64,000 nt of DNA, taken from assembly GCA_963787835.1 (NCBI GenBank), contig CAWBEI010000002.1, forward strand, positions 384,001-448,000, given 5' to 3'. Positions 1 to 64,000 of the stretch are shown piece by piece (positions within the stretch are counted from its first letter, which is position 1; the number at the start of each line of letters is the position of its first letter). This DNA comes from Ignavibacteriota bacterium (lineage in GTDB: Bacteria; Bacteroidota; Ignavibacteria; Palsa-1295). A program made the translations under genes and the position numbers. The notes under the pieces were generated by a model. It was not told the DNA's origin, searched no databases, and was given only the letters and a program-made list of their open reading frames with translations.

Positions 1-3000
1 GCTCCCGAAGGAAGATTTTGGGTATTGAATGTCACATGATAGCTGCCACCTTTGTAGGCAACAGTACCATCCATTGGCTTTAGAACGGTCACTCCGAGGC
101 TGTTAATTATATCAAGCTCGGGGTTTGCATCCTCCATAAATGAAAGATCTATTCCAGCGAGGTCCGAAGCGGGATTCGGATGAACAGCGGTGATCGAATT
201 CGATCCACTGACAAAAACAAGCGTAGTAATATTGCATTGCGGGCCAACATTCACAATGCTTGTATCGCCGGCTGGGCGAGGTTTCACGAATAGAATAGAA
301 TCGCTCGTGAATTCTCCCGGAGAAAGCATCATCGTTGAAGTGGCGCTGTCGGGCACTGTCATAAGGAATTTGACACGGGCGAACTCGCCGCTATCTACAT
401 TCAGTGATCCCGGAAAGACTAAGTTAAGCGTGCCGGGAACATCCGTAACGACGGCTTGAGTATATGGTGAAGTTACGCTCAGATATTCCAACGCGCGAGC
501 ATCATAATTTAGCGTAAACTTGACATCGAGAGGGGTGACCGGTATCGAGCGGTTGATGAATATGGGAACCTCAACGGTATCCATGATCAGCCCGCTGATA
601 GAGCCGATGGAATCGGCACCGGAAATATCCGGTGCGAGGATCATCCGGAACGGGAACGGTGGTGCATAACCAACGCTCATCAGTGTTCCGGTATCAATAG
701 CAACGCATGGTGAATCTGAATATGCAGTAATAGTAGTATCGAATACTGAGGAATCTCGCGGACAGAATGAAACGGTTAGCTGAACCGAATCGCCTGGCGG
801 AAGTGTCACTGGAAGCACGGGAACCGTAACTTTATGCCACTTGGGCAGCGAAAGCGAGTCGAATCTCACCGCGATCTTCCCGGTGTTATAGACCGTAATG
901 GTTTCATTCTTACAATCCTTCACATCGACCGTATCGAAATTTGTAAGTTTCGTTACCGAGATCATGGGCTGATCGATCTCGACAACGCCGTGATCCACAC
1001 CGGCCACAATTTCGAAAAAGACAAGCGAATCGCTATCGAAATTAATATTACCTAACGTTATTGGAAAAACAGCCGGCCCTCCGATCACCTTAAATTTTAG
1101 TGTGATGATCGCTCCCGCCTTGATATTTACGCCATTATTCATCGCGATATTAGCGCCATCGCTGGTATCCGTTCCGGTCACAGAATCGGTATAGGGCGAG
1201 AAGCCATTCAGCAACTCCAGCTCGGTCGTGTCATATCCTAAATGGAACAATATATCCATGTATTCCTGAGGAATATCGCGGCTGATCATAATTGGAAGAC
1301 TCAGGGTATCGCATGTGGAAAGCTGGAACGTATCCAGCCCGATGCGGGCGGTATCGAAGGCCATTTGCAATCCGAATGCCGGAGCAAAACCTGATCCCAT
1401 GACGAGCACGGTCGTATCTGTGCTGTTGCAGGGATAAATAGTATGGATTAGCATCCGCGCCGTATATACTTTGGGGGCGCGTGGCAAAAAGTTGACTTTG
1501 ATCGAGAAATTTTGGTTCCCATGAATGATCCACGGCAATGGCAGACCTGTCGATGCAACGGCGGTAAACACACCCTGATCCGGTTGGAAGGTCACTTTAT
1601 CGATCTCGACGGAATCCCCATCGGGGTTGGTGGCGACACCGGGAACCGTAATTGTAATAGGTTTCGGCTGGGCGGATGTATCTACTCTGGTCGGGGGAAA
1701 CTGCACGAAGGATACGTTCGGCACGAAATTCATTTCGCGCTCCCCGCTCACGATCGTGGTGAAGGAATCTTTCCAACCGGGTGTATGCGCATCGATGTGA
1801 AGGGTGTCGATCTTCATGAGGTTCGTAGCGATCGCCGGAATATTCGGGCAGAACGTGACTTCGAGTGTATCGAACGTTTGCGGCGGAATAACGATCGGTA
1901 AGGTTTGCATGCCTGTCGATTGAAGATACCAGTAAAACGTCGAGGGAGTAAGCGGCGTAACACCAAGACCATCGATCCATACCGAATCGATGGTGATAGG
2001 AATATTCTGGCTGTAATTTGCGAGTGGAATTGCACGCGTTGCACAATCACACGGGCGAACAAGCCCATAGTTCATAAAAGCGATAGGAACATCGAGCTTG
2101 ACCACTTCACCCGTACCCGTAAGCTCTCCCGAGTAGGAGTTCACGCACGGGGAATCTATAAATACTGTAAACAACGTATCATAGAGCTTAGGCAATGTCG
2201 GCTGGAACTCCACCTGTATCCACATAGAATCGCGCGGGCCAAGGACGGCGGGTAATGGAGGATTTTCGCTTAGCAATATGTAGCCATTGGGCATGCTAAT
2301 GCTATCGAGCCGTTCCGAGACATTGCTTGCATTCTGCAAAAGGATGAGATCCTGTTTCTGCCATCCTACTTCGACGTTACCATAGGTGGTAAGCGGAGTC
2401 ACATAAAGCCTCGGCGCAAGACTCGTACCGCGCAAGATGATCTCATACACCTCACCATCCGAAAGCGTAACATCTATAAATGCCTGATCTGCACGATCTA
2501 CATTTACATCATTCGGAGTGTACGTTACGTTAAAGGTAAAGGTTCTGATCATTTGCAAAAGGTCCGGCAGGAAGCAGATTTGCCATGCTAAATTTTCCGG
2601 TCGCATCGTTGAGCACACAACTCGCTATGGTCAGTGTTTGTCCCGAAATATTTTCCATCGTGATCGGACTTGTTTCCGACGAGCACCCGATCACTCCGGT
2701 AATATCTAAATACGATGGAGTGAACTGAAACGCCTGAAAGATCCCGGTTCCCTGAATGGGGATCGACTTCACTTCATAACAGCCCTCATCGAAGATCGAA
2801 AGGGTGTCATAATACGTGATCGGCTGGCGCGGACGGAACTGGATCGTGATCGGCTCCGTCTGACCGGGCAAAATATTATAGCTGCCTCCGGCAACGATCG
2901 TAAAAACATCGCCGATCTTCAAATAGGAGTCAATCGCCCGTTTGCCCGTTCCGCTATCGATAATTTCAGCAGATAATTGTGCGGTCTTTCCGATGGTCAC

Positions 3001-4944
3001 ATTACCAAAGTTGAGTTGCGGCGTCAGGAAATCAACATCGACCGAATAGCCTGCTCCCGTAAGTGGGATGGTCTTTACTATATCACATCCATGATAACTC
3101 GCCGAAACCGTTAGCGTCCCATTGATCGGGCCTGGTTTGCTGGGCTTGAACAAGGCATACGTGGGCTGATACGCGGTGAAGGGAGCCAAAGCCATCGGAA
3201 GCTGCAAGACCTGACCGAAAAAGTCTGCCGGATTAAATACCACAGAGTTAACGATTACGGAATCCGTTCCGAGATCTCTGTATTCCAAATTGACCGTATT
3301 ACTGACGAAGCCGGGGCAGACCGTCCCGAAATCCATCGAATCGAGTTCTTTGCCATTCGTTTGTAAGATTCCCAAAACATCCTGCACGGTTCCTGAGATC
3401 GGAATGATCCCGCTGCCCGGACACAACTCGTTACTGAAAATGCGCAAAGTATCTAAAAAAGTGTGAGTGGAATCGATCATATTCATACTGACCGTGAGCG
3501 AAACACACGCACCTGCTCCAAGCACATGCGGGAAGGAAAGGCCGGATAAAGCCAATGAAAAGTGGCCGCTATCGAGTGCGATATTTGTCAGCGTGATCGC
3601 TCCGGGCCCCGGATTGCAGATCGTGAGGCTATCTTTAGAAACGGTCGTTGTTTGGCAGCCCACATATAAGGTATCCAGTTTAATACGATCGAGGGAATAC
3701 TGAAGCTGCGTCTCGCGATTCACGTTGAGCGGGACATTAAGCGGGTCGCTGCAGCGGTTTGCATTCGCGATCGCAATGCCGGCCGAAACCTGCCCGATAA
3801 GATCGGTATGAAAATGAACGCTAAAGGTAGCTGGCACACCTTGAGTGAGTGTGATCGTTTTGGTCGAAAGCGTGAACTGCCCTTTATCCGGGCCATAAAG
3901 GCTAAGGGTAACATTATCGCCGCAGATCGAGGTATCGGTGAGAGTAAAAGTGAAATCCGTATCTTCCGTGCATTGCACATTCACATTTATGACTGCAGGC
4001 TGTGCCGAATAATTCAGCGGGATCGTGCGATAACTGGTATCGCATGCGGCGCCGCTGCGCATCAGACCGACATGATCGTTCCCTGTCGCATCGCACAACG
4101 TTTGGATGGACGATGCCTCGTTGCAGCGATAATACAACACAAGCCCCAGCTCGTTCTCCGCCAGCGACTGAAATCGTTGGCACGCGATCTCATTCGCACT
4201 TAGGGATCGATTCCAAAGCCGTACTTCATCAATTTGTCCGAGAAACGTACGATTTGTGTTCGGGTCATCATAGAGTCCGTTACAACTTCCGATTTGCAAC
4301 GGCAAAACATTATCTTCCGGAACATGCAGCTTGTTTAGGGGATACAGTGGGTTCGCTGCCGTTGCCACGAGCACGCCATCGAGGTAAATACGTGCCGCGG
4401 TAGAAACTGCGTCCCACTCAGCAGCCACATGACGCCAGCCGTTGGTGTAAAGATCAGGGACGTTCGCGATCGCGATGGTATTATCGCTATCGCCTTTATA
4501 GGAATTATCTTTGGATAGCGCGAAGACGATCTGGTTATTCTGAAGATAGAGCACCCATTGATCGTTCACGTCCCGATTGGGACCCCATAACCCTGCAATA
4601 TATTGAATTTTCCCTGGCTGCTGTTGCGGCAAGATCCACGCTTCGAACGTCAGGGCATTGCCGACATTATCGAGAATGTACGAGGTATCGACATCCACAT
4701 ATTGGGCGCCCTTGCCGTTCGTAACCGAGATGGTGAGCGCATTACCCACGCATTGCTTTTCACTATCGCAAACGGCCGGGAACTGTGCACAAGCAGAGTG
4801 AGGGGTACACACGATTGCCCCCACGATCAAAACAAAGAGTATCAGTCCCAAAGGGACGTAAGAAAATAGCCGGGGACGGAAGTCCCCGGAAGAGGAACGA
4901 AAAAAAAGAAAGAGTCCCGAAGGGACGAAAGAAGTGGGACGCAT
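1..4944 (-). CDS. Giant secreted protein: LamG-like jelly-roll + multiple Ig-like (choice-of-anchor D/ASH-like) + cohesin-like domains + T9SS C-terminal domain; +1 frameshift at ~2543; 3' end off-window
   Basis: ORF 2530..4953 has LamG motifs (TFEAWI, WRHVAAEWD, GQIDEVRLWNRSLS). Removing one base at 2543-2544 continues the frame (TFTFNVTYTP...) to the window edge, ending in CTD-like HPNPASDLAGIDLSF...IINSLG...NLPSGS. Confidence 0.85.
4844..4932. repeat. [15 protein letters not shown]-type REP/MITE-like element, in-frame inside signal peptide
   Basis: agtcccaaagggacgtaagaaaatagccgggg...agtcccgaagggacgaaagaa; related copy at 28705..28776. Confidence 0.65.
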
Positions 4945-4953
4945 TATCAGCAA

Positions 4954-6561
4954 TTATCGAATTACTTCTACCATTTTCGCGATGCGCGCACTTCCCGATC
5001 GCATCGAAAGCAAATAAGCGCCTGTGGGCAGGTCGGTCGTGAGCGGAATCGTATAATTTCCTGCCGCAATCGTTCGAGCGAAGATCTGCTGTACGTTCTT
5101 TCCATCCATGGAAGCTATCGCTATTTCGGTATAACCGCCAACCGGCAATTCGAATGTAATATTTCCACTTGAAGCCATCGGATTTGGATACACCGATAAC
5201 GAAATTCCGGGAACCGGAGATTGGCTAACGCCCGCTGCGGGTTTGAAAAGCCCTACAAAGGGATTGGGCAGATCCGGTTGATTTTCAAGCACGGTCTGAG
5301 CATCGGTAAGCGCCATTCCGAACCAATCATGCAGGATCGATAGATACACTTGCCGAAAATCAAAATTGAGCGTAAGATCGCCGTTGGAATCCAAATTCAC
5401 CAGATCGGGTGGATCGCCAAAAACACCGCCATTGATCTGAGTACCAAACGCAAACTGCACCGATGCGGCACCGTGATCGGTTCCAAAACTTCCGTTATCG
5501 TGCGGGCGGCGTCCGAACTCACTGACCGTAAATCCGATAACGCGATCGGATACTTTCGGTCCCACCGTATCGAGTTGGATCATGTCGGATTGAAATTGCG
5601 CGATCGCATCGGCAACGGTGCCAAGCAATCCTGAGTGCGCGCCCGTCGAATGGGTGGGATCGCCGCCATCGACTTCGTTGACATGAAAATCGAAACCGCT
5701 CGTCCCGACGACATACACGCTGGTGTTCAAGCCTCCGGCAATTAGCGCAGCCACCGTTTGCATTTGCTGCGCGAATCCATCTTCGCCGTACGTGCCTTTC
5801 AGGTTCTTTAACCCATTCGAGTATGCGCTCGTAACACGCGTGGCATACGTATTTGACATTTCGGCAACCGATTGCACAAATGCGAATTCCGTCGCATACC
5901 GGGTTCCCGAAGCATTCGCGTCCAGCGAATCGTCGGTGGAGCTAAGTCCAGCGGCCTGGGAACTTGCATCATAGACCACAATTCCCATATTCCCGGAATC
6001 GCCTTCGAGCGCAAGTGAAAATCCACCTAGATTGATCGCAAGTGGATCGGTAGGAAGCTGCGAGGGAAAATTCGGATATTGCTTTTCAAGCATGCGGCCA
6101 AGCCAGCCGGTACTCAGTACATCGTTCGCATTGATATCGTTGATGCCGGAAAGCCAAATATCGGTCGAGCGAAAATGGGATAGATTCGGAGGGTTGTAAC
6201 CGATGCCGCGAATAACGGCAAGCGTGCCATCCTGAAACATCCCGTAAAAACCATCTTTGTTCCCATTCTGAAGTCCGGGATTGAAATACACCCCGCCATA
6301 ATTGAGAAGCGATTTTTGCGCGATGCCAATATTTGGCCGCAGCGTATAATACGTATCGTCATCAGCAGGGACGATGGTATTCAACCCGTCATTGCCGCCA
6401 AAAAGCTGGACGAGAATAAGGATATTATTATTGGCGCTCTGCGGCCCCATCTGTGCGAGCAACTTCAGCGGTGTCGAAGGCCGCGCATATACGTTGCCAA
6501 GCATCACCGGTGTAAGTGCCGCCGAAGCAAGCGAGCTTTGAAGAAATTTTCGTCGTTTCAT
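4954..6561 (-). CDS. DUF1501 family protein with Tat-like signal and T9SS C-terminal domain
   Basis: MKRRKFL; LVQLFGGNDGLNT, PNLSHFRSTDIW, SEFGRR...GTDHG; C-terminal VYPNP...GAYLL. Confidence 0.9.
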   Translation of the reverse strand: MKRRKFLQSSLASAALTPVMLGNVYARPSTPLKLLAQMGPQSANNNILILVQLFGGNDGLNTIVPADDDTYYTLRPNIGIAQKSLLNYGGVYFNPGLQNGNKDGFYGMFQDGTLAVIRGIGYNPPNLSHFRSTDIWLSGINDINANDVLSTGWLGRMLEKQYPNFPSQLPTDPLAINLGGFSLALEGDSGNMGIVVYDASSQAAGLSSTDDSLDANASGTRYATEFAFVQSVAEMSNTYATRVTSAYSNGLKNLKGTYGEDGFAQQMQTVAALIAGGLNTSVYVVGTSGFDFHVNEVDGGDPTHSTGAHSGLLGTVADAIAQFQSDMIQLDTVGPKVSDRVIGFTVSEFGRRPHDNGSFGTDHGAASVQFAFGTQINGGVFGDPPDLVNLDSNGDLTLNFDFRQVYLSILHDWFGMALTDAQTVLENQPDLPNPFVGLFKPAAGVSQSPVPGISLSVYPNPMASSGNITFELPVGGYTEIAIASMDGKNVQQIFARTIAAGNYTIPLTTDLPTGAYLLSMRSGSARIAKMVEVIR

Positions 6562-6577
6562 AACAGTGTGTTTATAC

Positions 6578-6706
6578 CGTCATTGCGAGGAGGAATCGCG
6601 TAGCGCCAGCGGAGCGATTCCGACGAAGCAATCTGTTCGCTGATTGCGAGAGATTGCTTCGTCGAATCGAACTCCCTCCGGTCGTTCAATTCTCCTCGCA
6701 ATGACA
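6578..6706. repeat. CGTC/TGTC-tagged REP-like palindrome (GTCATTGCGAGG...CCTCGCAATGAC)
   Basis: Terminal inverted repeats with internal GAAGCAATCT/AGATTGCTTC; also at 15364..15492 and 18786..18913. Confidence 0.85.
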
Positions 6707-6732
6707 GTCTCCAATATCTCATTTCACAAATT

Positions 6733-8358
6733 CTAACATAATTGGAAATCCGGCAACGCAATGATATAATTAAGTAAGTTCCGAATGTTTGCCGCCAACG
6801 ATGCTGTTGGCCCATTCAAAATAGATGGCCATTCATACGTTTCCGGCGTGCCCGCAAGCAGTGTTGCAAAATTCGTTGCGCGGGCAGTCGATAACGGGCG
6901 TGGAATCAGAAGTTGTCCAATCGCCGTCGAGAGCAGGTTCACATCCGAGTATGTTGCCACTGGAAATTGTTTGATGAACGCGATCGCGTTGTCGTCGCTC
7001 ATGGTTTGGATGATCCCGGTTGCTTGCGTTCCATGCAACGGATAGGTATTGGTCGTCAGCCAATCGTGGTAACCCGGCCAACCCGATACGTTCGGCGGCT
7101 GGAAGAATTGCTCGCCATCGTTCGTCATATTTCCATCGATTGCAAAGCCGGGGCTCAACTGCCGCGCAAGGCCGATCACGTATTCCGCCGGTGATTTGAT
7201 CTGGCAGCCGATATTATTATTATCGAAAAAGTGAGCGGATTTCAACAGCGCACTCATGACCGGTTTGATCTCCCAATTATTTTGAATGAAGAGATCGGCC
7301 ATAGCCGAGATCACGCTTTGCTCGGTGCTGTCCGTAGCGGAATCCGGATCGCTATACACGAAGAACTGATAGATCTTCGTGCAAATAAAGTTCGCAATGT
7401 AACTCTGAGTCAGAGGAGATTCAAATAGCGTATTGATAAGCTTATAAACTGAATTCTGCCGGACAAGATCTTCCGTATTTTCTGCTGTAGTAATTGCGGG
7501 AAAATCAGTTTGTAGATAAGTCCAGTCATGTGTAATATCATGTTGTGATGGAACAAAATAGGTTGCGTACATTCCATCCGGGTCTTCATCTTGAAGAAAC
7601 TGCGAAGCTCGCCAACCGGTAAGAATTGCTGCCGCAGCTTGTACATCGCCTTCTGTATAATGTCCAATTCCGCACGTAAACAATTCCATAAGTTCCCTCG
7701 CGTAATTTTCATTCGGCGCCGAAGCGGAATTCAAATTCCCACCGAGATAAACGAGCATTGCGCCATCGAGAGTAACATCTTGTACGAGAGACTGAAAATT
7801 CCCAAGGGCATTCGAGCGAAAAAGCTGATTTTGATTGTAAAGGAGCGGAGCGACCACATACATGTTATTACCGAGATCGAACTGCGTGGTGAAATGTCCG
7901 CTCCAGAACGCAGTCATTTTTTCCTGAATGGAGTTTGATGCGGTTACATGGAGCCCCGCCCACCATGCACGCAATGCACCGGCATCAGAGATCAGTTGAG
8001 CATAAATTTGACCTTGAAGCGTCACATTGTCAAAATTCGCGGGATCTTGCGTTGCATCGGTCGCGGCCGCAGGCGCGGTTGGTGTGCTCGTCGCGTTCAG
8101 CAGCAGATCAACTGCAGGTCCCGGACCTCCGAGCGCAACGAGGGCTTCGATGTCCGGCCATGTCGGGGCCATCATCGTGCGGCGCAGGAGATGGCCGGCA
8201 AGATATTCGTTCCAGGGATTGTTCGAGTCCGGTACGAATGGATCGAGTGGACTGGATAAGGGTGCGAATTGCCGTTTGGGTTTCCCGGGTGCAGAGTTCC
8301 CAGTCGGTGGTGGCAATAACGATGTTAGAAAATTACGGCGGCTTAAAGTTGGGGTCAT
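6733..8358 (-). CDS. DUF1800 family protein
   Basis: HLLRR, EKMTAFWSGHF, PNENYARELMELF, IKSPAE, PPNVSGWPG; typical pairing with DUF1501. Confidence 0.92.
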   Translation of the reverse strand: MTPTLSRRNFLTSLLPPPTGNSAPGKPKRQFAPLSSPLDPFVPDSNNPWNEYLAGHLLRRTMMAPTWPDIEALVALGGPGPAVDLLLNATSTPTAPAAATDATQDPANFDNVTLQGQIYAQLISDAGALRAWWAGLHVTASNSIQEKMTAFWSGHFTTQFDLGNNMYVVAPLLYNQNQLFRSNALGNFQSLVQDVTLDGAMLVYLGGNLNSASAPNENYARELMELFTCGIGHYTEGDVQAAAAILTGWRASQFLQDEDPDGMYATYFVPSQHDITHDWTYLQTDFPAITTAENTEDLVRQNSVYKLINTLFESPLTQSYIANFICTKIYQFFVYSDPDSATDSTEQSVISAMADLFIQNNWEIKPVMSALLKSAHFFDNNNIGCQIKSPAEYVIGLARQLSPGFAIDGNMTNDGEQFFQPPNVSGWPGYHDWLTTNTYPLHGTQATGIIQTMSDDNAIAFIKQFPVATYSDVNLLSTAIGQLLIPRPLSTARATNFATLLAGTPETYEWPSILNGPTASLAANIRNLLNYIIALPDFQLC

Positions 8359-8558
8359 GGCAGCGTCCGAAATCTGATGGGCAAAGTATTCGGAATATTT
8401 AAACGGCTTTCACGCCAATACATTCCAACACCCGCCATCTAACGAACACAGGCTCCTCAACAAAATCACAACTCGCATCACCGCGTACTGCTCCGATGGC
8501 CAAAGGCCGCAGGCAAACCAATCCTTTTTCGACTAATCCGCAGGTCGGCGCACGAGCT

Positions 8559-8765
8559 TCAATCGTACGCGCCAATCGAAGAGCGACCCATCGACGGACG
8601 GTCATCCGCCAGATCGAGGTCGCTCAAATAGACCTCCAGCGTCCGCTCCAGCAAACGGATCTCGTTGAGATCGAGCGCGAGATAGATCGGATCGCGCTCC
8701 TGGGTGCGCTCCGCGTCTCGGAGTTTTTGGCTGAGGGTCATCAAACGATCGAGTGTTGCAATCAT
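8559..8765 (-). CDS. Small hypothetical protein (68 aa, helical)
   Basis: ATG preceded by AGGAG SD and a near-consensus sigma70 promoter; host-like codon use. Confidence 0.6.
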   Translation of the reverse strand: MIATLDRLMTLSQKLRDAERTQERDPIYLALDLNEIRLLERTLEVYLSDLDLADDRPSMGRSSIGAYD

Positions 8766-8792
8766 TTTCTCTCCTAAAAGTTGCTTCGTACC

Positions 8793-8868
8793 GATGTTCA
8801 CAAGATGTTCACATTCTTTTGCACGAATTTCAATTGGCAAATATACATTAATTTTAACGAAAAGTCAA
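8793..8868 (-). promoter_or_regulatory. Sigma70-type promoter TTGACT-N17-TATATT with downstream GATGTTCACA direct repeat (GTTC-N7-GTTC)
   Basis: -35 at 8868..8863, -10 at 8845..8840; 10-bp direct repeat at 8793..8802 and 8804..8813. Confidence 0.6.
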
Positions 8869-9182
8869 GAGGTAAGTTCAATTTTGTATATAAAATCTAA
8901 CTTTTTTCTCCACAATATTTCTTTAAGACGCGAGTTATTAACATTCGCCTGTATTTTGCCCTCAGACACATGTTGATTACGCATCGTGATTACCATGAAA
9001 GATTGCGCTATCCTGAAATGCATTTCTATCCTGAAACCCGGCTAACTCCTTATAAACAAATCGTTAAAAAAATGCCGGAGCAACCGCCGTGAGATAATTA
9101 TGGTTTTGGAGTTTCATTATTAAGGGCGCCTTAGAAAATTCTTCCATCGCCTGACCATCCATCGCCGTTCGCAAACACTTTT

Positions 9183-10670
9183 GTGATGATTCGATCCATT
9201 CGGGATCCTTCGTTAATAATTCCAGCCATTGCGCTCGTTTTTTCATCCCTCTTCTTTTCGGGATGTTTTCTCTCGCATGTCGAAAACCCTATCACGCGAA
9301 CCGAGACCGATTATTATACCATTACCGACCGCGACACCACCTCGCGACAGATCGTACACAATGCGCCGGGAGCCTCGCAGGATAATGGCGTCGTCTTTCC
9401 ATCCTCACGTGAGATCCATCTGGACCGCAATACCCTTTCGCACGACTCCACGCACGACCGGCCCTATCCGAATTTCCTTCGCGCCGGTGGGCTTGAAACA
9501 GCGGGACTGATCGGCACTTCTTCCTTAAATGGACTCGGGCCGGGATTACTCGGTATCTTCGGGCTTTTCAACAGTTCCCAACGGTACTCCGACAGCACGA
9601 TACCCCACGGAACGATGTATGTGCCAACGGACTCCCTGCATCCAAAGAACACGAACGGAAGCCAGCTTTTCAAAGGAGAGCTTATCCGGTTCATGCCTTA
9701 TGAATACCGCCTGCGGTGGTTCAACGATGCCCCGAACTGGACCGTTGGATGGAGCGCGTTTGAACTGCTCGCGCAAGATGAGAACCGAAATCATTGGCTC
9801 ACGAGCTTCGCGACGAACATCTATCTTCGGCGCCGCATTTTCATCAGCGATCAGATCCCCTATCTCATCTTTTCGCCATTTGCTGGCGTGAGTGTTTTCC
9901 CCTCGGCCTATTTCAACGTGGGCGGCGAATTGCAACTCGGCTCGCTGGCGGGAATGAATCTCCGCGCGTATGCCGGATTTGTTACTGGATTCAATCAATG
10001 GAATCCGCCGACCACGAACGTAGCATTCCCGTATATGGGGCTTGGCATTAGCGTGCTCGATTTTACGAATACCGTGGAAGAGACAGAACATGAGTGGAAA
10101 TATTACACCTATACCGGGATCGATGTGAATGTCCTCGAACTAACGATGATGGCAACCTCGCAAAAATACACGAGTGTCCTGCAAGACTCGACCATCCCCT
10201 TCACGGCGGGGCAAATTAAATTCGCAACGGTGGAGATCCCGCTGCCGATCGCGAATTACCACATCTGGGCCGGGACCTCGCTCATAAACTGGATGGGCAT
10301 GGGATTTGGGAACCAGGCGGTCGGCGTGCTTCCACTGCGTGCAGGCTACCGGCAATATCTTTTTGGCGAAGATCTGATGGTCGAGCCATTTATCGAGTAT
10401 AACTATTATCCCTCGAACGTTTTCAATATTGGAGCGCAACTCAAGCTGGATACCTGGACGCATGCGAATGTTGGAATTACGCTAGGCTATGCGACCGGTT
10501 CGCCGGGTGCGTTCTCTTCGCAATTATTCAATACGGCAGGAGCACCGCAAACACTGAATTTCAGTACGGCGTATCTCGGTATCTCCCTGTTCCTCGGCGA
10601 TTGGGATAAATCCCCGGAGACGGTCCGCCAGCAACACGCTTCACGATCCGATCCATGGAGTGGCCAGTGA
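9183..10670 (+). CDS. Lipoprotein with two internally repeated beta-strand-rich (OM barrel-like) domains
   Basis: Lipobox FSGC; aromatic alternating strands; internal similarity SPFAGVSVFPSAYFNVGGEL / EPFIEYNYYPSNVFNIGAQL. Confidence 0.75.
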   Translation: MMIRSIRDPSLIIPAIALVFSSLFFSGCFLSHVENPITRTETDYYTITDRDTTSRQIVHNAPGASQDNGVVFPSSREIHLDRNTLSHDSTHDRPYPNFLRAGGLETAGLIGTSSLNGLGPGLLGIFGLFNSSQRYSDSTIPHGTMYVPTDSLHPKNTNGSQLFKGELIRFMPYEYRLRWFNDAPNWTVGWSAFELLAQDENRNHWLTSFATNIYLRRRIFISDQIPYLIFSPFAGVSVFPSAYFNVGGELQLGSLAGMNLRAYAGFVTGFNQWNPPTTNVAFPYMGLGISVLDFTNTVEETEHEWKYYTYTGIDVNVLELTMMATSQKYTSVLQDSTIPFTAGQIKFATVEIPLPIANYHIWAGTSLINWMGMGFGNQAVGVLPLRAGYRQYLFGEDLMVEPFIEYNYYPSNVFNIGAQLKLDTWTHANVGITLGYATGSPGAFSSQLFNTAGAPQTLNFSTAYLGISLFLGDWDKSPETVRQQHASRSDPWSGQ

Positions 10671-10672
10671 CT

Positions 10673-11263
10673 ATGTTTTGGAACCACCCCCCAACCCCCT
10701 CCTTCTATAGGAGGGGGCTATTGCTTCTCTCATTCCTTGCGATTGCAGGATGCCATCCCTACGAATTCATTATGGGCGGGCCGCATGTCGTGAGTTGCGA
10801 GATACTTACTTCGCTGCCGGGAGTCGATCACAATGAGGATGTTGCAACCCTGCGTGACACCGCCGCGATCGATCTCAGTTATTTTGGCGCAACGCAGTAT
10901 CATATCAAAATGGGCGTGATGCTCCAGCATGGGGAAGGATTCCGAATTCTTCTTCGCCCTGTCGTGGAATACCGCGATGTAAAAGATTCCGGCATTATCG
11001 TGACGGCAACGCAGTCCGGAATTACGCTGGATTCCGGGCATCACCGGTTCCTGTCGAGGCCGGATGTAACGGTCACGCCCAATCAGATCATCCATGTTGC
11101 GCTGATGTCAGAGAATAACTACATGCAAGTGGTCTTCGATTGCGATACCGTCTATCGCGGCTGGACGAAGCGGAATGAATCCGATGATGTAGTCGTGCAG
11201 GCGCTTCAGGGCAGTGAAGTACAAGTCATTCAGCCCGATTGGGACGATCTGCCAGGGAGGTAA
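10673..11263 (+). CDS. Hypothetical lipoprotein
   Basis: Lipobox IAGC; starts 2 nt after upstream stop; N-terminus derived from a palindromic repeat. Confidence 0.75.
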   Translation: MFWNHPPTPSFYRRGLLLLSFLAIAGCHPYEFIMGGPHVVSCEILTSLPGVDHNEDVATLRDTAAIDLSYFGATQYHIKMGVMLQHGEGFRILLRPVVEYRDVKDSGIIVTATQSGITLDSGHHRFLSRPDVTVTPNQIIHVALMSENNYMQVVFDCDTVYRGWTKRNESDDVVVQALQGSEVQVIQPDWDDLPGR

Positions 11264-11353
11264 ATTTCCACATCGAATGTCCCTGATGAACAGGTAAAAA
11301 TTCGGCAATGTATCGACGGGCACTTGCACAGTAAATGCGTCGTTCTTCATTTT

Positions 11354-11563
11354 ATGCATACATACAGCACGGAAGCCATCATAAATAACGAAGGAAAGAT
11401 CGTGCTCTCTCTTCCGTTCAAAAAAGGTGAAAAGGTTGCTGTTGTCGTAACGCCGTTCACAGAGGCTCAAGAAGTGCTCGATGAGGAAGCCTGGATGCGC
11501 TTAGGCCTCGAACACTTTTTTAAAGACGATGCCGAAGGCGATGCCGCTTATGACCTTCTTTGA
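11354..11563 (+). CDS. Putative type II antitoxin
   Basis: 69 aa, acidic C-terminus (DDAEGDAAYDLL), 4 nt upstream of PemK/MazF toxin. Confidence 0.75.
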   Translation: MHTYSTEAIINNEGKIVLSLPFKKGEKVAVVVTPFTEAQEVLDEEAWMRLGLEHFFKDDAEGDAAYDLL

Positions 11564-11567
11564 TTGA

Positions 11568-11897
11568 ATGGACGCGTACCAATTCGGCGATGTTGTCCTT
11601 GTAGATTTTCCGTTCTCAGACCGAAACGCCGAGAAGAGGCGCCCCGGATTGGTGCTCACGCAGGATTTGCACGGTGATCTGCTTATTGCACGTATCACGA
11701 GCAAAAACCTGGAACTTCCAACAGACATCACACTCGCGGATTGGAAACTCGCCGGCCTCAATATTCCATCAAACGTCAGATTGCTTAAATTGGCGACTAC
11801 TCATACGGCTTATGTATTGCGGAGATTGGGAAAGGCATCCGAAAACGACCGGCAAACGGCAATTAACGCGCTTCGGAAATTTCTCGATTCACTTTAG
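11568..11897 (+). CDS. PemK/MazF family endoribonuclease toxin
   Basis: GDVVLVDFPFSD...KRRPGLVL...ITS...WKLAGL..PS.VR. Confidence 0.92.
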   Translation: MDAYQFGDVVLVDFPFSDRNAEKRRPGLVLTQDLHGDLLIARITSKNLELPTDITLADWKLAGLNIPSNVRLLKLATTHTAYVLRRLGKASENDRQTAINALRKFLDSL

Positions 11898-11966
11898 AAG
11901 CAAATGATCAAGTCATTCAGCCGATTGGGATGATCTGCCGGGGTGGTAATTTATAAGAATGCCATA

Positions 11967-13235
11967 ATGAAGCTATTCTCTCTCTCTATTTTGAAACATG
12001 CAGCACTTATTGGGATGCTTTTTTGCCTCGCACCTAACGCACGGGCACAGCAAACCCAGCAAACCGATAGTATTGTTACTTCGCCGTGGGTTCAGGCCAG
12101 CACACCCAATCCGGGGGCAGCCGGTGCAAATTACCTCTCGCCTGATACCTGTTGGGGAGGCGATAATTTTAGCGCTCTTATTTCCACCGATGGTGGGATG
12201 AATTGGAGGAGTACCCCACATGGCGGCATTATGCGAAATGCACATGAAGGTTACGAATTCACTTCGTCCTGGATATACAAAACGATGGACGCATGGCAAA
12301 CATGGGATAGTGTTCCAACTCCGAATTCACATCTGGGTGCAGTTGTCATCGTTGATTCATTACACGTTTTCGCGAGTGGTCAGTACATTACTCGCACGAC
12401 CGATGGTGGAAAATCCTGGACCGTCTCTAACCCTGTAATCGGCACTGGCTCCATCGGTTTTGCGAATTTGATGGTTGGCTATGCCGTCGGTGGAAAAATT
12501 CAAGGACCCTTGCCAAGTCAAATCGGCATGGGTTGTCTCAAAACAGTCGATGGAGGCAATACTTGGAATCAAATTTATACCGGTATTCCAGGAGACGCCT
12601 ATGGGATAGCCGTGATCGATCCACTAAATGTGATCCTTGTCGGCGATGAGCTAATCTACCGAACAACTGATGGTGGAAATTCTTGGAATCAAATTACGTG
12701 GAACAATCCAACTCCAGGTGAGACCGGCCTTCTGGGAATATGTCTTCAAAATGGAATTGGTTATATTTCGGGCGCAACAGGGGGTGGGAATCCGGTCGGA
12801 CTTATCCTACGAAGCACGGATACTGGAAAAACATGGTCTTCTGAGCCATCCGGTGTGAATACACTATTATATGATCCTGAGATGTATGATGATTCAATAG
12901 CTACAGTTGGCGGGGATAGCGGAATATTCATTCGCAATGGGAATCTGGCCAGTATTTCATCGCCTTTAGTAGATTCCCTATCCATGCTGATTTTCCCAAA
13001 TCCTTCGCAATCGTTGGTGACACTTTCATATAACCTTCCCTCTCCACAAACAGTAACGCTTACAATTTGTGATGTTAATGGGAATATTGTTGGGACCCCG
13101 CTGAATGCGGCACCGCAGAATGCTGGGAGTCAATTATTCTCAATTAGCACTGCAAGGTTTGTTCCTGGAACGTATTATTACCAGCTCACCACAGGATTGC
13201 ATTCGGTTAACGGATCATTCGTCATCATCAAGTAG
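11967..13235 (+). CDS. T9SS cargo, BNR/Asp-box (YCF48-like) beta-propeller
   Basis: Signal peptide; repeated T.DGG..W; CTD IFPNPS...GTYYY; lower GC. Confidence 0.88.
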   Translation: MKLFSLSILKHAALIGMLFCLAPNARAQQTQQTDSIVTSPWVQASTPNPGAAGANYLSPDTCWGGDNFSALISTDGGMNWRSTPHGGIMRNAHEGYEFTSSWIYKTMDAWQTWDSVPTPNSHLGAVVIVDSLHVFASGQYITRTTDGGKSWTVSNPVIGTGSIGFANLMVGYAVGGKIQGPLPSQIGMGCLKTVDGGNTWNQIYTGIPGDAYGIAVIDPLNVILVGDELIYRTTDGGNSWNQITWNNPTPGETGLLGICLQNGIGYISGATGGGNPVGLILRSTDTGKTWSSEPSGVNTLLYDPEMYDDSIATVGGDSGIFIRNGNLASISSPLVDSLSMLIFPNPSQSLVTLSYNLPSPQTVTLTICDVNGNIVGTPLNAAPQNAGSQLFSISTARFVPGTYYYQLTTGLHSVNGSFVIIK

Positions 13236-13257
13236 GTCCTCAAATCCCCAATAACAA

Positions 13258-15525
13258 TCACATCGTCCCCAACGACGCTGTAACACCCCGCAAAATCCCC
13301 GTCGCCTTCTCCACGGCGCGAATCAGCTCTATGGTTGCGGCATTTGCCTGAGCGGCGTTCTTGGTGCGCAGCGCAATGCTCAGCGCGGGAAGTTCCAGAT
13401 CGGCATAGCCATTATCGGGGTCGGCAAGGACGAGAAGATTGCGTTCCCATTTATCGAAATAGAGTCCCTCGGGCGCCGTGAAGGCAAACCCCACATTTCG
13501 TAACTGCTGATTTACCGCATCTAACTGAGGCGCATTTTCCAGTAATTTCGAACCCTCGGAGAGTCCCTTGTTGTCCCGCGCTTCCGCAAATTGTTTGCTT
13601 GCTGTTATAAAGGTATCGATCGCGTGTTCGAGCGGCGCGAATCCGGAAGAATCGTGTACATGGGTCATCGCGAGAACCCTGGCGTGATGCACGGCGCCCC
13701 GCAGCCACTGCCCCAGCGCAGTGAAATCGAACGGAAGCACATCGGCATTCGCAAGGCGCATGGCCTCGACCGCTGCGAATTGCGAACACGCTGCGTGATA
13801 CCGAAAACTGGAATCGCCATAGTGCATCGTCCAGCCAATGTTATCGTGATTGGAATGATATTGCCCGAAGGGTCCGCCAAAACCATGCTCCAGCGATGGA
13901 ATTCCGAGATGATTGTAGAACGCGGAGAAATCGCTGCCGCCGCCGAGCAATCCGATCTCCGGCGGAACATCCTTCCCGTCCGTTTTTGGAGCATGCTCCA
14001 TCCATTTATCATAGACGGGGTTCCCGCTTCCATCCGGCACGGACTTACTTACCTCATACACCAGCGACCGAAGCGATGGATCGGCTCCCGCCGAGAACGA
14101 TGTTCCTGTCGCGCATTCATCCTGATTGATGTAGGCGATCGCCTTTGCGCCAAGCTCTTTCTCTAATTGCTCGACCCATTCCGTCGAGCCAAGCAAGCCC
14201 CATTCTTCGGCATCCCAGGTAACGAACAGTACCGATCGTTTCGGGCGAATACCCTCCGACTGCAGTTTTGCGAATGCTTCTGCCGCTGCGACTGAACTTG
14301 CACATCCCGAAGCATTATCTTCCGTTCCGTAGCACCATGCGTCGCGATGACCGCCGATGATGACCCACTCATCCGGCCACGTGGAACCCTTGACCATCGC
14401 AACGGTATTCCAGATCGATTTTAACCCCGTATCACACTCGACGTTCAGCTTCACCCGAACTGGCGAGTCATCTGCGGCCTCAACATGGTACCGAAATGCA
14501 AGCCCGCCCTGCCATGCGGCATTCGGAATATCATGTCCGTGCATCTGGCTTAGAATTTCCTGCGCGATACCATAGGAGATCGGGATAACGGGAATTTTCG
14601 GCGTGGGGTACATGGAGTCCGAAGGAACCCGACGCGCACCGGGAACCGAGGCGTAGCCAGGGGTGGTCGGGTCGCCGTGGCCATTATAGATGCTTCCGCG
14701 CTGCACGCCTCCGCTGGAACGCATCGGCCCGACGGGATAGACGTCGCCCTCATCGTAGCCATCGCCGGAGGGATCGGAATAAATGATAAGACCCGCCGCA
14801 CCGTGCAGCTCCGCAAGCTGCGCCTTGATGCCTCGGTAACTTTTTCCATACCGCGCGATCGCGATCTTGCCCTGCACGCTGATATGCAGGCTGTCGAGGA
14901 TATGATAATCCTCATGAAGCCCATAGTTCACATAAACCACATCACCCGACACCGTTCCGGAAGAAGAATAGCCATTGACCCACGGATACTCTTTACTGTT
15001 GGGATCGAATGCCGTTTTATCTTCGCGCAGATCGAAGGTTTTCTTTACCGGAGCTAGCATCTCCAGCGAAGAACTTTTCGCAAGCGGTATATCTACCTCA
15101 TACGGATAGATGTTCGTGGAAAGGCCTGCCTTCTTCCATCGGTCGATCACATAATCGCGCGTGCGGATCTGCGCGGGCGTGCCGGCAACATGCACCTCTT
15201 TGCTGATCGCGGTAACGATTGCACGGAGCGTATCGGGCTTTATCTCATCGATGAGTTTCTTTTCAATAGCACGCTCTTCGCGCGCGTTCGATGGGCTGAA
15301 GCCCGTCATTTGAGCAGCGGAAATTGTGGGGAAAATCGGAGCAACAACCCCAAGAATCACGAATGTCATTGCGAGGAGTCCCGGAGGGACGACGAAGCAA
15401 TCTCGGTTCGTGAGTGAGAGATTGCGTCGTCGAACGAATCCAGCATCGTGGGCGATGCGTCCTCCGGTCGATTCGCTCTCCTCGCAATGACGAAAAGAAA
15501 AATTAGTCCGAATCGATAATATCAC
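13258..15525 (-). CDS. M28 peptidase, glutamate carboxypeptidase II/transferrin-receptor-like (PA + M28 + dimerisation domains); start uncertain
   Basis: VYVNYG, IARYGKSYRGIK, GVQRGS, GGHRDAW, DNASG, WDAEEWGLLGSTEW, GGGSDF. Confidence 0.92.
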   Translation of the reverse strand: MILSIRTNFSFRHCEESESTGGRIAHDAGFVRRRNLSLTNRDCFVVPPGLLAMTFVILGVVAPIFPTISAAQMTGFSPSNAREERAIEKKLIDEIKPDTLRAIVTAISKEVHVAGTPAQIRTRDYVIDRWKKAGLSTNIYPYEVDIPLAKSSSLEMLAPVKKTFDLREDKTAFDPNSKEYPWVNGYSSSGTVSGDVVYVNYGLHEDYHILDSLHISVQGKIAIARYGKSYRGIKAQLAELHGAAGLIIYSDPSGDGYDEGDVYPVGPMRSSGGVQRGSIYNGHGDPTTPGYASVPGARRVPSDSMYPTPKIPVIPISYGIAQEILSQMHGHDIPNAAWQGGLAFRYHVEAADDSPVRVKLNVECDTGLKSIWNTVAMVKGSTWPDEWVIIGGHRDAWCYGTEDNASGCASSVAAAEAFAKLQSEGIRPKRSVLFVTWDAEEWGLLGSTEWVEQLEKELGAKAIAYINQDECATGTSFSAGADPSLRSLVYEVSKSVPDGSGNPVYDKWMEHAPKTDGKDVPPEIGLLGGGSDFSAFYNHLGIPSLEHGFGGPFGQYHSNHDNIGWTMHYGDSSFRYHAACSQFAAVEAMRLANADVLPFDFTALGQWLRGAVHHARVLAMTHVHDSSGFAPLEHAIDTFITASKQFAEARDNKGLSEGSKLLENAPQLDAVNQQLRNVGFAFTAPEGLYFDKWERNLLVLADPDNGYADLELPALSIALRTKNAAQANAATIELIRAVEKATGILRGVTASLGTM
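15364..15492. repeat. GTCATTGCGAGG REP-like element, frame-preserving within M28 peptidase signal region, with nested hairpin
   Basis: Same termini as 6578..6706; translated as RHCEE...LLAMT. Confidence 0.8.
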
Positions 15526-15532
15526 TAAAAAA

Positions 15533-16279
15533 CTATTTGATCTTAATAAGCTTCGAGGAATGATATTTGGTATTGGCCTGAAGATCGGTCACTTCAAGGC
15601 GCAGGACATAGCTGCCTTTATCCAATTTTTTTCCGACGTCGGATTTTTCATCGAAGGCCGTCTCGTAATAGCCGGGAGTTTTCATGGCCTCGAACGGGAA
15701 ATTTCGCACCGTTTTGCCCATCATGTTTTCGAGCGTAAGCTTAACGGTCCCGCGCGTCTTGAGGCCGAACTGGAACGTCCATTTGTGCTTCTTATACTTA
15801 ACATCCGTGATGCTCGTCTCTTTCGGGATGGGTACGATCTCGGGCGGAGCCACACCGCGAGCCGAAACCTTGAGCGGAACGGTATCGCCCTGGAAAATGG
15901 CGAGAATTTTAGTCTCGTATGGCCTGACCTCATCGGCCTTGAAGCACAGGTTCAGATAAAAGGTGGTGTTCGAGCCGATGGTAAGCGGCATCATCTCCTT
16001 CGTCGGGGAAGTGACGTAAAAATGCTTGGGATCGAGGGAGCGCAGTTCGGTTAGGAGGCGGGGATGGTCGGTGGTGTTATCGATGGCCACGTTCACGCAA
16101 TTCTCGATGCCCGTGCTTTGCGGTGCAAACGAAAGCTCACTGCGCTCGAACGCCAGCGAGCCGCCATCATGGCCAAGCTCCATAGGCGCCTGAGCGTGCT
16201 CGAACTGAGCAAATGAAGGAACAGAGATAAATGCTAACGAGATAGCGACGAACGTTCGGAACATAGGCTTCAAAATCAT
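15533..16279 (-). CDS. Secreted hypothetical protein (Ig-like domain + FlgD/CTD-like C-terminus)
   Basis: Signal peptide ..SFAQ; C-terminal NMMGKTVR...GKKLDKGSYVLRL. Confidence 0.75.
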   Translation of the reverse strand: MILKPMFRTFVAISLAFISVPSFAQFEHAQAPMELGHDGGSLAFERSELSFAPQSTGIENCVNVAIDNTTDHPRLLTELRSLDPKHFYVTSPTKEMMPLTIGSNTTFYLNLCFKADEVRPYETKILAIFQGDTVPLKVSARGVAPPEIVPIPKETSITDVKYKKHKWTFQFGLKTRGTVKLTLENMMGKTVRNFPFEAMKTPGYYETAFDEKSDVGKKLDKGSYVLRLEVTDLQANTKYHSSKLIKIK

Positions 16280-16325
16280 GCCGAGGTAAACGATGAGGGC
16301 GGGCGCTCGGTTCGGGCACTCTGCC

Positions 16326-17081
16326 TCACTTCTGAATTAGGATTTTGAAGAATTGCCCGGAAAGATTTGCATAGATCACCCCATTCGGCTGGTTCGAGAC
16401 ATCAACGGTTAGCAGCCCATCGGATGATACAATTGGTAACTTAATTCGTCTGCCTAACGGATCGTAAAATGAAATGCTGTCGGATGACGGGACTCCCTGG
16501 ACAAAGAATTCAGAAGTACAAGGTTGAGGCCATGAATCGATAGAGGGACTTGTTAAGTGGGAATTTACACCTTCATAAAAAAGCGGTCGCCCCCCAAAGT
16601 TAGCACCAATAAAACTATTAATTTCGGGTAGGAGAGATAGATAATACTTGCCAGTATCGGTATTCGTATAATTTTCAAAATTTACATACCAGTTTTTTGC
16701 AGTAACAGTGTCGCCTGGTGTGACAAGTTGCATTGTAAACGGCCCCAATCTCTGTTCGATTGAATCAAATCCAGCTCGAATCCCAGCGTAAGCAGTATCG
16801 ATATCCTTCCAAGTCCGCACACTCGAATCGTCCATCGTATCAGGTACAATAAAATAGAGAAAACCAACAACGAATTCATTTTTTGCGAATTCAGCATATT
16901 GTTGGGTACCAGGGCACATATCAACCTTTACGCTATCAGGGTTAAACCAAACCACTCCCTGCGGCTTTAAAGGTGAATCTTGCCAAGGTACAAGGCACGA
17001 GGAATCGACTTGCTGCGCCCCGGCATGATCTGTCATGGCAAGAATCAGTAGAGCTGAGAAAAAAACGATTCGTTTCAGCAT
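16326..17081 (-). CDS. Low-GC T9SS cargo hypothetical protein
   Basis: Signal peptide ..AGAQ; CTD-like WPQPC...YDPLGR...NGVIY...KILIQK. Confidence 0.75.
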   Translation of the reverse strand: MLKRIVFFSALLILAMTDHAGAQQVDSSCLVPWQDSPLKPQGVVWFNPDSVKVDMCPGTQQYAEFAKNEFVVGFLYFIVPDTMDDSSVRTWKDIDTAYAGIRAGFDSIEQRLGPFTMQLVTPGDTVTAKNWYVNFENYTNTDTGKYYLSLLPEINSFIGANFGGRPLFYEGVNSHLTSPSIDSWPQPCTSEFFVQGVPSSDSISFYDPLGRRIKLPIVSSDGLLTVDVSNQPNGVIYANLSGQFFKILIQK

Positions 17082-17206
17082 TATTTCCCCACATCTGAAA
17101 AATAGCAGAAATCTATGAAATGGGAACACTCAAACAGCGAAATAATGCCATAAAGAGCGTCCGACACGCGGGATGCCCAAGAGGGCGGGCATCCCGCGGC
17201 GGACAA

Positions 17207-17293
17207 AGCATCGTTGCCGATGCTTTTTAGCATCATTGCCAATGCTTTTAGCATCGCTGCCGATACTTCCAGCATCGTGACCGGCTGTAGCAT
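17207..17293. repeat. ~21-bp degenerate tandem repeat (AGCATCGYTGCCGATGCTTTT-like, about 4 units)
   Basis: agcatcgttgccgatgcttttt agcatcattgccaatgctttt agcatcgctgccgatacttcc agcatcgtgaccggctgt. Confidence 0.7.
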
Positions 17294-17577
17294 ATCGGCC
17301 TCGATGCGCGCTCATTGTGTTGGTTTTTTGCCCGCGCAAGGTCACTCGTCATCTACATCCGGAGGAGAGATGTTTGGAGCATTGCTCGCGAGGCAAACCT
17401 TGCATGATCGCTCATGCTAGATGATTTTCATCTATGATGACGGTTCATCTCTTGCCAGCGGCGTATCGTTTGACCAAAACGTTACGCGCCGGATACATTA
17501 GAAAGAACTTGCCTCGGGGAGTTTTGTTACAGGTCAGCTCGTACATTTTTCGTAAAAAATCTTTACAAAACTACAAT

Positions 17578-17715
17578 TGTCATCCTGAGCGGAGTTTTCC
17601 GTAGCGGAGCGAAGAAAAACGGAGTCCAAGGATCTTTGGTAGGGCACGAGATTCTTCGACTCCGCAAAAGGTTGTCCGCTGGGGCGGACTACCTTTTGCT
17701 CCGCTCAGAATGACA
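17578..17715. repeat. TGTCATCCTGAGCG...CGCTCAGAATGACA REP-like element
   Basis: Terminal inverted repeats and internal hairpins. Confidence 0.8.
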
Positions 17716-17728
17716 GGCTAATCTGATA

Positions 17729-18769
17729 ATGAATCCAAAAAAACGAAATAATATCCTTACGGGGCTCTTGGGTGCTATCGCGCTATTGGCTTGCTTTGTT
17801 GGTTGTAATAAAGAAAAGGAACCTGCCCCCGAACCGGAAAAGCCTGCGGCCTCGACGATCCCGGCCATACCACCGCTGCCTGTTCCCGGCTTCAATGCCG
17901 ATCATGCCTTTGCCGATATGAAAACCCAGGTGTCATTTGGCCCGAGGGTTCCGAATACCGCAGCTCACGAAAAAGCGGTGCACTGGCTCTACGACCAGCT
18001 TTCGCAATGCTGTTCTAACGTCGATATCCAGCCCTTCGCGGATTCCGGCTACGGCGAAACGCTGCATCTCACGAACGTTATAGCCTCATTCAATCCTTCG
18101 GCAACGTGGCGCGTGCTCATTCTCACCCATTTCGATTCCCGCCCATGGGCCGATGAGGATCCCGATTCGACCAAGCATGGAAAGCCGGTTCCCGCCGCGA
18201 ACGATGGCGGTTCGGGCGTTGGCGTGATGATGGAACTCGCGCGGCAAATGAAAGACCATCCGCCGCCCATCGGGGTCGATCTGTTCTTCGACGATGGCGA
18301 AGATTACGGCAAAGATAAGATCGATGGCGATGCCCACTTTTTCCTCGGTGTTAAATATTTCCTGAGCGTAAAACAAGCAAATTACGCTCCTCGATTTGCG
18401 ATATTGCTCGATATGGTGGGCGATACGAATGCTTATTTCATTCCCGAATCAACTTCGGAGCAAGCAGCTTCCGTGTATGTCAATGAAATTTGGAGCACGG
18501 CTAACAGACTGGGCCTCAGCCATTTCCATACCGACCGGCAAACCGCGATCGATGACGATCACATCCCGCTCATTAAAGCGGGCATTCCTTCCGTGGATAT
18601 TATTGATGGCGATCTGGTCGGCCATCAATCCTCGGACCCGAACCGGAAATATTGGCACACGGTCGATGATCTTCCGAAACATATTTCCCGCGAGACCATG
18701 GATGAAGTGGGACGACTGCTGCTCACGTTGATCTATCAGCAACTGCCGCAAGACGTTCCCAATCTGTAA
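17729..18769 (+). CDS. M28 family peptidase / glutaminyl cyclase-like lipoprotein
   Basis: Lipobox FVGC; FGPRVPNT, HFDSRPWAD, ANDGGSGVGV, DGEDYG, LLDMVG, DDHIP, YWHT. Confidence 0.88.
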   Translation: MNPKKRNNILTGLLGAIALLACFVGCNKEKEPAPEPEKPAASTIPAIPPLPVPGFNADHAFADMKTQVSFGPRVPNTAAHEKAVHWLYDQLSQCCSNVDIQPFADSGYGETLHLTNVIASFNPSATWRVLILTHFDSRPWADEDPDSTKHGKPVPAANDGGSGVGVMMELARQMKDHPPPIGVDLFFDDGEDYGKDKIDGDAHFFLGVKYFLSVKQANYAPRFAILLDMVGDTNAYFIPESTSEQAASVYVNEIWSTANRLGLSHFHTDRQTAIDDDHIPLIKAGIPSVDIIDGDLVGHQSSDPNRKYWHTVDDLPKHISRETMDEVGRLLLTLIYQQLPQDVPNL

Positions 18770-18785
18770 TGCGCTTATCTCTGCA

Positions 18786-18913
18786 TGTCATTGCGAGGAG
18801 AATGAATCGACCGAAGGGAGATTCATTCGACGAAACAATCTCAAACGTGCAGCCGAGAGATTGCTTCGTTGGAATCACTCCGCTTCGCTCCGTGATTCCT
18901 CCTCGCAATGACA
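18786..18913. repeat. GTCATTGCGAGG REP-like element
   Basis: Third copy of the family. Confidence 0.85.
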
Positions 18914-18931
18914 CAATGGCCGATAAATAGG

Positions 18932-19795
18932 ATGAACGAGAAATACGCATCTCTCCTTTTCAATGTCAGCACGAAGGAGTTGCCATCCCTCGAAGGATTT
19001 TTTCTAACCCACACTTCTTTTGCGGGTTCGCAGGAGAACGATGATGGCTCGATCACTTTTTTCGTTCCTTCGGAAGATTGGAATGCCGAACTTCATTCGC
19101 TGATCAACGAATTCTGCGGCGCACATCCTGAACTGGAGTTTATCGGCGCGGAGATCATCGAAGACCGCGACTGGAATGCCGAATGGGAAGCCACCATCGA
19201 CCCCATGCAGGCAACGCCCGAACTTGTCATCACTCCTTCGTGGAAGATGGATGATGCGAAAGCGTTGGGATCCAAATATATCATCACCATCGATCCTAAA
19301 ATGAGCTTCGGCACCGGTCATCATGAAACGACGCGGCTGTGCCTTGCAGCATCTGAAACGCTTGATATGACTGGCCGCTCGGTGCTCGATATTGGAACGG
19401 GTTCCGGCGTGCTTGCCATCTATGCGCTGCTGCGCGGCGCAACTCATGCGATCGGCATAGATACCGATTCCTGGGCTATCGCTAACACGCTGGAGAATCG
19501 GGAGCTTAATGCACTGTCCGATCAACAATTCGAAGTGCGTCAGGGAACCCTCGATGTTGTGCGTGAAGGCGAGATGTTCGATGTGATCTTCGCTAACATT
19601 CACCGGAATGTGCTCTTAGAGGTCGCGAAGCAGATCCGAAGCCATGCAGCAACCGGCGCGCATGTGATTCTTTCCGGCATTCTTGTTTATGATGCTGCTG
19701 AAATACGCGCGGCATACGAAAAAGCGAATTTTACGATCGTGCGCGAATTGCAGGAAAATGAATGGACGTGCCTCATCTTCCGATCATGCGAGTAG
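18932..19795 (+). CDS. prmA: Ribosomal protein L11 methyltransferase
   Basis: DWNAEW, IDPKMSFGTGHHETTRLC, VLDIGTGSGVLAI, ANI, ILSGIL. Confidence 0.95.
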   Translation: MNEKYASLLFNVSTKELPSLEGFFLTHTSFAGSQENDDGSITFFVPSEDWNAELHSLINEFCGAHPELEFIGAEIIEDRDWNAEWEATIDPMQATPELVITPSWKMDDAKALGSKYIITIDPKMSFGTGHHETTRLCLAASETLDMTGRSVLDIGTGSGVLAIYALLRGATHAIGIDTDSWAIANTLENRELNALSDQQFEVRQGTLDVVREGEMFDVIFANIHRNVLLEVAKQIRSHAATGAHVILSGILVYDAAEIRAAYEKANFTIVRELQENEWTCLIFRSCE

Positions 19796-20772
19796 CCGCA
19801 TTAGATATTGGCACCAACACGGTCCTACTCCTCATTGCAGATGTGGATGGAGAAAAATTCCGCGTTATTCGTGATGTCCACGCGATAGCCCGGATTGGCG
19901 AAGGCGTCGATCGAACACACCACATTAGTGAGGCCGCATGTGCACGATTTCTCGCTATTCTCCGTGAGCATCAAAAGACGATTGCAGAGTTCCATTGCGA
20001 CCGTATCATTGCCGCAGCAACCAGCGCCATGCGCGATGCCGATAACCGCGAGGATATCATCCGGCGAACAAAAGAAGATACCGGGATCGACATTACGATA
20101 CTGAGCGGCGAGGACGAAGCTCGCCTGACGTATCGTGGTGCGGTCGTTGGAATGACCACCCCCCAACGCATGATCGATCATGCGTTACCCTCTCCTTCTA
20201 TAGGAGGGGGAGCAGTAAGTAATATTACTGTAGTTGACATCGGCGGCGGAAGCACCGAAATTTCCGTCGGGACGGGCGATGCATTCGAGCGCGGGATAAG
20301 TCTCGATATTGGCGCGGTGAGGCTTACGGAACGATTTTTTGCAACGACCCCAATTACATCTGATGCGATTCGTGAAGCACGACAGGCTATTCGCCAATCG
20401 CTTAACCACCCCCCAGCCCCCTCCTATTCCGCTTCGCTGCATAGGAGGGGGAGTATGCTTATAGCCGTCGCTGGTACACCGACTACGTTAGCTGCTCTGC
20501 ATCAGGAACTTCCTGCATTCGATGCAGCGAAAGTGCATGGCTACGTATTGCATCGGCAAGCGATCCAGGAAATGCTGGATATGCTTTTCAGTGTGAGTAC
20601 GGAGGAACTTCTTCAAAGATACCCGGCCGTTAATAAATCCCGTGCCGATATTTTACCGGCGGGCACACTTATCCTTGCAGAAGTGATGGATCACCTCGAA
20701 GCCGAGCAAATTACGGTGAGTACGCAGGGGTTGAGGTATGGGATAATATCAGAACCGGGATTACGCGGATGA
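19786..20772 (+). CDS. ppx: Ppx/GppA phosphatase (short form) with two in-frame palindrome insertions
   Basis: LDIGTNT, ATSAMRDA.N, LSGEDEA, DIGGGSTE, GAVRLTE, RADIL, GLRYG. Confidence 0.92.
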   Translation: MRVAALDIGTNTVLLLIADVDGEKFRVIRDVHAIARIGEGVDRTHHISEAACARFLAILREHQKTIAEFHCDRIIAAATSAMRDADNREDIIRRTKEDTGIDITILSGEDEARLTYRGAVVGMTTPQRMIDHALPSPSIGGGAVSNITVVDIGGGSTEISVGTGDAFERGISLDIGAVRLTERFFATTPITSDAIREARQAIRQSLNHPPAPSYSASLHRRGSMLIAVAGTPTTLAALHQELPAFDAAKVHGYVLHRQAIQEMLDMLFSVSTEELLQRYPAVNKSRADILPAGTLILAEVMDHLEAEQITVSTQGLRYGIISEPGLRG

Positions 20773-20846
20773 CGGGAAAGATTAGGCGGATAGATCGATG
20801 CACCATCCGCGTCATCCTTCCCCATCCGCGTAATCCAGGTTCAGAT
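20750..20846. repeat. GAACCGGGATT...AATCCAGGTTCAGA inverted repeat with 9-nt periodic GGAT units
   Basis: Half copies also at 33045..33079, 42941..42987 and 45214..45255. Confidence 0.75.
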
Positions 20847-20853
20847 AATCCCT

Positions 20854-23040
20854 TCAAGGTTCTATCACCATCGCACGCGTGGCGGACTGCCCGCCGCTCT
20901 CCAGACGGTAGAAATACACGCCGCTTGGGGTGTTCCCGCGCTGGAATGGCACCTCATGCTCGCCCGCATCCATAAACCCATTCAAGAGCACAGCCACTTC
21001 GCGGCCCGTGGCATCGTAGAGCGTGAGGGTGATGAAGGATGGTTCCGGAAGCATGAACGAGATGGTGGTGCTTTGGGTGAAAGGGTTGGGGGAGTTTGAC
21101 GCGAGCTCGAAAAGTCGAGCTGATTTGCCATTCTGAACTGAAGCCAAAGATGGCTGAAGACGATAGACCCCTGCTAGCGTGCCTCCGAAGACAAATCCGT
21201 CGGCAGTTGTGGCAAGTACATTAACATAGGCTGGAAGACCAGAATCAATCGCTACCCAGGAACTTCCGTTCTTTGGTAATACCGACACGCTTCCGTTCTG
21301 ATGTACATTCAACCCTGCATAAATATTACCATTCGAATCGGAAGCAAGCGAGATAATAGAAAGATTATTTAATCCCGAATTAGCTGAAGACCAGCTATTG
21401 CCGGAATCGGTAGAGCGATATACGCCTGCATTGGTTGTCCCCACAAAGACTTTCCCCTCGGGAGTGATAGCCATAGATGTTATAAAACTGGAGTCGCCGT
21501 TTACAGCCGTATGTGTGAGGTCCCTGCATACATTCGTCCATGATTGTCCGTCATCTCTGGATCGAAAGATACTTCCATCTCCTACGCCCGGCCACGTTGC
21601 AGCATAAATTTGTCCGTATCGATCAATCCCAAGAGCAGTTACATCAGAATCCGTCATTCCTATACTCATAGACTCCCATGAGATGCCTTCATTGGTCGAG
21701 CGAAGTATACCTCCTTCGCTAGTTCCCGCAAAGATCCAACCCGCTGGATTGATAGCAAATTGGTTTAATGAATAAAGCCTAGTGTTAAAAAAGTATTCCA
21801 GCCCACTATCAATTGACATCCAAGTTTTTCCGCTATCTGTCGAGCGATAGCTACCCTCAATGGTTGAAGCAAAAATGTGCCCGCTGCGATTGATTGCAAT
21901 AGCCCCCGTCGCAGGATTTGCAAAGCCACTGTCAATGCGCGTCCAGTTATCACCATTATCAGACGAATAGCATACACCCCCATAATCGGGCTGTCCCCCT
22001 ACAAACAGTGCGCCGTTTGGACTTGTGGCAAGTGTCCAGATATCCACACTGGTAAGGCCGGTCAATTTGTGCCACGACGCTCCCAGATCGGTTGTTGAGA
22101 ACGCTCCATCTCCATAGGAACCCGCTAAGATTCGTCCGGTTCGGCTAATAAATAGAGAGCTGCCACCATTATGGAGCCTCAGCCCATAATTTATTTGTTG
22201 AAAAGTGTTTCCATAGTTAGTGGAATAGAAAATTACGCCTTGTTCAATCCAAAGCATTGTACTATCATCACCAAATACAATATCGCCAGCTAAACCCTGG
22301 GAAGATGGAACTGTACTCCACGCATTGCCGTCATTGGTGGTAAGATAAATACCTCCCGAACTGCCCACATAGAGATTCCCTTTTTGATTCGTGGCAATGT
22401 CATAAATTTGAAGAACTGAATCACCAGGCTTAACCAATTGCCAGCTTTTGGCAGAGTCGCTTGATCTATAGATGCCATAGCTGCTGCCATCTTGTGCATT
22501 CACAAAAATATGGCCGTCGAGATTAGTTGCTAATGCTTGGACATAGACAAGATTAGTATCAAGGCGTGTCCATACGGAGCCAGAGTTCGTCGAACGCCAA
22601 ATTCCATTATCACCCCCCGCATAAATAACTCCGTTCGCCTCGGCAGCTATCGCCCGAACATCAATAAAATATCCTGGCGTCCCGAGGCCGCTATCTATAG
22701 AAGTCCAAGTATTGCCATCATCAGTGGAACGGAATATACCATTCTCACCAGCGTATATATTGCCGCTCGAATCAGCCGCGAGAACGCCAAATCCATCAAT
22801 GTAATTGGGGTCAGTGTTAACCCTCTGCCAACTCCCCCCGCCATCCGTAGAGCGAAATAGTCCCACCTCAGTACCCGCGAAGATATGGCCATTCGGGGCT
22901 TCGGTAAAAGCAGAGACGGTACCTGCTGGTGCGCCGCTTGCAGGCTCCCAAATATTCTGAGATATACTTACGCAGGGTGCAGAGAGCACCAGCGCTACGA
23001 TAAGGAACAACCTAATTTTATAATTGACACATGTGACCAT
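20854..23040 (-). CDS. T9SS cargo with many BNR/Asp-box repeats (double beta-propeller)
   Basis: Repeated RSTD.G.SW; CTD NSPNPFTQSTTISF...SGVYFYRL. Confidence 0.9.
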   Translation of the reverse strand: MVTCVNYKIRLFLIVALVLSAPCVSISQNIWEPASGAPAGTVSAFTEAPNGHIFAGTEVGLFRSTDGGGSWQRVNTDPNYIDGFGVLAADSSGNIYAGENGIFRSTDDGNTWTSIDSGLGTPGYFIDVRAIAAEANGVIYAGGDNGIWRSTNSGSVWTRLDTNLVYVQALATNLDGHIFVNAQDGSSYGIYRSSDSAKSWQLVKPGDSVLQIYDIATNQKGNLYVGSSGGIYLTTNDGNAWSTVPSSQGLAGDIVFGDDSTMLWIEQGVIFYSTNYGNTFQQINYGLRLHNGGSSLFISRTGRILAGSYGDGAFSTTDLGASWHKLTGLTSVDIWTLATSPNGALFVGGQPDYGGVCYSSDNGDNWTRIDSGFANPATGAIAINRSGHIFASTIEGSYRSTDSGKTWMSIDSGLEYFFNTRLYSLNQFAINPAGWIFAGTSEGGILRSTNEGISWESMSIGMTDSDVTALGIDRYGQIYAATWPGVGDGSIFRSRDDGQSWTNVCRDLTHTAVNGDSSFITSMAITPEGKVFVGTTNAGVYRSTDSGNSWSSANSGLNNLSIISLASDSNGNIYAGLNVHQNGSVSVLPKNGSSWVAIDSGLPAYVNVLATTADGFVFGGTLAGVYRLQPSLASVQNGKSARLFELASNSPNPFTQSTTISFMLPEPSFITLTLYDATGREVAVLLNGFMDAGEHEVPFQRGNTPSGVYFYRLESGGQSATRAMVIEP

Positions 23041-23127
23041 ACTACTTAGAACTCCGTCGGTATGTAGAAAGGTTACACCAAATATGCACTTTTTCCAGGA
23101 AGCAATTCAAGCCCATTTTGAGCCAAA

Positions 23128-23170
23128 TGTCGGGCTGGAAGAAGCATCGTCGGCGATGCGTCCGACCTAC
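23128..23170 (-). repeat. GTAG-tagged REP (GTAGGTCGG...CCAGCCCGAC) with nested hairpin
   Basis: Matches 28807..28830 plus inserted aagcatcgtcggcgatgcgt. Confidence 0.7.
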
Positions 23171-23667
23171 GCAAGCGGCTTCGACATAATAATGCAGTGA
23201 CATTCTATTCCCGGTTTCAGCGGTCGGGTGGGATGGAATTCTTCAGTACCCGTTTCTACATAGCCAAGCTTGCGATAATAGGGCGGAAGCTCTGCGCGCG
23301 CGGAGAGCACTTTAATGTCCATGTATCTGCATCCCTTCGCACGGACGTGCTGCTCCGCAGCCTCGACCATCCTCGTTCCCAATCCCCGGCCTTGTCGTGA
23401 TGGCTCGACCGCCAGCACCCCGAAGTACCCTCGTTCCCCACGCTGCTCGACGTACACGGAAGCGATGATCTTGCCTGGGGCATCCTCCAACAGCAGGAAC
23501 TCCCCTTTTTGCATGTGATCGGCAACGTTCTTCTCATCCGTGCGCGTCCCGCTTAAGAAGATCTCAACTTGGAACGCAGGATTCACCACCGCAACAATAG
23601 CGGGAATATCGCTGGCAGTAGCAATGCGGATTTTGGGTTTCAAGATCGTAAGTTTCAAGATTGTCAT
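23167..23667 (-). CDS. GNAT family N-acetyltransferase
   Basis: IRIAT.SD, LAVEPSRQGRGLG, YYRKLGY. Confidence 0.9.
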   Translation of the reverse strand: MTILKLTILKPKIRIATASDIPAIVAVVNPAFQVEIFLSGTRTDEKNVADHMQKGEFLLLEDAPGKIIASVYVEQRGERGYFGVLAVEPSRQGRGLGTRMVEAAEQHVRAKGCRYMDIKVLSARAELPPYYRKLGYVETGTEEFHPTRPLKPGIECHCIIMSKPLA

Positions 23668-23744
23668 TCCTGCGAAAGTGGGAATCCAGGCTTGGATTTA
23701 CCGAAAACTTGGGGTCTGGATCCCCGCTTTCGCGGGGATGACAA
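23661..23744. repeat. TGTCATTCCYGCGAAAGYGGGAATCCA REP-like doublet
   Basis: Inverted arms; half copy at 33001..33033. Confidence 0.8.
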
Positions 23745-23774
23745 TTATCTGCGTCGTCTTTTTGGTTATATTTT

Positions 23775-24923
23775 TTAATTTCTAAGAATCGTTTGTATCA
23801 CCTCCACCAATCGGTCAATATCTTCCGTTGTATTGTGATGTGAAAAAGATACCCGCACCGATTTGCTCGCAACGTCCTTCGATCTTCCCATGGCGAGCAG
23901 CACATGCGATGGCTGCTGGCTGCCGGAGGTACACGCCGCGCCGTTCGAGACGGCAATTCCTTCCAGATCGAAGCGAATGATGAGGGAATCGGCATCCATG
24001 CGCGAAAGCACCTCCGGTGTAAACGTGAAATTTACGATCGAATCGATGGATGTGTCATCGGTGGCGGAATTTAAAACGATCTCTGGTATTTTCGCAAGTT
24101 TATTAAGAAGATGCTTTCTCAGAAGTCCAACCGAGTCCACTCCGTCCATGTACCCGGAAGCAATTTTTACGGCCTCTGCAAAACCGACAGCAAGTGCAAC
24201 CGCTTCTGTGCCACCGCGCCGATTGCGTTCCTGGGAACCTCCGTGCAGCAGCGGTTCCCAGGGGGTTCCACTTTTAATGTAGAGCGCACCGATGCCTTTC
24301 GGTCCGTGGATCTTGTGCGCGGAAAGTGAGAGCATGTCAACTCCCATTGCCTTCACGTCGATCGGCATTTTGCCAAGCGCCTGCACTGCATCCGTGTGAA
24401 CGAGCGCGCTGGACCCAGCCTTCACAACGCTCACAATCTCCGAGATCGGATTGATAGCACCTGTTTCATTATTAACCATCATTAGCGAAACGAGCGTGGT
24501 ATCGCTGGCTATATTAGCGCCATCCAACAGTGCATGCCCAAAAGGACTTACAGGGACGTAGGTGACCGAAGCGCCAAGTTTCGCAAGCCACTCAGCAGGT
24601 TCGAGCACGGCAAGATGCTCCGTTCGGCTGGTAACGATCTTTATCTCATTCCAGAAAGGCTGTTCGGAATATTTTTTGAAGGCCGCACCCTTGATCGCGG
24701 CATTATCGGATTCAGTTCCGCCAGAAGTAAAGACGATCTCGCGAGGCTCGGCATTGATGGCGCGGGCCACGGTTTCGCGCGCCGATTCAAGCGCTACGCG
24801 CGCATGGGTGCCAAGTTGGTGTACGCTGGAGGCATTGCCGAATTCCCCTTCGAAGTATGGACGCATAGCATCCAAAACTTTGGGGTCGAGCGGGGTTGTG
24901 GCGGCATTATCGAGATAGATCAT
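23775..24923 (-). CDS. iscS: Cysteine desulfurase, IscS/NifS class I
   Basis: IYLDNAATT, FTSGGTESDN, HTDAVQA, SAHKIHGPKGIG, SNGAACTSG. Confidence 0.93.
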   Translation of the reverse strand: MIYLDNAATTPLDPKVLDAMRPYFEGEFGNASSVHQLGTHARVALESARETVARAINAEPREIVFTSGGTESDNAAIKGAAFKKYSEQPFWNEIKIVTSRTEHLAVLEPAEWLAKLGASVTYVPVSPFGHALLDGANIASDTTLVSLMMVNNETGAINPISEIVSVVKAGSSALVHTDAVQALGKMPIDVKAMGVDMLSLSAHKIHGPKGIGALYIKSGTPWEPLLHGGSQERNRRGGTEAVALAVGFAEAVKIASGYMDGVDSVGLLRKHLLNKLAKIPEIVLNSATDDTSIDSIVNFTFTPEVLSRMDADSLIIRFDLEGIAVSNGAACTSGSQQPSHVLLAMGRSKDVASKSVRVSFSHHNTTEDIDRLVEVIQTILRN

Positions 24924-25002
24924 TTCAGAGGCTGCACGTAAGGTATATCGTGCGAAGCCACCACACACACAAACAAACTAAAGTTCACTCCATGCGGATG
25001 GT

Positions 25003-25623
25003 TTACCGGTGCTCAGCCGCCTTTTCGGCGGCTTGTTTCTTTAGAAGCTGATTCTTGATACGCTGTTGGCGCAGCAGAAGGCGTAACTTGCGAAGCTGTG
25101 CGGCAGACGCGCTGCGATTACCCTCGGCAACCTGCTCACGGACGCGTTGGTTGAACTCCTGCTCGAACACCAACAGCTTTGCGCGTTGCAACGGCGTGAG
25201 GAGCGGCATCAGGTCGCTATCCAGTTTTTGCTCGCGGGCTGCGATCTGCTGATTGAGATCCTTGATCTTCTGCGTCATAGCGGCGATGTCTGCCTCGGAT
25301 GCAGAAGTATTGGTTGCCGCGCCGAGCGCTTTAAGCTCGAAATTACGCTCCTTCACCAACGACTGGATTTCCTTTTCGGCGGGTTTATAGACCTCAAAGA
25401 ACTTCTGGGCGGTAATATCGTCAAGCTCAAGATCTTTTTTGATCTTGGCGTACTTCAACTGCTCGATCTTCTGGACAAGCGTTTGCCGGATTGTTTGCTC
25501 CTGAGCATCGCGAAGTTCATCCGATAAGTTCGTCTCGTTCGGCACCTGCGCGCTGGCAATGGGCGCGAGCATAAGCGCGCCGCAAAACCAAAGAAAAAAT
25601 AATACTGTAAATTTCATAACCAT
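25003..25623 (-). CDS. Periplasmic helical protein, Spy/CpxP-like
   Basis: Signal peptide; LELDD..AQKF, LLTPLQRAKL; third gene of ECF cluster. Confidence 0.7.
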   Translation of the reverse strand: MVMKFTVLFFLWFCGALMLAPIASAQVPNETNLSDELRDAQEQTIRQTLVQKIEQLKYAKIKKDLELDDITAQKFFEVYKPAEKEIQSLVKERNFELKALGAATNTSASEADIAAMTQKIKDLNQQIAAREQKLDSDLMPLLTPLQRAKLLVFEQEFNQRVREQVAEGNRSASAAQLRKLRLLLRQQRIKNQLLKKQAAEKAAEHR

Positions 25624-25659
25624 GTTGGAGGAGATCGTTACCTCATCCCAAATTTCTAT

Positions 25660-26247
25660 TTATTCGTCGCTTTCCAGATCTTGTACAATGGCCTCGAGTT
25701 CCGGTTTGGACAGGTCGTCAAGGCTGACGGCATTTTCCGCTGGTCCCGAAACCGGTTCCGCAACCATCGCGAGATCGGAGGATGAAAGATCATCCGTGTG
25801 CGGTGCGCGATAGTTCGAATGTGCCCGATCGCTTGAATGGGCCGGAAGCTGTACCGCCGCAACTTCCGGTGAAGCAACAGGCTCCGGTTTCGCAACTTGA
25901 GCAATAGGTGCCGATGGTGCTTGAGGCGCCTGCGCTATCGGAGCCGGAGAAACACCCTGCTTGAAAGGAGAATCCCCCCCGAATGGCTGGAAGATCATGA
26001 CCCCTGCGACAAGCAGGGCAGCAGCCGAGATTGCAATGCTGCTGCTCCAGATGTGTCCCGCAAAAAATAGCTGCATTCGCTTCAGCCATGTAGATCGCTG
26101 CTGCTCGGCGATCCGATCCATAACCCGGACGCGAAATGTTGCCCAATAGAGCGGACCAGGCTCCTCGGAAACATACGGAGTCGCAAGTTTTCGGATGTCC
26201 TCCTCAAACTTACTCGTATTCGCATTATTTTCGCTGTACTTTTCCAT
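25660..26247 (-). CDS. Putative membrane anti-sigma factor
   Basis: Downstream of ECF sigma; P..YW.TF..RVM motif, single TM, low-complexity periplasmic part. Confidence 0.7.
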   Translation of the reverse strand: MEKYSENNANTSKFEEDIRKLATPYVSEEPGPLYWATFRVRVMDRIAEQQRSTWLKRMQLFFAGHIWSSSIAISAAALLVAGVMIFQPFGGDSPFKQGVSPAPIAQAPQAPSAPIAQVAKPEPVASPEVAAVQLPAHSSDRAHSNYRAPHTDDLSSSDLAMVAEPVSGPAENAVSLDDLSKPELEAIVQDLESDE

Positions 26248-26263
26248 ATTTTCCCTTATCTAA

Positions 26264-26291
26264 TGGACGCGAAATCGCATCAAAAGTTTAA
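26264..26291 (-). promoter_or_regulatory. Candidate ECF promoter AAAC-N16-CGTC upstream of anti-sigma
   Basis: minus strand taaacttttgatgcgatttcgcgtcca. Confidence 0.4.
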
Positions 26292-26303
26292 TAACCCCTT
26301 TAC

Positions 26304-26930
26304 TTATTCGCTCCCGGCCAGCTCAGAGCTTCGCAACCCAGAAAACCGCTCCGAATTCTGGAGATATTCCCCGATCTTTTTAACCGCATGAAAATAATTA
26401 GCTTTCAATCCGCCAACGCTCGTCCCTAATATGAATGCGATGTCTTCATACGGAAGTTCATCGTAAAATCGCATCATAAAGACGCGCTGCTGTTTTGGTG
26501 GCAGCGTTTCGATCGCCGCTTCGATCAGGCGGGTCGTTTCCCCTTTCAACAATTGGCTGTCCGGCTCGGCACCTTCTTCGGAAAGCTCGTTGATCTCGTC
26601 AAGAGCAACGAACTGCCTCACCTTATTCTTACGCGAGCGCTGAATGACCGCGTTCATCATAATACGATACAGCCACGTATAAAGCTGTGATTCCCCGCGA
26701 AATTTACCGAGCGCCTCGTAGGCTTTCACGAACGTTTGCTGCGCAATCTCATCGGCCTCGTCATGATCGCCACGGAGCATCTTTCGGGCAGCGAAATAGA
26801 TGCGCTTTTGGTACCGATCGACAAGCTCGGTGAATGCCGCATCGCTATCGCCACGCGAAGACGATCTGGCTTGAAAAAGCCGGATAAGATCGTCATCGGA
26901 TAATGCGTGGTATTCGGGGCGATACGCCAT
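26304..26930 (-). CDS. ECF (sigma70 family) RNA polymerase sigma factor
   Basis: AFTELVDRYQ, ADEIAQQTFVKAY..L.KFRGES.LYTWLYRI, LP.KQ..VF.MR....LPYEDIA. Confidence 0.95.
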   Translation of the reverse strand: MAYRPEYHALSDDDLIRLFQARSSSRGDSDAAFTELVDRYQKRIYFAARKMLRGDHDEADEIAQQTFVKAYEALGKFRGESQLYTWLYRIMMNAVIQRSRKNKVRQFVALDEINELSEEGAEPDSQLLKGETTRLIEAAIETLPPKQQRVFMMRFYDELPYEDIAFILGTSVGGLKANYFHAVKKIGEYLQNSERFSGLRSSELAGSE

Positions 26931-27136
26931 TAATCGTAGATCAAAGCTTTCTACACAAACCCGTGTCTGCACAAACGGTTCGTTGCTGAAAAGTTCTTTT
27001 CTATATGAGCATATCAAAAAGGGTTGGTTTAATTTGTGTAAAATTAATCATTGTTTTGGCACCACCTGGTTTTCCTGTATTATTTTTGTACTGAGTAGTT
27101 CGTTTTTTCCATCTCTTTTAATAGATTGACAACGTT

Positions 27137-28702
27137 ATGAACAAATACATCCTTAGCTTTCTGCTGCTATTGGCCCTGAGTACCGTGGGGCTTAACTCCA
27201 TCGCGTTCGGACAAAACGGCCCCGAAGTAACCGGTCACAGCTATTGGGGCTTCGACCTTGGCGTTACCGGGTCATCGTATTGGGGAAATAAAAATTTCCT
27301 CTGGCATTTGTATGACCCGAACGAGATCGATCCAAATACCGGGCTCCAGACCAATGTTAACACATATATGCCTTATAATAGCCTTGGCTCGGGACTCGGA
27401 TTTCTCCTCGGCGGAAAAATTGCTTTTCCTCTGAGCAACTCCCTGGATCTTGAGGGTAAACTTCGCTATTTAACCAACTACACCTCCAGCAACGAATCGC
27501 ATACGGTTACGCTGGCCACGGATCCAACGACGAACCAGGTTACAGATCAATCCAACTCATCAAACAACTACACGCTACTTCTTTCGAATTTAAGCCTTGC
27601 CGCGCTCCTTAACTTTCGGCTCGGCGGTGCATGGTATGCGATCGGTGGGCTCGAGTTCTCCGGCCTTCTGAGCAATTCGCTGGGTGCCAACCAAACCCTG
27701 ACCACACCCGGCGAATCCTATTATTTTGCCGGAACACCGGATAAAACCGGCAGCAATATCCTCAACCGGCCAGCGGCCAGTATTTCGGACCGATTTGTTA
27801 CCACGCGCGCAGCGATCCAGATCGGTGCCGGGACTGGGTTCGACCTCTCGAGTTCATCCATGCTGGATCTGGAGTTGCTCTTCAGCATTCCCCTGACTTC
27901 GTGGCTGAACAGCGATGCTCAGACAGACTTAAATGCTACAGCTGCGGGCTACCTTCAACCAGCTATTACGTACCCCAATCTCTGGTATGCCTCGCTCACC
28001 GTTGGCATCCGGTTCCCCTTCGGTGGAACGAACGGCGCCAGCGCCGCCGAGCAACGTGAAGCGACGGAACCAACGAATCCTCCCTCGGATGGCAAGGTTA
28101 CGCTTACGGGAACCGTTACTGACGCAGGCACCGGCAACCCTGTCGAAGCGAATATGACGGTCGTCGATCTGACGAACAACCAGGTGGTTGCCAACGACCA
28201 TACCGACGGCAACGGCCGGTACAACATCCGCGTAAAAGCTCCGGGTAAATATTCCGTCACTGCGGATGCCAATGGGTACTTGTTTGGCACGGCTTATTTC
28301 GAGGTGGACGATCAGGGTCGCATTCTATCGCGCCATCCGAATATCAAGCTCGGACCGGCCTCCGGCAGAACGCGCTTGCTTGTCTTTTTCGATTTTGGCA
28401 AATCAACGCTTAATTCCTCTTCGTATCCCGAGCTGGATCGCGCGGTTCGGCTTATGAAAGCAGTTCCCACGATGGTCGTCGAGATCGCGGGATATACCGA
28501 TAACATCGGCTCCGACGACGTGAATATGAGGATCTCCCTGCAGCGGGCGAACGCGGTGCGTGACTACCTCATCCAAAATGGTGTGGATGGGAGCCGCGTA
28601 TCCGCCAAAGGCTACGGCAAAGATTCCCCCATCGCCGACAACAGCACCGACGAAGGCCGCTCCGAAAACCGCCGTGTAGAGTTCGTCGTGTTGAGAAAAT
28701 AA
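27137..28702 (+). CDS. OmpA family protein (beta-barrel + carboxypeptidase-regulatory-like + OmpA C-terminal domain)
   Basis: FFDFGKS, EIAGYTDNIG, LQRANAV.DYL, NRRVEF. Confidence 0.92.
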   Translation: MNKYILSFLLLLALSTVGLNSIAFGQNGPEVTGHSYWGFDLGVTGSSYWGNKNFLWHLYDPNEIDPNTGLQTNVNTYMPYNSLGSGLGFLLGGKIAFPLSNSLDLEGKLRYLTNYTSSNESHTVTLATDPTTNQVTDQSNSSNNYTLLLSNLSLAALLNFRLGGAWYAIGGLEFSGLLSNSLGANQTLTTPGESYYFAGTPDKTGSNILNRPAASISDRFVTTRAAIQIGAGTGFDLSSSSMLDLELLFSIPLTSWLNSDAQTDLNATAAGYLQPAITYPNLWYASLTVGIRFPFGGTNGASAAEQREATEPTNPPSDGKVTLTGTVTDAGTGNPVEANMTVVDLTNNQVVANDHTDGNGRYNIRVKAPGKYSVTADANGYLFGTAYFEVDDQGRILSRHPNIKLGPASGRTRLLVFFDFGKSTLNSSSYPELDRAVRLMKAVPTMVVEIAGYTDNIGSDDVNMRISLQRANAVRDYLIQNGVDGSRVSAKGYGKDSPIADNSTDEGRSENRRVEFVVLRK

Positions 28703-28889
28703 TCGTAGTCCCGAAGAGCCTGCCCTCAGCTTGACTGGGGGGACGAAAGATAATAGCCGGGGGCGCAAGCCCCTGGTTTGCGTTTAAAACGCCGGGTCGG
28801 GTTCGCGTAGGTCGGTGCTTCCAGCCCGACTCCCCCCTGCCGAATTCACCTCCTCCATCCTGTGTTGCAATAAACCAACCACATCCCGA

Positions 28890-30029
28890 ATGCAATTAGA
28901 AATAAAGCCTTCCCACAAACCGATCAAGCAATACTACGCCGCGCTGGCGGAGTTTGAAAAACTTGGCGCCTCGAAGGAAACATCCGTCCGCGCGGCGTTT
29001 CAGGAAATTCTGACCACCTACGCGCGGAAAAAGAAATGGTCCTTCATTGCGGAGGAGGGAATTACGCTTGCCAATGGCAATGCCGGTTCCGTCGATGGAG
29101 CGATCAAAGATGAGTGGGGCGGCATTATCGGATTTTGGGAAGCAAAAGATGAACAGGACGATCTCCGTAAATGGATCGATAAAAAATTCGCAGCAGGCTA
29201 TCCGAGAAATAACATACTCTTCCAGAAACCCACGCTCGCCATACTCATTCAAGATAGCGGCGAGATCGACGAATACGATCTGACAGACGCCGAACGCCTC
29301 GCAGCATGCATTACGGATTTTATCGGATACCGCGCCGAGGAGCAATCGAACTGGGAACAGATCGTCGCGCAGTTCAAGGATAGAATTCCCGAATCGGCCA
29401 AGAAGGTCATCGAAATGATCGAGGTCGAAAAGAAGGATAACGCTCGTTTCAAAAAGGCATTTCAGGATTTTGCAGAACTCTGCCGCGCCGCCATCAATCC
29501 GAACCTCGCGGATGAAGCCGTCGAAGAAATGCTTGTTCAGCATTTACTGACCTCGCGAATTTTTACAAGCGTATTCGAAAACCCGGAATTCGTGCGAAGG
29601 AATGTAATTGCGAGCGAGATCGAAAAAGTGATCGACGCGCTCACCTCGCGCAGTTTCAACCGGCAGCAATTTTTCGCGCCGCTCGACCATTTTTACCGCG
29701 CACTGGAACTGAAAGCAAAATCCATTACCGACTGGAGCCAGAAGCAGGCGTTCCTGAACACCGTGTATGAAAAGTTCTTTCAGGGGTTTGCCGTCAAGGT
29801 GGCCGATACGCACGGCATCGTCTATACGCCGCAGCCCATCGTGGATTTTATGGTGCGCTCGGTGCAGCATATTCTAAAAACGGAGTTCAAACGCTCGCTG
29901 GCAAGCGAAGGCGTGCATATTCTCGACCCGTTTGTGGGAACCGGGAATTTCATCATGCGCATCATCCGCGAAATTGGCAACAACGCAAAAGAGCTCGAAT
30001 CCGAAAGGAACTGGAGCACCTGTTCTTAA
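28890..30029 (+). pseudogene. N-terminal fragment of type ISP/IIG-like restriction-modification enzyme (nuclease + start of N6-MTase), truncated
   Basis: VDG...WEAKD nuclease motif; HGIVYTPQPIVDFM, ILDPFVGTGNFI; stops before NPPY motif IV. Confidence 0.85.
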
Positions 30030-30042
30030 GTGTTCATAGAGA

Positions 30043-31239
30043 ATGAAAATGAAGAAGAAAGAAGTCAAAATTCTTGATACATTTGCCGGAGCGGGAGGAT
30101 TCAGCCTTGGCTTTAGTCTTGCCGGTGCATCAGTAATTGGCGCAATAGAGTCCGATGAATGGGCTGCCGAGACATTTGCTTTCAACCATCCTGAAAGTAA
30201 TGTGATCGTTGCCGATATTACAAAGCTTAAAAATGCCAAGGTACTCTCGAACTTCGGTTCAGGACAAGTTGACATTCTTCTTGGGGGTCCGCCTTGCCAA
30301 GGCTTCTCGCATGCCAACCGAAATGCTGGCGACCCACATGATCCTCGAAATTCATTGTTCATGGAATTTCTTAGAGTTGCAAAAGTTATACAACCTCGGT
30401 TAGTTATTATGGAGAATGTTCCAAACATTCAAAAAGCCAAGACGAAGTCTGGAGTTCCGGTCGTTGACATTATTCAAAACGAACTACAGAGGATAGGATA
30501 CCATACTTATAGCAAAGTTCTTGAAGCTGTTGATTATGGTGTTCCACAAATACGTAAGCGGTTTTTGGTAATCGGTTCTGCATCCCCTTTATCAAGACCA
30601 TTTCCAAGCGCTACACATAGAATAAGCACTGGGAGCAACCTTTTTGATGAGTCCCTATTGTCCACACCAACTTTGTGGGATGCGATTTCGGATTTACCTG
30701 AAATCGAAGCAGGGGAGGGAGCGGAGCAAATGGAGTATGCCATTCCACCACAAACTGAGTTCCAGCGATTGTTGCGTGAGAATACATCCCATCTTTATAA
30801 TCATAAAGCAATGTCACATTCGAAGAGGATGGTAGAGCGGTTTAAATCAATGTCATGGGGCGATTCAACTTCTGATGTCCCCGAACATTTGATGCCGTTG
30901 AAAAGAAATGGGAATGGCGAGAAATCTGAAAAAGCCTACGACCAAAACAATCGACGAATGTACGCAGATAGGCCATGCCATACGATCGCCGCTTCATTTT
31001 ATGCTAACTTTGTTCATCCATACATTAATAGAAATTTCACCCCACGAGAGGGTGCAAGAATTCAATCATTTCCGGATTGGTATATTTTCAAGGGGAAGCC
31101 AACTGTTGTAAGTCATAAGCTGTTGCAACGAGAGGGACGATTTACTGAGAAGCACCTATGTCAGTATAACCAAATTGGTAATGCGGTACCCCCATTACTA
31201 GCCAAAACATTAGCCTTAAATTTATTCGCTCAACTTTAA
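30043..31239 (+). CDS. DNA (cytosine-5)-methyltransferase
   Basis: FAGAGG, GGPPCQGFS, MENV, YGVPQIRKR, REGARIQSFPD, QIGNAVPP; low GC. Confidence 0.96.
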   Translation: MKMKKKEVKILDTFAGAGGFSLGFSLAGASVIGAIESDEWAAETFAFNHPESNVIVADITKLKNAKVLSNFGSGQVDILLGGPPCQGFSHANRNAGDPHDPRNSLFMEFLRVAKVIQPRLVIMENVPNIQKAKTKSGVPVVDIIQNELQRIGYHTYSKVLEAVDYGVPQIRKRFLVIGSASPLSRPFPSATHRISTGSNLFDESLLSTPTLWDAISDLPEIEAGEGAEQMEYAIPPQTEFQRLLRENTSHLYNHKAMSHSKRMVERFKSMSWGDSTSDVPEHLMPLKRNGNGEKSEKAYDQNNRRMYADRPCHTIAASFYANFVHPYINRNFTPREGARIQSFPDWYIFKGKPTVVSHKLLQREGRFTEKHLCQYNQIGNAVPPLLAKTLALNLFAQL

Positions 31240-32108
31240 TGCATGTCCACGGAGACAATCTTAAACAAAAGGAGATTAGTGCCAAGAAGTATTCTGATGT
31301 TAAATCAAAACAACTTCTTGCTAAAATCAGAAAAAGATATGATGCATGGCGTTCGGCAAATGAAGCACTAGCTGGCCCAGGTATCACATCTTCTCGGATA
31401 GATAGAGCCACAATTGAACAACAAGTCAGGCTTTTTACCGAGTACAAGGACTTTCTTGATCATCAGCACTTCGCGGAACACTTTGATTCGAGATCTAATC
31501 TGCATTCAAGTGTGCTTGAAGAATTTTTGTACTACTTGTTTTATGATCTTGTCCAAGAATTTTCAGATTCGGCTCTGGTTGGGAAAGCACATACTTTCAA
31601 AGACATCTTTTTTGCGGCTCCTAATTTTCGTTCGATGGTAAATAATCCCAGCGCGAGAATCGAGAAGAAGGATCACGATTTCGTCATTGGAGTCACCGTA
31701 AACGCCAATTTAAAATGCGAAGGCTCAGATATCATCGAAAATCACGTCATCCAGATTCCTGCTATTGCCGTTGAATGCAAAACGTATCTTGACAAGACAA
31801 TGCTCGAGGGATCAAGCAGTGCTGCCGAACAGCTCAAATTGAGAAGCCCTAATTCTCTTTACATTGTCGTTGCTGAATGGTTGAAGCTCACGGAATCGAT
31901 CAATCTTAGAAAATTTAAGGTTGATCAGATTTATGTCCTACGAAAGCAAAAAAATACTGACAGAGAATTCAGATATCTTCCGAGTTACGTTAAAAATCCT
32001 ATTTATTCGGATGTAGTATTCCATCTATTTACCCTGGTTCGTGAACATTTGACCTCTGAATGGGGAGAAGGTGGGTCATTAGGTCTCGAACGAGGATTTC
32101 TACTGTAG
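31239..32108 (+). CDS. Bpu10I-family type II restriction endonuclease
   Basis: SSVLEEF, KDHDF.IG, AVECKTYLDKTM, Y.VVAEWL; overlaps MTase stop (TAATG). Confidence 0.85.
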   Translation: MHVHGDNLKQKEISAKKYSDVKSKQLLAKIRKRYDAWRSANEALAGPGITSSRIDRATIEQQVRLFTEYKDFLDHQHFAEHFDSRSNLHSSVLEEFLYYLFYDLVQEFSDSALVGKAHTFKDIFFAAPNFRSMVNNPSARIEKKDHDFVIGVTVNANLKCEGSDIIENHVIQIPAIAVECKTYLDKTMLEGSSSAAEQLKLRSPNSLYIVVAEWLKLTESINLRKFKVDQIYVLRKQKNTDREFRYLPSYVKNPIYSDVVFHLFTLVREHLTSEWGEGGSLGLERGFLL

Positions 32109-32109
32109 T

Positions 32110-32925
32110 CACTGCTTCCCCTTCTAAACCTACGCCGAAGACGGCAACGGGCGGAAAGAGAACATCACGGACTGGGCGCTTGGGGAGTTTAAAAGGCTTG
32201 TAGCGCCGGCGTCCTCGCCCTCGAATTTTGTAGCGCCGGCGTCCTCGCCGGTCCCCCTCCCCGGCGATAAACGCAAAAGGGGACAGGCGAGGACGCCTGC
32301 GCTACAGGGGAAGGAAATAACGAAATGGGATATTTTCTACTACGTGTATGGCTTGCTTCACCATCCGGAATACCGTACGAAATATGCGGCAAACCTGCGG
32401 CGGGAACTTCCACGCATTCCGATCTCTCCGGATTTCTGGGCTATTTCCGAATGCGGCCATCAGCTTGCCGATCTGCATGTGAACTACGAGCAAGCGCCGG
32501 AATATCCACTCGGAGAGAAATGGAGTCCAGATAGTGGGTTGAATTTCAGAGTGGAGAAGATGAAATTGCGAAAACCTGTAGCGCAGGCGTCCTCGCCTGT
32601 CCCCGTTCCCGGTTCGAAAAAACAAAAGGGGACCGGCGAGGACGCCGGCGCTACAAGCTCATTCGATTTAATTTATAATAAAGACCTCACGCTTACCGGC
32701 ATTCCGCCGGAAGCCTTCGACTACCGTCTCGGCAACCGCTCGGCAATAGACTGGATCATCGACCAATACCAGGTCTCGACCGACAAACGCTCTGGCATCG
32801 TGAACGACCCGAACCGCGAGGACGACCCGCAATATATCATCCGGCTTATCCGGCAGGTGGTAACCGTCAGTTTGGAAACGGTAAGGATCGTTGGGGAGAT
32901 TGCGAAGACGGCGTTGCAGCCGTGA
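32110..32925 (+). pseudogene. C-terminal fragment of the same type ISP/IIG-like enzyme, with internal stop and two in-frame REP insertions
   Basis: CFPF*TYAEDG...ENITDWAL...KWDIFYYVYGLLHHPEYR.KYAANLRRELPRIP...YRLGNRSAIDWIIDQY...SGIVNDPN. Confidence 0.85.
32200..32655. repeat. GTAG-tagged REP doublets (32200..32305 and 32577..32655)
   Basis: GTAGCGCCGGCGTCCTCGCC...GGCGAGGACGCCTGCGCTAC; the two doublets are near inverted copies. Confidence 0.85.
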
Positions 32926-33084
32926 CTTTTAAGTCACGGCGAATTGTTTAGTATGTTGTTGCCTCGAACAAGGTAATCAATTATGGTATCGTAGCGATGG
33001 GGTCTGGATTCCCGCTTTCGCGGGAATGACAATACACTATCTCCAAAATCCTTAAAATTTCAGAAATCATGGTTCGGATGATTT

Positions 33085-33295
33085 TATGTAGTATATTAGT
33101 AGTGCGGTGATAGGCACCCATCGGGGAAATTATGAAGTATGAATTATGAAGTATGAAGAAATAGCATTAGATTTCGATATGAACGAGTTCTCTGTGAAGG
33201 GACTTTTATGAATACTTGTTGAAACAGATGGCGAATCTGACATGGAATCAAGGGTGGTCGGGAACTCAGCAAGAAAAAGAAATGGCACCTATTTC
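33085..33295 (+). repeat. ~200-bp dispersed non-coding element, copy A (candidate ncRNA / mobile promoter)
   Basis: Colinear similarity to reverse complement of 42504..42754; ends in AAATGGCACCTATTTC; contains heptamer tract. Confidence 0.7.
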
Positions 33296-33318
33296 TTATG
33301 GAATATTAAATTGACAGA

Positions 33319-33990
33319 ATGGCAGTTTTAGAAGCGAATAAATTATCCAAGCGGTTTGCGGTGCGGGGTCGGGTGGATGTCGAAGTATTTCGGGATCTGA
33401 CGTTTACGCTTAACGCGGGGGAGATCGTGGCACTCATCGGGCCATCGGGCGCCGGTAAGAGTACGCTGCTGCATTTGCTCGGTACTTTGGATAAACCGAG
33501 TGGCGGCGATGTGACGATCGAAGGGCAGAACGTCGCGAAGATGGAAGATAAAGCGCTCAGCGCATTTCGAAACGAGCGTATCGGGTTTATCTTTCAATTC
33601 CATCATTTACTGCCGGAATTCACCGCGCTGGAAAATGTTGCGATGCCGGCGATGATCGCCGGCAAGCCATTCGATGAAGTTCGCGATAGGGCTGCGGAAT
33701 TGCTGGGCAATGCCGGGTTAAAGGACCGGGTCGATCACCGGCCCTCGATGCTTTCCGGCGGTGAATCGCAGCGCGTTGCCGTAGCCCGGGCATTTATGAT
33801 GAAACCTGCGATCATCCTTGCCGATGAGCCAACCGGAAACCTCGATGCCCGTAACAGCGATATTCTGTTCAACCTCATTATGGATCTTTCGCGGGAGCAC
33901 CGGCAGACATTCCTTATCGCTACGCATAACCTGGACTTAGCCGCTCAGGCGGACCGGACGATGCACATGGAAAATGGTGAATTGAAATAA
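33319..33990 (+). CDS. lolD: LolD-like ABC transporter ATP-binding protein
   Basis: GPSGAGKSTLLH, FRNERIGFIFQFHHLLPEFTALENV, LSGGESQRVA, LADEPTGNLD. Confidence 0.85.
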   Translation: MAVLEANKLSKRFAVRGRVDVEVFRDLTFTLNAGEIVALIGPSGAGKSTLLHLLGTLDKPSGGDVTIEGQNVAKMEDKALSAFRNERIGFIFQFHHLLPEFTALENVAMPAMIAGKPFDEVRDRAAELLGNAGLKDRVDHRPSMLSGGESQRVAVARAFMMKPAIILADEPTGNLDARNSDILFNLIMDLSREHRQTFLIATHNLDLAAQADRTMHMENGELK

Positions 33991-34086
33991 AGGAACCGCT
34001 TGCAACTTTTTATTTTTTAGTTATAACAATTTCGTAATTTAGCCAAACAGATACTACATTAGCACTTTCTACAGTTCAACCATCTC

Positions 34087-34614
34087 ATGAAAATTACCGT
34101 CGCGATCCTCCTTCTATCCGCCTTTGTTTTTGCGTCATGCAATTCGAGCACAAGCACCAGCACTACCACGCCGACTGGTGGCAGCGGTGTGCCCTCTTCT
34201 TCCAACACCATGATCGTCACCTTCAACGGTACAACGGATACTCTGGTGGCTACGGCGGTCGATACCACTATTTCAGGTGTTAAGAATATTATCGTTGCAG
34301 GAGCAGGGACAGCCGGAATAGCCGTCGGCTTCACGCTTACAAATATAACGGCGACCGGTTCCTATAGCGTCGGGCCAATAAGCTTAAATGGTATCAGCCC
34401 TTATTTTGCAACGATGGATTGCGTAGATAAGTCAGGTAATACCTATCTTTCCCCAACGCCGGGAGCTGGGGTTGCCTCGGTTGGTACGATCACGATCACC
34501 TCCATTACGGACACCACGATTCAAGCAACCTTCAATGCATCGCCGCTGACACTTCGGAATGGAACCACAACGGTTTCGCTCACGAACGGCGGAGTATATG
34601 CAAAATTCTATTGA
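34087..34614 (+). CDS. Thr-rich hypothetical lipoprotein
   Basis: Lipobox FASC; beta-rich body. Confidence 0.8.
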   Translation: MKITVAILLLSAFVFASCNSSTSTSTTTPTGGSGVPSSSNTMIVTFNGTTDTLVATAVDTTISGVKNIIVAGAGTAGIAVGFTLTNITATGSYSVGPISLNGISPYFATMDCVDKSGNTYLSPTPGAGVASVGTITITSITDTTIQATFNASPLTLRNGTTTVSLTNGGVYAKFY

Positions 34615-34704
34615 GAAAATTGTAAACGTGCGGGATTGGGAAGCATGGAACGAGATGAATCCATGCAAAGTTAACTCAAACCTCACGTTTCCGAAGAGAT
34701 AATT

Positions 34705-35091
34705 ATGGCAAATCAGACTGCAACCCCCGTTCGACCAGCACGCCCCACGCCGCGCCAAACCCCAGGCCGCGCCACATCCAGCCGCCCAGCCCCTGGCCGA
34801 GCACGAGGGAAAAGCACGGATAATACTCCGGTTCGGCAATTTCAAATGCCGTTCGATGCAAAGAACATGCGCATCATCGCCCTTGGCATTGCAGTGATCG
34901 TGATCGGGTACATCGTGATGTATGTCAGCCCTGTGATGAGCGATATGGCACTGACGGTCAGCCCGATCCTGTTACTGCTCGGTTATTGCGTGATCGTGCC
35001 GATGGGAATTATGGCAGGAATGCGAAAAAAGAAATCTTCGGTTCCCGAACTGTCCGAGCCGACGACCAACAGGGCGGCGTCTCTAAATTAA
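34705..35091 (+). CDS. DUF3098-like small membrane protein
   Basis: MPF..KN..II.LG..VI.IGY..M...LTVSPILLLLGY. Confidence 0.75.
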   Translation: MANQTATPVRPARPTPRQTPGRATSSRPAPGRARGKSTDNTPVRQFQMPFDAKNMRIIALGIAVIVIGYIVMYVSPVMSDMALTVSPILLLLGYCVIVPMGIMAGMRKKKSSVPELSEPTTNRAASLN

Positions 35092-35613
35092 TCAGGAAGA
35101 AGTTCCGTAGGTTTCGAGGAGTCTGACTCGAAGCTCGTTCTTTGAAATATCGATCTTCCGGACTTCTTCGCCGGCATTAGTGACGAGGTGCTCAGTGCCA
35201 TTCAGATCGAGCACGAAAACGTCACCGGCCGGCATATCGAGCACATTTTTTACGAGGCCGATCGTTAAGCCAGTCTCATCATCTACGACGGTCATTCCGA
35301 TGATTTCATCGTAGTAGGCTCGGCCGTTAGGAAGTTTCGGGCGTTCACTTTCGGGGATCAGTATTTCTGCATTGCGCAGGAACTCAGCAGCATCACGATC
35401 ATCGACCCCTTCGATTTTTAGAAGAATTCCAGTGGGGAGAAGTCGAACAGAACTAACGGATCGCTCTAACATTTCACCAGAAGACATCCGAAGCAGAACA
35501 CGCTTCAGCTTTTGAAATCGGCGGTCATCATGGGAAAAACTTTGAATTGATACTTCGCCGCGAATGCCATGTGGCTTTCCGATGCGAGCTATAAGGACAA
35601 GATCTTCGTTCAC
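35092..35613 (-). CDS. rimM: Ribosome maturation factor RimM
   Basis: IARIGKPHGIRGEV, EGVDDRDAAE.LR, YYDEIIG; GTG start overlapping upstream TGA. Confidence 0.93.
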   Translation of the reverse strand: MNEDLVLIARIGKPHGIRGEVSIQSFSHDDRRFQKLKRVLLRMSSGEMLERSVSSVRLLPTGILLKIEGVDDRDAAEFLRNAEILIPESERPKLPNGRAYYDEIIGMTVVDDETGLTIGLVKNVLDMPAGDVFVLDLNGTEHLVTNAGEEVRKIDISKNELRVRLLETYGTSS

Positions 35614-37268
35614 ACTTCTGCTAAATATTGGTGAACAAAACTAACGGCCATCGCACCTTCGCCGACAGCGCTGGCAACACGATTCATCGCGCCTGCGCGG
35701 ACATCACCAGCAGCGAAAATTCCCGGACTGCACGTTTCGAGCAGATAGGGATCGCGTCGGAGTGGCCACCCCGATCTGAAATTCTCTCGACCGATCAGAT
35801 CGCGTCCGGTAACGATGAAGCCTCGATCGTCTTTCAAAATATCGGCATGGATCCAATCGGTATAAGGTCGAGCACCGATAAGAATAAAAAGTGCATCGGC
35901 AGAGACTGAGCGTTGTTCTCCATTGACAGTTTGCAGCACTAACGATTCCAAATGTTCGGAGCCACATGCCTCTATAACTTCTGTTTCAGGCAGGATGGTT
36001 ACGTTTAGTGTTTTCGCAATTTGATCGACAAGATAGGAAGACATCGTTCCAGACAAATCCTTTTTACGGATGACAATATACACGTGCTCTGCGAATTTGG
36101 CGAGATGAAGCGCCGCTTGTCCAGCAGAATTTCCACCGCCAATGACATAAACCTGTTTGCCGCGCGTCTGCAACGCCTCTACGGATGCGGCTCCATAGTA
36201 GATGCCGGCTCCCGTCAACTCTGCAATACCCTTCGTTTCAAGTTGCCGGTAAGCAACCCCTGTCGTGATGATGATACTTCGAGCATGAACTTCGCTACCG
36301 TTCGCCAAACGAACGGTTTTATAGGATTCATCGGATGAAATATTCAGTGCTTCCTGTGGCGAAAGGAATTCAATTCCAAAACGAGTTGCTTGCGTAACGG
36401 CTCGTCGTGTCAACTCTGCACCGCTTACCCCGCTTGGAAACCCGAGATAGTTTTCAATACGGGAACTTGTACCAGCCTGACCTCCGGGCGCATGCTTCTC
36501 CACCAATAGGGTCTTGAGTCCTTCTGAACCGGCATAGACTGCCGCAGCAAGTCCAGCCGGACCAGCGCCGATGATGATGACATCATACATCGTCGAACTT
36601 GCCGTCGGACGAAGCCCAAGTTTTTCGGCAACAGAATGAATTTCTGTATCGACAGCAAGCGTACCATCATCGAAGATCAGAACTGGCAGCGAGGAGTGAG
36701 TGATCGCATTGAGGGCCATCACTTCCGCAGCTTTCGGATGACTTTCAACATCGATCCACTGATAGGGAATTTGATGACCGGAGAGGAATTCCTTGATCGC
36801 GTGCGATTTCGGAGAGAACTGATAGCCAAGAAGCCGAATGCCTGCAAGCTCCGGTTTGTAACTCGAAAGCCATTCATCGAGCATATCATCGATCACGGGA
36901 AATAGTTTTTCTTCCGGTGGATCCCACGGCTTGATCAGATAATAATCCAGATCCGTCTCGTTGATCGCACGAATCGCAGTATCCATGTCGGAATACGCCG
37001 TAAGCAACATTCGCTTGGCTTCTGGATAAAACTCTTTTGACTTTTCGAGAAGCTCGACTCCCGTTATACGTGGCATCCTCTGATCCGAAATAAAGAGCGC
37101 GACTTCTTCACCAGTACGCTTCAAGTCCCTCAAACTTTCAATCGCCTCCTGCGGGTTTTCCGTGCTGAGGATCTGATATTCCTTTTTGTACTTTTGACGA
37201 ACGTCCCTCGAAAGTGCTCGCAAGACTTGTGGGTCGTCATCAATAAGAAGGATGATCGGGAGTTTCAT
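35610..37268 (-). CDS. Response-regulator receiver fused to thioredoxin-reductase-like FAD oxidoreductase
   Basis: IDDD, SDQRMP, LTAY, KPW; GAGPAGLAAA, GGQAGTSSRIENYLGFP, GGGNSAGQAA, FAAGDVR; no CxxC. Confidence 0.92.
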   Translation of the reverse strand: MKLPIILLIDDDPQVLRALSRDVRQKYKKEYQILSTENPQEAIESLRDLKRTGEEVALFISDQRMPRITGVELLEKSKEFYPEAKRMLLTAYSDMDTAIRAINETDLDYYLIKPWDPPEEKLFPVIDDMLDEWLSSYKPELAGIRLLGYQFSPKSHAIKEFLSGHQIPYQWIDVESHPKAAEVMALNAITHSSLPVLIFDDGTLAVDTEIHSVAEKLGLRPTASSTMYDVIIIGAGPAGLAAAVYAGSEGLKTLLVEKHAPGGQAGTSSRIENYLGFPSGVSGAELTRRAVTQATRFGIEFLSPQEALNISSDESYKTVRLANGSEVHARSIIITTGVAYRQLETKGIAELTGAGIYYGAASVEALQTRGKQVYVIGGGNSAGQAALHLAKFAEHVYIVIRKKDLSGTMSSYLVDQIAKTLNVTILPETEVIEACGSEHLESLVLQTVNGEQRSVSADALFILIGARPYTDWIHADILKDDRGFIVTGRDLIGRENFRSGWPLRRDPYLLETCSPGIFAAGDVRAGAMNRVASAVGEGAMAVSFVHQYLAEV

Positions 37269-38656
37269 GTCGATGTCTTTGGAAATGAAATCCGGAACTC
37301 AGTTCGTCCTGGTCGAGAATTCACCTCAATCTTTCCATGATGCGATTGCACTACTTTTCGCACCAGATCGAGACCAACACCAGTGCCCTCACCAACATCT
37401 TTGGTAGTAAAGAATGGATCGAAAATGCGTTCGAGATTTTCGGGAGCTATTCCCGAACCATTGTCAATAACGGTGAAGACTACTTGATTTTGAGCGGTGG
37501 TTGTCTTGACGATCAGTTCACCGCCATCTTTCATCGCATCGAGCGCGTTATCGATCAAGTTTGTCCAGACCTGATTCAACTCGCCGGAAAATCCGAGGAT
37601 TAGTGGCAGATCGTTTTCGAGATCGACATTTATTGCAATGCCTTTGCGCCGAGCCTTATATTCGAGCATCGTGATCGTGTTCCGAATTCCATCATTGATG
37701 CAGACTGAGTCCATCGCCTGCGCCTGATCCATGCGCGTGTAACTTTTTATAGACTGCACTAATTCCGAAATGCGGCGTGACGACTCCGCGATCTCGTACA
37801 CAGCTTTCTCTGTCTGTAGCCGTGCCGCAAACCAATTGATGAAAGGAAGAAGGGTGTTATCGGAAATAGATCGTTTGAGGTTTCCAAGATCTTCGATCGT
37901 GATCCCCGAATCTGCAAATGTTTCCTCACAATCAGTTGCAACCTTGTTATCAGCCAGCCAATCCGATATTTCGCGTTCCTGGCGTTTGCGTTCAAGAAGC
38001 GGTAGCCGCACCGAACCATTTTTCGTAGCTTTTTCGATGATCTCTCCAAGGCTTTCAATTTCCTCCGCCATCAAATGAAGAGAACTGACGGCTCGAAGGC
38101 TCGACCCCAATGTCCCGACGATCTCTTTAAGATCCTGTGCGCTCCGAAGCACCGCAGCAGCCGGGTTATTCAATTCATGAGCCAGACCTGCCGAAAGCTT
38201 CCCAAGCGCCATCAATTTCTCATTCTGAAAGTGATTGGTGGTGAACACACGCACCCGATCGATCATCGAATGGACGATCACTTCGGTCAATTCATAATTG
38301 GCGGCGATGAGAGCATGGAACTTCGAGTGGTGCAGCGCGAGCAGTTTAGGGTTCCCCCTTGCTTGGATATAAACCGGAGTATATTTCATGCGCGAAAACG
38401 GGAGCATGCCCGTTATCGCTCCGACGCCGGTCGTCATTTGTGTTTTGCGCTGCCCGTTTTGCATCACAAACGCCTCGAGCCCGCCTTCGAGCACAACCAT
38501 GAGATAATTCATCATGTCGTTGGCTTCCCCTGGACGGGCTAACAAGCCCGGTTCATACTGAAAAATTTCCGATTCGCGAACGAGCCACTCCAGCTGCTCG
38601 CGTGGAACTGCGCTCAGGTTCGGTACGCTCTGGAGAAAATCAACGATTTCATCCAT
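37265..38656 (-). CDS. Cytoplasmic sensor histidine kinase with cNMP-binding-like N-terminal domain
   Basis: [45 protein letters not shown]. Confidence 0.92.
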
Positions 38657-38677
38657 GGCATTGGAGTAAAGAAAGGC

Positions 38678-39250
38678 TTAACCTTCGACGGCTGGCGCTT
38701 CTGCTGCAGCAACTGTTTCTTCAGAGGCTTGGGGCGCTTCGGATTGTGCCACTTCAGGGACGGAAGCCTCTTCAGCCATTGCGCTTGCTTCAGCAGCGGC
38801 AGATGCCTCAAGTGCGGCAGCTTCCGCCGCGGCTGCATCAGCAAGTTTCTTCGCTACAGCTTTGCGCTTTTCTTCTTCGCGGGCGTTGATCGCCGCTTGC
38901 TTGGCGTCAATGTGAGCGGCTAGCTTCTCATCGCGCTTCGTTTTCCATGTTGTGAAAATTTCAGATGCGCGAGCTGGCTCGATCTTTTTCTTGTCTAAGT
39001 GCCATTTCAGGAGAATACCCTCGCCGGAAAGAAGCGAGCGGACGGTATCCGACGGCTGGGCACCAACGCCAAGCCAATACAGAGCCCGATCCTCCTTGAT
39101 CTGGACTTTCTGCCCTGGCTCGTTCGATGGGCGATATTGCCCCAAGGATTCAAGGTAGCGCCCATCGCGGCGTGAGCGGCTATCGGTGGCAACAATTTTA
39201 TAAATCGGGACTTTCTTGCGTCCTTGACGTGCTAATCTCAGTTTTACCAT
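38678..39250 (-). CDS. rpsP: 30S ribosomal protein S16 with long Ala/Glu-rich C-terminal extension
   Basis: MVKLRLARQGRKKVPIYKIV.TDSR.RRDGRYLE.LG.Y; WL.VGAQPSDTV. Confidence 0.97.
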   Translation of the reverse strand: MVKLRLARQGRKKVPIYKIVATDSRSRRDGRYLESLGQYRPSNEPGQKVQIKEDRALYWLGVGAQPSDTVRSLLSGEGILLKWHLDKKKIEPARASEIFTTWKTKRDEKLAAHIDAKQAAINAREEEKRKAVAKKLADAAAAEAAALEASAAAEASAMAEEASVPEVAQSEAPQASEETVAAAEAPAVEG

Positions 39251-39437
39251 TGGTTCTTACAGTTAAATTGTGAACGTAAACGTGGCCTTCAGCTCACGGT
39301 TTGGAGGAAGTCTGCCGAGCCATTACCAAAAAGGGCTTTCGCAGAGTCTCCAATGGATGATAAGCATCGTGGGCGATGCGGCTCATCCAAATTGCGGCGT
39401 ATAAACAATATAGGAGCGAAATGGCTCCCCGAAATCT

Positions 39438-41081
39438 TTAATCGCTTTCTCCAAGATATTTTCCGAGCGTTTGCTCCAACTTATCGCCCCTCAGATCTTC
39501 CTGTCTGGCTAAGATGGTGCCGTCAGGGCCAACGAGGATCGGGTCTGGGATGAAGGAAACCTCGAATTCCTTCGCAATGTCAGCATCCCACACTCCGGGA
39601 ATAAAGGCATTGATCCATGGCATGGGCCATTTATTTGCTCGGAATGGAGCAATATTCTTCTCGCTGGCATCCATGGAAAGTGAAACGATCTCAAAGCCTT
39701 TTCGGCCTTTGAATCGTTCGTAGGCTTTATGAATCGCCGGCATTTCGCCAACACATGGGCCGCACCACGTTGCCCAGAAATCTATCATATAATATTTGCC
39801 GAGCATGGATTTATCGCTCACCCTGTCCGTGCTTCCGAGCATTGCTACGTCGAATGCAGGTACATGCTTGCCAACCTGCGTTGGGGCATCGGGATCGTAT
39901 TCGTTCAGGGCATACTTAATTTCAGGAACATCGGAATAGTCCTTTTTTAGAAGGGTATAGATGCGTTTTCCTTCCTTTTCATCTTTGCTGCTAAATGCTT
40001 GTTGCATTTCATCAGAAAGGGTATTGGCACGAACTCCCTTTTCGGGATTCTTCTCCAATCCTTGCCGATAGGTTGCGCCGAAATTAGAATCGACAAGCCT
40101 CGTCAGTGCAATGGATTCAAACGGAGACATCGTCCAAAATGGACAGGACGCCGGTACCGTGGTTAGGATCTCCGATGCGATATCGGCTCCGGTAGATGGC
40201 ATTCTGGAATACTTATCTGCAAGCGTGACCCCGGCAAATTGAGCCGAAAGTGCATCGCCAGTCGTTCGCTCCTTCTCAAAATTCTCCTTGAGAAAATCAA
40301 GTAGCTTCTGATATTTCGGCTGGGACATCGTTACCGGACCGCCTTGTGTCGGATAGGTCAGGGATGCTTCAAACATGGCATCTGCCTTCATGGTCAGAGC
40401 AATGGCTTTTTGCAAAAAGGAATTGTTCTTCACCGTGACCGAAGGAAGGTTTTCATTCGCCGCAAAATTCAGCTTCGATGGATCGAAGGTGATGGTAACT
40501 TTCTCACCTTTCCTGGTGTGCACAACCGAGCGGTAATCGCCTCCGCCATCGTAGGTGTAATAATCTGCGGTAGTACCATTGACGCTATGTGATCCGGCAA
40601 TGCCGAGAAGCTGGTAGCTCAGGGTGTCGCCTGTTGCTTCGCGTTGGTAGGTATAAATAGTCTTGCCGTTAACGATGGTCGGGGTCATGGTATCGGATGC
40701 GGAAAAGTCGAATTTATTCCAATCCCCAATAATGACGATCTGGTCGAAGCTCTTATTGAATGGGTTTGGCTTGAGTTGCACATTCAACTCCACGTTCTTA
40801 TCACCCTCTCGCAATACAAGCGGTAAAGTTGCCTCCTCATGATTGACAGCACTTACGCGAAGCGAATACATTCCAGGTTTGGGAAGCGTAAACTCGAACG
40901 ATCCATCTTTCGCGCATGTGTAGGTCGTGCTCTTTTTGGCGTTCTCATGATAATTACCAACATGCGCCTGTGCCAGGATCGGCGTACCGCCGTTGGCATC
41001 GGTTACGGTTCCCTTAATGACCGTCTGTGCATTAGCGGATACTGCGAATAGAAAGAGAAATGCTGCTGCAAATGTTTTCAT
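39438..41081 (-). CDS. Secreted TlpA/redoxin family thiol-disulfide oxidoreductase with N-terminal carboxypeptidase-regulatory-like domain
   Basis: Signal peptide ..ANAQ; DFWATWCGPC..EMP; IP..ILVGPDG.I. Confidence 0.88.
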   Translation of the reverse strand: MKTFAAAFLFLFAVSANAQTVIKGTVTDANGGTPILAQAHVGNYHENAKKSTTYTCAKDGSFEFTLPKPGMYSLRVSAVNHEEATLPLVLREGDKNVELNVQLKPNPFNKSFDQIVIIGDWNKFDFSASDTMTPTIVNGKTIYTYQREATGDTLSYQLLGIAGSHSVNGTTADYYTYDGGGDYRSVVHTRKGEKVTITFDPSKLNFAANENLPSVTVKNNSFLQKAIALTMKADAMFEASLTYPTQGGPVTMSQPKYQKLLDFLKENFEKERTTGDALSAQFAGVTLADKYSRMPSTGADIASEILTTVPASCPFWTMSPFESIALTRLVDSNFGATYRQGLEKNPEKGVRANTLSDEMQQAFSSKDEKEGKRIYTLLKKDYSDVPEIKYALNEYDPDAPTQVGKHVPAFDVAMLGSTDRVSDKSMLGKYYMIDFWATWCGPCVGEMPAIHKAYERFKGRKGFEIVSLSMDASEKNIAPFRANKWPMPWINAFIPGVWDADIAKEFEVSFIPDPILVGPDGTILARQEDLRGDKLEQTLGKYLGESD

Positions 41082-41171
41082 AGCCGTATATTGGAAAAAT
41101 GGAGTTTGTTGAAACATCCGGTTCTGAGGAGTAGTGCTCTTCACGCAATTCCCAAATGCATTCTTAAAGAC

Positions 41172-41205
41172 TCGAAAACCCCGGCATAATTGCCGGGGTT
41201 CTCGA
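41172..41205 (-). terminator. Intrinsic terminator after rplL
   Basis: minus strand aaccccggca-atta-tgccgggg-tttt. Confidence 0.7.
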
Positions 41206-41233
41206 ACAAAGTCAACTTCGAATTGAACAATAA

Positions 41234-41618
41234 TTATTTCAGCTCGACCTTCGCGCCGGCGTCTTCAAGTTTCTTCTTCAACGCTTCGGCGTCCGCCTTC
41301 GGAAGTCCTTCCTTGACGGGCTTCGGTGCGCCATCTACGAGGTCCTTCGCCTCTTTCAGGCCCAGACCCGTCGCTTCACGAACGGCCTTGATGACGTTGA
41401 TCTTCGATGCGCCGCCATCGGCGAGGATTACATCGAATTCCGTCTTCTCTTCAACGGCGGCTGCGGGAGCTCCGCCGCCGGCTGCCCGGCATCATGCCCA
41501 TCATCATCGGGGCTGATGCGGTTACGCCGAACTTCTCTTCGAGTGCTTTTTTGAGGTCAGCGGCTTCGCCAAGCGTCAGCGCGCTGATCTGTTCTACGAT
41601 TGCATTAATATCTGCCAT
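41234..41618 (-). CDS. rplL: 50S ribosomal protein L7/L12 (apparent +1 frameshift at 41485-41487; missed by ORF track)
   Basis: [34 protein letters not shown]...[10 protein letters not shown]...[27 protein letters not shown]...GAKVELK. Confidence 0.95.
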
Positions 41619-41726
41619 GGTTGTATTACGGTTTTAAATGGTTAAAAATGTGTTTGCTTCCTTTGCAGTGGATAGTTGACAGTGTTTAGTGGATAGTGTT
41701 AAATTCCAAAACTATCCACTCCTCCA

Positions 41727-42272
41727 CTATCCGTTATCCGTTACCGCAGAGGCTTTCTTCTTCTCGATCGCATCGACGAGATAGACGATATCTCGCTGCA
41801 ATGCGCCCAATGCGCCAACGATCCCCTGCATCGGAGCATTCAAGCTGCCCAGGATGCTAGCGATCACTTCCTTCTTCGACGGTAACGCCGCAACTTTCTT
41901 GAGATCCGTGCCGGGGAACGTTTGTCCCTCGACATAAGCAAGCTTGAGCGCCGGCTTATCCTGGTTCTTCTCAATAAAATCACGAAGGATCCGCGCCGGA
42001 GCCACGGGATCGTCAAAGCCGAACGCTACGCCCGTCTGACGAACAAGCGCCTTCCGAAGGTCATCGGTCAGGCGGCCAGAATCATCGAGAGCGCGGCGAA
42101 GCAGCGTGTTCTTCCCTACTTTGAAGGATAGCCCTGCGTTACGCAGTTCGTTTCGCAGACGCGTGGTCTGCTCGACGGTCATTCCCTCGAAGTCGGTGAA
42201 GTACATGCCGGTCGATCGGTCGATCACTTCACGGAGTTCCGCTACGGAACTCTCTTTTTCTTCGCGTGTCAT
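41727..42272 (-). CDS. rplJ: 50S ribosomal protein L10
   Basis: DFEGMTV.Q...LR..LR, KVGKNTLLRRAL, A.LPSK.E; upstream of rplL. Confidence 0.96.
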   Translation of the reverse strand: MTREEKESSVAELREVIDRSTGMYFTDFEGMTVEQTTRLRNELRNAGLSFKVGKNTLLRRALDDSGRLTDDLRKALVRQTGVAFGFDDPVAPARILRDFIEKNQDKPALKLAYVEGQTFPGTDLKKVAALPSKKEVIASILGSLNAPMQGIVGALGALQRDIVYLVDAIEKKKASAVTDNG

Positions 42273-42394
42273 GTAATGTAGCGCAAACTTCAGTTTGCGA
42301 TTTATGCCTTTGACAATACTGTTGCATACTCTGAAGTTAGAAGCTCTTCAAAATAAGCCATTTTTGCGAAGCATTTCGGCCCGTAACAACCAAA

Positions 42395-42445
42395 ATGATA
42401 CTCCCCGCAGGACGCAATAAGCAGACCCCCTGCTTCATCCGCCCT
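42395..42445 (-). promoter_or_regulatory. Putative L10 ribosomal leader
   Basis: minus strand GAAGCAGG...CTTATT...CCTGCGGGGAG resembles the GCAGG/TTA/CCTGC core of L10 leaders, ~130 nt upstream of rplJ. Confidence 0.5.
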
Positions 42446-42503
42446 TTGCCAAATAGCGCGCCATTAACCGAATGGGGTCAAGGATAGTTCTTTCCCCCGC
42501 TCG

Positions 42504-42754
42504 TTCATACTTCATAATTCATACTTCATAATTTCTTCCAGAAATAGGTGCCATTTTTCTTTCTTGTGAGTTCCCGGTTATCCACATCGCACCTATCGAA
42601 ATTCGCTCATTTTCGCCAATTTGTTCCAACAAGTGTTCATAATCGCCTTTCCCAAAGAACTAGTTCATAAAGAAACCCAAGAATTGTATTTGCTTAAAGA
42701 AATAGGTGCCTATTATCTCACTCACAATATACCACATCCAAATCATGAAAGCAA
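42504..42754 (-). repeat. ~200-bp dispersed non-coding element, copy B, with TTGCTT-N17-TATATT promoter
   Basis: GGCACCTATTTC direct repeats at 42710..42699 and 42552..42541; 32-nt heptamer tract identical to copy A. Confidence 0.7.
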
Positions 42755-42774
42755 GGAAATTCGAAATTATTTTT

Positions 42775-42925
42775 GTAAGCGCCGTTAGGTGCGGCCCGTT
42801 TGTAGAAAATAGATGTCCATTGAACGATCAAGCGCCGAAGGAGAGGCCAGCGTTAGGCCGCTCCTTCGGAGCTTGGGGTGGTAATGCGATAACCGTTTCT
42901 ACAAACGGGCCACGCCTACGGCGTT
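42775..42925. repeat. MITE/REP-like long inverted repeat
   Basis: cgccgttaggtgcggcccgtttgtagaaa ... tttctacaaacgggccacgcctacggcg. Confidence 0.75.
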
Positions 42926-42986
42926 ATCGGGAATGACACGAATCCATCCGCGTAATCCGCCCAGATCCGCGTAATCCAGGTTCAGA

Positions 42987-45170
42987 CTATTTCTTCACCA
43001 CCGGCACCGTCTCCACCTGCCCATTCATGCGAACGACGCATTCATAAGCCCCTTGTGTAGCGTAGCCATTCTTGCCTGCGTCCCAGGCGAAGGAATGCTC
43101 CCCCGCACCCAGCTCACCCGAAAACAGCCGCGCAACCTCCACGCCAAGCATATTCACAATGGAGACATCCGCATATCCGGCAGCTTGGGAGGTAAAGGTG
43201 ACTTCAGTGGATTGGGAGAAAGGGTTGGGGTAGATTTGAATTTCAGATTTAGTTGATGCTGGTGGTTGCGCAACGGAACTAATTCCGAAATCGGAAAGCG
43301 GACGGCGCCAGACAGTTGAATCCGTTCCGGCAAATAAGTTAACCCCATCCGTTGTGAGAGACAGTGCCGTGCGATATAGCCCGGTAGGAATCCAAGTAGT
43401 CCCATTGTCAGAACTTGAATATACGTCTGGGTGTCCAGCCACATAATGATCTACACTGTCATATTCAATCGGACTTACAAAAACATAATTTTGTACAACA
43501 AGAATTGAAGCTATATCACCTTTAAAGATTGCAGTGTCCATTCGTTTCCACGCGGTTCCTCCATCGAATGAGCGACAAAAGCCTTCAACGGGATTTCCAT
43601 TGCCAACGTTGGGATATCCATCGGCAAATAGAACGAAACCGTTTGCCGCAACATGATAAACATACTCATCCTTAAATAATGAATCGTTTTCTCCCCATGA
43701 ACTACCCTCATCAAGTGATACTGCAATGCCGCTTAAAGTTCCAACGAATAGTGCTGAATCAATCCGCGCAAACTCATCTGAAGTCGCATTATTCAAACCA
43801 GACGTGCCGTCCCAGGTCGTTCCACTATCGGTGGAACGAAGAACTCCACTTCGAGAACTACACAGCATTAATGGTCCCTGTACAAAAAAGCCGTTGACAA
43901 AAGCACCATCACTGCCGATCGTCATTGTCGATTCAATCCCTTGATCGGATGATTCTGATATGCCGGGGCTCAATCCGGCAAACAAACGTGGGCTATTCGA
44001 TGCCAATGAAGAGATATACATGGTATTGTCTAATCCATGACTACGATCTGACCACTCAGAGCTATCGACATTGCATGCAAAAAGTCCATTCGAATTACAC
44101 GCAAAGATTTGAGAATCTAAGTAAGTAATTGCTGCAACGGAAGAGGGCAAACCCTGATTGGAGGCTTTCCAAGTGCTACCCATTTCGTGAGAAAGAAAAA
44201 TCCCGCGCGGAGTTCCAGCAATGAGATCGTGATTGCTCGCAGTTATGTGAGCGGCATCTATGTATATGTTTGGCGGGCTTGATATAATATCGCTATCGAC
44301 ATAACTCCACGTCTTGAGTGTGTCTTCTGAACGTACAATGTGATGACTCGAAAGGATTGCGAATATCACAGCACCAACTGGGAATAGATTCTCTACCCAT
44401 TCACCATTCGGTGAGTGAATAATTGGGTTCCAGGTGCTCCCACTATCATCTGATCGATAGACAGCGCTATCAATACTCGCATATAACCTGTCCGCGTAGT
44501 TGATAATCGAACTTGCTATTTTGTACGAATGGTTGATCGAATCCCATGTCCATCCATTATCACGTGAGCGGTATATGCCACTGTATTGATAATACGGAAG
44601 ATCGTCGTCAGGGTCGACAACGCTCACGACAATATTTTGACCAATACTTGCGATTGCGGATGTGCTTGCGTAACGAATCGGGTAGGGCGCGGTAAGCCAT
44701 GCTTGAGAGATTGCATCATAATGGCCCATTCCTTCGGAAGATCCAATAAAAAATTGTGAGTCTACAATGAGCAACGGCGATCCGGTGGCATAACGTAACC
44801 CTGGAACCGTATCCCATGAAGTTCCGAAATTATGAGATTGAAGAACTCCAATACTTGTTGTGGCATACAGCACAGAATCGACAAGGTCAAAAGCAGCAAC
44901 CTGTGTGGTCTGCGTTTGAGGCCATTGCTTAAAGAAGCGAGAAGTATCTTGGAACCATGTTGCACCTCCATCCAAAGAATGAAAGAGACCGTTCCAGTAA
45001 ATACCGTTCCATTGAACGTCTGCTAAGACGGTATCACCCTTAGAGATGATTGGACCAATCGGATTACAAGCAGGTCCTTGCATAGAAACCCACTGCGCGC
45101 GTAGCACACACGTCGGCATCACCGCGAGCGCGGCAAAGAGGGTGAGTGCGAGAAGGCGTTTCGGGAACAT
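42987..45170 (-). CDS. T9SS cargo with BNR/Asp-box repeats
   Basis: Signal ..LRAQW; S.D.G.TW repeats; CTD IYPNPFSQST; low-GC core. Confidence 0.9.
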   Translation of the reverse strand: MFPKRLLALTLFAALAVMPTCVLRAQWVSMQGPACNPIGPIISKGDTVLADVQWNGIYWNGLFHSLDGGATWFQDTSRFFKQWPQTQTTQVAAFDLVDSVLYATTSIGVLQSHNFGTSWDTVPGLRYATGSPLLIVDSQFFIGSSEGMGHYDAISQAWLTAPYPIRYASTSAIASIGQNIVVSVVDPDDDLPYYQYSGIYRSRDNGWTWDSINHSYKIASSIINYADRLYASIDSAVYRSDDSGSTWNPIIHSPNGEWVENLFPVGAVIFAILSSHHIVRSEDTLKTWSYVDSDIISSPPNIYIDAAHITASNHDLIAGTPRGIFLSHEMGSTWKASNQGLPSSVAAITYLDSQIFACNSNGLFACNVDSSEWSDRSHGLDNTMYISSLASNSPRLFAGLSPGISESSDQGIESTMTIGSDGAFVNGFFVQGPLMLCSSRSGVLRSTDSGTTWDGTSGLNNATSDEFARIDSALFVGTLSGIAVSLDEGSSWGENDSLFKDEYVYHVAANGFVLFADGYPNVGNGNPVEGFCRSFDGGTAWKRMDTAIFKGDIASILVVQNYVFVSPIEYDSVDHYVAGHPDVYSSSDNGTTWIPTGLYRTALSLTTDGVNLFAGTDSTVWRRPLSDFGISSVAQPPASTKSEIQIYPNPFSQSTEVTFTSQAAGYADVSIVNMLGVEVARLFSGELGAGEHSFAWDAGKNGYATQGAYECVVRMNGQVETVPVVKK

Positions 45171-45265
45171 CGTTAAAATGAAAAACAAAACGGTAGCCAA
45201 TAGTGCCCGGAAATGTCTGAACCGGGATTTTTGTGATGAATGGGATTATTGGGATGGGGGATATT

Positions 45266-45489
45266 AGTGCCGGAGGCACGGAGTACTCGCAGCCCAGGGT
45301 GAAGTCCGCTCCCAGCGGACGGAACCCTGGGTTAACCAAGACCAGAGGTAACCTAGCCCTGAAAGGGCTGAGTCAAACCAGCGGAATTAACATCGCCCTT
45401 TCAGGGCTATAACCTCCAAATCCGATCATAACCCAGGGTTCCGCTTCGCTTCACCCTGGGCTATCGGGTACTTCGTCGCTACGCGACTT
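45266..45489. repeat. AGCCCTGAAAGGGC-type MITE/REP-like inverted repeat
   Basis: agcccagggtgaag...aaccctgggtt...agccctgaaagggc / gccctttcagggct...aacccagggtt...cttcaccctgggct. Confidence 0.8.
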
Positions 45490-45554
45490 TGGGACGCTAT
45501 CTGAACCGCACGCGCTCCCTCGTAGTTTATGTACCCTTCGAATAAAACAACTAC

Positions 45555-47036
45555 ATGGCCGAAGACAAACTAACAAAACGAAGCGAAGATTTTAGCGCGT
45601 GGTATAACGAGATCGTGCAGCGAGCCGAGCTGGCGGAGCATTCGCCGGTGCGCGGCTGCATGGTCATTCGCCCGAACGGATATGGCATCTGGGAACTGAT
45701 GCAGCAGGCACTCGACCGTATGTTCAAAGAAACGGGACATCAGAATGCGTACTTCCCACTCTTCATTCCACAATCATTCATCACCAAGGAAGCCTCGCAT
45801 GTTGAAGGCTTTTCGCCCGAACTGGCCGTCGTGACCATCGGAGGTGGGAAGGAATTGGAGGAACCGCTGGTCGTTCGTCCGACTTCAGAAACCATTATCT
45901 ATTCGATGTTCGCAAAATGGGTGCAATCCTACCGCGATCTGCCCATTTTGATGAATCAATGGGCGAATGTCGTCCGCTGGGAAATGCGGACACGGCTGTT
46001 CCTTCGCACGATGGAATTTTTATGGCAGGAAGGTCACACCGCACACGAGACTGAGCAACAAGCCGAAGAAGAGGCGCTGAAAATGCTCGGCGTATATCGC
46101 ACGTTCATGGAAGATTATCTCGCCATGCCCGTTATCATCGGACTTAAGACCGATAGCGAACGCTTCGCCGGCGCGCTCCGCACGTTTTCCACCGAAGCAC
46201 TCATGCAGGATAATAAAGCGCTGCAAAACGGCACCAGCCATAACCTCGGCCAAAATTTTGCGAAGGCATTCGAGCTGCAATTCCAGTCGCGCGACGGGAA
46301 CCTGGAATATGCGTGGAACACCTCCTGGGGCGTTTCGACACGTATGGTCGGCGGTCTCATCATGACGCATTCGGATGATGATGGACTCGTTACCCCACCG
46401 CGCGTTGCGCCGTTGCAGCTTGTCATCGTTCCCATTTTCAAGACCGACGAAGAAAAAGCCATAGTAATGATCGCCGCAGACGAAGTCTTCCGTGAAATGA
46501 AAGCCGCCGGCATTCGCACAAAGCTCGATGACCGCGATTCCCTCAGCCCTGGCGCGAAATTTTACGATTGGGAGCTAAAAGGCGTTCCATTACGTATGGA
46601 GATCGGCCCAAAGGACGTCCAAAACAATTCCGTCGTTTTAGTTCCTCGCGTTCTTTTGGACAGCGAAGAAGCGCCAAAACCGGGAAGAAAGCAAAAGCTC
46701 TTTCTTAAGAGAGAAGAGCTTGCTACCCGCATTCCAAACCTGCTCGATGCGTTGCAGAACCAACTTCTGCAAAATGCACTCACCCGCCGCGAAGCAAATA
46801 GCACCCGCGGTGTAACGAGCTATGAAGAAATGAAAGCTCTCATTGAACGCGATGCTGGATTTATCTACGCAGGTTTCTGCGGTTCTGCTGCCTGCGAGGC
46901 CAAAGTGAAAGAGGAGACGAAAGCAACGATCCGCGTGCTGCCATTCCCGGAATTTCAGAGCGCAACCAAACCAACAACTTGCGTAGTGTGCGGCTCGCCC
47001 TCAAAGCACGAGGCGGTGTGGGCGAAATCGTATTGA
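45555..47036 (+). CDS. proS: Proline--tRNA ligase (archaeal/eukaryote type)
   Basis: DFSAWY.EIV, VRGCMVIRP.GY.IWE, VRPTSET, FLRT.EFLWQEGHT, GTSHNLGQNF, WGVSTR, C-terminal AKSY. Confidence 0.97.
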   Translation: MAEDKLTKRSEDFSAWYNEIVQRAELAEHSPVRGCMVIRPNGYGIWELMQQALDRMFKETGHQNAYFPLFIPQSFITKEASHVEGFSPELAVVTIGGGKELEEPLVVRPTSETIIYSMFAKWVQSYRDLPILMNQWANVVRWEMRTRLFLRTMEFLWQEGHTAHETEQQAEEEALKMLGVYRTFMEDYLAMPVIIGLKTDSERFAGALRTFSTEALMQDNKALQNGTSHNLGQNFAKAFELQFQSRDGNLEYAWNTSWGVSTRMVGGLIMTHSDDDGLVTPPRVAPLQLVIVPIFKTDEEKAIVMIAADEVFREMKAAGIRTKLDDRDSLSPGAKFYDWELKGVPLRMEIGPKDVQNNSVVLVPRVLLDSEEAPKPGRKQKLFLKREELATRIPNLLDALQNQLLQNALTRREANSTRGVTSYEEMKALIERDAGFIYAGFCGSAACEAKVKEETKATIRVLPFPEFQSATKPTTCVVCGSPSKHEAVWAKSY

Positions 47037-47113
47037 TCGGACGTTCTTTCCTGTTTTAGAGGGGTTGCTGGAAATTATTCGTAATTTCCAGTTTGTCGTT
47101 CATAAAAGTCCTC

Positions 47114-47956
47114 ATGCGCGTCCTCCTTCTGCTCCTTCTCTTCACTGGTACAGGTGCACGTTCGGCGTTCGCCCAAATTTTCGGCACGATCACCGATTCG
47201 CCGCGCTCGCTTGGGCTAAGCCGAAGTGATGTTGCCGATGTGCATGACGAGTGGGTTCCCAACCCGGCCTTGCGTGTCGATACCGCTTCGCATCTCCGCG
47301 TAACGCTGTGGCCCGCACCGTTGAGCCTTCCGGGAAGTTATAGCGCCGGCGTTGCGGGAGATATACCCCTGGATTCACTCTGGCTCACCGGTGCATCGTT
47401 CAGCCGGTATCAATGGACAGATTCCTATTCCTGGCAATTTTTTGGTGTTCAGGCTTCGCGAGTGTTCAATGTTAGTGGTGGTGGTGATACAGGGCGACAT
47501 GCTGTTGCTGGTATTCGCCTTCGCTATGCGCAGGAAAATTTCGGAACGGAATATTTGCCACTGAGCGATATCGGCGTCGATCTTGGCGCAAGCCTGGATC
47601 TTTTTCCAAGGCTCACACTTGCGGCTGCGGTCACGCATCTCGTCAGCCTCTATAATAGTTACGGCGATTCGGTCGAAGACCGCGAGGCGTGGCTGGGTCT
47701 TTCCTATCGGCCAACGAACGATCTCACGATCGATGCCTCGTTCGAATCGAGTGAGGATGAATCTCCGGCATTTCTCGGCGGCGTCGAGTACGCGCTTGAC
47801 CCCCACATTTATGTGCGCGCTGGAACCAATACGGGGAACGGGCAGATCACTGCTGGAATTGGCGTCACGGCGGATAGTTTCTCTGCCGATTTCGCAGCGA
47901 TCCGTCATCCTGATCTGGGAACATCCATCAGCATTGCCATTGGCTTCGCGCTGTGA
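47114..47956 (+). CDS. Outer-membrane beta-barrel protein, PorV/PorQ-like
   Basis: Signal peptide; PRSLGL...NPA; LGGVEY, VRAG, HPDLGTS; alternating beta strands. Confidence 0.6.
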   Translation: MRVLLLLLLFTGTGARSAFAQIFGTITDSPRSLGLSRSDVADVHDEWVPNPALRVDTASHLRVTLWPAPLSLPGSYSAGVAGDIPLDSLWLTGASFSRYQWTDSYSWQFFGVQASRVFNVSGGGDTGRHAVAGIRLRYAQENFGTEYLPLSDIGVDLGASLDLFPRLTLAAAVTHLVSLYNSYGDSVEDREAWLGLSYRPTNDLTIDASFESSEDESPAFLGGVEYALDPHIYVRAGTNTGNGQITAGIGVTADSFSADFAAIRHPDLGTSISIAIGFAL

Positions 47957-49875
47957 GTGCAGCCGCTCGCGCGATGCGGCGAGTATGTATGCTATGCCTT
48001 ACGGCAGCGATCGTTGTGCTTCATTGCAAATGCTCGATCGCGCAATCTCTTCCCGATTCCAACGACATCGAAGCACGCCGAATTTTTGATATTCCCGGAA
48101 CCACAAGTATTGACCCTGATGAAACGCTGGAATATCTCGATGAGCTTGCTACGCAAACAGGGAATAATTTAGAGCGGCTTCATGCCAATGCCGATGTCTC
48201 CTGGACGGAAGCGCGCCGGGAACTGTGGGCGAAGCATTACACTCCCTTCGCAAGCGCAGATTCGACTGCCAGCTTTTCTCTTCGCAGTCGCGTTTCATCC
48301 CCATTCGATCCCGAAGCGCAGCCAGCCTATACCGACGGCGAATATTTAGGCGGGCCGACGGCCTATTACAATCGTATTATTGCTCGGTCTCAGGTACTCG
48401 AAGTAAGCGCACTTGAACAAAAGCAAGCCGGAGAGGCAAGCTTTACCGATCATCTCACTGGGTTTGCAGAGATCCCGAACGCTATTCCCATTGCCGGGTC
48501 TCTTATCCTCGAAAAAGCTGTTGTTGGCGATTATGCTCTCGCGTTTGGGAACGGCCTCCTGTTCGGAGGGGGACTTGCAAGCGCAAAAGCGCTTCACGCC
48601 GCAAGCGGCATTGAGGAACGTTCCTTTGGCTTGCGCGGAACGGTGAACGGAACTACTAAAGATCTTCGAGGCGCAGCTATCGAGCTTGCCGATGGTCCCG
48701 GACATCTTCTGCTCTTCGCATCCGACCGCCCCTTCGATGCGAAAGTCGTAAATGATACTATCGACAGCATCTATTCTACATCATATCACAGAACGGAAAG
48801 CGAACTTGCTGTGGAAAATGCCGCGTCCGCAACCACTCTCGGAGCACGACTGGAAATGGCGACAGCGGATACTGCTAATCTCTATCTTAAAGCCGGCGTA
48901 ACAGGTTGTGAACTCCGCTTCGATCATCCATATATTGGCACGAAGAGTGCGCCGTTCAGTGGTTCTCAACTTGATCTGGCTGGCGCAGATGCACTTGCCA
49001 TGAGCGGCGAGTGGACCGCAATTGCCGAGGCTGCGCACTCCGTGAACGATACATCCGCACAAACGGCGCTATTATTTTCAACTATTTTCAATCCAGAGAA
49101 AAATGTTGCATTCTCACTTAACTATCGGCACATTCCCTTCGGCTTTGAATCGCCATTCGGCGAGATCTCGGGAACTGCGGCATCCTCTCTATCCAATCTA
49201 GATGGATATTATATTGGTGTCGAGCTTTCGCCGATCCCCGAGCACCTTCGCATGAACGCATACTCACAATTCGAAAGCGAGCTTGTTCCGTTAGGCGATC
49301 TTTTCGGGAAACAGAAGTATGATTACCTTGCTTCTGCTTCCTATCGTGCAACCAGTGCGCTCGATCTCAAAGCCACTGCGCGCGACCAGGAGAACGCAAG
49401 CACTGTTTCTGATAATGGCACCGTTACCTTGCCAGGCCAAACACTGAACCTTCAGCTCGAAGCGGCCTATCATCCGGGTGCCGATGCAACCCTCCGAACA
49501 CGGTTCGATCATATACATTATTCTCTGGTGACTAAAGAAGATGGCTGGCAAGCCTCGGAGGAAGTGAGAATAAAAATTCCAACCATTAAGTCAGAGCTAA
49601 CCGTGACCACCACTCGATTTCAAACTCCTTCTGCAAATTCTGCGGTCTCTTCGTATGAAACTGGTTCACCGGGAACGGCTGTAATAAACTCGCTCGATGG
49701 ATTAGGTTGGCGTGTAGCGGCTCGCGGGACGGTTCACCCATGGCGTGCATTTGCTTTATCGGCCTATGTCGCCGGCACGATTTATGACCTTCCACGCACC
49801 ATCGGCAGCGGTGCCACGGCATACAACGGAACTTCAATGTTCACTGCGACCGTACAGATCGATGTGAGGCTCTAA
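47953..49875 (+). CDS. Outer-membrane beta-barrel of the Bacteroidota ComEA/HhH-associated family
   Basis: YLG.P...YNR, KQAGE..F.DH..GF, VVGDY.L.FGNGL, YHRTESEL, C-terminal Q.D..L. Confidence 0.6.
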   Translation: MSAAARAMRRVCMLCLTAAIVVLHCKCSIAQSLPDSNDIEARRIFDIPGTTSIDPDETLEYLDELATQTGNNLERLHANADVSWTEARRELWAKHYTPFASADSTASFSLRSRVSSPFDPEAQPAYTDGEYLGGPTAYYNRIIARSQVLEVSALEQKQAGEASFTDHLTGFAEIPNAIPIAGSLILEKAVVGDYALAFGNGLLFGGGLASAKALHAASGIEERSFGLRGTVNGTTKDLRGAAIELADGPGHLLLFASDRPFDAKVVNDTIDSIYSTSYHRTESELAVENAASATTLGARLEMATADTANLYLKAGVTGCELRFDHPYIGTKSAPFSGSQLDLAGADALAMSGEWTAIAEAAHSVNDTSAQTALLFSTIFNPEKNVAFSLNYRHIPFGFESPFGEISGTAASSLSNLDGYYIGVELSPIPEHLRMNAYSQFESELVPLGDLFGKQKYDYLASASYRATSALDLKATARDQENASTVSDNGTVTLPGQTLNLQLEAAYHPGADATLRTRFDHIHYSLVTKEDGWQASEEVRIKIPTIKSELTVTTTRFQTPSANSAVSSYETGSPGTAVINSLDGLGWRVAARGTVHPWRAFALSAYVAGTIYDLPRTIGSGATAYNGTSMFTATVQIDVRL

Positions 49876-49885
49876 CAAGCAATAA

Positions 49886-52738
49886 CTATTCCGGTTTCAA
49901 TTCGAAGCGACTCCATTTGTCGCCACGTACAGCAGGGTTATCAAGCGAGATTTTAATGAGCGTCCCACGTTGATAGAGCGGAAGCATATCGTGGTAATGA
50001 TCCCCGAACATCGCTTCGGAGTTCCCAGATGGCAGCACACCGAGCAGCACATCATTATTCATATCGGCGACCATGCGCATGGAAGGCCCAACCTGCATTT
50101 GATAGGGATTCCATAGGTAATAGGAAGCTTGCGATACCGTCGTTGGCCCACCCGGCATCGGACCGCCAACCACATCGACGAGTTGCGCGACAAGCGGGCT
50201 CTCTTTATCGAACAAATGGCGCATCGTAAGCGTGTGAAGCTTGCCCCATTGCCATTGCCGAATATCCGCGCCAAATAGCTGTGCAAGCATGCGTAAAGAT
50301 TCCCGAAAAGAACGTTGAATGACGGCATCGCGCCCATTCACACCGCTGATACCGGAATGCCACCAGACGTTGGCCGTGTCTGGCAAAATATGCGCGAGCG
50401 CTTCCAATGGAATATTCTGCAACAGGATAAATTCCCCATACCGTGCAGGGGATGGCTCATTCCCGAGAAGTCCCTCATAAAACGTGTTATAAATGAGGCG
50501 ATTCAGAAAAACAGAATAGATCGCTGGAGCGATCTCCTCCGAGCGCATGCCGCCATCCCAATTACGAAGATAATTAAGCACTTGCGCAGTAAAGGGGTCG
50601 AGCGCTTCAGATTTTGAGTGCTGGAGATCATTCAAATGCCTATGCTCTGCGACCCAAACAGAATCGCTGCTGCGTGCATAGTTCATCGCGCTATCGGAGA
50701 TCGAAGTATGGCGAGTGAGGGAATCTTCCCTCCAGTAGAGTCGCATGGAGTCCATTCGAAATTCTGAAATACTATCGGCTCCCAATAACGGCGGATCGGG
50801 ATCGGGATGGAGCGCAAGAAGATACGGCAACACGCGATGAAGATCGTATGCACTGATAATATCGGTTTGAATGCTCTGTACATACCCCTCATCAGGATGC
50901 GGGTGTTCTTCCAGAAGCTCACTGATACGGTCCGCCCGAGATGAGGGTTCCCAATTCATGCCGAACGGAATAGAGCGGTCTTTCATCGGAGGGTTATTCG
51001 CCGACACGATATATCCTCGCGGAGGGTCGGTGACGGTTGGAAGTTCGGACATCGATACAAATCCCGTCCAGGCGTCGGCTGGATTTGCCCCATCGCGTGG
51101 TAACATCTGACGTGCCTCACTACCGGAACGTCGCGGGAGCCTGCCGATGAATTGGTAGGAAATATTTCCCCGCGCGTCTGCAAGACAAAGATTAAGGCAC
51201 GGCGTTGCAAATCCTGACATACCTTTCCTCGCCTCTGAAACTGTCTTGGCATGAACCAGATCGATAAAGCCCGCTAATTCGTCCGTAAGCGCGTAGGTCC
51301 CATTCCACATCATAGAAACAGGATGAGAATCCCGAGTAAAGATAGAATTATCCGGAACGCCGCCCGCACGCGCGTCCCCATAGAACTTACTTTCCATCCC
51401 TTGCGGATGCAATCCCGAAATAACCGGCCCGTGAATGGACATTCGTATCGTGATCGGAACTTTGATTATCGGATGTACTGCGGACGACCCACCCATTCCT
51501 CCACCATAACTCATCCGTGCAGAATCGCGAACGCGAATAGTATCGTGGATGACGGTAAAATCCTGCCAACTACCGTTCGAAAGCTGGTATTTGTTACTTG
51601 CAGAATCATATCGTTCCACAAAATAATCGCATTCATCCGCAGAACCGTTCGTAATACCCCACGAAAGATCTGCCGTACGGCCCGAAAGAACAACGGGCAT
51701 ACCCGGGATCAGGAACCCTGCGACGTTCATCCCATCGTCACTTACGAGATGCGCGACATACCAGCGGGACGGCGACTGAAGCTGCAAATGTGTATCGTTC
51801 TCAAGGATGGCAGAACCATCCGCCGTGTGAGAACCGGAAATAGCAAACGAATTCGACCCTCCGCCAACACATGCACCGGCCATGCTATCGAACTGGTTTA
51901 CCTGTCGAAACAAGGATGCAAAATCACCAACGGAACCTTCTCGCTCTCGCAGAGAGAGCTTCGGAGCAGCCGGTGGTTTCTGAGTAGTATCGAGCGGCTT
52001 TACAGGCGCGCGAACAATGGTGGGCGTAACGCGAGGCGTAGTCAGATAATTGGAAACGAACGTGCTCGGATTCGCGCCGCCTAACACCGTTGCACCATCA
52101 TCAGGATAGATGGGCAGGAGCGAATTAAAATGGGCACTATCGAGCGCAAGCGAAAAATCGCTATACGCAGCATCGGTGAGCGCGGAAAAATTAAGCTCCC
52201 ATGCCATCAGCCGCCCGATCATCATGCAATCCTGCGGGCGCCAATCTTCCGGAATCAGCGTAAGGGCGTCGAACTCGAACCCGAGATGCTTGCGATGATC
52301 TTTCAAATATGCATTGATACCCGAAACGAACGCCATGAGCACTTCCCGTGTATGCGTACCGGCTTTCAGCCACATCTGATCAGCAATGCGCGAAAACCCG
52401 ATCGTGCGAGACCACCGGTCGATCGCGAACGAACGGTTCCCAAAGACCTCGGACATCCGCCCCGCCCCCAGCCTTCGCTCCACCTCCATTTGGAACAGAC
52501 GGTCCTGTGCCTCCGCATAACCAAGACCGAAATAAGCATCGCGCTCTGTTGTGGCATGAATATGTGGGATGGCATATCCATCGCGGTCAATATCGATCGT
52601 CCCGCTAATTCCCGAAACCGTGGCCGTGCCCGAATACGCCGGCACCGTGCCCGACTTAAAATAAATCCCAAGCACCAATAACCCCACCATGAGGAGCAGG
52701 ATCAAATATCCGAAACCAAAAACAAAACGAGGAAACAT
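49886..52738 (-). CDS. Penicillin acylase family (Ntn hydrolase, S45)
   Basis: IPHIHA, AQDRLFQME, GSNSFA...ENDTHL, HGPVIS, SANN, WQWGKLH, GPSMRMV. Confidence 0.93.
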   Translation of the reverse strand: MFPRFVFGFGYLILLLMVGLLVLGIYFKSGTVPAYSGTATVSGISGTIDIDRDGYAIPHIHATTERDAYFGLGYAEAQDRLFQMEVERRLGAGRMSEVFGNRSFAIDRWSRTIGFSRIADQMWLKAGTHTREVLMAFVSGINAYLKDHRKHLGFEFDALTLIPEDWRPQDCMMIGRLMAWELNFSALTDAAYSDFSLALDSAHFNSLLPIYPDDGATVLGGANPSTFVSNYLTTPRVTPTIVRAPVKPLDTTQKPPAAPKLSLREREGSVGDFASLFRQVNQFDSMAGACVGGGSNSFAISGSHTADGSAILENDTHLQLQSPSRWYVAHLVSDDGMNVAGFLIPGMPVVLSGRTADLSWGITNGSADECDYFVERYDSASNKYQLSNGSWQDFTVIHDTIRVRDSARMSYGGGMGGSSAVHPIIKVPITIRMSIHGPVISGLHPQGMESKFYGDARAGGVPDNSIFTRDSHPVSMMWNGTYALTDELAGFIDLVHAKTVSEARKGMSGFATPCLNLCLADARGNISYQFIGRLPRRSGSEARQMLPRDGANPADAWTGFVSMSELPTVTDPPRGYIVSANNPPMKDRSIPFGMNWEPSSRADRISELLEEHPHPDEGYVQSIQTDIISAYDLHRVLPYLLALHPDPDPPLLGADSISEFRMDSMRLYWREDSLTRHTSISDSAMNYARSSDSVWVAEHRHLNDLQHSKSEALDPFTAQVLNYLRNWDGGMRSEEIAPAIYSVFLNRLIYNTFYEGLLGNEPSPARYGEFILLQNIPLEALAHILPDTANVWWHSGISGVNGRDAVIQRSFRESLRMLAQLFGADIRQWQWGKLHTLTMRHLFDKESPLVAQLVDVVGGPMPGGPTTVSQASYYLWNPYQMQVGPSMRMVADMNNDVLLGVLPSGNSEAMFGDHYHDMLPLYQRGTLIKISLDNPAVRGDKWSRFELKPE

Positions 52739-52744
52739 GCGCTC

Positions 52745-52776
52745 AATTACGAATTACGAATTCCAAATTACGAAAT
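52745..52776. repeat. Heptamer tandem repeat (AATTACG)
   Basis: aattacgaattacgaattccaaattacgaa; similar heptamer tracts near 33127, 41668-41743, 42504, 57905. Confidence 0.7.
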
Positions 52777-52868
52777 GGAGGCGTTGAGCGTTCCCCTGTT
52801 TGCCAAAGGAAACGCATTTAGTTGAAAATTTATTTGTAACCCGAGCGACGTTGTGCGTTCTTGTCTAT

Positions 52869-55043
52869 ATGGGAAAAACACTTCTAATTTTACTCAGCCT
52901 CGCGCTAACTTCGATCTCTCACGCGCAAGGCGGTTATTGGCAGCAATTGAATGGTCCGACGGGAGGGTATTCTGTGGCTATTGCGTCAGGTACAGATAAT
53001 ACCGTTTACTTATTAAGCGATTGGCTTTTGTGGAAGCGTTCTCCGGAAGATCCAGGCTGGGTTCGAATGGGTCGTCTCCCATTCTTTCCCGATTTTATAC
53101 AGCTTGCTCCAGCACCCTTCCCTTATCCTAATTTTATTGCTGCCTTTGGAAAATTGTTTGTTGGCGGCGACCTGCCCAGCGGCATTGTTCAATCAAATCC
53201 TGGAACTCTTTGGTCGTCGTCCGACGAAGGTGAGACCTGGAACAACACGGGAATCATAGTTTGTGAAGGAATTACTGTTTCGGGATCCTCTCTCTATGCC
53301 CTCGGTGCGATCCCCGGCGCATTCGCAGTATTTCGCTCCGACGATTCCGGCTCATCATGGAATAATGTTTTCACATCGACTACACGATTAATATCTTTAA
53401 CCGGTTCGCCGTCAAGCCATAAGCTGTATGTGGGAACCAGCAACGGAATCTATTCGAATACACAAGGAGATTCCGTTTGGAGCCTAGTATCTTCCTATTC
53501 ACCCTCGGATGGAAATTCACTTCAACTCTTCGAAGTGGATAGTTCGATCTGTATGGCAACATGGCAGACGCAGAATCCGCTTTCATCTCCATTTTTATTG
53601 TTCCGATCCACTGACGCTGGCCATACATGGGATACGATAGATAACTTGGGGGCGTGGGCGGGAATAATTAGCAAAGACTCCGCAGGTGATTTATGGCAAG
53701 TCCAGCTTAGTGGTCATGGCAACCAAAAAAATCTCTCTAAATCGACCGACAGCGGAAAAACGTGGCAGGCGGAGCCTTTCAACTTTGTTTATGACCCACA
53801 AGCATACATTTGTACCACTCCTTCGGGAACCATGGTAATGAAATCCCTCGAACATGTCTATCGCTATTCGTCATCGTCCTCCCAGTGGTCTCCGTGGGAA
53901 GATTCACTTCGAAATTCCAATATTTTTTCTGTGCTTGCGATTAGTAACGATTCGTTGCTTGTCGTTTCAAGTGGTGGGTTTTATCGAAGCTCCGATGACG
54001 GAGGAACATGGTCAAATGATTCAATCGACGATCCTGATTTTTTATCACAGGGCACGGTCAGTCCGCCAAATTTTATCGGTTATCAAATTCTCCGCTCTCC
54101 GGATGGATCTCTTTTCTGCTGGACGTTCCGTTACGATCCCAACTTAAAGGAATGGGTTACAATATCGGATACAATTAAAGGGCGCTATCAACCGCTTGCT
54201 ATCCTGGCTGTTGATTCTTCCGGGAATATCTATTCGCAGATCGAAGACGTAGGATTCGTCAATGGAATGTGGTATTCCGAACTATTACGGTCTTCCGACA
54301 AGGGAGCACATTGGGACACCTTACCTTCTACACCTTATTCCTGGAATACGCTTACCATAGATGCTCACGGAAGAATCCTTGGCTGTTCACAGGACGGTGG
54401 GTACGCTGCTCCGATTTTTCGATCATCCGATAGTGGTCGAACCTGGAACAAACTGGGGCCTCAGGGCAGTCCCTATTTTACTGCCGTTACGCCACGCGGA
54501 GATATTTTTGCATCTATTTTAGGCAGTGATTCTGTTGGAACCTTCTATATGATGCAATCCTCGGATGACGGCACTTCGTGGGAAGCGACGGGAAGAACGA
54601 CACAAATTGATTGTTTTGCTGTTGACGGAGATTCGTCAGTATTCCTGGTTAATGGTTACGGTGAAATAATGAAAACTTCCGGTGCCAATCAAAGTTGGAA
54701 AGAAATCTACGCTTCTTCTGATACCGAGATGTACTCTCTTGCCGTAAGCCCTGATCGTCAATTGTTTGCAGGCAGTTTTTTCGATGGTCTATTCCGTTAT
54801 GTTCCTTCCTCTTCGAGCGTTGAAACTACAGTATCTGCTCCTGAAACTTTCTCCATATTCCCCAATCCGGCTGCAAACCAAATTCACATAACATCGAGTG
54901 AAGGAAATATTTCTATTCTCGATCCTCTTGGCCGGAGTTATGAAGTAAACCAAACCGGCAACACGCTCGATATTTCCGCACTCCCCTCCGGCGTGTATTT
55001 CACAAGCGATGGGCATTCGCGGGCAAAATTTGTGAAGGAATAG
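52869..55043 (+). CDS. T9SS cargo with BNR/Asp-box repeats
   Basis: Signal ..SHAQ; RS.D.G.TW repeats; CTD IFPNPA...LPSGVYF. Confidence 0.9.
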   Translation: MGKTLLILLSLALTSISHAQGGYWQQLNGPTGGYSVAIASGTDNTVYLLSDWLLWKRSPEDPGWVRMGRLPFFPDFIQLAPAPFPYPNFIAAFGKLFVGGDLPSGIVQSNPGTLWSSSDEGETWNNTGIIVCEGITVSGSSLYALGAIPGAFAVFRSDDSGSSWNNVFTSTTRLISLTGSPSSHKLYVGTSNGIYSNTQGDSVWSLVSSYSPSDGNSLQLFEVDSSICMATWQTQNPLSSPFLLFRSTDAGHTWDTIDNLGAWAGIISKDSAGDLWQVQLSGHGNQKNLSKSTDSGKTWQAEPFNFVYDPQAYICTTPSGTMVMKSLEHVYRYSSSSSQWSPWEDSLRNSNIFSVLAISNDSLLVVSSGGFYRSSDDGGTWSNDSIDDPDFLSQGTVSPPNFIGYQILRSPDGSLFCWTFRYDPNLKEWVTISDTIKGRYQPLAILAVDSSGNIYSQIEDVGFVNGMWYSELLRSSDKGAHWDTLPSTPYSWNTLTIDAHGRILGCSQDGGYAAPIFRSSDSGRTWNKLGPQGSPYFTAVTPRGDIFASILGSDSVGTFYMMQSSDDGTSWEATGRTTQIDCFAVDGDSSVFLVNGYGEIMKTSGANQSWKEIYASSDTEMYSLAVSPDRQLFAGSFFDGLFRYVPSSSSVETTVSAPETFSIFPNPAANQIHITSSEGNISILDPLGRSYEVNQTGNTLDISALPSGVYFTSDGHSRAKFVKE

Positions 55044-55070
55044 AGGTGCAGGCCGCGCAAAAAAATCCCC

Positions 55071-55937
55071 TCAGTTCGTCTCAGAGACCTCAAATATGAT
55101 ATTGCCACCCGCGATCTTCCCTTTCCGGGCGATCTCTTCTTTGCACCGGCTGCAAATAATGACCTCATCATTCTTATGTTGAACTTCTTCGATCAGCCCG
55201 GAAACGAAGATGGCAGAAGGAACCGCGAAGACCCCCAGGCCGCAAAATGCCGTGATCACTGCGAACACCTTTCCCCACGGCGTGATGGGTGTCATGTCTC
55301 CGGGAACCTTCGAAAGCGTCGCCGCTGCCCACCAGAACGATCTGGGAATACTCGAGAATATCTTCGGTTGCGCCGTGTGCTCGATGTAATACATCACCGT
55401 AGAAGAGAATATCAGAATGAGAAGGAGCACAAAAAATGCTGTCGCGATCTCGGATTTTTTCGCCTGAAACACGCGGTTCAACGTGGCAAGGGAGGCGGAA
55501 TACTGGCCGATCTTGAAAACACGCGCAAGACGTATGAGTCGAAACATTCGAATGAACCGCAGGTCGAACGGAAGCAACAGCGGAAGATAGAACGGAAGGA
55601 CTGCGAATAAGTCGATCAGTGCGAACGGAGTAGCGATATAGCGCAACCTCCCGACGATCGGGTGGGAGTATTTTTCATCCTCCACGATCGACCACAGCCG
55701 AAGAAGATATTCTACGGAAAATAAGCTTACCGTGATGATCTCCAGAACATAAAACAGCGTCTCATATTTCTCCGCAATGGTAACTTCCGATTCCAGGATC
55801 ACCGAGAGAACGCTCAGGCTAATGAGGCTTGCGATGAAGATACGAACAAACCGTTGACCTTTGTGTTCAAGATCGGAACCAAATAGTAGTTCGTGAACAC
55901 GGTGACGCGCCCGCAATAGTGAAGATTCTTCCGGCAT
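55071..55937 (-). CDS. 6-TM ion transport (voltage-gated K+ channel-like) protein with degenerate filter
   Basis: EYLLRLW, IDL.A.LPFYL, S4 LRFIRMFRLIRLARVFK, FSSIP.SFWW; filter TLSKVPGD. Confidence 0.88.
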   Translation of the reverse strand: MPEESSLLRARHRVHELLFGSDLEHKGQRFVRIFIASLISLSVLSVILESEVTIAEKYETLFYVLEIITVSLFSVEYLLRLWSIVEDEKYSHPIVGRLRYIATPFALIDLFAVLPFYLPLLLPFDLRFIRMFRLIRLARVFKIGQYSASLATLNRVFQAKKSEIATAFFVLLLILIFSSTVMYYIEHTAQPKIFSSIPRSFWWAAATLSKVPGDMTPITPWGKVFAVITAFCGLGVFAVPSAIFVSGLIEEVQHKNDEVIICSRCKEEIARKGKIAGGNIIFEVSETN

Positions 55938-55964
55938 GGATATACTGAACGCTTTTTCTATAGT

Positions 55965-57905
55965 TCAGGCTCCTTTGGGTACTTCGAGCGGCCGGTCGCG
56001 ATGCATCAGGATCCAGTCGCCGTTTTCGATAAGGGCTTCGCGGCCGAGTTCAGCGACGAACGCACGAGCGTCCGCAAGCCGGTCTTCACCAAGCAGTTTT
56101 TCAAGATGCACGGTCGCGCGATGGTAGAACACGCTCATGCGGTCGTATTGACGCTTATGTTCAGCAAGCGCATTTTTTTGTAGGTAGCTATGCAATACTG
56201 CGGCTAATACAGGAAAGACACCAATGCCAAGCAGAATATATTCATTAGGATGGCGGTACAAGAACGCCTGCACTGCCGCAAGCAGAAGCGCACCAATGAA
56301 CAACGCCATGATACGCTTTTCCTGAACATGAAGGATCCGGTGATCGCGATGAGCGGATTTCGCAAAATATTTCGCCTGATCTTCGACCCAATGTTTCAGA
56401 ACCAATTTCAAGTGTTCGCGCTCGGTGTCCCTGTCCTCCGGTGCGGACATATCGGACGCATGCGGGGTGCTTTCGATGGTTCCCGCACGGATCGCATTGC
56501 GGATCCAGTCGAGTTCGCTGCGCTGCTTGCGCATGTAGAAATCTGCTACGGAATCCTGAACGCCAGCCAATTTCCAGAAAAATTGTACTCGCAAACCCTC
56601 CGCAAGGGCGCGGTAATCGAGGTATCTGGTTTGGAACCCGTGCTGTTCCGCCCAGTAATACACGACGAACGATAAGAAGAACATTCCCAGATACAACCCG
56701 AGCATCACCGGCTCCTGAAAAAGGCCGGAGTACATTTCATAGAATAGCGCGGCAAAGAACACGAAGGTCAGAAGCAGTTGCAGCGTTGTTTTCGTGCGTC
56801 GCTGAAAGCGTTGCGAAAGCACATCGGCGATCGCATAAAAATCGAGATCTTCGCGGAGCGTGAGCGGTAATTCAGCCTTGTGCTCGCCCTTCGCGTGCTG
56901 TTCTCCTTTATGATGATGCCGTTTCCGTTTATGTCCAACGAGATGGTGGACGCGTGTGGGCAATACGTATTCCTTGCTCGCGCGGAAATGCTCTTTTAAT
57001 TCTTCAGAATATTTGATCGCGTCCGTGTTGAACGTTTCCATGCGCTCATAGACATCATGATACGCTTTTTCGGCATCTGCGCGGGCCGGGAAACCGGTGG
57101 GATAGATCCGGCGCGTCGTAAACGCGCGAGCCGGGTGCGGATTGATCCTGCGCGGCGTGACGATATGATAGACCGGGCCGGTATCCGGTGCATCGAGCTC
57201 GCTATGCGCCTTCGCGAACGGCTCAGGAACCCCTTCGAGCTTAAACTGCACCACTTGCGACGTGCCACCGATCAAATTCAGTTCCACGCCGTCCCACAGC
57301 GCAATAAGGATCGCGCTGCGGCTGGCAAGATACGCACCAACGAGCGCATACTGCTGCTCGCGAAATAAGCCGTGCTCCTGAATATCCTCGCGGGTAAGCC
57401 CCGGCATGATCGGAAGCTCGGTGTAGTATTCGGCACGTTCGATCAAGCGGTGAAATTCTTCGAGGGATGCCGCATCGAAATCCGTTTCGTAAAGTTCGGC
57501 GGGCATGGGCAGCACTACGGCAAGGCGCATTCCGGCTTCGAGCGCGATGCGAGCCACCAAGCGGTCGGCGCCATCGGCAAGCGCGGAGAGCAGCGTGAGC
57601 GGAGTCGAGGGATACGTCTTCCGCAAATACGAAAGCTCAGCAATAACAAGTTCCGTGAGCCGGGGAAGGTCTTCCTTGCAAAGATCGCGGTGACCTGTTA
57701 CGCCAACGATAAGCGGCAGCGGCCCCACTTCGCCGGTTCCCTGCGTGCCCCATCGCAACGAGTGCAGGGTATGATGATGCGGATGCAAGAGTTCATCGTC
57801 GATGAACTGCTCCACCGGGGATTCGGTGACCGAGGCAGCGCCACCGGGATGGGTACCGTTCATCCCGGTTAATAGCGTAGCCGGCTCGTTAGAGGTTATT
57901 TCCAT
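55965..57905 (-). CDS. SLOG (YpsA-like) domain fused to two SLATT (2TM) effector domains
   Basis: VGVTGHRD, LSALADGADRLVA, LIALWDG..GGTSQVV; YLDYRALAEGLRV, WVEDQAKYF, EALIENGDW; four TM helices. Confidence 0.8.
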   Translation of the reverse strand: MEITSNEPATLLTGMNGTHPGGAASVTESPVEQFIDDELLHPHHHTLHSLRWGTQGTGEVGPLPLIVGVTGHRDLCKEDLPRLTELVIAELSYLRKTYPSTPLTLLSALADGADRLVARIALEAGMRLAVVLPMPAELYETDFDAASLEEFHRLIERAEYYTELPIMPGLTREDIQEHGLFREQQYALVGAYLASRSAILIALWDGVELNLIGGTSQVVQFKLEGVPEPFAKAHSELDAPDTGPVYHIVTPRRINPHPARAFTTRRIYPTGFPARADAEKAYHDVYERMETFNTDAIKYSEELKEHFRASKEYVLPTRVHHLVGHKRKRHHHKGEQHAKGEHKAELPLTLREDLDFYAIADVLSQRFQRRTKTTLQLLLTFVFFAALFYEMYSGLFQEPVMLGLYLGMFFLSFVVYYWAEQHGFQTRYLDYRALAEGLRVQFFWKLAGVQDSVADFYMRKQRSELDWIRNAIRAGTIESTPHASDMSAPEDRDTEREHLKLVLKHWVEDQAKYFAKSAHRDHRILHVQEKRIMALFIGALLLAAVQAFLYRHPNEYILLGIGVFPVLAAVLHSYLQKNALAEHKRQYDRMSVFYHRATVHLEKLLGEDRLADARAFVAELGREALIENGDWILMHRDRPLEVPKGA

Positions 57906-57995
57906 TATACGAAGTTACGAAAATAATAGTTAGGTGGTGCAACAAACATATTTCTATTGTGCTATTACACCTTATTATTTTCATTAACAGTATTC

Positions 57996-58024
57996 TTGAC
58001 AAAGCAACAAAATTGGCGTAAGTT
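57996..58024 (+). promoter_or_regulatory. Sigma70-type promoter TTGACA-N17-TAAGTT
   Basis: Upstream of small ORF 58168 in AT-rich divergent region. Confidence 0.55.
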
Positions 58025-58167
58025 TGTATAGAGCGGTTGCAATTTGTCACCCAAAATTTCCTTTTTCGATCGCTCGAGCTCTGTTGAGACTGTGGGAATA
58101 TGTAGTTTGGGTTGCCAACGGCACGGCGGACGTTCCGCCGGGTTTACTTTATTCTTGAAATACACGT

Positions 58168-58482
58168 ATGGGTTACACATGGACAAAAAAAAATGCGACC
58201 ACCGTTGAGATGGTTGCTACAACCGCTGCAGCTCCCGGTATCACCGTCTCCTGGCAAACAACAAATGGATGGACCGTCAATGCAGGCGGTCAATCATCGA
58301 GCACGTCACCAATTGTACTTCCCGGCACGGGGACTTATGAGCTCACCGTCTCGAATAGTGGGAGTCAAAATGTTTCCTCCGGCCCCAACCCAACCTCGGG
58401 TCAGAATTCGGTCGTTAGCTTCGGGGGAGGGCAAGTAGGAACTATAACACTTAATCTAGAAGGCAATCCTATGGGCACATAA
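58168..58482 (+). CDS. Small T/S/G-rich beta-strand protein, unknown function
   Basis: 104-aa ATG ORF filling the intergenic gap, own promoter, no signal peptide. Confidence 0.65.
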   Translation: MGYTWTKKNATTVEMVATTAAAPGITVSWQTTNGWTVNAGGQSSSTSPIVLPGTGTYELTVSNSGSQNVSSGPNPTSGQNSVVSFGGGQVGTITLNLEGNPMGT

Positions 58483-58606
58483 ACCCAATTGGGATCTGCC
58501 GGTGCGCTCTTTCTTGTCTGCCGTCGATAAAACCCTCGACACTGGGGATGTCAATGATGGTTATTTTGAGAATAGGAACCCGTACTTCAGAATTGGAGGC
58601 GGGTTC

Positions 58607-61600
58607 CTATGTATTCATAATTCCCAATTTTTCACGCATTTCCTCCAACCGCTTCTTCGCCCTTATTGCATCCGGATTTCCGGAACCATACGTCTTCTCG
58701 TAGTAGGGAAGATATTTTTCGTAGTAGGGAATCGCTTGCTCATAATTTCCCTCGAGATAATACATATAGCCAATACCAACGCCGGAAGTAAATATCACGG
58801 GCAACAACGGCCCTGGCCTGTTTCTTGCGGACTCGACGACGGACTCGTATAGCGAACGTGCTCCGGGAATATCATTGATCCCCAATTTCGCGTTTGCCAT
58901 TTGTTGCCTGCAAATACAGGTTTGTTTATGATAAGGACCAAGAGTTCCCATGTAGATCGTTTCTGCTTCCCGTAATTCCGTTAATGCTTCTGAAAACCTA
59001 CTTGTTCGATTGAAATATGCTGCAAGTTGGGTCTTGGCTTGGGCCATAGCAGTATGTGATGCTCCAAAATGTTCTGAAACAATCCCAGCAAACCGCCGGA
59101 AATAGTCTTCTGCCTCAGCAAATTTAGATGCATTGGTAAGAAGGGAGCCTAAGCTGTTATACCGAGGCGATATTTCTCTGCTTCGTGGGCCATATAGTTC
59201 CGCACATTCGTCAATTGATTTCCGAAGGATCTTTTCGGCTTCTTCGATCCTTCCGAGATGATATAGTGCATAGAATATATGATCGAGAATCTCTACTCGA
59301 TTTTTTGGGAACGGAAGTATTGCCGGGTCATTGACCATTTTTTCAGATCGTTCGAGAGCAATATCGTATTTCCCAAGATTGTTAAGAATAAGAATTTGTT
59401 TTTCACGCAATTCAAGCTGTAGCTTCGTCTCCATTGCAAGTTTTTCAACCTGCGGATATCCTGCGCCGAATACCTCGTCGGCTCGCGTATATTCGGAGGC
59501 AAGCACGAGGAGTTCGATCGCATTCGTAAAAGCTTGAACGACCGTATTGGAGTTTAGGCCGGAACCCATAAGGCGAGGAATGTATTCGGCATCGATCTCG
59601 ACGTTTCCGAATTCGCGCCAATATCCGAGTGCTTCATATCGCTCGTGATCGGTTTCAAGCAGGGCAAGCATCCCTGGTTCGAGCAGTGAACGCTTCAAGG
59701 CATCGTGCTCCCCGGCAGCCTGCCACTGCCACGGTTCTTCCGCTCGCCGGCGTTCGCCGAATTCTCGCGTTGAAAAATATCTTCCGATGTGGGCATGGGA
59801 AGCTTTTTTCTCCTTCTCCTCGGGCACGTACCGCTGCTCGATCGCCTCCCGCAAAAAGTTATGGAAGAAGGAATGGAAGCCTTCTCGAACCATCAGGTGG
59901 TATTCCATCGCGATCATCAGTTCCGAAAGCGCCATACGGGGCTTGCCGGTGATCTCCATCAGTTCCGCCTCCGACAGCCCATGACGGGACGCCCAGATGG
60001 CTGTCATCACCGTGCGAACAGATTCCTCGCCGTGGTCGCGCTCTAAGCGGGCCAGCACCTTCTGGAATAGCTCCCGTTCATCGGCACTACCCAGATAATC
60101 CGCAAGGTGTTCATGCAAGGATTGGTGATGGCCGAAGATGCGCAGTTCTTCCAACACCGTTCGTAAAAAGAGCGGGCTCGATGATTTGGGATCGGATGAA
60201 AGCGTGTGAAGATCTTTTTGCGGCAGCGATTTACGATACCGTTTCAGGAAATTGCTCGCAATAGCTTCCCGCTGATGCTCGGTGAGCGACTGAAGTTCCA
60301 GCTCGTTCCAGTTCCGTTTGCGAAGCTGTTCGAGCGGCACACTGTCCGCCGTCGTCGAAAGCACGAGCCGAACGTTCGGTGGGATGAACTCCGGCAGCCA
60401 GTGCATTTCCGTCGCAACACCGGTAAGCTGGTTGAGGGCATCAATGAAGAGGACCAGCTTATCCGTCTCCCCCTCCTTAAGGAGGAGGGGGTTGGGGGGC
60501 GGTTCCTGCGCATCGAAAAAACCACCCCCTGCCCCCTCCTTCTTTAGGAGGGGGGTGCTTCCAACTTTCGCCAGCCAGACTGGGAACTCCTCGCGAAGTG
60601 TGGTATCATCCGTTGGAACGGTTTCGGAAAGCGCATATCGCTCTTTGATCTCCATCATGACCTGACGGATGACATCTTCGGGATCGCTTCCCTCTGCCGC
60701 ACCGATAAAATGCTGCACGACGAATGCATTCGGGTTCTGCGTTTGATATTCATGCGCCAAATGAGACATCAGCGCGCTCTTCCCCAAACCTGATCGTCCC
60801 CAAATGACGAGCGGGGGCCCATCGGACTCCACATGTTTGACGAACGCGTCATAATATGCGGGATTCGCCACATAGGCTCGCCTGCGGTTGATCGAAAAAG
60901 CTTCGTGCTCGATGCGCTCACGTTCGAGCGGCGTCAGATCGCGTTTGGCAGGGAAATGCCGATCGAGAATCGAAATTATATCCTGAAACACCAGCTCGCC
61001 AAGTTCTTCGGGATCGTTGAAACGGCGGTAGGGAACTCCGGTGGATTGGAGGGTTTCTTTGAGAGTGGATAACCCTTTGGACGCTATGGACTTGTTGGAC
61101 AGAGTGGTGTCCAAATTGTCCATGGCGTCCATCACGTCCACCGAACCGCCAAGCACCTGTTCATAAAAAAAAGAAGAATCATTTTTTTCCAGGAGTGCGC
61201 CATGTGCGAACTCCATCTCGATAATGCTCTTTTCTTTGGCGGCAAAATCCCGGAGCCACGGAAATTCTTTCAGGATCTCCCTATCCTTCTCGATCTCAGT
61301 AATACCAGGGACCCATCCATACCTCGAACCAATGATGCCTATAAAATAGGGACGGCAGCGGTCGATCTCCTCTAAACAAATGCGGATCGTTTTTCCCGTG
61401 CGTGATTCGTCTTCTGTGATGCCCCACCGCAGGTCGATCTCGGTGAACTCCACGCCACGCTCCCGGCATTCTTTTCGTATCCGGGGAAATACTTTTTTGA
61501 CAAGCTGCTCCCGTTCCGGCTGTAGATCCCGGAACGTCGAGGAGACGAACAGGCGGAGTTCGTTCTTTCGCGCTTCGCGGCTGTGCTGGTGATCCGGCAT
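58607..61600 (-). CDS. DUF4062 (TIR-like) + NACHT/STAND NTPase + TPR protein (NLR-like)
   Basis: LFVSSTFRDLQPERE, IDLRWG, ICLEEIDRCRPYFIGIIGSRYG, SIIEME; Walker A GRSGLGKS, Walker B LFIDALNQL; SPLFL; C-terminal TPRs. Confidence 0.9.
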   Translation of the reverse strand: MPDHQHSREARKNELRLFVSSTFRDLQPEREQLVKKVFPRIRKECRERGVEFTEIDLRWGITEDESRTGKTIRICLEEIDRCRPYFIGIIGSRYGWVPGITEIEKDREILKEFPWLRDFAAKEKSIIEMEFAHGALLEKNDSSFFYEQVLGGSVDVMDAMDNLDTTLSNKSIASKGLSTLKETLQSTGVPYRRFNDPEELGELVFQDIISILDRHFPAKRDLTPLERERIEHEAFSINRRRAYVANPAYYDAFVKHVESDGPPLVIWGRSGLGKSALMSHLAHEYQTQNPNAFVVQHFIGAAEGSDPEDVIRQVMMEIKERYALSETVPTDDTTLREEFPVWLAKVGSTPLLKKEGAGGGFFDAQEPPPNPLLLKEGETDKLVLFIDALNQLTGVATEMHWLPEFIPPNVRLVLSTTADSVPLEQLRKRNWNELELQSLTEHQREAIASNFLKRYRKSLPQKDLHTLSSDPKSSSPLFLRTVLEELRIFGHHQSLHEHLADYLGSADERELFQKVLARLERDHGEESVRTVMTAIWASRHGLSEAELMEITGKPRMALSELMIAMEYHLMVREGFHSFFHNFLREAIEQRYVPEEKEKKASHAHIGRYFSTREFGERRRAEEPWQWQAAGEHDALKRSLLEPGMLALLETDHERYEALGYWREFGNVEIDAEYIPRLMGSGLNSNTVVQAFTNAIELLVLASEYTRADEVFGAGYPQVEKLAMETKLQLELREKQILILNNLGKYDIALERSEKMVNDPAILPFPKNRVEILDHIFYALYHLGRIEEAEKILRKSIDECAELYGPRSREISPRYNSLGSLLTNASKFAEAEDYFRRFAGIVSEHFGASHTAMAQAKTQLAAYFNRTSRFSEALTELREAETIYMGTLGPYHKQTCICRQQMANAKLGINDIPGARSLYESVVESARNRPGPLLPVIFTSGVGIGYMYYLEGNYEQAIPYYEKYLPYYEKTYGSGNPDAIRAKKRLEEMREKLGIMNT

Positions 61601-61723
61601 GGGAGCGGTTAGGGTAAAAATTATCCCTTTACAAAAATACAACAATTACACAGAATTGCCGTAGAGTGGTGGAATACGCCCCTCACGAACGAAGTGATTT
61701 TTCAGGGCGTTAGCGGATTAGCC

Positions 61724-64000
61724 ATGCTCCACCATCCACGGGTCTTACTCTCGTTCACGCTCGCGGCGCTTTGCGTCGCTGGAGCGGCAGTGTTTTCCGG
61801 CTGCACCTGGTGGCATAATTTCTCGACGTATTACAACACCGTCTATCTTGCCCAAACGCATCTGGATGCCTACGAAGCCTCACAACGGGCTGTTGTGGCG
61901 CCGAACGCGAGTGCTACCGTGGCCGTAAAAGAGCACCGCTGGCTGGAGGAAGAATATCTCATGCGCCAGGAAGGAATACGCTCCGGGCATGTCGAGCCGA
62001 TCACGCCATCGTTCTCCCAGTCCCTCAGCGCAACCAAGCAGGTGACCAACGTTCATCTTGACTCTGCGATCATTCTCGGCTCTAAGATCCTGGCAGATAA
62101 AAAAGGTACAAAATACCGGGAGGATGCTCTGTTCATCGTCGGCAAAGCGCAGTTCTACAAGAACGATTTTATCGGCGCAGAACGGAAGTTCAGGGAATTA
62201 TTAGCGAATTACCCTCAAACCAAATATGGTGCGCAGGTGCAAGTGTTACTTGCCAGATCGATGCTCATCAATCATGACATCGATACGGCGGCAATACAAC
62301 TGCAACACGGACTTCAGGCCACGAAGGATTCGAAGGATGCTGTGACCGCATCGAGCATCCATCGCGCAATCGCAGAACTGATCTATGCAAAGAATCCCGA
62401 TTCGCTTACTGCGATCGCCAGAGAACTCCACGAAGCAGAAGCCGGCTTAACCGGCGAGGATCTTGCCCGGCTCGCGTATCAGGAAGGAGCTGTAGAATTC
62501 TTGAATGGAGATTGGCCTTCGGCGGAAACGGCCTTCCAGACTGCAGCGAAGTCAGCAGATGACGATTGGATTGCCGGTGAAGCACTTGTGGCGAAAGGGC
62601 TGACCCTCCGCGAAGAAGGAAACCTCGATGCAGCCAAAGAGGAGTTCGCTTCCATCATTGCACATGTAAAATATAGTTCTTCGGCTGTGGCAGCACGCTA
62701 CGAGCTTGCTTACACCGATGAACTGATCGCCCGCAAAGCCGTTGGTAACGATCTTCAATCAACCGTTTTTCACGACACTTACGAGCACCCGGTGCTCTCC
62801 GAATATCATGTGATTGATACCACCTACCGGACGACGAGTGCCCTTATCACGTCACGCTCCAGATTTCGGCAATCGGAAATTTTCCGTGAAATGGGACGCT
62901 ACGATACTGCAGCCCAGACTGCGTCGGGGCTTATCAATACCAAGGATTTTTCTTCGCCCGCGATGAATGAGTATGTTTCCGATCGCGCCAGTTCCCTCGC
63001 AGATTATGCGCACTGGCAGAAGGAGTTAGGCCACCTCGATACCCTGATATCAACCCTTACACCCAAAGGAAGCGCACGCACTCATTCCGAAGTAAAAGTG
63101 CCGGGTGAAACCGGAGAGGATAATATCCATGTCAAGGCCATGCAGGAAGTACTCGGGCCGCGTTGGCGCCCCGAGCAACCTCCCCAAATGACGCACGTGG
63201 ATTCTAATCGCGTGAAAGAGGCCGAAATGCGTCTGCGTCAAAAAGCTCCCGCAAAACTGGTGGTCAAAGATACAGCCCATTTTTTGGACAGCATCCAATT
63301 TCGCGCTGGAATGGCACACTACCAGATCGGCCGCTCGTATGAGACGTTTGGCCAGATCGCAGAGGCACGCGATGAATACCGCACCGCCGACACCATGAAT
63401 ATCGGCACCATGGATACCGGACGCATCGCGTTGCGCGCTCGAACGCTCTATGCCTGGCTCGAACTCGAGAAACAGCAGAAAAATCAACTCGTTGCCGATT
63501 CTCTGCTTCATGACTTGCTTTCTAATTACGGACAAACGATGTATGCCGAGCAAGCGCGAATACTCTATGTCACATCCTCTCGAAATTCGCCAGGGGAACT
63601 TGCGTATCTCAATGCCTATACTATTCTTCGTGATAGCGGCGTGAATGCCGCTAAACCTCCGCTGCTGAATATCGTTACCAACTTTTCGCAGGAAGACGTT
63701 GCACCTCGCTCGCTCTTTGCGATCGGCGAGACGTATGAAGAATCCACACGATATGACAGCGCCCTTGCGTACTACCATCGTGTCATGTCCGAGTATCCCT
63801 ACTCCTCGTATGCGTTCGCATTGCGGCCGCGCTTGGCAGACGCCGGAAGCACGGGTCGAAGTCTTGTTCCTTCGCGAACACTTCCGCCGGCTCCAATGCC
63901 TCAGGAAACATCCCAGCCAGGCGACGATGCGTCGCAGACTATTCCTCAGCCGCCTCTCGGGATACAAAAACAACCTCCGAATCCCAATGGCAAAACACCT
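61724..64000 (+). CDS. TPR lipoprotein, PorW/SprE-like T9SS component; 3' end off-window (missed by ORF track)
   Basis: Lipobox FSGC; WHNFSTYYNT.Y.A; KYREDALFIVGKAQFYKNDF.GAERKF.EL...YP; frame appears open to window end. Confidence 0.75.
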   Translation, partial: MLHHPRVLLSFTLAALCVAGAAVFSGCTWWHNFSTYYNTVYLAQTHLDAYEASQRAVVAPNASATVAVKEHRWLEEEYLMRQEGIRSGHVEPITPSFSQSLSATKQVTNVHLDSAIILGSKILADKKGTKYREDALFIVGKAQFYKNDFIGAERKFRELLANYPQTKYGAQVQVLLARSMLINHDIDTAAIQLQHGLQATKDSKDAVTASSIHRAIAELIYAKNPDSLTAIARELHEAEAGLTGEDLARLAYQEGAVEFLNGDWPSAETAFQTAAKSADDDWIAGEALVAKGLTLREEGNLDAAKEEFASIIAHVKYSSSAVAARYELAYTDELIARKAVGNDLQSTVFHDTYEHPVLSEYHVIDTTYRTTSALITSRSRFRQSEIFREMGRYDTAAQTASGLINTKDFSSPAMNEYVSDRASSLADYAHWQKELGHLDTLISTLTPKGSARTHSEVKVPGETGEDNIHVKAMQEVLGPRWRPEQPPQMTHVDSNRVKEAEMRLRQKAPAKLVVKDTAHFLDSIQFRAGMAHYQIGRSYETFGQIAEARDEYRTADTMNIGTMDTGRIALRARTLYAWLELEKQQKNQLVADSLLHDLLSNYGQTMYAEQARILYVTSSRNSPGELAYLNAYTILRDSGVNAAKPPLLNIVTNFSQEDVAPRSLFAIGETYEESTRYDSALAYYHRVMSEYPYSSYAFALRPRLADAGSTGRSLVPSRTLPPAPMPQETSQPGDDASQTIPQPPLGIQKQPPNPNGKTP

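Follow-up and report, generated by a model that had tools for sequence, protein, structure and literature searches.

A NIR-NACHT gene with an exchangeable TPR and partner cassette near a putative SLOG-2xSLATT effector gene in an Ignavibacteriota genome

NLR-like defense proteins with an N-terminal DUF4062 (NIR) domain carrying a catalytic glutamate, a STAND NTPase, and a TPR sensor have been described as NIR-containing Avs2 (PsAvs2), Swarozyc, Vulcan, Vesta, and Evangelion (10.64898/2026.09.04.749371; 10.64898/2026.05.01.722283). As far as the accessible parts of the published work describe them, characterized DUF4062 domains are NAD-depleting executioners whose products are linear ADP-ribose and nicotinamide, and the literature searched reports no second messenger from any NIR domain; human NWD1, NWD2, and NPHP3 are inactive in vitro despite the wide conservation of the glutamate. 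A TIR-type NAD+ enzyme is tied to a SLOG or SLATT domain in Thoeris type I (TIR with SIR2-SLOG) and type VII (TIR with SLATT, cADPR), and the survey of these systems, in its accessible parts, set aside Avs-like proteins of the TIR-STAND, TIR-TPR, and NIR-NACHT kinds while presenting 29 putative effectors in a figure (10.64898/2025.12.03.692087). YpsA-clade SLOG domains and the SLOG/TIR/SLATT conflict systems predicted by Burroughs and Aravind, which share the YpsA fold and GxD motif of the protein described below, are covered in a further group of papers, where SLATT is predicted to be a nucleotide-regulated membrane effector (PMC9503650, PMC6459960, PMC7159879) and GxD/E is given as the substrate motif of the YpsA clade (PMC6459960).

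The locus analyzed here lies in a window of 64,000 nucleotides from an Ignavibacteriota bacterium (GCA_963787835.1, contig CAWBEI010000002.1). A first-pass annotation had listed three co-oriented genes and a small opposite-strand ORF, with 27 nt between the SLOG and channel genes, and all four ORFs were recovered at the same positions with the same gap from SLOG stop to channel start (Table 1). Its domain calls for the three larger genes are supported by Pfam, a structure model of the SLOG protein, and hydropathy. Its reading of the three as one system was not borne out by neighborhood counts, which support neither the channel nor the NLR-SLOG adjacency. The NLR and SLOG genes lie 701 nt apart with the opposite-strand small gene between them and so form no evident operon; the stops of the small gene and the NLR lie tail-to-tail, 124 nt apart. 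The flanks hold T9SS-type and amidase genes (eight window proteins scanned), and PADLOC (2023 library) gave no match under E 0.05 for the four locus proteins. We tentatively read the locus as two separately inherited immune-type parts with a bystander channel.

Table 1. Features of the locus (window positions)
Feature	Position	Strand	Description
NLR-like gene	58607..61600	-	997 aa from ATG; DUF4062/NIR, NACHT, winged helix, TPR sensor (Pfam)
NIR (DUF4062) domain, aa 14-193	61022..61561	-	Alignment to TEP1
Swappable TPR part of NLR, from about aa 645-650	58607..59653	-	Identity drop versus relatives
Small all-beta gene	58168..58482	+	104 aa, leaderless; homologues and structure model
Divergent intergenic region, small gene/SLOG gene	57906..58167		Conserved upstream DNA, promoter-like elements
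SLOG-2xSLATT gene	55965..57905	-	646 aa; SLOG YpsA-like, aa 63-265; predicted TM 377-395, 400-418, 532-550, 557-575
6-TM voltage-sensor-type channel	55071..55937	-	288 aa; Pfam Ion_trans 29-250

The order of N-terminal effector, STAND NTPase, and C-terminal repeats in the NLR matches the NIR-STAND (Avs-like NLR) layout, with Pfam matches to DUF4062 (residues 16-101, E 1e-14), NACHT (264-453), HTH_NWD1, and TPRs. Its NIR domain aligns with that of TEP1 (PDB 11gz) at E 4e-21, which places R24, R93, and E130 opposite TEP1 R908, R976, and E1008. The conserved glutamate pointed out earlier in the motif SIIEME is the second Glu of that motif, E130, and is retained together with the Walker A lysine K274 in 41 of 41 family NLRs; both Walker A (K274) and Walker B (D387) are intact in the window protein. 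The NLR bears an intact NIR (DUF4062) NAD-cleaving motif, from which activity is predicted. Unlike the PsAvs2 group, as far as the accessible parts of the reports describe it, the window NIR-NACHT is of the TEP1/NPHP3/NWD1-like kind, is present in several copies per genome, has a TPR part that is swapped with a facing small gene, and belongs to an NLR type that is operonic with SLOG-2xSLATT in some genomes.

Compared with six of eight relatives, identity of the NLR drops from mostly 70-90% to 8-30% after a sharp breakpoint near residue 645, and GC content is 45% in the TPR part versus 55% in the N-terminal half. Among 21 NLR pairs whose TPRs share at least 30% identity, 9 have partner proteins with homologous bodies, as against 1 among the 210 remaining pairs; of 34 pairs in which the N-half is at least 70% but the TPR less than 30% identical, none do (permutation p 5e-5). 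The thresholds (30% identity, score 60) were set after inspection of the data, and the genomes are kin. Within the family, only genome G002 carries a clear homologue of the small ORF, and this homologue stands at the sole NLR with a TPR more than 50% identical; in a peat relative the channel, SLOG, and NLR N-half are covered while the TPR and small gene are not, one of its contigs continuing unlike the window from 59817. More widely, a low-charge convergent gene lies downstream in 23 of 38 NLRs having downstream DNA and another kind of gene at the other 15, and a terminal alternating strand is found in 18 of 22 partners versus 21 of 93 internal windows; a truncated near-copy (L204), partners failing the composition filter, and six family-like metagenome loci were left out before counting. 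The small gene swaps together with the TPR end as one cassette, between the conserved NIR-NACHT half and the conserved promoter region of the small gene.

The first-pass annotation had passed over the small ORF, yet it is the most regular companion of the NLR. Homologues at 77% and 40% indicate that it is a real gene, and the 104-aa ATG frame was used instead of an overlapping 108-aa frame because homologues exist for that frame only. The protein is 60% Gly/Ser/Thr/Asn/Pro and has neither aspartate nor leader. Its model (pLDDT 76; of five models built on an alignment of three rows, one was good) is all-beta, and the nearest folds are LecB (Z 7.0) and thrombocorticin (Z 6.7), the next unrelated fold scoring Z 4.9; the LecB match covers 92 of 104 residues at an rmsd of 3.0, with a middling Z and a Foldseek E of at least 0.2. 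The model weakly suggests a beta-sandwich with a slight resemblance to LecB. It differs from the LecB/PA-IIL fold, its top structural match, in having no Pfam or sequence similarity and no Asp for the acidic two-calcium sugar site. Pfam gave weak matches and no family for this protein or the low-charge partners submitted, and searches for PDB sequence matches and viral folds returned none. A beta-grasp or ubiquitin-like reading of the Gly-Gly tails seen on some partners was rejected since the model contains no helix. The DNA upstream of the small gene is conserved and contains a TAnnTTTG element (58019-58026), presumably a Bacteroidota-type -7 box, that recurs in 12 of 16 upstream regions; a sigma70-like site precedes the SLOG gene on the minus strand (58002-57974).

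For the SLOG-2xSLATT protein, the Pfam SLOG match and both SLATT matches are weak and below cut-off (SLATT_1 and SLATT_3, E 6e-5 to 0.01), and many homologues bear precomputed SLATT or DUF4231 labels. The structure model (pTM 0.90) matches YpsA (2nx2) with a Z of 15.4 over 162 residues, and hydropathy predicts 2+2 membrane helices. Conserved SLOG residues are G71, H72, and R73, G112-x-D114, and W204, with G112-A-D114 conserved at 99/95/98% among 194 sequences, so that the domain has both the YpsA-clade fold and the GxD/E substrate motif. By prediction (SLOG fold, four TM helices), it joins a nucleotide-sensing and a killing domain in one effector, as in Thoeris; it differs from Thoeris in the fusion of SLOG to two SLATT units, in neighbors that are mostly TIR-STAND, TIR-TPR, and NIR-NACHT, and in standing alone in the Kapabacteria-like family of the window genome. 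The homologous family numbers 3757 clusters at E <=1e-30. None of 7993 candidates was a longer fused form, which is weak evidence, and apparent long ORFs in GC-rich SLOG loci held no additional Pfam domains; mobile contexts were limited to partial matches on three plasmids and one partial locus among viral contigs, with none in phages. The literature searched contained no experimental data on a SLOG-SLATT fusion, nor the SLOG-2xSLATT/NLR pattern, and bioRxiv supplements and figures may list a SLOG-SLATT effector.

The proposal that SLOG-2xSLATT acts downstream of TIR-like and STAND proteins fared well outside the family, where a TIR, NIR, or STAND neighbor lies no more than 2.5 kb away in 21 of 23 loci with at least 1.5 kb of DNA on each side, or 17 of 19 when counted as clusters. 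With short contigs included, such a neighbor was found at 34 of 70 SLOG loci against a background of 17 of 1041 long ORFs in the window genome, and 34 matches fell in 175 kb near SLOG versus 2 in 142 kb far from it; the second ring of metagenome neighbors was scanned with our own profiles only, partly built from these same loci, and Pfam confirmed 11 of 12 neighbor ORFs checked. A paralogue, SLOG-B, is operonic with the same NLR type (SLOG followed by DUF4062-NACHT-TPR) in four genomes, and further SLOG/NIR-NLR neighbors occur in G216, G378, and L131/L136. In relatives outside the family, and for SLOG-B, the effector gene shares an operon with its signal gene as in Thoeris; at the window locus it does not. 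Inside the family, SLOG-2xSLATT is near-core (33 of 34 genomes) and alone at most loci: an NLR is near the window-type gene (SLOG-A) in 4 of 33, all in one shallow clade (from a quick tree with SH-aLRT support only), and G027 has NIR-NLRs without SLOG while G031 has SLOG without NIR, contrary to the idea of a conserved NLR-SLOG module. By its sequence neighborhoods the protein is TIR/NIR/STAND-linked, and a near-core orphan in the Kapabacteria-like family. All but one of the 34 family genomes have a TIR-TPR family (1-25 matches each); G027 (99% complete) is the exception and also the one without SLOG, and G037 has SLOG and 24 NLR matches with no TIR_2 match. In this family SLOG-2xSLATT likely acts in trans for TIR-TPR and NIR sensors dispersed over the genome, on a profile that rests on three or four genomes. 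Inheritance as a near-core, single-copy gene amid housekeeping genes is not what anti-phage genes usually show.

The explanation we favor, though with less than even confidence, is an NLR with a swappable, partner-linked TPR end alongside a SLOG-2xSLATT protein that would open a pore and kill the cell once TIR or NIR sensors encoded across the genome make an ADP-ribose-type signal, with the channel uninvolved. From the genome comparisons, the NLR likely recognizes the product of its own small facing gene, which would be a bait or adaptor monitored by the cognate TPR; cleavage, unfolding, or mislocalization of the small protein might make the terminal strand and the tail accessible to the TPR. 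One SLOG-2xSLATT per genome, probably opening in the membrane, may act for the expanded set of TIR-TPR sensors, and perhaps for the NIR-NLRs as well. Variable repeat sensors are matched to variable self proteins in plant guard/decoy NLR pairs and fungal HET-C/HET-E allorecognition; here, by contrast, the partner and receptor genes meet at their 3' ends within a single exchangeable cassette, and their pairing is read from genomes only.

The strongest competitor, which we regard as somewhat unlikely, is that the NLR is a stand-alone Avs-like NADase sensing a phage protein directly, that the small gene hitchhikes in a recombination tract at the 3' end, and that SLOG-2xSLATT answers canonical TIR proteins only. 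PsAvs2, Swarozyc, and Vulcan act alone and deplete NAD+, according to the accessible parts of their reports, and since published NIR domains yield linear ADP-ribose and kill directly, the NIR signaling step proposed in the first-pass annotation is weakened; in G027 and G031 the presence of SLOG tracks TIR-TPR. Because adjacent DNA recombines together, the tracking of TPR by partner does not show binding, and linkage by itself explains co-exchange. Over all pairs, rank Mantel tests gave weak results (TPR versus tail, rho 0.17, p 0.06; TPR versus body, p 0.26; N-half versus tail, p 0.04), and the tail effect among non-homologous partners was small (21.8 versus 18.4). Tail-specific recognition by the TPR was rejected as a result, the Mantel test not being significant, and is retained as a lead. 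By eye, several partners have signal or lipoprotein leaders, and those would not meet a cytoplasmic TPR. Hitchhiking, however, does not account for the recurrence, next to 23 of 38 NLRs whose chromosomal sites are unrelated, of one unusual type of gene whose products share a terminal strand, and the SLOG-NIR-NLR operons and neighbors, with G037, favor some NIR-SLOG coupling.

It is improbable that the small proteins, instead of being TPR ligands, are cargo (lectin-like adhesins or anti-predator proteins) set free on lysis of the cell by NLR activation and SLATT pores. Leaderless low-charge beta-sandwiches whose two nearest folds are lectins, a conserved promoter region, and the existence of secreted versions agree with such a role, but LecB uses calcium and acidic groups to bind sugar and the window protein has no Asp, the fold match is modest, and cargo need not track TPR type. 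Less probable again is a function outside phage defense, in kin recognition or envelope-stress signaling, in which exported small proteins, processed by a C39-like peptidase at some loci, signal to TPR receptors. RRNPP peptide signaling is a model for this arrangement, which fits a hypervariable receptor with an adjacent small gene, a near-core SLOG, and the lack of a PADLOC defense match. A C39-like peptidase accompanies five of five loci counted, all with Gly-Gly tails (such tails occur in 2 of 18 without it), but these five are kin, the window genome has no such peptidase, most partners are leaderless, and NIR and TIR domains are linked to defense wherever tested.

The three-gene channel system proposed in the first-pass annotation does not hold. 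The channel has a 6-TM topology with an Arg-rich S4, as in KvAP-like voltage-gated K+ channels, and no ligand-binding domain; its filter region has no GYG in the window genome and G002, whereas GYG is found in 10 of 13 other homologues. It stands next to SLOG-2xSLATT at two of the 33 loci in the family and at none of the 76 from metagenomes. Channel DNA is 94-96% identical between the window genome and G002 and most of the SLOG gene 70-84%, a pattern as after recent transfer, and the channel is likely a bystander and recent insertion; as an effector it was rejected on its rarity beside SLOG, its degenerate filter, and these signs of transfer. That NLR, SLOG-2xSLATT, and channel form a dedicated system in which the DUF4062 product opens a SLATT pore or gates the channel is very improbable and largely refuted by the neighborhoods, even though the 27-nt gap is identical in the window genome and G002, a third relative keeps channel and SLOG, 19 cases of TIR genes beside ion-channel genes are reported, and a channel homologue in G010 lies about 300 nt from a TIR gene.

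To our knowledge, direct binding of phage proteins is the rule among the bacterial NLRs examined to date, and the effectors of Thoeris are encoded next to their TIR genes. A receptor swapped with its own variable partner would bring plant and fungal guard/decoy logic to bacteria, and SLOG-2xSLATT is a large family with a strong TIR/STAND link and a predicted function. The compact SLOG and NIR-NACHT-TPR operons bear on a question already in print, whether NIR domains, including those of human TEP1, NWD1/2, and NPHP3, can make signals. At its widest, and with only a slim chance of being right, the finding may mean a distributed, eukaryote-style innate network in a soil bacterial family, in which many NLRs each guard a lectin-fold bait in a cassette and many TIR-TPR sensors operate beside them, all feeding NAD-derived signals into one shared SLOG-2xSLATT pore; if true, bacteria would have a guard/decoy system of their own, and a TEP1-like NIR domain its first signaling role.

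The four open reading frames lie where the first-pass annotation placed them, in a 3.6-Mb host genome (G000), flanked by genes for a T9SS-tailed beta-propeller, a penicillin amidase and a PorW/SprE-like protein. The NLR and SLOG genes are separated by 701 nt, within which lies the 104-aa opposite-strand gene. The closest SLOG homologues carry the labels Ca. Kapabacteria, Kapaibacterium or Ignavibacteriae MAGs. The beta-propeller gene occupies a variable slot, missing in a close peat relative and replaced in G002 and G006.

Coordinates of features at the locus (window positions) and of stretches holding genes of the ~580-aa TIR family in the host genome (contig:positions)
Feature	Position	Strand
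T9SS-tailed beta-propeller gene	52800-55043	
Channel gene	55071-55937	-
SLOG-SLATT gene	55965-57905	-
Small ORF	58168-58482	+
NLR gene	58607-61600	-
NACHT low-complexity insertion	60469-60554	
TIR gene, G000	C1:61271-63016	
TIR gene, G000	C2:884627-888227	
TIR gene, G000	C2:988093-989859	
TIR gene, G000	C7:29295-33489	

Matches to SLOG-2xSLATT (SLOG fused to two SLATT-like 2-TM units) were found in 33 of 34 genomes of the Kapabacteria-like family (in one of them a remnant) and in 2 of 26 genomes outside it, NLR matches in 32 of the 34, mostly in multiple copies, and channel matches in 11. The main SLOG gene was surveyed at 33 loci, of which 20 extend 3 kb or more on each side. The channel adjoins it in two (G000, G002), an NLR with the DUF4062 N-terminal domain (NIR) lies within 3 kb in four (G000, G002, G009, G014), and a TIR gene lies within 3.5 kb in two; the channel was found at none of 76 metagenome SLOG loci, drawn from the best 80 of 529 confirmed matches. 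The proposal that NLR, SLOG-SLATT and channel form one signalling module is contradicted by these neighbourhoods. In a quick tree, which left out the split G014 gene, G000, G002 and G009 fall with G006 in one shallow SLOG clade, and the NLR and SLOG genes of G006 are about 30 kb apart. Channel DNA is 94-96% identical between G000 and G002, most of the SLOG gene 70-84%. The channel retains an intact S4 and has a degenerate filter without GYG, present in 10 of 13 other homologues; no ligand-binding domain was detected in it. The G002 copy is 95% identical, and two more family homologues (L275, L276) have odd filters.

Six of these metagenome loci, taken from the best 80 of 529 confirmed matches, are family-like and have no TIR, NIR or STAND neighbour; 34 of the other 70 have one within 2.5 kb. 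Where at least 1.5 kb was available on both sides, such a neighbour was present in 21 of 23 loci, or 17 of 19 clusters (again within the best 80 of 529), against a background of 17 of 1041 long ORFs in G000; match density in this best-80 set was 34 in 175 kb near SLOG and 2 in 142 kb far from it. The profiles were partly seeded from the same loci with Pfam-confirmed seeds, and Pfam confirmed 11 of 12 ORFs checked later. Neighbours include TIR-nSTAND1-WD40, AAA_35 STAND, TIR-NB-ARC-TPR, TIR-TPR and NIR-NACHT proteins. A phylum sample held SLOG-2xSLATT in 17 of 401 genomes; outside the family and G037, a TIR or NIR gene lies within 2.5 kb of seven of the nine full-length or split genes fetched, seven of the nine being from one genus. 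A second SLOG paralogue in the family lies 3-18 nt upstream of a NIR-NACHT-TPR gene in all four cases with downstream DNA (G019, G020, G022, G025). Gene neighbourhoods thus indicate that SLOG-2xSLATT is tied to TIR-like sensors, though the trio is no module, and to this extent the original interpretation stands. A patatin (G216) and RyR-domain ATPases (G378, G215, L109) also adjoin SLOG-2xSLATT (L171, L176, L178, L109).

The predicted SLOG protein structure (pLDDT 89.6, pTM 0.90) superimposes on YpsA (Z 15.4, 162 aligned residues, rmsd 2.9), and hydropathy predicts two pairs of membrane helices. G71-H72-R73, the G112-x-D114 motif and W204 hardly vary across 194 sequences of this large family; no full-length member was found in the phages or plasmids searched. 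In four family genomes (L045, L056, L058, L066) a frameshift or stop interrupts the gene, and G021 and G049 have a remnant of it, through either assembly error or decay. SLOG and SLATT roles have been predicted (PMC9503650, PMC7159879 and PMC6459960), and the protein resembles type I and type VII Thoeris effectors fused into one (10.64898/2025.12.03.692087); the window locus differs from Thoeris in lacking an evident operon of signal gene and effector. The main texts of Osinski and of Evangelion do not contain the word SLOG, nor do the parts of Le Mouellic covered here, and the sources covered by our search, passages of 10.64898/2025.12.03.692087 among them, describe neither a SLOG-2xSLATT fusion system nor TPR-partner cassettes.

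What might feed the orphan SLOG gene? Six TIR proteins of G000 are about 580-620 aa long, with TPRs in two of three scanned; the genome also encodes one other TIR and has two further NIR genes. The ~580-aa TIR family, whose genes are often in tandem, occurs in 33 of 34 family genomes (1-25 matches each) and 0 of 26 others. The one family genome without it, G027 (99% complete), is also the only one lacking SLOG and keeps two NIR-NLRs; G031 (96%) has SLOG and TIR and no NIR, and G037 has SLOG, 24 NLR matches and zero TIR_2 matches. Because of these profiles, from few genomes, TIR-TPR proteins appear better candidates than NIR-NLRs, themselves possible feeders, and neither NLR nor SLOG seems to need the other.

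The window NLR comprises DUF4062, NACHT, an NWD1-like winged helix and TPRs by Pfam, and may be likened to NIR-Avs2. Its N-terminal domain matches human TEP1 (PDB 11gz, E 4e-21), R24, R93 and E130 aligning to R908, R976 and catalytic E1008 as numbered in 10.64898/2026.05.01.722283. All 41 full-length family NLRs have E130 and the Walker A lysine K274; R93 is conserved in 40 of them and R24 in 32. TEP1 and NPHP3 count as non-immune STANDs in PMC13581612, whose passages covered here mention neither DUF4062 nor SLOG. The NACHT insertion, low-complexity, variable between orthologues and matched by many unrelated contigs, is possibly a small in-frame repeat element. Tandem NIR-NACHT arrays without small partners occur in G037 (L184, L185, L186; at least five consecutive genes in L184), whose SLOG-2xSLATT is a single orphan. 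The NLRs of L217-L222 are split: a 590-aa NIR-NACHT gene is followed by one to three co-oriented ~500-aa genes, which group with the C-terminal half of NLRs.

The TPR part of the NLR is exchanged together with the neighbouring small gene. Close relatives mostly share 70-90% identity to about residue 600 and 8-30% beyond about 650, a break repeated between tandem paralogues in G027. A downstream ORF is present at 38 of 41 full-length NLRs, convergent in 36, and 23 of the 38 encode small (<300 aa), low-charge, G/S/T/N/P-rich proteins. Among 22 partners (one near-copy dropped; thresholds fixed after inspection), homology was found in 9 of 21 pairs with similar TPRs versus 1 of 210 other pairs, and in 0 of 34 pairs with similar N-halves but differing TPRs; the partner family goes with the TPR type and not with the NLR N-half. 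Within the family the window small ORF has a single clear homologue, at the NLR locus of G002, where the TPR is 53% identical; a metagenomic homologue is 77% identical. Peat contigs about 92% identical together span the channel, SLOG and the N-half of the NLR and leave the small gene and TPR uncovered. Upstream of the small gene the DNA is conserved even before a different gene (75% over 200 nt versus G006), and 12 of 16 such regions carry TAnnTTTG, the consensus of the Bacteroidota-type -7 box. An alternating terminal strand is common to partners (18 of 22 versus 21 of 93 internal windows). Modelling gives the small protein an all-beta sandwich fold (pLDDT 76 for the best of five models); the closest solved structures are LecB (Z 7.0) and thrombocorticin (Z 6.7), the next scoring 4.9, and LecB reaches only E 0.2 in Foldseek. 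Sugar binding by LecB involves two calcium ions and acidic groups (PMC1903359), whereas the 104-aa protein contains no Asp.

Several other genes accompany these cassettes. A secreted C39-like peptidase recurs nearby (L037, L187, L192, L194, L196, L199, L212), usually with an unknown secreted partner, and goes with Gly-Gly tails among low-charge partners (5 of 5 versus 2 of 18). In L203 and L204, three or four Hcp-like (T6SS_HCP) genes whose N-termini resemble leaders lie in tandem just past the cassette, and a separate NLR clade (L205, L210, L213, L215) stands tail-to-tail, 2-9 nt away, with a conserved 702-aa flavin-oxidoreductase-like gene.

Whole-matrix Mantel tests for TPR/partner tracking were weak, and co-transfer would be explicable by physical linkage alone. 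The main rival, in which the NLR acts as a stand-alone Avs-like NADase and the small gene hitchhikes, strikes us as somewhat less likely. We tentatively favor, as the likeliest joint explanation, that the cognate small protein serves as a bait or adaptor on which the TPR keeps watch, presumably by binding it, and that activation would oligomerize NACHT and switch on a putatively catalytic NIR. SLOG-2xSLATT would then be a shared membrane effector of the family, gated by a predicted nucleotide signal to open a SLATT pore, and serving dispersed TIR, perhaps NIR, sensors.
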